This document shows positions 1-32,000 of a DNA stretch of 32,000 nt, one piece after another. A model generated the notes under the pieces. That model had not been told where the DNA came from. It was given only the letters and a program-made list of their open reading frames with translations, and did not search any database. The stretch covers positions 1 through 32,000 of the forward strand of contig CAZECW010000118.1 of the NCBI GenBank assembly GCA_964510585.1, read 5' to 3'. The stretch's first letter is position 1, and every line of letters begins with the position of its first letter. Source of the DNA: an uncultured archaeon. Its GTDB lineage: Archaea > Asgardarchaeota > Jordiarchaeia > Jordiarchaeales > Jordiarchaeaceae. A program made the translations under genes and the position numbers.

Positions 1-706
1 AAAGAATAGCATAGCAAAAAACATTTTGGCATCCCTTAAAAGTTCAATGAATATGAATTTTCCTCCAGGCTTTAAAACCCTCCTTATTTCTTTTAGGGCT
101 TTAATTTTATCCTCCTCATCGTGTAGCTCATGCAGCACGGAGCCTGCGGTTACTATGTCAAATGTGTTATCAGGGTAGGGAATCTCTAAAATATTCGCCT
201 TTTTAAATTCTACTCTATTCGATACCCCCTCTATTTCGGCATTTCTATAAGCCTGGCCGGGGGAATTCCCGCTCATTCCGCCGTAAATGTCGATGCCCAC
301 CACTTTTCCTCTACCCAAAATCTTAGCCCAACTGATAGCAACCGAACCCGTACCGCACCCGACATCAAGAAGATACTCATCACCATTAACACCCTCTTTT
401 TCAGCAACCCTTTTCCACATATTAGAAATGTATCGAGGTCTAAGTAACAAATAATGCATAGGGATATAAGAGGCTCCGATATAATCCTACAAAAGCCACT
501 GGTACACCAACAAGTAGTAAAACCCAGTTTAATGACCAATCAATGAAAAAACCTGCCGAAGCTACAATTAACCCAATCATACCCACAATTGTAATTCCCA
601 GGAAGGGTTTAAGAGCAACGTATCCATAATTGGGTTTCTGGCTCCCATTTACTTTCTTAGAGGCTTCCCCTTTTTCAGATTTTAAAACAGCCTTTTTTGG
701 ATCCAC
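1..706 (-). pseudogene. Class I SAM-dependent methyltransferase with N-terminal membrane segment, split by a frameshift near 480; runs off the window edge
   Basis: ORF 706-440 encodes KPNYG plus two hydrophobic helices, then drifts into junk. The +1 frame is open from 486 to 1 and reads IGASYIPMHYLLLRP...LLDVGCGTG...VVGID...IPYPDNTFD...LHEL...RRVLKPGG, i.e. SAM motif I and downstream MTase motifs. Could be an assembly error or two genes (ATG at 459). Confidence 0.75.
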
Positions 707-721
707 AGCTAACCCTCATTT

Positions 722-1258
722 TTATTTCTCACTTAACCTTTTTTGGAAATTGTATGTTTTTTCTCCCTTTTTTTGCAGTTTGAATAATCCGCTTCGGGTC
801 ATTTTTGAAATTATTTCATCTTCGTTCATGTGGTGGTCGCTTAAGGATAGTGTTCCGCCAGGTTTCAGTACTCTATGTAACTCTTTCAACACACTGTTTG
901 GGTCACTTAACTCGTGGAGAATATCATATAGTAGAACCACATCAATGCTGTCGTCAGGTAAACCGGTTCTGCAGTCTGAAGTGATAGTTTCAACATTGGT
1001 CAATCCTTTTTTTGAAGAGATCTTCTGGACTGCTCGGGCCGCGAGTGGATTTATGTCTAAAGCGTAAATTTTTCCAGACTTGCCCACTAACTTAGCGGTG
1101 GGAAGTATGTAACTTCCGGGGCCGCATCCATAATCAAGCACATGGTCTCCAGGTTTTATTCCCACCTCTTTTAGGATGTTCCTTCGGGGAGAAAAGAAGT
1201 CGCGCAGTTTAAATATGAAGGTCATCATTTTAAAGTGAAGACTGGAATTTGGATTCAT
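722..1258 (-). CDS. Class I SAM-dependent methyltransferase (UbiE/Methyltransf_11-like)
   Basis: VLDYGCGPG motif I, YALDI, LPDDSIDVV, LHRVLKPGG. The ATG overlaps the abrB stop (TAATG), suggesting translational coupling. Confidence 0.9.
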   Translation of the reverse strand: MNPNSSLHFKMMTFIFKLRDFFSPRRNILKEVGIKPGDHVLDYGCGPGSYILPTAKLVGKSGKIYALDINPLAARAVQKISSKKGLTNVETITSDCRTGLPDDSIDVVLLYDILHELSDPNSVLKELHRVLKPGGTLSLSDHHMNEDEIISKMTRSGLFKLQKKGEKTYNFQKRLSEK

Positions 1259-1545
1259 TAAAATTTACCCCCCTGTTTTTTGTCATCCTTCTCTTCTTTC
1301 TCTTCAGGAACTTCAAAAGGTTCCAATGGTGCTTCTTCGGGGGCTGCGAGGATTTTCATCGCAAATCCCTTGAGCTTCTCAATTTTGGCTATGGCGATCC
1401 CTTTATTTAGATCCCCCATCACTATTAGTGTATCTCCGGGATTGATTTTAAACATTTCACGAGCCTCTTTTGGTATCACTATTTGTCCTCGTTCGCCCAC
1501 TTTTACAGTTCCGAAAATGAACTTGTCTTTACCTATCTTCGCCAT
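1258..1545 (-). CDS. AbrB/MazE/SpoVT-family DNA-binding protein
   Basis: TVKVGERGQIVIPKEAREMFKINPGDTL swapped-hairpin signature; GGTGTGA RBS upstream; first gene of a three-gene run. Confidence 0.92.
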   Translation of the reverse strand: MAKIGKDKFIFGTVKVGERGQIVIPKEAREMFKINPGDTLIVMGDLNKGIAIAKIEKLKGFAMKILAAPEEAPLEPFEVPEEKEEKDDKKQGGKF

Positions 1546-1599
1546 AATTCACACCAATCACATAATTCATATTAATCATACTAATAATACATTTCATAT
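1546..1599 (-). promoter_or_regulatory. Six degenerate 9-bp tandem repeats between the TATA box and the abrB start codon (candidate operator)
   Basis: Plus-strand units AATTCACAC, CAATCACAT, AATTCATAT, TAATCATAC, TAATAATAC, ATTTCATAT at 1546-1599. TTTAAATA (minus strand) lies at 1600-1607. Confidence 0.6.
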
Positions 1600-2055
1600 T
1601 ATTTAAATCTATTCGAAGAACCTCCTCGATTTAGTTACGTTTAATTACCCTATCAAAGGAGCCTTCACCAGTCTCTCATACTATTTAGAATAAAAAAATA
1701 TAAGTCAAATAACAGACGTTTATGTGCTTGCGCGCCACAGACGAATGACAAAAATATTTTTTTATGGCAATGATCAAAACAAGTTTTTCCATTACAATAT
1801 AGAGATTAGGAGGAATATTAGGAGTAATAAACGGAAATAGTTTAACATTGGCGAGGCAGAATGTTGGCAGAATTTTGGGTTTCTAGCAGTCACTAGTTTT
1901 CTTTAATATTTTAAAGTTTTAGTGTTAAATAGTGTTCCCTTGAATCCTTTTTGAAGATGAATTTTGCTAAAGTTTAAAAGTTATCAGTCATTATGAGTCT
2001 TTAATAACAAGTTTACCCTTTGTGTCTTAAGAATAATTTGGTAGGATTGATTTTT

Positions 2056-3006
2056 ATGATATTTTTAGAGGGTAAAGAGGTTGAGGTAATAGACATTCAT
2101 GTTCATCCTCCCGATACACTTATGGATCCTGTTCCTCCAGGTTTTAATTCTGTGGAGGGAGAGCTACTGGCCAGAATGGATGAGGCCGGAGTTGACAAAG
2201 TGGCTTTGCTAGCCTTCGATATTGACAAAAACGATGTTGCCGCAAATCAGGACCTATTCTATAGACCAGTGAGGTACATCCGAAGCTTAGGAGGCGGAAC
2301 TTTTGGAAGTATTCTTATCGAAATAATGTCTTGGTTTGATAGAGTTTACAGGTCTGAGGAGGACATATACAAGTATGTTGAAAAGGATCCTAAAAGAATA
2401 ATTGGTTTCGGCTCCATTAATCCAAAGAGGCCGGATAATGAGATTAGAGAAAAAATGAAAAAAATGAAGAAATATGGTTTTAAGGGGATTAAACTTATTC
2501 CCACCTTCCAGTTCTGCAATCCCTGTGATGAGCGTCTAAATCCCGTGTACGAATACGCCCAAAAAGAGAACCTAGTCATCCTAACACACACGGGATGCGA
2601 TCCCGGTTTGTGGGAGTACCCCGACTTCTGTGAAGACGCGAAACCAACCCATCTGGCTAGTGTTGCTGAGAGATATCCACGTCTAAATATAGTGGGGGCG
2701 CATCTTGGCAGTTATAGTGCAGAGAACCCAGGAATATGGTTTGAGGAAATGATGCAAGTAGTTGAACAGTATGATAACGTTTACACCGATACGTCGGCAG
2801 TAGACCCAGAACTAGTGAGGAGAGCAGTAAACAGAGTGGGGTCTGAAAAAATATTGTTTGGAAGCGATTACCCTGTGGTTCTCACCTACTGCGACCGCAA
2901 GGTGGGCATGCTTCTAAACCTAGGCAACATACTAAACCTAGACATAAGTACAGAGGACAAGATAAACATCTTGGGAAAAAATGCAAAAAAGATACTAAAA
3001 ATTTAG
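2056..3006 (+). CDS. Amidohydrolase_2-family metal-dependent hydrolase
   Basis: IDIHVH, ILTHTG, IVGAHLG, LFGSDYP motifs. ATG 2056 preferred over TTG 2020 (AGGA upstream). Confidence 0.9.
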   Translation: MIFLEGKEVEVIDIHVHPPDTLMDPVPPGFNSVEGELLARMDEAGVDKVALLAFDIDKNDVAANQDLFYRPVRYIRSLGGGTFGSILIEIMSWFDRVYRSEEDIYKYVEKDPKRIIGFGSINPKRPDNEIREKMKKMKKYGFKGIKLIPTFQFCNPCDERLNPVYEYAQKENLVILTHTGCDPGLWEYPDFCEDAKPTHLASVAERYPRLNIVGAHLGSYSAENPGIWFEEMMQVVEQYDNVYTDTSAVDPELVRRAVNRVGSEKILFGSDYPVVLTYCDRKVGMLLNLGNILNLDISTEDKINILGKNAKKILKI

Positions 3007-3127
3007 CTTACCCAACTTAACCAAATTAAACTCTTAGTCGGCCCAAAACTTCTTGTATGGAGCAATTATACCCGTAGCTAATTTTCTTTTTTGGAAAGTT
3101 TTTAAGTTCCTTCTCAAAATTTTCTAT

Positions 3128-3577
3128 TCAGCTTTTAAAAAGCTTAGACTTGAATTTTCCAAGCAAATCTTGCTGTCCACCTAGGAGGCCGCTTTTTTCC
3201 AGAAAGTTTTCAACCTCGGAAACAATTTTTAACACATCACCTTTATTCGGAGGTGTGGATTGAGGATAGATTGATTGCACAAAATTTGTGAGCCCATCAA
3301 TGTACTTTTGGTACTTTTTCAACTCGTCATTGGACTCGATTTGAAGAGCAATGAAAAAATTGTTTTTAGTTGCTAACAGAAATTTTCCCTTTTCCATGTG
3401 TACGGCTTGCAAGTCTTCCCCACCAAATTCCCTTGCAAGGCTATTCAGCGCAGTTAGTAAACCACTAACAGATAAGCTGTCAAATTTCTCCAAATGACAT
3501 GCATCATGACCTACACAGCGCGCATAGATGGGTGTGCCACTAATATCAACGATGAAAATATGTCTAATCATAGCCAT
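3128..3577 (-). CDS. Stand-alone longin-like domain protein (Asgard eukaryotic-signature type)
   Basis: MIRHIFIVDISGTPIYAR first strand-turn-strand, SVSGLLTALNSLAREF helix, LQAVHMEKGKFLL strands. This pattern parallels the N-terminal domain of 13147-14145. Fold call is by pattern only. Confidence 0.65.
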   Translation of the reverse strand: MAMIRHIFIVDISGTPIYARCVGHDACHLEKFDSLSVSGLLTALNSLAREFGGEDLQAVHMEKGKFLLATKNNFFIALQIESNDELKKYQKYIDGLTNFVQSIYPQSTPPNKGDVLKIVSEVENFLEKSGLLGGQQDLLGKFKSKLFKS

Positions 3578-3777
3578 AACACCTTAGCTGGGAGCTACAA
3601 ATGCTCCTTCGAACACCAATCACTATTGGGAATGCCCCAATATCCATTTTTGAAAAATGTGTTCCAAGGTTCAAAGAATAAAAACCCTTTAGGTTTAATA
3701 TTCTTTTTGTGAATGTGTTTCTAAAATAAAAAAGAAAATATTTGGGTTTGAGGATTATCTAAGAAGTATATAGTCTG

Positions 3778-4326
3778 CTAAGCGAATGTTTTGAACTTGT
3801 TTTTAGGCGCGTTACATATGGGACATTTTTCTGGCGCTTCGCCTTCAACTGTGTGTCCGCATACTGTGCATATTTGGATTGGGCCCAATTTGATGTCTTT
3901 ACCCTCATCTACGGATTTTTTTGCGTTTTCAAACATCGTCTTGTGGATTTTCTCTGCCTCTAAAGCGTATCTGAAACTGGTCTCCGCGCCTTTTTCTTTT
4001 TGTAACTTGGCCACTTCTAGGTAGGCTGGGTACATCTCCATTATTTCGAAGGTTTCACCATCTATGCCTGCTTGTAGATCCTCTGAAGTGTTCTTACTGC
4101 CAAAAACTGCGCCTGAAACCACGGTTGCGTGTCCTTTACTCGCAATGTTCCTATAATGATTGGTTGCGTGAACCTGTTCAGCAAAGGCTATAGCCGTAAA
4201 TAACCTCCCTACATTTGGAAAGTTATTAGCCTTCGCCCTATCGGCATAAATCATGTACCGCATGTGGGCTTGACTCTCGCCCCCATACGCACTACGAAGG
4301 TTTGTTTCAGTCATTTCCCTAACCAT
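3778..4326 (-). CDS. rbr: Rubrerythrin
   Basis: NLRSAYGGESQAHMRY, AEQVHA, GETFE, AEKIH diiron motifs; C-terminal rubredoxin CTVCG...CPICNAPK. Start uncertain (4314, 4326, 4338 or 4362). Confidence 0.95.
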   Translation of the reverse strand: MVREMTETNLRSAYGGESQAHMRYMIYADRAKANNFPNVGRLFTAIAFAEQVHATNHYRNIASKGHATVVSGAVFGSKNTSEDLQAGIDGETFEIMEMYPAYLEVAKLQKEKGAETSFRYALEAEKIHKTMFENAKKSVDEGKDIKLGPIQICTVCGHTVEGEAPEKCPICNAPKNKFKTFA

Positions 4327-4817
4327 ATGTAATCCCATCCCTTGTAAATTAGAAATTACCAATCAACACTACTATTTATACATTATCAAAAATTTCTAGC
4401 CCATTCAATACTAAAAATGACCAACAATTACCAGAACAGAAACTAGTGGTGGGAACTATATTTTTAACCGTCCCCCGCACTTTTGGGTTCTCTTTTTTTG
4501 GCAGGGGGCATACTGTCCCCTCTTTTAAACACATTTGTGTAGAAGAACGGGAGCCTGGGGAGGAAGAGGTGGCAGTGGATTTACCCAATTAATAAGTCAG
4601 CACTCTTGGAAGCATTGTTTAAACATAAAAGTGCGTATCCGACTGCTTTTGCCCTTTTTTTGGGGTCTAAATTTGGAAAAGAAGCCTTACGAAAAAGCAC
4701 ATTTCAAGATGTGAACCTGAATTAGGCAAGGACAACCGCACCAATTAAACCAAAAAAATAAAAGTAAGATTGGACACCAATAACTCTAAATTTACTAACC
4801 GTTGAGGAAGGCAAATT

Positions 4818-6395
4818 ATGGCGAAAGGTAAGGAAGAAACTACTGGAAAGTCTAAGGAAAAAAAGGGCGGAAACAAAGGAACCATGGCAACACTAGGATT
4901 AGCATTCTTTACTAACAATGCTGACACGCAGGCACTTCCAACCTATCTAACCTCCATAGGGAGGGAGTTCAGAGTAGCACGGACATCGCTGGGTTTTGTG
5001 AATACAGTCAGCTCACTAGTTCAAACAGCTGCACTACCCATGTGGGGATTTTTATCAGACAGGTTCTCACGCAAAAAAACCCTAGTGGCGGGAATACTGA
5101 TATGGGCAACCGCCACCCTTCTCATATCCTTCTCGGGAAGCTTTGAACAGCTACTGTACTTCAGAATCATTGTAGGAATAGGGCTGGCAGCCATCGTACC
5201 CACAGCCTTCTCAATAATAGTTGACATGTACAGGCCAGAAGTTCGAGGCAGAATGTTCGGCGTATTCTGGCTCATGGGGATGCTGGGAATAGTAGTAACG
5301 GTGCCGGTCCTGGGGATGCTTGACGCTCCCAGCCTAACATTCGGAATAGAATCCAACCTAACCCAACTACTAATCCTGCAGTACGTGCCTGGATTCCTAG
5401 ACTGGCTCAGATCCCTGTTACTGTGGGACTACATTCTAAAACATACAGTATATTTGGGTGCTTGGAGGTCTGGATTTCAGCTGCTGGCCGTAGTGTGCTA
5501 TGTGGTGGCAGGGCTTGTGGCTGTGTTTCTGAAGGAGCCTATACGGGGTGCGTCGGAGAAGGAGCTAATGGATGTAATCACCAAGGAGAACGTGGAAAAA
5601 TACAAAATAGACCGGAAAGCAGTTGGAGATGTGCTCAGGATACCTACTATGTGGGTCATCATTGCGCAGGGACTGACAGGGTACTTCCCATGGATAGTTT
5701 ATCAGGTTTGGCTTATACACTGGTTGGAGAGTGTACGCTACCTTGCTCCAGAGCAGGCTACCATGGTTTTTGCAATGATTGTGCTTGGTGCGGCTGTAGG
5801 TAGCCTCATAGGAGGTTTTCTGGGAGATAAAATGGAGACGAGAACTCCCAATAGAGGTAGAGTTATTGTTGCTCAGATTTCAGTTTTTGTCGGTATTCCT
5901 ATGTCATGGATTCTCTTGTTCTTGGTACAGGACTTCATTATGTTCATGGTTGTGGCGTTTGTTACGGCGGCTCTTATTAACTGGCCTGGCAGCGGCGCTG
6001 TTTATCCCATTGTTGCGTCTGTTAATAAGCCTGAGGTTAGGAGCACTGCTTGGTCTCTGGAACAGATTTTTGAGCAGGGATTCGGAGCCTTCGCCGCGGT
6101 TCTTGTGGGCTTCTTTGCTGACAACATAATAAGTGGTGGTGTTGCCGGATTTGTTATGGGCTGGGTTAGCCCCAATATAGGTATATGGTTGGTTTGGGGC
6201 ACACCAGTAGTGGAGCTTTTGTGCTGGATGACTCTATCAGGTCAAGCTCTGACATATTCTATGGTATTATTCGTAACTATTCCTTGGACTTTATCGTTCA
6301 TATTCTGGTCTTTAGCCTATAGGTACTATCCCAGAGACAAGCAAAAAATAATTGATCTACTAGTGCAGCGGAGAAAAGAACTTGCCAAGAAATAA
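4818..6395 (+). CDS. MFS transporter (spinster-like) with two loop insertions
   Basis: Motif A WGFLSDRFSRKK, FRIIVGIG, RGRMFG, second-half GGFLGDK; 12 assignable TM helices plus two extra hydrophobic segments. Confidence 0.9.
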   Translation: MAKGKEETTGKSKEKKGGNKGTMATLGLAFFTNNADTQALPTYLTSIGREFRVARTSLGFVNTVSSLVQTAALPMWGFLSDRFSRKKTLVAGILIWATATLLISFSGSFEQLLYFRIIVGIGLAAIVPTAFSIIVDMYRPEVRGRMFGVFWLMGMLGIVVTVPVLGMLDAPSLTFGIESNLTQLLILQYVPGFLDWLRSLLLWDYILKHTVYLGAWRSGFQLLAVVCYVVAGLVAVFLKEPIRGASEKELMDVITKENVEKYKIDRKAVGDVLRIPTMWVIIAQGLTGYFPWIVYQVWLIHWLESVRYLAPEQATMVFAMIVLGAAVGSLIGGFLGDKMETRTPNRGRVIVAQISVFVGIPMSWILLFLVQDFIMFMVVAFVTAALINWPGSGAVYPIVASVNKPEVRSTAWSLEQIFEQGFGAFAAVLVGFFADNIISGGVAGFVMGWVSPNIGIWLVWGTPVVELLCWMTLSGQALTYSMVLFVTIPWTLSFIFWSLAYRYYPRDKQKIIDLLVQRRKELAKK

Positions 6396-6402
6396 TGAGG
6401 GC

Positions 6403-6440
6403 TGCGGTTGCCGCAAATTCCCCTTTTCCTTTTCTTTTTT
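6403..6440 (+). terminator. Possible terminator (short GCGG/CCGC stem followed by T-rich tract)
   Basis: tgcggttgccgca then cccttttccttttctttttt, just after the MFS stop in a convergent intergenic region. Confidence 0.4.
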
Positions 6441-6589
6441 ATTAGTAGGAGTATCTGCCTCTTTTGCATATGCAACACCCTGATTATGCCAAAATTCAAA
6501 TTAGAGAGAAAAAAGTTTCTGCGTATGCTTCCTATTGATTGGTCTTTTTAGCGGAAACTTCGGTTGGTAGGTTGAACCCTTTTGACTTT

Positions 6590-7555
6590 TTAATTTTTTG
6601 TACTGTTGTGTTGGAGGTACAAGTGGTTCATTATGTGTATTTTCGATTCTTTTTGTAGTTTCTTGATGGTGCTTTTTATGGTTTCTTCACTTTGGTTTTT
6701 GGTCTTCCTCATAATGTCTAGGGCATCTTCTAGGTATTTGATTGCGTTCATATAATTTTTCAGTTTTGCATATGTTTCTCCAATTTTTTTGAGGATTTCA
6801 CATTGCTGTGCGATGCTTCCCGATTCTTGGTAGAGACATAGCGTCTCCTCATAGAATGCTAGTGCGTTTTCGTACTCTTGGAACTCGTAGTACATGTTTC
6901 CCATCCCTTGGAGGGCTACAGCTAGGCTCTTTCTATTCCCTATCTCTTTCATAATTTTGAATGCTTCACTGAAACTTATCAGGGCAGCTGAGTACTTTTT
7001 GAGCTTAACGTATATTTTTGCGGCCTGTAGGTATCCTTCGCCCTCTTCTTCTCTTCTTCCCAAGTCTCCATTGATTCTCACCATTTCTTGGTAGCACCTG
7101 AGCGCAGAGTGGTGCATTCCAAGATTATCATACGCATTTGCCATTCCTTGGATTATAATCCTTTCACCCTCATGGTCGCCGGTTTCGCGGGCTATGCTTA
7201 GAGCTCTCTTGAAGGTCTTTATTACAGATAAGTAGTTGTGTAGTAAGAGGTGCATGTACCCTATGCCGAGGAGTGTTTCCAACTCTTCCTTATGGTTGCC
7301 ATGTTCACTTACTATTTCCAGTTTTCTCTGTAGGTCTCTCAGCACAGCCTGGTAGTCGCCGATTTGGTAATGTATGTGTCCTATTTCGGTTAGTAGATTT
7401 TGAACCATGTCTGTTTTATTTATTAGTTTCAGAAGTGGAATGGCTTCATTCAGCAGGCTGACTGCTTTTTCTATCTCGGAGTTTTTGTAGGCTTTGAAGC
7501 CCTCCTCCACTAGTTTCTGAGCTGTATTTTCCAGCGAATTGCCTTCTCGTCCCAT
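6590..7555 (-). CDS. Tetratricopeptide-repeat protein
   Basis: About six helical repeats with TPR spacing (IGHIHYQIGDYQAVL, MGNMYYEFQEYENALAFYEETL, IGETYAKLKNYMNAIKYLEDAL). Confidence 0.88.
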   Translation of the reverse strand: MGREGNSLENTAQKLVEEGFKAYKNSEIEKAVSLLNEAIPLLKLINKTDMVQNLLTEIGHIHYQIGDYQAVLRDLQRKLEIVSEHGNHKEELETLLGIGYMHLLLHNYLSVIKTFKRALSIARETGDHEGERIIIQGMANAYDNLGMHHSALRCYQEMVRINGDLGRREEEGEGYLQAAKIYVKLKKYSAALISFSEAFKIMKEIGNRKSLAVALQGMGNMYYEFQEYENALAFYEETLCLYQESGSIAQQCEILKKIGETYAKLKNYMNAIKYLEDALDIMRKTKNQSEETIKSTIKKLQKESKIHIMNHLYLQHNSTKN

Positions 7556-7772
7556 GTTTTATCTCCTTTTCTCCCAAAAGTGGGAATTTTCCCAATTTAG
7601 GAATATTACCCACCATATTTATAAATTTTTGCGTATAAGAAATGCTCTTAAAAGGCTTCAAGGCTGGATAAAGAAGAAAAACCTTTTCTTAAAGAGTATT
7701 GAGAAACTGTTTTCAAAATGGATAAGTGTTTGTTTTACTAATGATTTTGAGAATAGTTGGAAAAAATGTTTT

Positions 7773-8714
7773 CTATTTTTTGGTTATTCTTTCAATTAGT
7801 AGACTCTTAAATTGGTTGAAATCCGCATCTATGCACACTTTTACTTCGGTTCCCTTCTCATCCGGAATAATTCTCGCTTTTCCTTCCTGCGTATCTATTC
7901 TTAGGTGACATGTTTCAGTTTTGAAGAGTTCTCTTCTGAGGGTGACTGCTACAGTTAGCGGATCGTGCATCCACGGCTTGACCATCTGGGGTGTGAGTCC
8001 CAAAATTGGGGCTAGCTGCCTGTAATGGTTCATCCAAACTCTTGTCATTTCGAGGAGGGCTTTTGTGAGTGGGGTTTTAGCTCTCTTCAGTTTTGCTAGT
8101 TCCTTTTTGCCTAGGTGGTTTTCGGGTTTCATGGTGACATCTACTGGAACCAATGTGATGGGTATTCCAGATTCAAAAATGGTTTTTGTGGCTTCTGGAT
8201 CACAGGTGAAATTATACTCATTATCCATGGGCACCCTCACCCCACCTATTTCAGGAGGGTTAATTACTCCCCCCATTAGGACAAGCTCTTTAATGTTTTT
8301 TCGGATGTTGGGCTCCCTCTTGAGGGCTGTGGCTATATTTGTTAGTGCTCCAATACAGACGAGAGTTAAGTCCCTCTTGGAGTCCAACCCTCTGGATATT
8401 ATGAATTCCACTGCGTTTCCGACTGTAACTTTGAGTTCCCTGTCTTCAGGTGTAAGCAGGCCTTCTCCCTCGAAACCTAGCATAAACGATTTCTTATTCT
8501 CCGTAATTGGCTCCCCTTCGCCTACAAAAACTGGAATATCACTTCTACCCGCCAGCTTAAGCAGTTTAAGCGCGATTTTGGCTCTGAGCAGCGTGTCGCC
8601 GTAAACAGTGGTAATGCCCTCAATAGTGATTTCTGGAGATTTTGCTGCTAAGGAGATGGCGTATGCATCGTCAACATCCATGCCCACATCTGTGTCTAGT
8701 ATTATGCTTGTCAA
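7773..8714 (-). CDS. Inosine/uridine-preferring nucleoside hydrolase family
   Basis: DTDVGMDVDD, GITTVYGD, IGALTNIA, EYNFTCDPEA, MHDPL motifs; TTG start. Confidence 0.95.
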   Translation of the reverse strand: MTSIILDTDVGMDVDDAYAISLAAKSPEITIEGITTVYGDTLLRAKIALKLLKLAGRSDIPVFVGEGEPITENKKSFMLGFEGEGLLTPEDRELKVTVGNAVEFIISRGLDSKRDLTLVCIGALTNIATALKREPNIRKNIKELVLMGGVINPPEIGGVRVPMDNEYNFTCDPEATKTIFESGIPITLVPVDVTMKPENHLGKKELAKLKRAKTPLTKALLEMTRVWMNHYRQLAPILGLTPQMVKPWMHDPLTVAVTLRRELFKTETCHLRIDTQEGKARIIPDEKGTEVKVCIDADFNQFKSLLIERITKK

Positions 8715-8742
8715 TTTTTACCACATCATCCTAGCTCTTTTT

Positions 8743-8979
8743 TTATGTTTGGTTTTTATTTATTGATTTTTGGGAGTCTTTCGCTTCTAGTAGTTTTTTG
8801 ACTTCCTCGTATTCGAATGGGCACCGGTTTCTCACCAAGAAGTCGTAGTGTTTTTTGTATCTCCAGTGGGATTTTCCCTTTGTGAAGGCTGAGGCCCATT
8901 CTAATATGTGTTTAGCTTCGTTGCCAATGCCCTTTATGCGTTTACCGCACACTCGACAAAAGTAAGGCAGAACCACCAC
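8743..8979 (-). CDS. Small C2H2-like zinc-finger protein, function unknown
   Basis: YFCRVCGKRI-x8-H gives C-x2-C-x12-H, with further His in SHWRYKKH; co-oriented 28 nt upstream of the nucleoside hydrolase. Confidence 0.65.
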   Translation of the reverse strand: MVVLPYFCRVCGKRIKGIGNEAKHILEWASAFTKGKSHWRYKKHYDFLVRNRCPFEYEEVKKLLEAKDSQKSINKNQT

Positions 8980-9333
8980 TTCCCATTTCTAAAAAATTTT
9001 TTCTGGCTATGAGACTTGTTTGCAAGCCTTTCCTAACTTCATTATATGCTAATTTGAATAGGAACCTTTCTTCTCATCTATTGAAGCTTTTCGAATTAGA
9101 TTGGTTTTTGGATTTTCTATGATTTAGGTTTCTAAACAGTTCCCTCTTTTAATATTTATGGTGTATGTTTTCGACACAAGATAAATTGTACCATTTTTGA
9201 TGGCATTATGTTTTTGTTTGTTGGCTGTTTATGGAGAGAGCTTTACCTCCCTAATTCCAGTTTTTAAAAAAGGTTGGGCAAAAAATTTCTGAATAATCAA
9301 ATAGTCGAGATGAACCCGACCTATATTTTGCTC

Positions 9334-10119
9334 CTATTTCCCTTTGAATACTGGTTTTCTTTTTTCTTTTATGGCTTTGAGGGCTTCATTATGGTCTTCG
9401 GTTTGGAATAATAATGTTTGCTGTAGGGCGACATATTCTAGTTCTTCTTTGAGTTGGGGTATTATTCTTCTGTTCAGTGCATTCTTGGTTGCGGCTATTG
9501 CTCTTGTGGCTCCTTGAGCCAGTCTTTGTGCTAGGGCTTCTGCCTCCTCTTGTAGTTTTTCTTCTGGGACGCACTTGTTTACCAGTCCTATGCGCTCCGC
9601 CTCCCTGCCCTCAATATCGTCACCCGTAAACAGGAGTTCGCTGGCTCTTCCCAAACCCACAAGGAGTGGAAGCATATAGGTGTCTCCGTCTCCAGGCATT
9701 ATACCTATTCTCACAAATCTTTCACTGAAAACCGCTTTTTCAGAAGCAATTCTAATATCGCAGGCTAAAGCCAAGCCGCACCCAATACCCAAAGCATAAC
9801 CATTGACAGCAGCTATCACTGGCTTTTCTAGGCTTCTCACCGCAATTATCAGCCTTTCTACGAAGGAACGCATGAAATTTATGGAGTCAAATGGGCTTGG
9901 TCGGGCTCCTAGCTCTGTAAGTTCAGCTCCGGAGCAGAAGGCCCGGCCAGCACCCGTAATTATAACTGCTCTCACCTCATCGTCTACATCAATTCCGTCC
10001 AATGCGTCGACCAATTCGTCAACCATCTGGAAATTCATGGCGTTCAACTTATCAGGCCTATTAAGAATAATTTTGCCTATACCATTTTTCTTTTCATAAA
10101 TTATGGTCTCGTAACCCAA
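9334..10119 (-). CDS. Enoyl-CoA hydratase/isomerase (crotonase family, PaaG-like)
   Basis: LNRPDKLNA, GRAFCSGAEL, KPVIAAVNGYALGIG, ACDIRIA, EKRKPVFKG. TTG 10119 follows a GGAGG RBS. Confidence 0.95.
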   Translation of the reverse strand: MGYETIIYEKKNGIGKIILNRPDKLNAMNFQMVDELVDALDGIDVDDEVRAVIITGAGRAFCSGAELTELGARPSPFDSINFMRSFVERLIIAVRSLEKPVIAAVNGYALGIGCGLALACDIRIASEKAVFSERFVRIGIMPGDGDTYMLPLLVGLGRASELLFTGDDIEGREAERIGLVNKCVPEEKLQEEAEALAQRLAQGATRAIAATKNALNRRIIPQLKEELEYVALQQTLLFQTEDHNEALKAIKEKRKPVFKGK

Positions 10120-10437
10120 ACATAAAGCCTCCACTAAATGCTTCTTAAAACTGTTATGGCATTTAACCTTTTAAAATAGACCCAAAAAATGATATTAAAT
10201 TATCCTAAAAATTTTTGATACGATAGAAATAAACTAAAAAGCCGAATTGGTACACTAGGTTCATAAAATGTGGCTTACAAGAAAACTTACAACCCGTAGC
10301 CACCTAGAACATGGCTATGTAGCTTCCAATGTGGGTGCTTTACCTTGCTTCTTGAAGGGTCTTAATTTACTTCTAGTGGTGAAGTTAAGAGGGAAAGGAT
10401 GGGCAAAAATTTGTCTAATTTTACAAAGGCTGGTTTT

Positions 10438-10836
10438 TTAAATTTGGTCTTGAATAACTGTTATTGTTTCTTCGCTTATGTGTTCTATTAGTTCCTCCAG
10501 AATTGAAAATAGTTTTGAGGCGATAACTTTTTTGTTGTGTAGTATCATTTCTTGTATTGTGATTGCAAGTCCATCTGCTCTCTTTGCAAATTTGATGCTT
10601 CCGATGTCACGAAGAACCCACATTAAACACATTAGCTTGCGTTCCTCATCCGTGACCATTTCAACTTGGTTTTGAATCACATTTTTTAATCGTTCCATTA
10701 GGGCTTTGGCCGAGTAGGCGGTTATTATCTCGCAGAGTTCACTGAGTTCCAGAATTTTTTCTCGAAGTCTTGAATTTGCATTGTTCAGGTATGTTTGAAG
10801 TTCTGAAAGTTTTACTATCAAGACACCCTTCACCAA
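10438..10836 (-). CDS. Hypothetical, mostly helical protein
   Basis: 132-aa ORF filling the gap; TATAAATA at 10858-10851 upstream. The real start may be GTG 10833 or TTG 10821. No family recognised. Confidence 0.65.
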   Translation of the reverse strand: MVKGVLIVKLSELQTYLNNANSRLREKILELSELCEIITAYSAKALMERLKNVIQNQVEMVTDEERKLMCLMWVLRDIGSIKFAKRADGLAITIQEMILHNKKVIASKLFSILEELIEHISEETITVIQDQI

Positions 10837-10982
10837 AATAATCTCTAATATATTTATACGTTTTTTACATTTATAAGTTTATTAGTTGAGCATTTCCAGC
10901 AATTTTTTGAGATTTTTACCCCCAAAAAATTGTGAAGATGCATGCAGAGGGTTTTAGAAGGCGCTTAAGCGGGAAGGTTTTT

Positions 10983-11831
10983 CTATTTTACTTTGTGTTT
11001 TTTCTGGAGTTGGGTTAGTTTTTCAACTATGTTTTCTTTATATTTTGGCATTTCTATTTTCCTGAAATTTTTTGGGTCGATTTTTTCCCGAATCAGTTTT
11101 AGCTGTTCTTTTGTGGGTGGCTCTGTTTCGGGAACTTTGTCGGGTATAATAAGTTTGAAGCCCGTATTTTTAACCACCTCTTCAACTGATACCCCTGGGT
11201 GGATTGATTCCAGTTGTAACTGCTTATCTCTATTTTTAAAATTCATTACTGCCAAATTGGAGATAACCTTGGTTGGCCCTTGAGAGTGAATATTCAGTCT
11301 TTTTCTCCACTGGCCATTTTCAAGATGTCCTGCTCCGGTAATGTAGTCCACCTTTTCTACAAAAACTCGGGTGTCGTGATGGGGAGCATAATACACCACC
11401 CTATTCGCAAGAACTAATAGATCAGCGGTACCCACACCCCCACTGAATCTGATAGTAGGTTTGGTACGGTTTCCAATCAGGGACATATTTGCGTTTCCCA
11501 ATCTGTCTATTTGGGCGGGTCTAAGAAACATTAGATCTATACCGTTTCTCTGTTGTAGGTTCCAAAACTCGCTAATACTCAGAACGCCGAAGACTGTTCC
11601 CAAAAAACTCTCAGTCTTAACCATAACTTGGGATATGTCTTGGATGGCCGGATTAACTCCTAAGAAGTATAGATGGTTTGCGTTTGGGGCGTGAGTTTCC
11701 CTAGCCAGCATAATAGCAGCCCCCGCTAAAGGGGTGGTGATACCCTGAAAAACTAAATCTCCATCTCTGATCTCTCGAGACATGGCAACTATCATTAACT
11801 CGTCAACAGTGTAATCCTCAGCATATTCCAT
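10983..11831 (-). CDS. CoA-transferase subunit B (glutaconate CoA-transferase GctB-like, family I)
   Basis: ELMIVAMSREIRDGD, PAQIDRLGNAN, RFSGGVGTADL, HHDTRVFVEKVDYIT, SIHPGVSVEEVVKNTGF. Confidence 0.9.
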   Translation of the reverse strand: MEYAEDYTVDELMIVAMSREIRDGDLVFQGITTPLAGAAIMLARETHAPNANHLYFLGVNPAIQDISQVMVKTESFLGTVFGVLSISEFWNLQQRNGIDLMFLRPAQIDRLGNANMSLIGNRTKPTIRFSGGVGTADLLVLANRVVYYAPHHDTRVFVEKVDYITGAGHLENGQWRKRLNIHSQGPTKVISNLAVMNFKNRDKQLQLESIHPGVSVEEVVKNTGFKLIIPDKVPETEPPTKEQLKLIREKIDPKNFRKIEMPKYKENIVEKLTQLQKKHKVK

Positions 11832-11834
11832 GGC

Positions 11835-12689
11835 TCAGCACCTACCCACCATTTTCAGATATTCCTCGTGTCCACTTGGCTGATAAACATATTTCTCTAA
11901 ATACTCTTGGAATGTCTTGGGGTCGTTTGAAGCCCTCATGTACTCCATTAAATGCCCTACATCTTGATCGTAGAGAGGATAGAAAGCCGTAGGATGGGCA
12001 CCTTGAGGCACTTCCACCACTGCGTCAACTTCGTAGCTGAACAGTATAGTTTTATCAAAATTTTTTCTTATATCCTCGGGGCTAACTATCCTTTCCACGG
12101 TGGCTATGACTAATTTACTCGCCCTTGCAAGGGAAGTATCATAATCAATAGTACTCTCAGTAGGCAAGTAGGCTTGAACATTGCCATAACAATCGGCTTG
12201 AAGCTGGTGTACTACGCAAACATCTAAATCGAAAGCTGGAACCGCTAACAATTCTTGATCAGTGTAGGGACAACTTATGGTTTTAAATCCCAGGTCTTTT
12301 ACAATATCGCTGCCAAAACCTCCCCTCATAGGCAAGAAAGGTAAACCCATAACCGCAGCCCTTAAGGCTGAAGCGAAACCCAGAACATCATACTCATTAA
12401 TTTTAATTAGGCCCTTCTCCGCAGCTCTCCTAAAATTTAGCGCAAGTCCCAATTGTCCCATACCCAGATAAGTGTAGTTGACACTCTGCACGCATCCCGC
12501 ACCAATTAACATGTCAAGATCCATATTTGCATTAAGAGAGTAGGCATCCAAATTCTTTTTTCCAGCCTTTATCAAACCTCTGATGAAAGCCATCGGACGA
12601 CGGAAAAACATAAACCCCCCGAACCCTATAGAGGAAGCGTCCTCTACCAGTTCAACAGCCTCTTCCAACTTCATCAGTTTATCCTTCAT
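11835..12689 (-). CDS. CoA-transferase subunit A (GctA-like)
   Basis: LEEAVELVEDASSIGFGG, DMLIGAGCV, AAVMGLPFLP, QADCYGN, VDAVVEVPQGAHPT; 3-nt gap to subunit B; ATG 12689 after GAGGAGA. Confidence 0.9.
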   Translation of the reverse strand: MKDKLMKLEEAVELVEDASSIGFGGFMFFRRPMAFIRGLIKAGKKNLDAYSLNANMDLDMLIGAGCVQSVNYTYLGMGQLGLALNFRRAAEKGLIKINEYDVLGFASALRAAVMGLPFLPMRGGFGSDIVKDLGFKTISCPYTDQELLAVPAFDLDVCVVHQLQADCYGNVQAYLPTESTIDYDTSLARASKLVIATVERIVSPEDIRKNFDKTILFSYEVDAVVEVPQGAHPTAFYPLYDQDVGHLMEYMRASNDPKTFQEYLEKYVYQPSGHEEYLKMVGRC

Positions 12690-12802
12690 TACAAATCTCC
12701 TCAACACAAGACAGCCACTAAAAATTGGGAAAATAAGTCTTATTTCAAAAATTTGCTCGCAACCTTGCTTTTCATCCTTTATCGCGATAAACCTTTTGCT
12801 CT

Positions 12803-13051
12803 CTATTCGTGTCCCAGAACGTGCTTTTTCAAGGTTCTTGTTTTTTCAGGTAAATTTTTTTCCAAAATTTCAATAATCTCTTCATTTATTTTTGCGTGTT
12901 CCAGAGTGCAACTGCCAGCCTTCTCTTTGCCACTCAAAATTGCTGCGGTGTTTTCTGTGATGCGGATTAACTCTGTTGCAATTACTCCGTTGAGCCATAT
13001 GAGCTCCTTCAAAACTTCCTTCAACTCTTTAAGTTCCTTTTCATATTCCAT
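12803..13051 (-). CDS. Small helical hypothetical protein
   Basis: 82 aa with GGTGAG RBS; LKELIWLNGVIATELIRITEN helix and C-x3-H ... H-x3-H residues. Confidence 0.75.
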   Translation of the reverse strand: MEYEKELKELKEVLKELIWLNGVIATELIRITENTAAILSGKEKAGSCTLEHAKINEEIIEILEKNLPEKTRTLKKHVLGHE

Positions 13052-13146
13052 AATTGCTCACCAGTAAATTTCCTAAAAGAATTAGGATTGACAGGGGAAA
13101 CATTATTTTGCGATTTAAAAAGTGTTAGGTTTCTCTGTTGTGTCTG

Positions 13147-14145
13147 TTACTCTTTTTTAATTAGTAGTTCTGCCATTGATCTGAAGAGTTCCTCAATGTT
13201 TATTCCAGTGTTGGCGCTCGTTTCAAAGTAGGTTGCATTTATTTCTTTGGCATATTTCAGGCCTTCCTCAACTGGTATCTTCCTCTCCAGATCCGATTTG
13301 TTGCCCACTACAAACATTGTAAGGGAGCCAAAGGAACTTTGTATCTCTTTGCGCCATTTCTCCAAGTTTTTGAGTGATTCTGGATTGGTTAGGTCAAAAA
13401 CCAGAACGGCTGCATCCGCATCTACGTAGAGTTCCCTTCTCATATGCTCAAAGTTTGTTGAGCCCCCGAAATCCCAGAAGTGCAATCGCACCTTGTTCCT
13501 GCCAATTTCAAACTGTTTCACGGTGAAATCGCAGCCAATGGTGGGTTTATATTCTGTGGAAAATTTATTTTCGGTGGTTTTTTTAACAATACTGGTTTTT
13601 CCAACACTTTGGTCGCCGACAAGAAGGATTTTGAACATGAAGGTTTTCGATCTTCTGAGAATCTGCTTTAAAGACAAAACTGGTTTAGATACTTCCTGCA
13701 TTGAGACCGTGGCTTTAGGCGTAACTTCTGGGGCTTCGGATACAATTAACTCTCTCAAATCCTTCTCCAGAAACACTTCATCAATTTTTTTCTCGAAACC
13801 TGCAAACGGTTGAACGCTTCCATTCCAATATTGGAGTTGTGAACCAAAATTTCTGATAAATAGGCTGATTATTTTTCGCAAAGCGTCCCTTACCATTTCC
13901 TCATTGTCTTCCCTGTGAATGACTGCCACTAGTTTAAGGTTGTCACTTGACTCATAGATTATTCTGTAATTTCTCAGCATGATTTCCTGAAGATCTTCCT
14001 CTTCTCCGTGAATAAGTTTACTGGAAAACTTGAGGATTGCAGTTAAAAAGCCTCCGATAAGATTCTCATCAATATCAATTGAACCATACTTCCTTGAAAG
14101 AATACACACACCACGATGGTCAATAAGATAAATTCCCTGAATCAT
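13147..14145 (-). CDS. Longin domain + Rab-like small GTPase fusion
   Basis: N-term MIQGIYLIDHRGVCILSRKY resembles longin/adaptin sigma-mu starts. GTPase motifs: G1 GDQSVGKT, G2 PTIG, G3 WDFGG, G4 NKSD, G5 ETSA. Confidence 0.9.
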   Translation of the reverse strand: MIQGIYLIDHRGVCILSRKYGSIDIDENLIGGFLTAILKFSSKLIHGEEEDLQEIMLRNYRIIYESSDNLKLVAVIHREDNEEMVRDALRKIISLFIRNFGSQLQYWNGSVQPFAGFEKKIDEVFLEKDLRELIVSEAPEVTPKATVSMQEVSKPVLSLKQILRRSKTFMFKILLVGDQSVGKTSIVKKTTENKFSTEYKPTIGCDFTVKQFEIGRNKVRLHFWDFGGSTNFEHMRRELYVDADAAVLVFDLTNPESLKNLEKWRKEIQSSFGSLTMFVVGNKSDLERKIPVEEGLKYAKEINATYFETSANTGINIEELFRSMAELLIKKE

Positions 14146-14545
14146 AAAAGGAAACCACCCATAAACCTAAAGCAAACAACAATTCATAATATACAAACAC
14201 ACCCATATTAAATTATCACCACCCTTTAATCATTCCTCTCAGTAGCTTTCAGACCTTCCCTTTGACATAAAAATAAATTAAAACATAATAACCACATTAA
14301 TAACCAAGACCATCCAAGAAGTTCCCATCGAACCAATCTTCCTCACGCAGAAAAACTTTAAGCCTAAACTTAACTTTTGAGAACCGTTACCTCACTAACC
14401 ATGATGCCCACTCGTAAAAAAGCAGAATTCAGCAAAACCCTAGAAGGATAAAATGCTAGACATTAACAGAAATGCTGAAGAAAAAAATCACATAAAGCAA
14501 AGATGTAAATAAATGAACGATAAAAAAATGAAAATGAAAGTTGTT

Positions 14546-16213
14546 CTACTTTTTCATTTTGGCTTTTTCTTCTTCTCTCAATTCTCTCTTAAGAACTTTA
14601 CCTGTGGCGCTGAGGGGCAGTTCTTTTCTGAACTCAATTATTTTTGGAACCTTATAGGGTGCTAAACTTTTCTTTAGGAACTGCCTAATCTCTTCGGCGA
14701 GTTTAGGGCTTCCCTCGTATCCCTCCTTCAATGTGACAAAAGCCTTCACTATTTCGCTACCCGGTCTATCTGGGTCAGGTATACCAATGGTCGCGGCCAT
14801 GTTCACTGCGGGATGTTCAAATAATATGTCGTCAACTTCTCTTGAAGCCACCTTATACCCTGAAACATTGATTATGTCCTTCTTCCGATCAACGATGTAG
14901 AAGTAGCCATCCTCGTCCATATAGCCAATATCGCCAGTATAGTACCAACCATTCCTTAAAGCCTTCTCAGTCTCCTCCGGTTTCTTCCAGTAACCCTTAT
15001 AGAAAACTTGAGGGCCGTATGCTATGAGTTCTCCCCGCTCTCTCACTGGAAGCTCTTCACTCCCAGTCTCTGGATCCACCACCTTAATTATGGTGTCTGG
15101 GAGGGGAATACCCACAGATCCCACCTTTTTTAGTCCCTCAACTGGGTTTGCTGTGAGCACGGGACTGGCCTCGGTCATTCCCCAGACTTCAAGCACCTTT
15201 CCTTGGGTTTTGCTGTTATACTCGTTTATAATTTCTGGGGGGAAGGCTGCAGCTCCGCTTATGAACATTTTCGCGTTTCTTATTGCTGATTTTTCAAATT
15301 TTGGATGTCTCAGTAGCTGGATGTAGATTGTGGGAACATTGCATATGACCGTAGGGTGGTACTGGTCGATTAGGTTTATTGTTCCCTCAATGTCTCTGGG
15401 GTTGGCTATTAGGATTTGGCCGGCTGCCATAGAAACACAGCCTATATTGAACTCTAGACCCGCTAGGTGAAAGAATGGGAAAGATGAGCAAACAATCTCC
15501 TTACCTCTCTCAAACTTTAACCAAGACATGAGTTGAGTTGTTTGTCTAACCATATTTTCGTGAGTGAGAATTGTTCCCTTAGGTAAACCAGTTGTGCCCG
15601 CAGTATACTGGAGCAAAGCCCAATCATCTCTGGGATTTATTTTCACCTCTGGGGGTTTCGGCTCATATTTAAGAAGTTCCAAGAATGAGACTGCCCCCTC
15701 ATACTCTGTCGGCTCAGGCAGAGGGCCCTCCTGTGGAAAGTCGCCTAACCCCGCCACTATCACATTCCTCAATTTGGTTTCCTTTCTCACTTCCTGTACT
15801 CGGGACAGGAAAAGGTCTAGGGCTACAATTGTTTCCGCGTCAGAGTCGTCTAAAATGTATTTGATTTCTCTGGGAGTGAGGAGCGGGTTTATTCCTGTGG
15901 GCACCGCCCCAATTTTTATGGCTGCGTAGAGAGTTATCAAGTATTGGGGCATGTTTAGACAGTATATTCCCACTCGGTCCCCCTTCTTTACCCCCATATC
16001 AGCAAGGGCCGCTGCGAAGCTGTAGTGGTAATTGCCGAACTCTTTGAAGGAAATTATTCTCTTGCCCTGAATCATCATGGGTCTATCTGGAAATTCCTTC
16101 ACTGAATCATCCACAAAGTGAGATAATGGTACGTTTGGATATTCAAGAGTATTTGGAACGTGAGGGTCATAGTGTTTCAGCCAAGGTTTACTCTCATATA
16201 TTCCTTTAGACAA
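14546..16213 (-). CDS. Long-chain acyl-CoA synthetase (AMP-binding, FadD-like)
   Basis: YTAGTTGLPKG, WGMTEASP, YTGDIG, IVDRKKDII, YKVPK, LPLSATGKVLKR; TTG start after GGAGG. Confidence 0.95.
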   Translation of the reverse strand: MSKGIYESKPWLKHYDPHVPNTLEYPNVPLSHFVDDSVKEFPDRPMMIQGKRIISFKEFGNYHYSFAAALADMGVKKGDRVGIYCLNMPQYLITLYAAIKIGAVPTGINPLLTPREIKYILDDSDAETIVALDLFLSRVQEVRKETKLRNVIVAGLGDFPQEGPLPEPTEYEGAVSFLELLKYEPKPPEVKINPRDDWALLQYTAGTTGLPKGTILTHENMVRQTTQLMSWLKFERGKEIVCSSFPFFHLAGLEFNIGCVSMAAGQILIANPRDIEGTINLIDQYHPTVICNVPTIYIQLLRHPKFEKSAIRNAKMFISGAAAFPPEIINEYNSKTQGKVLEVWGMTEASPVLTANPVEGLKKVGSVGIPLPDTIIKVVDPETGSEELPVRERGELIAYGPQVFYKGYWKKPEETEKALRNGWYYTGDIGYMDEDGYFYIVDRKKDIINVSGYKVASREVDDILFEHPAVNMAATIGIPDPDRPGSEIVKAFVTLKEGYEGSPKLAEEIRQFLKKSLAPYKVPKIIEFRKELPLSATGKVLKRELREEEKAKMKK

Positions 16214-16822
16214 ACTTGTTCCTCCAAAAAATTACGCAGTTATATTGTATGGATATATTTATAGAGTAAGTAGTATATAAATTTTCGATACTCTACGTCT
16301 TGACAAGTTGATTTTCGCTTTTTCCTCTCAATTTTTTCATTTTTGAAGCATCTTATTTGCGACGAAAAACGGTACTTCTCCCCTACCCTAAAGGTGAAAT
16401 ACGTCTTAAAGTATAAATTTTGTTTCAAAGCCCTATTCTGCGATACCTTTCAGGACAAATCCTGTCCGTTGCCCATTAGACTTTCTTTTTTGGTAAATGG
16501 TTCAATGCTCTCTCTTGAAATTACTGGGATAGGAATAAACTGGTCTGGCATTTGCACCACTATCCTAGGAGGGGTCTTGATAGTTAAATAAAGGAAGCTG
16601 AGTTTGAGAAAGAATCCTGCTGTTCAGGCGCAGAGCTCCTATGATAATTAAAAGGATAAGAAAACGTGTAAAAAAATGATATATTTCTTAAAATTTCAGA
16701 AAATTTTTTAACACAAAATGATATTTTTGGATAATATTCTGTATTCCTTATACAACGCTTCACAAATGTTTATTAGGGGATAGGTATGCTAAACTTTAAA
16801 AATTGAGACTTTGTTGTGATGT

Positions 16823-17728
16823 GTGGTGATGCTTGTGGGTTTTGAGTTTCCTCCTTATCGTCCGCCATCTGAGGCTTATAGTATGCTTATTAGGGTGACT
16901 CGTAACTGTCCTTGGAACCGTTGTGCTTTCTGTAATATGTATAAGGGTCAAAAGTTTTCTCGGAGGTCGGTGGAGGAGGTTAAGAGTGATATTTCGATGG
17001 CGGCGGAGGTTTACGGTGAGAGACCCAACATGTTTTGGGGAGACAGCAACTCCATTATTCTGAAGACTCAAGAATTGGAGGAAATATTAGATCACACCTA
17101 TAGGGTTTACCCCAATTTGGAGAGGATAACAAGCTACGCTAGGGCGAAAACCATTCTCCATACTAAGACTGTTTCTGAATTGAGGAGGTTGAATGAGGCT
17201 GGTCTCACAAGGTTACATGTGGGTCTTGAGACCGGTGACGACTGGCTTTTGAAATTCATAAATAAGGGGGCAACAGCTGAGGAAATGATTAAAGCGGGGA
17301 GAATGGTGGTGGAGTCTGGAATTCACCTCAGTGAGTATGTGATTCTGGGTTTGGGCGGGGTGGAGAGGAGCGAAATTCACGCAAGGGAAACTGCTAGAGT
17401 GTTAAACCAGATTGACCCTGCATTCATTCGCGTACGCACCCTTGTACCAATTCCGGGCACTCCTCTGTATGAGGTTTTTGAGAAGGGGATTCTACATTTG
17501 GGCTCTCCACTTGACATACTAAAAGAGACCAGAATCCTTATAGATGAACTGGAGGTTAACAGCGAATTTCTAAGCGACCATGTTTCCAACTATTTACCCA
17601 TTAACGGCAAACTGCCGGAAGATAAGGATGACATGTTAGAATTTCTCGATTCCCACATTGAGCTCTTAGAGGTTGACCCAGAAACTGGAAGGAAGCTTCT
17701 CCAACCAGAATACCTAAGGAGACTCTAA
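16823..17728 (+). CDS. Radical SAM protein (COG1032-like core without B12-binding domain)
   Basis: CPWNRCAFC cluster motif, YRPPSE, GLETGDD, PIPGTPLY, SDHVSNY. Confidence 0.92.
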   Translation: MVMLVGFEFPPYRPPSEAYSMLIRVTRNCPWNRCAFCNMYKGQKFSRRSVEEVKSDISMAAEVYGERPNMFWGDSNSIILKTQELEEILDHTYRVYPNLERITSYARAKTILHTKTVSELRRLNEAGLTRLHVGLETGDDWLLKFINKGATAEEMIKAGRMVVESGIHLSEYVILGLGGVERSEIHARETARVLNQIDPAFIRVRTLVPIPGTPLYEVFEKGILHLGSPLDILKETRILIDELEVNSEFLSDHVSNYLPINGKLPEDKDDMLEFLDSHIELLEVDPETGRKLLQPEYLRRL

Positions 17729-17742
17729 AAAGGCTAGGGGCC

Positions 17743-18384
17743 TCAAAACTGTTCCCCGAATATTTTTAGGAGTTCCCTTAAATCATCTATTACCAAATCC
17801 GCGCACTCTACTAGTTCTTCTGAGGGTTTGTAGGCTACGCCTAAACCCGCCGCTGATAAGAAGGACTTGTCAAATTTACTATCCGCCACCGCTACGCACT
17901 CTGAGAGTTTAACGCCGTGAATTTTTGCAACCCTTTTCAGTGCCTTCTCTTTTTTTAATAGTTCAACTCTTAAAATTCCTTCTCCCGTAAGGTAGCCGTT
18001 TCTGTCTGTTTTTAAACCGTTTGCAACCGTACACTTTATACCCAATTTTTCGCCCAAGTCTCTAGCCCTTATGTCTATACCCGCGGACACTATGCAAACC
18101 TTTAGTCCCCAGTTTAACAGTTTTTCTGTGACGTACTGGGCGTGTGGCTCCAACTCGTAGTTTAGGAGAACACTTCTCACCTCATCTATATGGGGTGGCG
18201 GTTGCCAGAGCTTTATATCCCTTCTCATAAACTCAGAGTAATCAATTTTTTTCTCCAAATAGTCCCTCAAATTTGTTAGGTTCTCCACACCGAAGTGCCT
18301 GTGCAAACACTGCCAACTATTAACTCCCGAGATAATTGTTCCATCCATATCAAAGACAACTAAGCGATACTTCCTCAAAATCAT
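17743..18384 (-). CDS. HAD-superfamily phosphatase, phosphoserine phosphatase-like
   Basis: VFDMDGT motif I, IVSAG motif II, K...VADSKFD motifs III/IV. Confidence 0.88.
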   Translation of the reverse strand: MILRKYRLVVFDMDGTIISGVNSWQCLHRHFGVENLTNLRDYLEKKIDYSEFMRRDIKLWQPPPHIDEVRSVLLNYELEPHAQYVTEKLLNWGLKVCIVSAGIDIRARDLGEKLGIKCTVANGLKTDRNGYLTGEGILRVELLKKEKALKRVAKIHGVKLSECVAVADSKFDKSFLSAAGLGVAYKPSEELVECADLVIDDLRELLKIFGEQF

Positions 18385-18447
18385 CTACACCCAGACTACA
18401 TACAATGTTTCACTTTTCACTGTGTAGTCCCCATTTTTTTTAAGAAT

Positions 18448-19794
18448 TTATGTGATTTCTTTTAGAGACTCCTCGAGAATATCCAGTCCCATGTTCAGGA
18501 GTCCTTCTTCTATAATCAGAGGTACCAAAATTCGTATAACGTTGTCGTAGATTCCGCACCTCAATGTAATCAGTCCCTTTTTGGTACAGGTTTCAACCAG
18601 CTTCTTAGTTTCTTGGTCTGCAGGCTCCTTTGTTCTTAGATCCCTCACCAGTTCCAAGGCTGCCATGGGTCCTTTGCCTCTCACGTCTCCTATTATTTCG
18701 TACTTTTCCTGCATCTCCCGCAATCTTTTATGTATGATTACTCCCATTTTTTGGGCGTGGGCAAGGTTATCTTCTATGACTTTAATGGTTTCAAGAGCAG
18801 CAACGCATGAAACAGGGCTCCCCCCAAATGTGGTTCCCAATCCTCCTCTCTGGGGGGAGTCCATAATTTCGGCTTTACCAATAGTGGCACTCACCGGAAA
18901 GCCTGCGGCAATAGATTTTGCCACTGTGATTATATCTGGCTCCACCCCGTAGTGCTCCACGCAAAACATCTTTCCCGTTCTGCCCATTCCCGCCTGAATC
19001 TCATCATCAATTAACACTATTCCATACTTATCACATATTTTTCTAAGTCCTGGGAACCAGTCGTCTGGAGGCACAATGAAACCTCCCTCGCCCTGAATGG
19101 GTTCCGCTATAATGGCAGCGGTCTCTTCTGCAGCGTAGCGAACTGCGAACCCCTCCTCTATGGCATGGAGACACCTCAATCCACAACTGGGATACTCCAA
19201 ACCATAACGGCACCGATAACAGTAAGCGTAGGGATAACGATCCAAATTATATAGGTAAGCATTAAAACCAAGCTTGTAGGGCCTTACTTTGCTTGTGAGA
19301 GCCATCCCCAGCCTTGTTCTTCCATGAAAGGCATTCTCAAAGGCAATGATTATAGGCCTTTTAGTGTAATGGATTGCGATTTTAACCGCATTTTCAACAG
19401 CTTCCACTCCGCTGTTGATTATGAGAACCTTTTTTTCAAAGGAGCCTGGGGTAATCTCACAAAGCTTTTCCGCCAATCTCACGTAAACTTCATATGGCAC
19501 AACCTGATACCCAGTGTGTATGAGTCTCTCCACCTGTTTCTGAACAGCTTCAACAACGGATGGAGGGCAATGACCGGCATTTATAGTACCTATTCCTCCC
19601 GCAAAATCAATGTAAACATTCCCATCTACATCTCTTAGGAGGGCCCCCTGCGCCTCTTCAACAAATATTTCATTATCCATACCCAGACTTCTAGTAATGT
19701 ACTTCTCGTGAAGTTTCCATAACTCTCGGGACTTGGGACCCGGAATTTCCGTAACGATTCTCGGTCTATGCAACTGCTTCATTTTCGCCACCAA
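18448..19794 (-). CDS. gabT: Class III PLP aminotransferase, 4-aminobutyrate/5-aminovalerate type
   Basis: YIDFAGGIG, NSGVEAVENAVK, AFHGRT, EPIQGEGG, DDEIQAGMGRTG, AKSIAAGFP, GTTFGGSP. Substrate not certain. Confidence 0.88.
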   Translation of the reverse strand: MVAKMKQLHRPRIVTEIPGPKSRELWKLHEKYITRSLGMDNEIFVEEAQGALLRDVDGNVYIDFAGGIGTINAGHCPPSVVEAVQKQVERLIHTGYQVVPYEVYVRLAEKLCEITPGSFEKKVLIINSGVEAVENAVKIAIHYTKRPIIIAFENAFHGRTRLGMALTSKVRPYKLGFNAYLYNLDRYPYAYCYRCRYGLEYPSCGLRCLHAIEEGFAVRYAAEETAAIIAEPIQGEGGFIVPPDDWFPGLRKICDKYGIVLIDDEIQAGMGRTGKMFCVEHYGVEPDIITVAKSIAAGFPVSATIGKAEIMDSPQRGGLGTTFGGSPVSCVAALETIKVIEDNLAHAQKMGVIIHKRLREMQEKYEIIGDVRGKGPMAALELVRDLRTKEPADQETKKLVETCTKKGLITLRCGIYDNVIRILVPLIIEEGLLNMGLDILEESLKEIT

Positions 19795-20129
19795 CCTATA
19801 AAAGATACTAACAAATTCTGCACCACATTTTCTAATAAAAAAAATTATTTTTTCCTAAAAATCATAGAAAAAACTTAACTTCTAGTTATTAAACCTAAAT
19901 TATAAGAGGTATTTTGTTTAAAAAATTTTTCCTCCAACATTCTGTAGGGAGTATAAGAGGCAAACAAATTTTTAAGCTTTTTTTCTTTTTTTGGGGAAAA
20001 GCACCATTTTTGAGAATAAAAAAGTTAAAAGAATAGAGGTTTTTACAACCAAAATGTTTTTTGCAGAATAATTTTTCCTTTTTCTTTTGCAATGCCTTTT
20101 CGGCCTTTTCCCTTTTTTTTATGCAAATA

Positions 20130-20495
20130 TTAAGGATTTTTTGGTTTTGTTTTGTCAAGAAATTTTTCAAGTTTTTCCTTAATTTTAGAATCGGGAGCAA
20201 GAATTGCTTTTTGTTTTGAGTTGTTAATTTCAATTGTGAGCATTCCAGAACCCATGATTCTTCTATTTATATGAGATGATTTGGTTTGTATAGCTTGCAT
20301 AGCAATCTCTGCAATTTGGTTAAACAATTTAACATCTATATCTCTTTCAAACGGTTCGCCACCATAGTAGAAGCCACTAGAACTCCTCTCAGGTGTCATA
20401 GGCTCATATTTGACTACTGCTTTTCCCTCTTCTGATTCCAAAATGTACCTATTTCCAGAGCCATCGACATAATCAATTCTTTTTACTTGAGCCAT
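20130..20495 (-). CDS. Hypothetical protein
   Basis: Protein-like 121-aa ORF (YVDGSGNRY, SSSGFYYGGEP, RRIMGSGML). No function recognised. Confidence 0.7.
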   Translation of the reverse strand: MAQVKRIDYVDGSGNRYILESEEGKAVVKYEPMTPERSSSGFYYGGEPFERDIDVKLFNQIAEIAMQAIQTKSSHINRRIMGSGMLTIEINNSKQKAILAPDSKIKEKLEKFLDKTKPKNP

Positions 20496-20836
20496 ACATA
20501 AATTCAATAATTGTCCCAAACTAAAAGATTTCGCATTGGATTATCCAAACAACCAGTACAACTGGATGAATTCCAAAACAAGTAACAAAATTTGAAAAAT
20601 TTAAGCCTCCAGGGTTCGCTGGGACGAAGAAACAGTCACGTTAACATTGCCAGCTCAGAACTCACAGAAAGTCGGCTAAAAGCAAAGAGCTACAAGTAGT
20701 TGTGCTTCAACTTTTTATTGCCGAACACTTAAATTAGGGGGGATAAACTGAGTTTGTGAAACTAATGGTTTAGAGAAGGTTTCCAAACAAGGGAAAAAAT
20801 TGGGGGAGTGGTAAAGAGAATTTAGTAATTGCTCGT

Positions 20837-21253
20837 TTAGCCAGTCATAGCAATTACTTGTAGTGCTCCACAGTTGCTGCACTTTCCTACAACAACTCCT
20901 TCACTGAAAACGTTGGCGTCTTCTACTCTCTCCATTCTGTCGCAGCTTGCAATGTAGAATGTGGGATTGTCGCACTTACACCTGCGTTGCTCAAAATAAT
21001 TAGGCTTGCCGCCGTCCTCCAGTACCGATAGATACTCCTTTTTCCGCCCGCACACTGAACACTGCAACCAAATAATTCCATGAAAGGCAACTGGGGAGTC
21101 CCCATTCCAGTGCTCTACAGTCACATTAAAAGGAACCAAACCGCAGTCAACGCACTCCGCCTCAACGTACACGTGGGCGTTCTCGGGATAATCCTCGGCA
21201 CAAATTTTTTCATACGCAAAAACCTTAAGATCCAGTAATTTTGGTTTCTCCAT
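20837..21253 (-). CDS. Double zinc-ribbon protein, function unknown
   Basis: Four Cys pairs CVDC, CSVC, CKC, CSNC arranged as two similar halves; GGAGTGA RBS. Confidence 0.75.
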   Translation of the reverse strand: MEKPKLLDLKVFAYEKICAEDYPENAHVYVEAECVDCGLVPFNVTVEHWNGDSPVAFHGIIWLQCSVCGRKKEYLSVLEDGGKPNYFEQRRCKCDNPTFYIASCDRMERVEDANVFSEGVVVGKCSNCGALQVIAMTG

Positions 21254-21573
21254 AGTAAAATCACTCCTGCGTCAACACTATTCTACTGCAACAAGGGTCA
21301 CTATGCTTGAATCAATCATGTATAAAGCTATAGATACCTCTTCTATTTTTGAATTTTGCCCAAAACTTTTATATCTCCAAAAATGGAGCTTGAGAAGGTT
21401 TCAGCTTGAATCTGTTGGTCTATGCTGCAAGAATAGTCGTACTGTTTTATTCCCTTTTTCTGGTGCGGCGGAATCGAGAATTCATCATTATGCCTTTTAA
21501 GTATTAGAAAGATATAAGTTGGTTTCCTACAAAGACTTATTAAACCAGTAAATAGTTTTGGAGTGGCAATTTC

Positions 21574-22749
21574 ATGCGTATTGTTGTTCTGGGTGGAGCT
21601 GGAATAATAGGTTCCGCTGTAGTAGAGGATTTGGTTAAGAGCGGTGTTGAAGAGATTGTTGTTGCGGATTTAAATCTGAGCGCCGCCCAAAAAGTGGTTG
21701 AAAAATATAAGAAATCGAGCGTTGAGATTACCGCACAATTTGTGGATGCCAATGAACCTAAGCTTTTAACTGAAGTCATTTCGGGCGCAGATGCAGTTTC
21801 CAGTAACATTGGCCCCTTCTATGAGTACTGCGAAAAGGTTGTTAATGCCGCCATAGAAGCCAGAGTCAACCTCGTAGATATTTGCGATGATTTTGACGCC
21901 GCAGAAGAAGCCTTCAAACACGACGCACAAGCCAAAAAGGCCGGGATAACCGCGTGTATAGGCTGTGGTACAAGCCCCGGACTCAGCAACATGACTGCCA
22001 AGTACGCCTCAACCAAAATGGACGAAGTGGAGGATATAAAAATAGCTTGGGCTGTTAGCGTCCGTGACACTGGGGGACCCGCAGCAAATTATCACATCCT
22101 CCACTCCCTAAGTGGGAAGATTCCCACGTTCCGCAATGGAAAACTAAAGTACATTGAGGCTGGCACTGAAAAAGAAGTTGTGAAGTTCATAGACCCCATC
22201 GGAGAAGTGGAGGTTTACAGCATAGGGCACCCGGAACCCCTCACACTACCCCGCTACATCAAAGGTGTAAGGAATGTGAGCGTCAAGGGGGCAACTCTTC
22301 CCTCTTGGCTCGATGAGGTTTTCAGAAAACTGAGCAAATCCGGATTTGCAAGCAAGCAACCAGTAAACGTTAAGGGAGTATCCATAGTTCCACTGGATTT
22401 TGCTGTTTCGCTAACATTCTCACAACACGCCTACCCCCAAGAAATTAAGGAAATGATCGAAAAAGCGGCTCCCACCGCATCCGCCGCAAAGCTCATTATC
22501 GCAGGAAAAAGAGAAGGAGAATCGGTAAAATACACCTATGATGGGCTGGCCAATTTCGCCACAACAACTGCAGCTGCAGCCTCCGCTGCTGTACAAATGA
22601 TTGCCAACGGAAAAGCCACAAGCAAGGGAGTACTACCACCCGAAGGATGCTTGGAAGCCCGAGAGTTTCTCAAAGAGATGATAAAAAGAAAAATAGAGAT
22701 AATTGAAACCGAAGAAGTAACCAGAAGCCTAACAGAGGAAATAATTTAG
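21574..22749 (+). CDS. Saccharopine dehydrogenase-like NAD(P)-dependent oxidoreductase
   Basis: Rossmann VLGGAGIIG, NIGPFYEY, VDICDD, GCGTSPGLSN, GHPEPLTLP, GVLPPE. Confidence 0.9.
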   Translation: MRIVVLGGAGIIGSAVVEDLVKSGVEEIVVADLNLSAAQKVVEKYKKSSVEITAQFVDANEPKLLTEVISGADAVSSNIGPFYEYCEKVVNAAIEARVNLVDICDDFDAAEEAFKHDAQAKKAGITACIGCGTSPGLSNMTAKYASTKMDEVEDIKIAWAVSVRDTGGPAANYHILHSLSGKIPTFRNGKLKYIEAGTEKEVVKFIDPIGEVEVYSIGHPEPLTLPRYIKGVRNVSVKGATLPSWLDEVFRKLSKSGFASKQPVNVKGVSIVPLDFAVSLTFSQHAYPQEIKEMIEKAAPTASAAKLIIAGKREGESVKYTYDGLANFATTTAAAASAAVQMIANGKATSKGVLPPEGCLEAREFLKEMIKRKIEIIETEEVTRSLTEEII

Positions 22750-22958
22750 GAAACTAGCTGATTCACTTAGAGACACAAGCTCACTTCTTTAACTTGACTA
22801 AAGAATACCCACAAAAAGGTCTAATTTTCACTTCATATATCTTCTAAAAGTTTTTCCGATAAAAAGCATATTCACCAGAAAATATTAATTTGCTAAATAA
22901 GAAGAGCAATGAACTGGTAGAAATAAAAGAGGGAGGATGTGGAGGTTTTATGATCCAT

Positions 22959-23789
22959 TTAACTGATTCCAAGGAGTCGCTTCGGGTTTTCTTCGAATAG
23001 TTTTGTGAGTATACCTTCTTTAAAGGGGAGCTGCTTTAATTCTTCCACTATTCTTTTTCTGGGCAGAAGGGGGTAGTCTGAACCGAAAAGCGCCTTGTTT
23101 CTCAGAGGACCATTAATGTAGCTTATTACTGGTTCTGGTATGTGTCTGGGAGCCCACCCCGCCAAATTAATGTAGACGTTGGGATTCCTCTGACACACAG
23201 CTATGGCTTCGTAAAACCATGGAAAACCGAAGTGAGCGATGACAATTTTGAGGTTTGGGAAGTCCACCGCTACATCGTCAATGTATAGGGGTTGACAGTA
23301 CTTTATGCGTGTTCCAGAGTGGAACTGAGTTCCAGTGTGGAAAAGAACCGGTATCCCTAGCTCCTGGGCTTTTTCATAGACAGGATACATCACTTTGTCG
23401 TTGGGATAAAGTTCAAGAAGGTGAGGTAAAAGTTTGAGTCCTTTTAACCCCAATTCTTTAACAGCTCTCTCAAGCTCTCTTACTGCTAGAACACCTTTAT
23501 GGGGGTCCACCCCCGCGAATCCTATTAGTCTATCTGGGTACTGGCTTACCGCCTTTGCAACCAGCTCGTTTGAAACCTTGTATCCCCACACGGTTTCAGC
23601 ATCTATTGCCACTATGACTGCTTTGTCAACTCCTGCCTCATCCATATCCTTTATTTCGTCTTCAAGCTTGGGCCCCGCAAAACCGGTTCCGAAAACAGCC
23701 AAGTAGCCCGCCTTCATATGTTCAGGCATAGCCTTGAAAGCTTCCTCATTCCAGAGCTGACTATGGGTGTCAATAATCAATAAAACCAC
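22959..23789 (-). CDS. Amidohydrolase_2-family metal-dependent hydrolase
   Basis: DTHSQ (variant HxH), GLKGLKL, LFHTG, IAHFGFPW, LFGSDYP. Confidence 0.92.
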   Translation of the reverse strand: MVLLIIDTHSQLWNEEAFKAMPEHMKAGYLAVFGTGFAGPKLEDEIKDMDEAGVDKAVIVAIDAETVWGYKVSNELVAKAVSQYPDRLIGFAGVDPHKGVLAVRELERAVKELGLKGLKLLPHLLELYPNDKVMYPVYEKAQELGIPVLFHTGTQFHSGTRIKYCQPLYIDDVAVDFPNLKIVIAHFGFPWFYEAIAVCQRNPNVYINLAGWAPRHIPEPVISYINGPLRNKALFGSDYPLLPRKRIVEELKQLPFKEGILTKLFEENPKRLLGIS

Positions 23790-23938
23790 CTCAAATATAC
23801 AGCTAAAGTTTTTATTACAGAAGTTTCTTCTGGTTTTAATCCCTTTCGTCAGAAAAACTGTTTAAAACTAAAAATTCAAAAATAAGAATATTCTAGTTAT
23901 GTTTAGCTCTTCTTCGATTTTATGAGGATGTGGAGATA

Positions 23939-24787
23939 TTGTGCAAATTCTGTAAGATGCATGCTCAAGGTTATGGTAAATGGTATCTTAATCCTAAAGG
24001 GTTCTCTGAAGAATTTTTCTATAAGCTCTCGTCATTAGACCGAATTCTGGGTAGGGAGCCTAGGAAAGTTAGAGATGCAAAAACTGTCTCCGAATCAGCT
24101 TGGTACCCGATCCGAATTTCAAAAATGATGGATGAGGTTAACTGGGCAAGCCTCCCATTTGTAGGTCGCCTAGTTAGAATCTACGGGAACTATGTTGCCA
24201 TCCGCGACCATGCGGCTCAAGTGGTTCCATTAGAGGATGCCTTAAAAATAGTTGATTTGAGCCACGATCATGTTCTATATCCCTGTATGTGTAAGAGACT
24301 CTTCAAGGGGCAGGACGAATACAAGTGCCTAAACTACGCCCCAATCACCGAAATAAATAGGAAGGCAATCAGAGGTTGGAAGGAAAAAAGACTAAGCCCC
24401 GAGGAAGCGAAGGAAAAGCTACAAGAATTCGACGAAAAGGGTTACGTACATGCGGTATTCTGGTGGTGTGAGATGCCTCAATCCATCTGCATCTGCAATT
24501 GCGATACCAAATACTGCTATGCTGCAAGACCGAGAATATGGTATGGTATTGAGAACGCTTATCGCAAAGCAGAGTATGTATCCGAAGTTGACATCGACAA
24601 ATGTATCGGCTGCGGCGAATGTGTAAAGCGCTGCCAGTTCGGGGCAATCAGTCTAGGAAAAGACAACCGTGCATATGTAGACCCTAAACTATGCTTCGGA
24701 TGCGGGCTTTGCAGAATGGCCTGCGAACAAAACGCCATTAACCTTTTAGACAGGAATACTCATCCTCTTGCGAGAGAAATCTGGTAG
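23939..24787 (+). CDS. Multi-Cys iron-sulfur protein with C-terminal 2x[4Fe-4S] ferredoxin domain
   Basis: CIGCGECVKRC and CFGCGLCRMAC; additional N-terminal CKFCKMH, PCMCK and ICNC. TTG 23939 preferred. Confidence 0.88.
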   Translation: MCKFCKMHAQGYGKWYLNPKGFSEEFFYKLSSLDRILGREPRKVRDAKTVSESAWYPIRISKMMDEVNWASLPFVGRLVRIYGNYVAIRDHAAQVVPLEDALKIVDLSHDHVLYPCMCKRLFKGQDEYKCLNYAPITEINRKAIRGWKEKRLSPEEAKEKLQEFDEKGYVHAVFWWCEMPQSICICNCDTKYCYAARPRIWYGIENAYRKAEYVSEVDIDKCIGCGECVKRCQFGAISLGKDNRAYVDPKLCFGCGLCRMACEQNAINLLDRNTHPLAREIW

Positions 24788-24798
24788 AGGTTCTAATA

Positions 24799-25062
24799 AT
24801 GGTCAAATTCGAATACAACTCCCAAAAATGTATTCTACCTCACGATCCTTCGGAGAATCGTCCAACAAAATGCTTAAAATGCTTAAGTATCTGCCCACAC
24901 TCCCTGCTAATGTTCAAGCCAACAAAAGAAAAAAGTGAGGATGGAGCACCCAAAAGGTACGAAATCTATTTAACCTTCAAAGCCTACGCGGACAAGTATT
25001 GCCCACAATGCCTAAAATGCGTCGAAAAATGCCCCAACCAGGCAATAAAAATATCAATCTAG
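24799..25062 (+). CDS. Small ferredoxin-like 2x[4Fe-4S] protein
   Basis: C-x13-CLKCLSIC and CPQCLKCVEKCP; 11 nt after the previous gene. Confidence 0.82.
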   Translation: MVKFEYNSQKCILPHDPSENRPTKCLKCLSICPHSLLMFKPTKEKSEDGAPKRYEIYLTFKAYADKYCPQCLKCVEKCPNQAIKISI

Positions 25063-25196
25063 ACCCCAAACCATGTTCAACACACAAAGGATTCACTTAG
25101 CAAGCCGGTTTTTAGGAAACCAAAAAAGTTAAGTATTACACAAAACCTTTATGCTAATTAATTTATTTTTCAGCACTCCTAGGTCAGTGATACCAA

Positions 25197-26465
25197 TTGT
25201 TGAAACGTAGCCTACCACTAAGAATCGTCTTTATTATTCTGTTCATCGCTGTGTTTACCTCGATGCTCGGGATCGGGATAGTCGCACCCATACTGCCGCT
25301 ATACGCTGAACAAAACCTAGCGGCTTCGGGAATCTGGATTGGCTTAATATTCTCGGGATTCGGCCTCTCTCGAACAATTGCAAGCCCCATAGTGGGGCGA
25401 GTGTCCGACGTAAGGGGCAGAAAAAATTTTCTAATAATCGGACTGCTGGGCTACGCCCTTACCGGTTTAGGTTACGTTATAGCCAATAACGTGGTTCTCC
25501 TCACCACGATACGCTTCGCCAACGGCTTCACCTCCGCCATGGTTCTACCCGTTTCCCAAGCCTACATAGGTGACCTAACGCCGAAGGGGAAAGAGGGAAC
25601 CTACATGAACACATTCATGACCTCACTCATGGTCGGATTTGGAGTAGGTCCCTTCATAGGTGGCTGGATGTTTGACAATTACAGTGCAGCCGCAGCCTTT
25701 TACACCATGGCCGCCCTAAGCGCAATTGCCCTAGTTCTGGTCATAGTTTTCCTCCCCAATCTTGAGGATATAAAAAGAAATCCCGGCCCAGTATTACAGA
25801 AAATCAAAACTGTTACCACGACAAACTTTAAACCCTCAGTGAGAAATGCGTGGAAGGACCCCCATGTAAAGGGGATAATGACTTACAGAACAAGTGTTGG
25901 TCTTTCAAGAAACGCTTTGGTATCCTTCCTACCAATTTTTCTAACGTCAAAATTTGCAGCCTCAGCCACCCAAGTCGGAATAGTTCTCGCCATATTTCTC
26001 TTGGTAAGCGCCTTACTCCAACCCCTCATGGGTCTGGCCTCGGACCGCTTTGACAGAACAAAACTAACCGTTATGGGTATGAGTGTTGGAGCAGCTCTAA
26101 TACTTATTATGCCGTTTGTTCCCAGTCTGGAGGGAATAATACCGCTGGTTGTTCTCGCTCCAATTTTCTCTGCTGCCGCCGAGGCTCCCGCCTTAGCCTT
26201 GGGAACAGAGGCGGGAAGAAAGCACGGTATGGCTACTGTCTTAAGCCTTTACGACACTGCTATGGGAATAGGAATGGTGGGAGGCCCCCTAATATCCGGC
26301 TTATTTGTGGACAACCTTGGAATCAGCAGCATGTTTTATCTCTGGGGAGTGGTGGGCTTCATAGCCGCAATAATTTGTCACCTACATTTAAGAGGAAAAA
26401 ACAACGAAACCCCCCAAGAAAAACCAGAAAACGTAAAAATCGTTGAAAAAGGAACAAGCGAATAA
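25197..26465 (+). CDS. MFS transporter (DHA1/TetA-like)
   Basis: GRVSDVRGRK motif A, RFANG, AYIGD, GVGPFIGG, GLASDRFDR. Confidence 0.93.
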   Translation: MLKRSLPLRIVFIILFIAVFTSMLGIGIVAPILPLYAEQNLAASGIWIGLIFSGFGLSRTIASPIVGRVSDVRGRKNFLIIGLLGYALTGLGYVIANNVVLLTTIRFANGFTSAMVLPVSQAYIGDLTPKGKEGTYMNTFMTSLMVGFGVGPFIGGWMFDNYSAAAAFYTMAALSAIALVLVIVFLPNLEDIKRNPGPVLQKIKTVTTTNFKPSVRNAWKDPHVKGIMTYRTSVGLSRNALVSFLPIFLTSKFAASATQVGIVLAIFLLVSALLQPLMGLASDRFDRTKLTVMGMSVGAALILIMPFVPSLEGIIPLVVLAPIFSAAAEAPALALGTEAGRKHGMATVLSLYDTAMGIGMVGGPLISGLFVDNLGISSMFYLWGVVGFIAAIICHLHLRGKNNETPQEKPENVKIVEKGTSE

Positions 26466-26519
26466 GTAGACTCGCAATTTAAAAAAAGGTGGGAAGGGGT
26501 GGAAGGCCTTTTATCTTGT

Positions 26520-26729
26520 TTACTCTGGACGCTCTACTTCGAAGATTACTTTTATTCTGGCTCTGTAGGCTGCTACTTTGTCGTTTTCAATTTTGCAGTC
26601 GAATTCTTCAACTGAGACTCTGGTTATGTTTCGCAGAGTTTTTGCGGCTTCGGCTACTGCGCTTTTGACGGCGTCCTCCCAAGACTTCTCAGATATGCCC
26701 ACAAGTTCAATCATTTTCCATACAGGCAT
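26520..26729 (-). CDS. Dodecin-family protein
   Basis: KMIELVGISEKSWEDAVKSAVAEAAKTLRN...YRARIKVIF; GAGGTGTGA RBS; T7 tract on the minus strand at 26487-26481 as probable terminator. Confidence 0.9.
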   Translation of the reverse strand: MPVWKMIELVGISEKSWEDAVKSAVAEAAKTLRNITRVSVEEFDCKIENDKVAAYRARIKVIFEVERPE

Positions 26730-27362
26730 GATTCACACCTCATCCTTACAAAATATATTATTTATATTTTATAAATATATATGAATATTATTAAGTCTAA
26801 AAAGTCCTATATTAAGCTTTCCAAAAAAGGAAACAAAACCCAAGAAAATCAAGCCTCAAACAAGCCATCAAAGTCCAACTTACTTCTGCCCCTCCTAAAT
26901 TTTTCAACATAGAGTGGGCTTAATTTTCGGGGGGATTCTGATTTGGGTGTCTGGAAAACTCAAACCGAAAAGTAGTGATTGGAGAAGCGACACAATACAG
27001 GTTCCCCGCTTATATATGTGGGAGATAAAAGGTAAGCTTATATCGGGATAGCGAGTTGCACCGAAAGTTTTACAAGAATAGCCTTTAAGGCTACTATTAG
27101 AAATTTTGGGTTCCAGATATTTGGATTTGCAGCTGAGGATTACTGTGTGAGCCTTAATCTGGGAAGCTTTTTGTGTCCTCATAAAGATCAATAACGCGAC
27201 TTATGTTGGGCAGGATTGATTATAATTAATTAGTTTAGAGTTTTGTCGAAGGACTTTTTAGATGGGTTTATTTTCCTGTTATCCTAAGGTCTAAAGCTTT
27301 GAGATAAAAATATTATTGTTTAGCTTGTTTAGTATTATGTTGGCGTTTTTGAGGTGAGGCAA

Positions 27363-28664
27363 TTGAGTATTATGGATGTGGTTTTGAAGGAAATTGATTC
27401 GAGAAGAGATGATATAGTTAAACTGGTTCAGGAGCTGATCCGTTATAAGACTGTGAATCCTCCCGGAGATACTGTTGAAATTGCTGGTTTCATGAAGGAT
27501 TATCTTTCTGATAGTGGCTTGAGTGTTAATCTCTATGAATCGCAAAAAGGAAAGGTGAGTGTGGTGGGAATACTGAGGGGGCGGGGTAAGCGTAGATTCA
27601 TTTGGGATGGTCATGTGGATGTTGTGCCGGTATCTAATCCTGAGGCTTGGATTGCTGATCCTTGGGAGGGTAAAGTGGTTGATTCGCGTATTATTGGCAG
27701 AGGGGCTGCAGATATGAAAGGCAATGTTGGAGCTGCTATGGTGGCGGCTAAGGTTCTGGCCGAGAAGGATGTGGGTCTTATGGGGGATCTGGTTCTGGCT
27801 TTGGTTCCTGATGAGGAAACTGGTGGATATTTGGGTTCTGGTTTCCTTGTGGATAAAGATGTTTTAAAGGGTGACGCCTGCATTGTGGGCGAATTCTCCC
27901 CCTTTAATACACTGTGCGTAGGTGAAAAGGGTATATTATGGCTGAGCGTGAAGGCTAGAGGAATACCTGCTCATGCCAGTGTGAAATTTCTAGGTGTTAA
28001 CGCTATAGATCTGCTGTGTCAGTTCTGCTTTGAGTTATACAAAATTGAGCAGGTGGATAGAACGCTTCCCGAAGATGTCAATAGGATAATAGATGCGATA
28101 CAGCCCACCTTGAAACAGCTGGAGGCCCTGGGATTTCCTAGGGAGTTGATTAACAAAATGTACAAAAGATTATCTGTAAATGTGGGTATGATTAGGGGAG
28201 GAGAAAAGGTAAATATCGTTCCAGCTAATGCGGAGGCGGAAGTGGATATAAGAATCCTACCTGGAATGGACTATGACCAGGTTAAAGAGGAAATTAACAA
28301 AATCCGAATAGACTTTAACAAAACTTTGGAGAAAACCTATCCAAATCTAAAGTCTGCGGGAATAGAGGGAATCACAGTGGAAGAAACACTTAGATTTGAA
28401 CCCTCCTACCAAAAACTCGACGCGCCTTTAGTTCCGCTGGTGAAAAATGTTATAAAAAAGGTAACCGGTAGAGACCCATTACTATTTGTGCATACTGGAG
28501 GTACAGACGCTCGATTCTTCCGCGCTAAGGGCATTCCAACAGTCTGCTATGGTGCAGGCTCAGAAACTCCACATGGAACTAATGAATATGTACCGATAGA
28601 GAATCTGATCGAAGCCACAAAAGTTTACGCACTCGCTGCTGTAGATATCCTAGGCACTACTTGA
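27363..28664 (+). CDS. M20-family deacylase (ArgE/DapE-like)
   Basis: DGHVDVVP, GRGAADMKG, DEETGG, GIPAHAS, GGTDARFF, HGTNEY. Start at 27363 (TTG) or 27372 (ATG) after GAGGTGAG. Confidence 0.93.
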   Translation: MSIMDVVLKEIDSRRDDIVKLVQELIRYKTVNPPGDTVEIAGFMKDYLSDSGLSVNLYESQKGKVSVVGILRGRGKRRFIWDGHVDVVPVSNPEAWIADPWEGKVVDSRIIGRGAADMKGNVGAAMVAAKVLAEKDVGLMGDLVLALVPDEETGGYLGSGFLVDKDVLKGDACIVGEFSPFNTLCVGEKGILWLSVKARGIPAHASVKFLGVNAIDLLCQFCFELYKIEQVDRTLPEDVNRIIDAIQPTLKQLEALGFPRELINKMYKRLSVNVGMIRGGEKVNIVPANAEAEVDIRILPGMDYDQVKEEINKIRIDFNKTLEKTYPNLKSAGIEGITVEETLRFEPSYQKLDAPLVPLVKNVIKKVTGRDPLLFVHTGGTDARFFRAKGIPTVCYGAGSETPHGTNEYVPIENLIEATKVYALAAVDILGTT

Positions 28665-28905
28665 CCTTGAATAAAGTTCTTAGAATTTTCATTGCTTCAT
28701 CAATATTCAAATTTTCCAATTTTTTCGCTTCTTCGTAGTGGTCTCCGCAGAACCATCCCGCATAGGGCGGATGGCCAGTCATTCCCCCTTTTCTCATTTT
28801 TTCATCCCACTTATAATCGTCTGGTCGCTTTTTGAAATAGACCAACCCTCCCTCTTCACGGTCTCGAAAATCTTTATAACATATGTAGCATATTGGAGGT
28901 TTCAT
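28657..28905 (-). CDS. Small putative zinc-binding protein, function unknown
   Basis: MKPPICYIC ... GHPPYAGWFCGDH gives CxxC + CxxH; convergent 8-bp overlap with the M20 gene. Confidence 0.75.
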   Translation of the reverse strand: MKPPICYICYKDFRDREEGGLVYFKKRPDDYKWDEKMRKGGMTGHPPYAGWFCGDHYEEAKKLENLNIDEAMKILRTLFKVK

Positions 28906-29332
28906 AAAAACACCCTTTAAGTGAAATTGTTAAGCTTGTGAGGAGCTTAAATGTATAATAAGTGTGTTAAACTACATAAAAACATTATTGAAGGAAAAGT
29001 TTCTGTAAAAAAATTACTTACTTTATCTGTTGCTGTGTAGATTTTCTCTTTAATTTTTTTTAAACTGTTTCAAAAATGGGGCTATATTACCTCCTTTTCG
29101 CTAATGGAGGAGAGAAAGGGAGATTTTCACGGGAGGCGAAAAGGAAAAAATCAACGAGAAAGTGTGTAGAATAACTGATGATGGTCATCTTTGTATTAGA
29201 GGAGGACTTTATATTTGGGGATAACTACTTATCTGTGGGCATCCTCGTAATTAAGCATTTAAGATGTGAGTGTGGTGGTTGTTTCTTCAAGTTCAGTCGA
29301 TGTATTTTTCTATAGTAGGGTGGTGAGTTTGT

Positions 29333-30454
29333 TTGTCGTTGGCAGATGTTTTGGACCGTGTTATTGAGAATTTGGATAGATTTGTTAATGAGGCGGATCT
29401 TGGTGATCCTTTCTTTTCGGGTTCGGGATACGTGGCGTATCCCTTTAGTGTGGAGAATTTTAGGGAGATTAAAGGTACTGGGTCTGAACGCAAAATGGCT
29501 TTTGTTGATGGGGGGAATCAGGAGATTGTGGGTGCTCCAAATTTTTCAATTCAGATTAATCGGGTTTTTTTCAACATCTTCCAGAATAAGAAGCGGGTTT
29601 TTGAAAGTGTGATGCCGAGGAGAATAGAATTTTTTTCGGTCACCTTTTCAAATTTTAGGCAGAGCGAGATATATTATGACACCTCGATTTTCCCGGTAAG
29701 TGAAGAATTTGAAAACTATCTTCCAGACACTCGGGATCTCTCATTCAGCTCCATGGATCGCAGCGTGATGCAGGGGAATCTCAGAGCGGACATAGCAACA
29801 GTTTCCTCTATAGCGAGAAGATTCGCAGAGTGGGAATTCGCCAAACACGTAATAGAGAATGAGCTAGAAGAAAAAGATGTCATTGTTATGGATGGCACCC
29901 TCCAAACCGCGTTTACCAACGAGTCTAAATACTCAAAGGCTGTCTATGAACTGGCTAAAAAGAAGGGCGTTATTGTTACCGGTTTAACTAAGACCTGCGG
30001 CCTATTCACCACTACGGGCTTATCTCTTCTTGGGGCTGCAAGAAAATTCGCAAAAAACAACAATATAATATACCCCATGTGGTACTATTATCCTGTCGCA
30101 GAAGCCTTTAGCCCAGTTCACGAGGCAGTCATACTCTTAGTAAAACTCAATCCTATGACGGAGCGAATCTTCCGATTCGAAATATATAGGGAACAGGCAA
30201 AAAAATTAAGTATAGAAGAAATAGGCGAGATAGTGGAATCTCTTTCCAACAACTCTGCAGACATCACATTTCCAGGATATCCCTACGGACTTATAGACGC
30301 AGATTCAAACGCCCGGGTCCGCTCCGACGAAATGCAAAGATACAAGTATGCCCTGCTTTCAGCAATATCTAAAAAAGGTATATGGGGGAAATTTGCGAGA
30401 CACATCCAAGCCAAAGACGCGCACGATAAGCTAAACCAACTGACCCACTGGTAA
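29333..30454 (+). CDS. nurA: NurA-domain 5'-3' nuclease
   Basis: AFVDGGN, VIVMDGTL, GLTKT, GYPYGLIDAD; GGTGAG RBS before TTG. Confidence 0.88.
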   Translation: MSLADVLDRVIENLDRFVNEADLGDPFFSGSGYVAYPFSVENFREIKGTGSERKMAFVDGGNQEIVGAPNFSIQINRVFFNIFQNKKRVFESVMPRRIEFFSVTFSNFRQSEIYYDTSIFPVSEEFENYLPDTRDLSFSSMDRSVMQGNLRADIATVSSIARRFAEWEFAKHVIENELEEKDVIVMDGTLQTAFTNESKYSKAVYELAKKKGVIVTGLTKTCGLFTTTGLSLLGAARKFAKNNNIIYPMWYYYPVAEAFSPVHEAVILLVKLNPMTERIFRFEIYREQAKKLSIEEIGEIVESLSNNSADITFPGYPYGLIDADSNARVRSDEMQRYKYALLSAISKKGIWGKFARHIQAKDAHDKLNQLTHW

Positions 30455-30538
30455 AAATAGTCCTCCCCAAAACCTGCTCAATAAGAATTACACTCACTAA
30501 ATCTCTCCACTTCCTTCCAGTTCGAACCAGAAGCAACT

Positions 30539-30664
30539 TTATGTGGTAGTTGCGGCCTTCGCTTTCGCTGCTTTTGCTGTTTTTGCCTTTGCCTTTGCCT
30601 TTGCTGGTTTTGCTTCCTTTTCTTTTGGTTTTTCTTCCTTCTTCTTTCCAAATATCCAACTCAT
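30539..30664 (-). CDS. 41-aa Lys/Ala-rich basic microprotein MSWIFGKKKEEKPKEKEAKPAKAKAKAKTAKAAKAKAATTT (not in ORF track)
   Basis: ATG 30664 to TAA 30539 read by hand; GGAGCGAGGACTGA upstream; TATA-like TTATAA/TTTATA at 30740-30720; repeated GCA AAG/AAA codons. Confidence 0.65.
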   Translation of the reverse strand: MSWIFGKKKEEKPKEKEAKPAKAKAKAKTAKAAKAKAATTT

Positions 30665-30905
30665 AATCTAATCAGTCCTCGCTCCAATTTTTTGCAAGAG
30701 GGTTTAACCCTAATTGTAGATATAAAGTCTTATAATTTTTAGCCTAATTATCCTAATAAAAGTTTTCCAAAAATGTTCCTATTTTTTGGGCTGAGAATAT
30801 GGAATTGTTATAGATGAGGAGAGTGGAGCAGAGTAAACGGGTGCTTCGCCTTTTGAATTTTTGAGCTTCTCCCTCGAATTTTTTAGAGTTTTTCTCTTTA
30901 CGTGT

Positions 30906-31040
30906 TCATTTGCCTTTTGATTTTTTTCTTTTCGGGCTGGACTTTCTTTTCTTTTTAGTTTTCCGTCTCCTCTTTTTCTTTGATCCGAATAAGTCATCTA
31001 TTTCCTTCTCAGTTTTTGGACCGATTATTCTTTTGCCCAA
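30906..31040 (-). CDS. 44-aa Lys/Arg-rich basic microprotein MGKRIIGPKTEKEIDDLFGSKKKRRRKTKKKRKSSPKRKKSKGK (not in ORF track)
   Basis: TTG 31040 to TGA 30906 read by hand; GGGTGA RBS 8 nt upstream, like other genes here; 22 of 44 residues are K/R. Confidence 0.6.
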   Translation of the reverse strand: MGKRIIGPKTEKEIDDLFGSKKKRRRKTKKKRKSSPKRKKSKGK

Positions 31041-31458
31041 AAAATTTTCACCCTAACATGTAGTAAATTGCTTAATTTATTTCTTGGCTAATAAATATTT
31101 GTGGAAAATTTAAATTTCTTCTTTGGAGATGAGAATTGTTGATTGGTATGGGGTGCTTATTATTTATCCTAAAATTTTGGGGTCTGTTGTTTTAGTTGGG
31201 AGAATGTGTGGGGTTGATTAGGGCTCTTGGCTAATTGGTTTAGAAGGAAATCTTAAAAAAACCTACATGGTCTGCATTTCAAGACAAATGAAAACGTTTT
31301 TCATGTTAAAGTGTCTTAGATGACCTATTAGAGCAAGTAGTGGTAAATGTTTGTATCCTTATAAATGGAATCGCAGACAATTTTTAGAAAATATTAAAGA
31401 CGTTGAATGTTGAGTTTCAAATTGAAGTCTTTCTATTTTCATAGTTGGTGGGTAAAAT

Positions 31459-32000
31459 ATGGATGTCGTTGGGCAAATAGTTGCGGGAGAGGTTTCCTCC
31501 ATACTTATTCGCGAAAAGAGTGGTGAGAGAATCGAGCTGGGTGACCTCTTGGTTGTTGATGATAAGGATGGCTACCTTATTTTGAAGGTCTTCAATCTCT
31601 TGTATGGCAGTCAAGTTCCCCAAGCCGCCAGAGAGCTTCTTGCAGGTATGGAGTTGGAGGGGCATGGCGGCGCAGTTGATTTTCTAGAGCCTGAATTGAG
31701 GAGCTACGTTTTAGCTGAGGTTAAGGCCATCGCAAAGGTTACGGGAAAAAACGAGTTGTATGCTCCTAAAACTTTGCCGGGATTCTTTAAAAGTGTTAGA
31801 TTAATTTCGGAGAAAAACCTTAACTTTTTGACCAAGCCACCCTGTCCCGTGTATCTGGGTAAGGTTCGCAGTGGCTCCAAGGTTTTGAATGTTGATGTTT
31901 TTTTGAACGGCTTAGACATTTTTACCCATCACGTCTTGGTTGCAGCCACTACGGGTAGGGGCAAAAGTAACTTGGTGAAGGTTATGCTGTGGAGCATTGT
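31459..32000 (+). CDS. herA: HerA-family ATPase/translocase, 5' partial
   Basis: ATG 31459 after GGTGGG. MDVVGQIVAGE...IELGDLLVV (HAS-barrel-like start), YLGKVRSG, HHVLVAATTGRGKS (Walker A); open to the window end. Confidence 0.9.
   Translation, partial: MDVVGQIVAGEVSSILIREKSGERIELGDLLVVDDKDGYLILKVFNLLYGSQVPQAARELLAGMELEGHGGAVDFLEPELRSYVLAEVKAIAKVTGKNELYAPKTLPGFFKSVRLISEKNLNFLTKPPCPVYLGKVRSGSKVLNVDVFLNGLDIFTHHVLVAATTGRGKSNLVKVMLWSI

Follow-up and report, generated by a model that had tools for sequence, protein, structure and literature searches.

Results

The nurA-herA spacer

The window, by which we mean the whole 32,000-nucleotide stretch analyzed, ends in two repair genes, nurA and the beginning of herA, which are separated by a spacer of 1 kb (30455-31458). 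It lies on contig C118 of the 3.78-Mb MAG of an Asgard archaeon from hot springs, assigned to the genus Ca. Jordarchaeum (Jordarchaeia, or "Freyarchaeota"). The features of this region are the following.

29333-30454, plus strand: nurA, 373 aa, Pfam NurA, convergent with the microgenes
30539-30664, minus strand: ORF2, the type-B sister microgene, 41 aa, ATG start, beginning MSWIFGKKK
30906-31040, minus strand: ORF1, the type-A microprotein gene, 44 aa, TTG start
30910-31056, plus strand: Phe/Leu-rich frame of 48 aa antisense to ORF1, with wobble positions in common with it; judged not to be the gene
31048-31053, minus strand: Shine-Dalgarno-like GGGTGA, 7 nt 5′ of the ORF1 TTG
31071-31085, minus strand: A/T-rich TATA-like box (AAGAAATAAATTAAG), -45 to -31 from the ORF1 start codon
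31459-32000, plus strand: 5′ part of herA, which runs to 33009 on the contig, divergent from ORF1

Both microgenes are antisense within the spacer between nurA and herA-mre11-rad50, with ORF2 placed between ORF1 and nurA. Downstream of herA follow mre11 and rad50 (Pfam DUF87/HerA, Metallophos and SMC_N/AAA_23 on L059). Orthologues of nurA with 82-95% identity flank every member of the microgene family that has enough contig around it, and the spacer, 0.58-4 kb long in the relatives, holds one or more microgenes at every Jordarchaeal locus; the microgene nearest to nurA lies about 50-90 nt from the nurA stop codon. At the nearest outgroup loci (L096-L098; NurA 58-59% and HerA 59-65% identical) nurA, herA and mre11 abut, and by this comparison the split between nurA and herA is specific to Jordarchaeaceae.

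Other genes occupy the spacer in some relatives. A gene for a HEAT-repeat protein (PBS-lyase type, ~420-510 aa) lies immediately upstream of the microgene and on the same strand in G005 (L017:1818-3077) and at L092:2677-4206. It may be a co-transcribed partner of the microgene, and in this clade the microprotein reads MDRLSG. In G002 the spacer (L045:1209-3695) has acquired genes for a TPR protein and an ArsR-type HTH protein along with an ORF of 215 aa, and it contains, at 2765-2836, a 24-codon copy of the 5′ end of herA (79% identity), which suggests an insertion that generated a duplication. The occurrence of HEAT, TPR and HTH cargo in the same spacer suggests an insertion-tolerant site. 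Taken together with the abutting genes of the outgroup, it makes the microgene family look like a lineage-specific innovation in an insertion-tolerant break of a repair operon.

The genome encodes three paralogues of the NurA family (C137:1980-2831, C114:24598-25383 and C118:29492-30319). The one in the window (C118) fits the Pfam model least closely (38 bits), and outside the genus its closest relatives are labelled Thermoproteota, Nitrososphaeria and Thorarchaeota.

Anatomy of ORF1

A first-pass annotation had described ORF1 as an unannotated, protamine-like protein of 44 aa, half Lys and Arg, with a TTG start and an SPKR motif. The frame, its length, its start and the motif were all found as described, and the comparisons below support it as a conserved gene that annotation has passed over. 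Lys and Arg make up 22 of the 44 residues (50%), with 16 Lys (36%) and 6 Arg (14%). An N-terminal module, GKR[IVL][IV]Gx[KR]TE[KR]x[ILM]Dx[LV][FS]G, is followed by a 24-residue tail of Lys, Arg and Ser; this polycation spans residues 21-44 and includes SPKR at residues 35-38. The term "protamine-like" is apt for the overall composition, but not for a protein in which Lys outnumbers Arg and for which a Pfam search returned zero matches at an E-value of ≤0.1.

An Rfam search of both strands of 30400-31500 also gave zero matches, and the look-alikes of ORF1 in the ESM Atlas (best score 0.79) were uninformative. AlphaFold, run with an 8-row alignment, predicted one low-confidence helix (residues 8-33, pLDDT 66) and thus no fold to search. 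Within the 3.78-Mb genome, only two ORFs of 25-90 aa with at least 40% Lys and Arg are preceded by a Shine-Dalgarno-like motif; ORF1 is a clear outlier and the only sizeable one among such small basic ORFs to carry this signal.

The type-A family is confined to Jordarchaeaceae

Ten distinct versions of the type-A microprotein were collected, from all six Ca. Jordarchaeum genomes and from four hot-spring metagenome contigs. A six-frame search recovered in-frame homologues of ORF1 in five of the five other genomes of the genus (89, 86, 80, 63 and 53% identity). When 1.84e9 cluster representatives were searched exhaustively with HMMER, only two type-A proteins were added, of 38 and 42 aa, both of them TTG-started and with nurA present on two of their three short contigs; two further sequences came from contigs reached via close NurA homologues.

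Wider searches point to a narrow distribution. A profile of the N-terminal module gave significant matches only in the six genomes of the genus when run against 400 Asgard genomes, the remaining matches (E>0.02) being unrelated frames on inspection. No ORF1 relative was found among GTDB species representatives beyond the genus, in a scan of JGI metagenome contigs or among IMG/VR viral contigs, a word-indexed search of 5.8e9 proteins returned nothing, and a motif scan of this genome yielded no further paralogues. Likewise, none of 30 other Asgard NurA loci has a small basic ORF within ~1.5 kb of NurA. Judged by similarity in all the searches made, the ORF1 family is an orphan restricted to Jordarchaeaceae.

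The consensus of the ten proteins (38-45 aa; Lys plus Arg 0.47-0.57 of the whole protein) is M-G-K-R-[IVL]-[IV]-G-x-[KR]-T-E-[KR]-x-[ILM]-D-x-[LV]-[FS]-G-[SK]-K, with G2, K3, R4, G7, T10, E11, D15 and G19 invariant in the head. Conservation of the N-terminal 19 residues had been named in the first-pass annotation as a test of its reading, and 19-20 residues are indeed conserved across the ten sequences. The Phe of the ΦFG junction is replaced by Ser in three of them (G005, P0002 and L092). The tails, 18-25 aa of Lys, Arg, Ser and Thr with a net charge of about +20, allow no residue-by-residue alignment. A tail that keeps its composition but neither its sequence nor its length is characteristic of intrinsically disordered polycations.

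The same comparison bears on SPKR, which had been taken for the minor-groove-binding motif of H1 and sperm histones and for a possible site of phospho-regulation. It occurs only in this genome (G000), and the other nine members have SSKR, GSKR or no such site. With the motif confined to a single member, neither an H1-type S/TPKK motif nor phospho-regulation has comparative support.

Start signals and a putative promoter

All ten type-A genes keep the TTG start, always with a Shine-Dalgarno-like motif 6-7 nt away, and all ten have a stop codon right behind the tail. The motif is GGTGA-like in nine members and GAGGCGA in the tenth. GGGTGA precedes ORF1 as had been reported, but the gap to the TTG is 7 nt and not 8; it is 6 nt in the relatives.

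The earlier remark that this start type matches that of other genes holds genome-wide. In long ORFs, 6.0% of the first in-frame TTG codons have GGTGA 3-15 nt ahead of them, versus 0.8% of interior TTG codons, an enrichment of about 8-fold, and the corresponding values for ATG are 7.5% and 0.6%. TTG preceded by GGTGA is a genuine start signal in this genome. When all start candidates with GGTGA 4-10 nt upstream are counted over the whole genome (150 TTG, 167 ATG and 64 GTG), TTG is roughly as frequent as ATG, which bears on the re-annotation of small genes in this lineage.

The TATA-like box upstream of ORF1 is a putative promoter element. Nine of the ten type-A members have a similar box, of the ATATAAAT type, equally far from the start. 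The spacing between this box and the transcription start site is well established for archaeal promoters, and the position of the box implies a leader of about 12-16 nt for ORF1.

Coding signal and the choice of strand

Codon-level conservation, another check suggested at first pass, is evident in the ORF1 frame. Among four close genomes, pN/pS is 0.24 in this frame and reaches 0.60 and 1.93 in the remaining sense frames, and across the N-terminal module of eight sequences it is 0.30 versus 1.15-1.18. The 22 codons compared between G000 and P0001 contain ~10 synonymous and 5 nonsynonymous changes (Fisher p=3e-6).

The sequence is purine rich, and many frames are open from composition alone. 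A 72-aa frame (30779-30997) had been put forward as the possible target of purifying selection in place of ORF1. We rejected it: its pN/pS is 0.60-1.18 against 0.24-0.30 for ORF1, it is only 34 aa long in G004, and it spans indels of 4-5 nt, not multiples of 3, downstream of the ORF1 stop.

A more serious competitor lies on the opposite strand. The plus-strand frame at 30910-31056, which would encode a hydrophobic, Phe/Leu-rich peptide of which ORF1 would be the mirror image, has the same orientation as nurA and herA, is open in six of six genomes and mimics coding with a pN/pS of 0.36, close to the ORF1 value. Both its openness and its pN/pS are accounted for by the common wobble positions and by Lys and Arg codons, which mirror into Phe and Leu codons. 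Substitutions silent in just one of the two frames (42 in the sense frame, which is that of ORF1, and 58 in the antisense frame) show no preference for ORF1 and do not separate the strands. However, replacements are more conservative in the ORF1 frame (BLOSUM sum of +4.4 versus -5.3), and charged residues would fall inside the hydrophobic run of the plus-strand peptide. In addition, the plus strand of G005 lacks any ATG, GTG or TTG ahead of the shared region. The start of this frame is at a different position in every genome, no Shine-Dalgarno motif precedes it, and its C-terminal ends extend 6 to 30 residues past the shared part, so that neither start nor stop is conserved. A plus-strand gene would also leave the conserved minus-strand TTG, GGTGA and TATA-like box unexplained, and we regard it as quite improbable. 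Our strand call follows from the architecture of start, Shine-Dalgarno motif, TATA-like box and stop and from the missing antisense start in G005, not from the substitutions. ORF1 is very probably the gene at 30906-31040.

Two sequencing runs labelled metatranscriptomic probably consist of DNA; the contigs of both span nurA to herA, and these runs therefore have no bearing on ORF1 expression. On one public contig (L090:1789-2046), the gene caller annotated an overlapping 85-aa frame and not the conserved 45-aa TTG-started gene, which is likely a mis-annotation.

ORF2, a sister gene with a different tail

The type-B gene ORF2 has a tail rich in Lys, Ala and Glu. Its ATG start and a GAGGA motif are kept in seven of seven type-B versions, in which all differences in tail length are multiples of 3. 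What is left of a type-A head (…IGARTD…) precedes the ORF2 ATG. In the window a TAG closes this remnant; such a closing TAG is present in three genomes, and in G003 the remnant is open. In a genome-wide search with the type-A profile, the type-B locus of G003 was the best non-self match (E=0.0018), and BLASTP of the read-through type-B frame against the type-A protein of G005 gave an E-value of 4e-4. When the leaders of ORF1 and ORF2 were aligned locally at the DNA level, in G000 alone, the score was not significant (248 of 2000 shuffles reached it). On the strength of the profile and BLASTP matches and of the matching position and orientation, we regard ORF2 as a truncated paralogue of ORF1.

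Types A and B have only one element in common, the junction Φ-x-x-[LI]-F-G-[SK]-K-K. Five relatives carry both types; G002, G005 and L092 have only type A beside nurA, and L093-L095 have only type B, whose tails there measure 29-71 aa. At window positions 30456-30567, a related strain present in two hot-spring runs has 102 other letters in place of 110 nt. The exchange takes in the gap between nurA and ORF2 as well as the 3′ end of ORF2, so the gene tails vary even between strains.

Discussion

A probable disordered polycation in a repair-operon spacer

On balance, we lean toward the view that ORF1 encodes a genuine, translated microprotein of Jordarchaeaceae and that this protein is a disordered polycation most likely binding DNA or RNA. 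Translation, disorder, nucleic acid binding and any link to break repair are what we infer from the features described above, the binding being read from charge alone. A disordered polycation that binds nucleic acid is the most economical reading of a sequence with this composition. The tail would make electrostatic contact with a polyanion, most plausibly DNA or RNA, and the short head could provide a second, specific contact, above all through the hydrophobic-x-x-hydrophobic-F-G junction that also forms the N-terminus of ORF2. We hypothesize that the gene, alone or with ORF2, was born in the spacer that splits an ancestrally contiguous nurA-herA-mre11-rad50 operon, and that it is transcribed antisense to the repair operon from its own TATA-like box with a short, Shine-Dalgarno-led leader.

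What could the head contact? The Φ-x-x-[LI]-F-G junction resembles motifs in ESCRT-III, the ribosomal stalk protein aP1 and Nbs1, and matches none of these patterns in full. We treat these likenesses as leads only, and the replacement of Phe by Ser in three members weakens any reading of the junction as a docking motif.

The first of these leads points to a membrane-binding peptide, in which the hydrophobic-F-G element followed by Lys and Arg would act as an ESCRT-III-like insertion motif and the basic tail would lie on acidic lipids, so that the protein could tether DNA to the membrane. Hydrophobic insertion next to a polybasic stretch is a common design of membrane-binding proteins. Type-B members open directly with MSW[IL]FGKK, and one ESCRT-III (Snf7) protein of this genome begins MSIKDILFGKRPK. 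However, the likeness spans only 4-5 residues, the motif of type A is internal and flanked by Asp-Asp, and its Phe is among the residues that vary. The Pfam search found no Snf7 core, and tails of Lys/Ala or Lys/Arg/Ser are closer in appearance to those that bind nucleic acids. We consider a membrane peptide unlikely.

The location of the gene raises another possibility, namely, that ORF1 is an accessory of end resection by HerA-NurA and Mre11-Rad50, with the tail holding DNA and the head docking on HerA, NurA, Mre11 or Rad50. The gene lies between nurA and herA-mre11-rad50 in every genome or contig with enough sequence, in a Jordarchaeaceae-specific interruption of an otherwise tight operon. 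Moreover, EKEIDDLFGSKKKRRR of ORF1 resembles the ATM-binding segment of human Nbs1, 740-ADDLFRYNPY-749 (PMC8828054), and is then followed by basic residues; the likeness and the basic end are our own reading. Against this role, the antisense orientation and own promoter argue that the microgene is not co-transcribed with the repair genes, and synteny that is known within one family only says little about a functional link. ORF1 lacks the second aromatic residue of the Nbs1 FxF/Y, the 30 other Asgard NurA loci lack a nearby small basic ORF, and the HEAT, TPR and HTH cargo suggests a site that accepts insertions. A structure-based prediction of a complex between the NurA dimer and ORF1 (score 0.02) is evidence neither way. 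As a general proposal, a resection accessory is decidedly unlikely. Its fullest form is a long shot that we offer by analogy: a microprotein that arose de novo in Jordarchaeaceae and was recruited to HerA-NurA/Mre11-Rad50 resection, in which DNA ends would be held by the tail, and a repair protein or a HEAT-repeat partner would be the docking site for the DDLFG head. If true, it would represent an archaeal "third subunit," a functional analogue of the eukaryotic Nbs1 C-terminus with no counterpart described so far.

The likeness to aP1 would associate ORF1 with the ribosome or with translation factors, the ΦxxLFG element mimicking the C-terminal peptide of the aP1 stalk and the basic tail binding rRNA. 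The LxxLF peptide at the C-terminus of aP1 binds aEF1A, aEF2 and aIF5B. In this genome, aP1 ends in ...EEEEVAGLGALFG (GLGALFG), and IDDLFG of type A and MSW[IL]FG of type B fit the same Φ-x-x-[LI]-F-G pattern. Yet about 1% of 44-aa proteins would carry a motif of four positions by chance, and this one was noticed among several known motifs compared; it is not C-terminal in ORF1, its Phe is Ser in the same three members, and the genomic context offers no tie to translation genes. A stalk mimic is very improbable. Finally, an H1- or protamine-type condenser of chromatin, phospho-regulated at SPKR, would agree with the polycationic composition and the single SPKR of this genome, but the motif is present in none of the nine other members, the protein is Lys-rich and not Arg-rich, no winged-helix or other Pfam domain matches, and the family is confined to one archaeal family, which together make this reading extremely improbable.

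The reading of ORF1 as a nucleic acid-binding polycation makes it a concrete candidate for a clade-specific protein associated with the nucleoid or with repair. The position of the microgene marks a lineage-specific interruption of the otherwise conserved nurA-herA-mre11-rad50 operon. The pair of ORF1 and ORF2 would illustrate how a microgene is duplicated, truncated and given a different tail chemistry (Lys/Arg/Ser versus Lys/Ala) inside one genus. ORF1 also illustrates neatly that small TTG-started genes can escape standard annotation. It has at present no bearing on the evolution of histone H1 or protamines.

Comparison with known systems

Among short motifs, the likeness of ORF1 to ESCRT-III is the Φ-F-G-K/R-K/R junction, with which one Snf7 protein of this genome and the type-B proteins begin. 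Unlike the two Snf7 proteins encoded here (204-218 aa, contig C187), ORF1 lacks the Snf7 core (PF03357) and carries the motif internally, and a likeness limited to about five residues cannot show homology. Compared with the PIP box, Qxx[ILM]xx[FYW][FYW], the EKEIDDLF segment has Glu for Gln and Leu-Phe for the aromatic pair, and this Phe is Ser in three of the ten members. The Nbs1 C-terminus, defined by an acidic patch plus FxF/Y, has DDLF in common with ORF1, which continues with F-G-S where Nbs1 has its second aromatic residue. The aP1 stalk peptide, which comes behind an acidic linker, has Φ-x-x-L-F-G in common, but in ORF1 the motif is followed by 24 basic residues and is not at the extreme C-terminus.

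Among chromatin proteins, ORF1 differs from those with the archaeal histone fold and from Alba, Cren7, Sul7d and MC1, none of whose families it matched in Pfam at an E-value of ≤0.1. With protamines it shares its very small size, a content of about 50% basic residues and, probably, the neutralization of a polyanion. It differs from them in its proportions of Lys and Arg (36% and 14%), in lacking Cys or Arg clusters as well as any protamine match in Pfam, and in being archaeal and known from one family only.

Lysine-rich, disordered DNA-binding tails are known from the C-terminal domain of linker histone H1, mycobacterial HupB and chlamydial Hc1. Like these, the tail of ORF1 is highly basic, of low complexity and predicted to be unstructured, and it is conserved in composition and not in sequence; the Lys/Ala/Pro tail of ORF2 resembles the AK/PAKK repeats of H1-type tails. 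Unlike H1 and HupB, ORF1 has neither a winged-helix nor an HU fold detectable with Pfam and no conserved S/TPKK. Linker histone H1 in particular has repeated S/TPKK where ORF1 has one SPKR, in G000 only, and the 44-aa ORF1, with its single low-confidence AlphaFold helix, does not match Pfam Linker_histone. The H1, HupB and Hc1 tails differ further in that ORF1 is a free-standing protein of 38-45 aa across its family, with its own conserved 20-aa head and no sequence homology found to any of them.

Clade-restricted small basic proteins are known in archaea as extra ribosomal or nucleoid-associated proteins. ORF1 stands apart from these in its unusual placement in the nurA-herA spacer and in being known here from sequence alone; like them, it is a small basic protein of a single clade that annotation has overlooked. 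The ORF1 family itself is an orphan, and it belongs to a familiar general kind, the small clade-restricted polycation.
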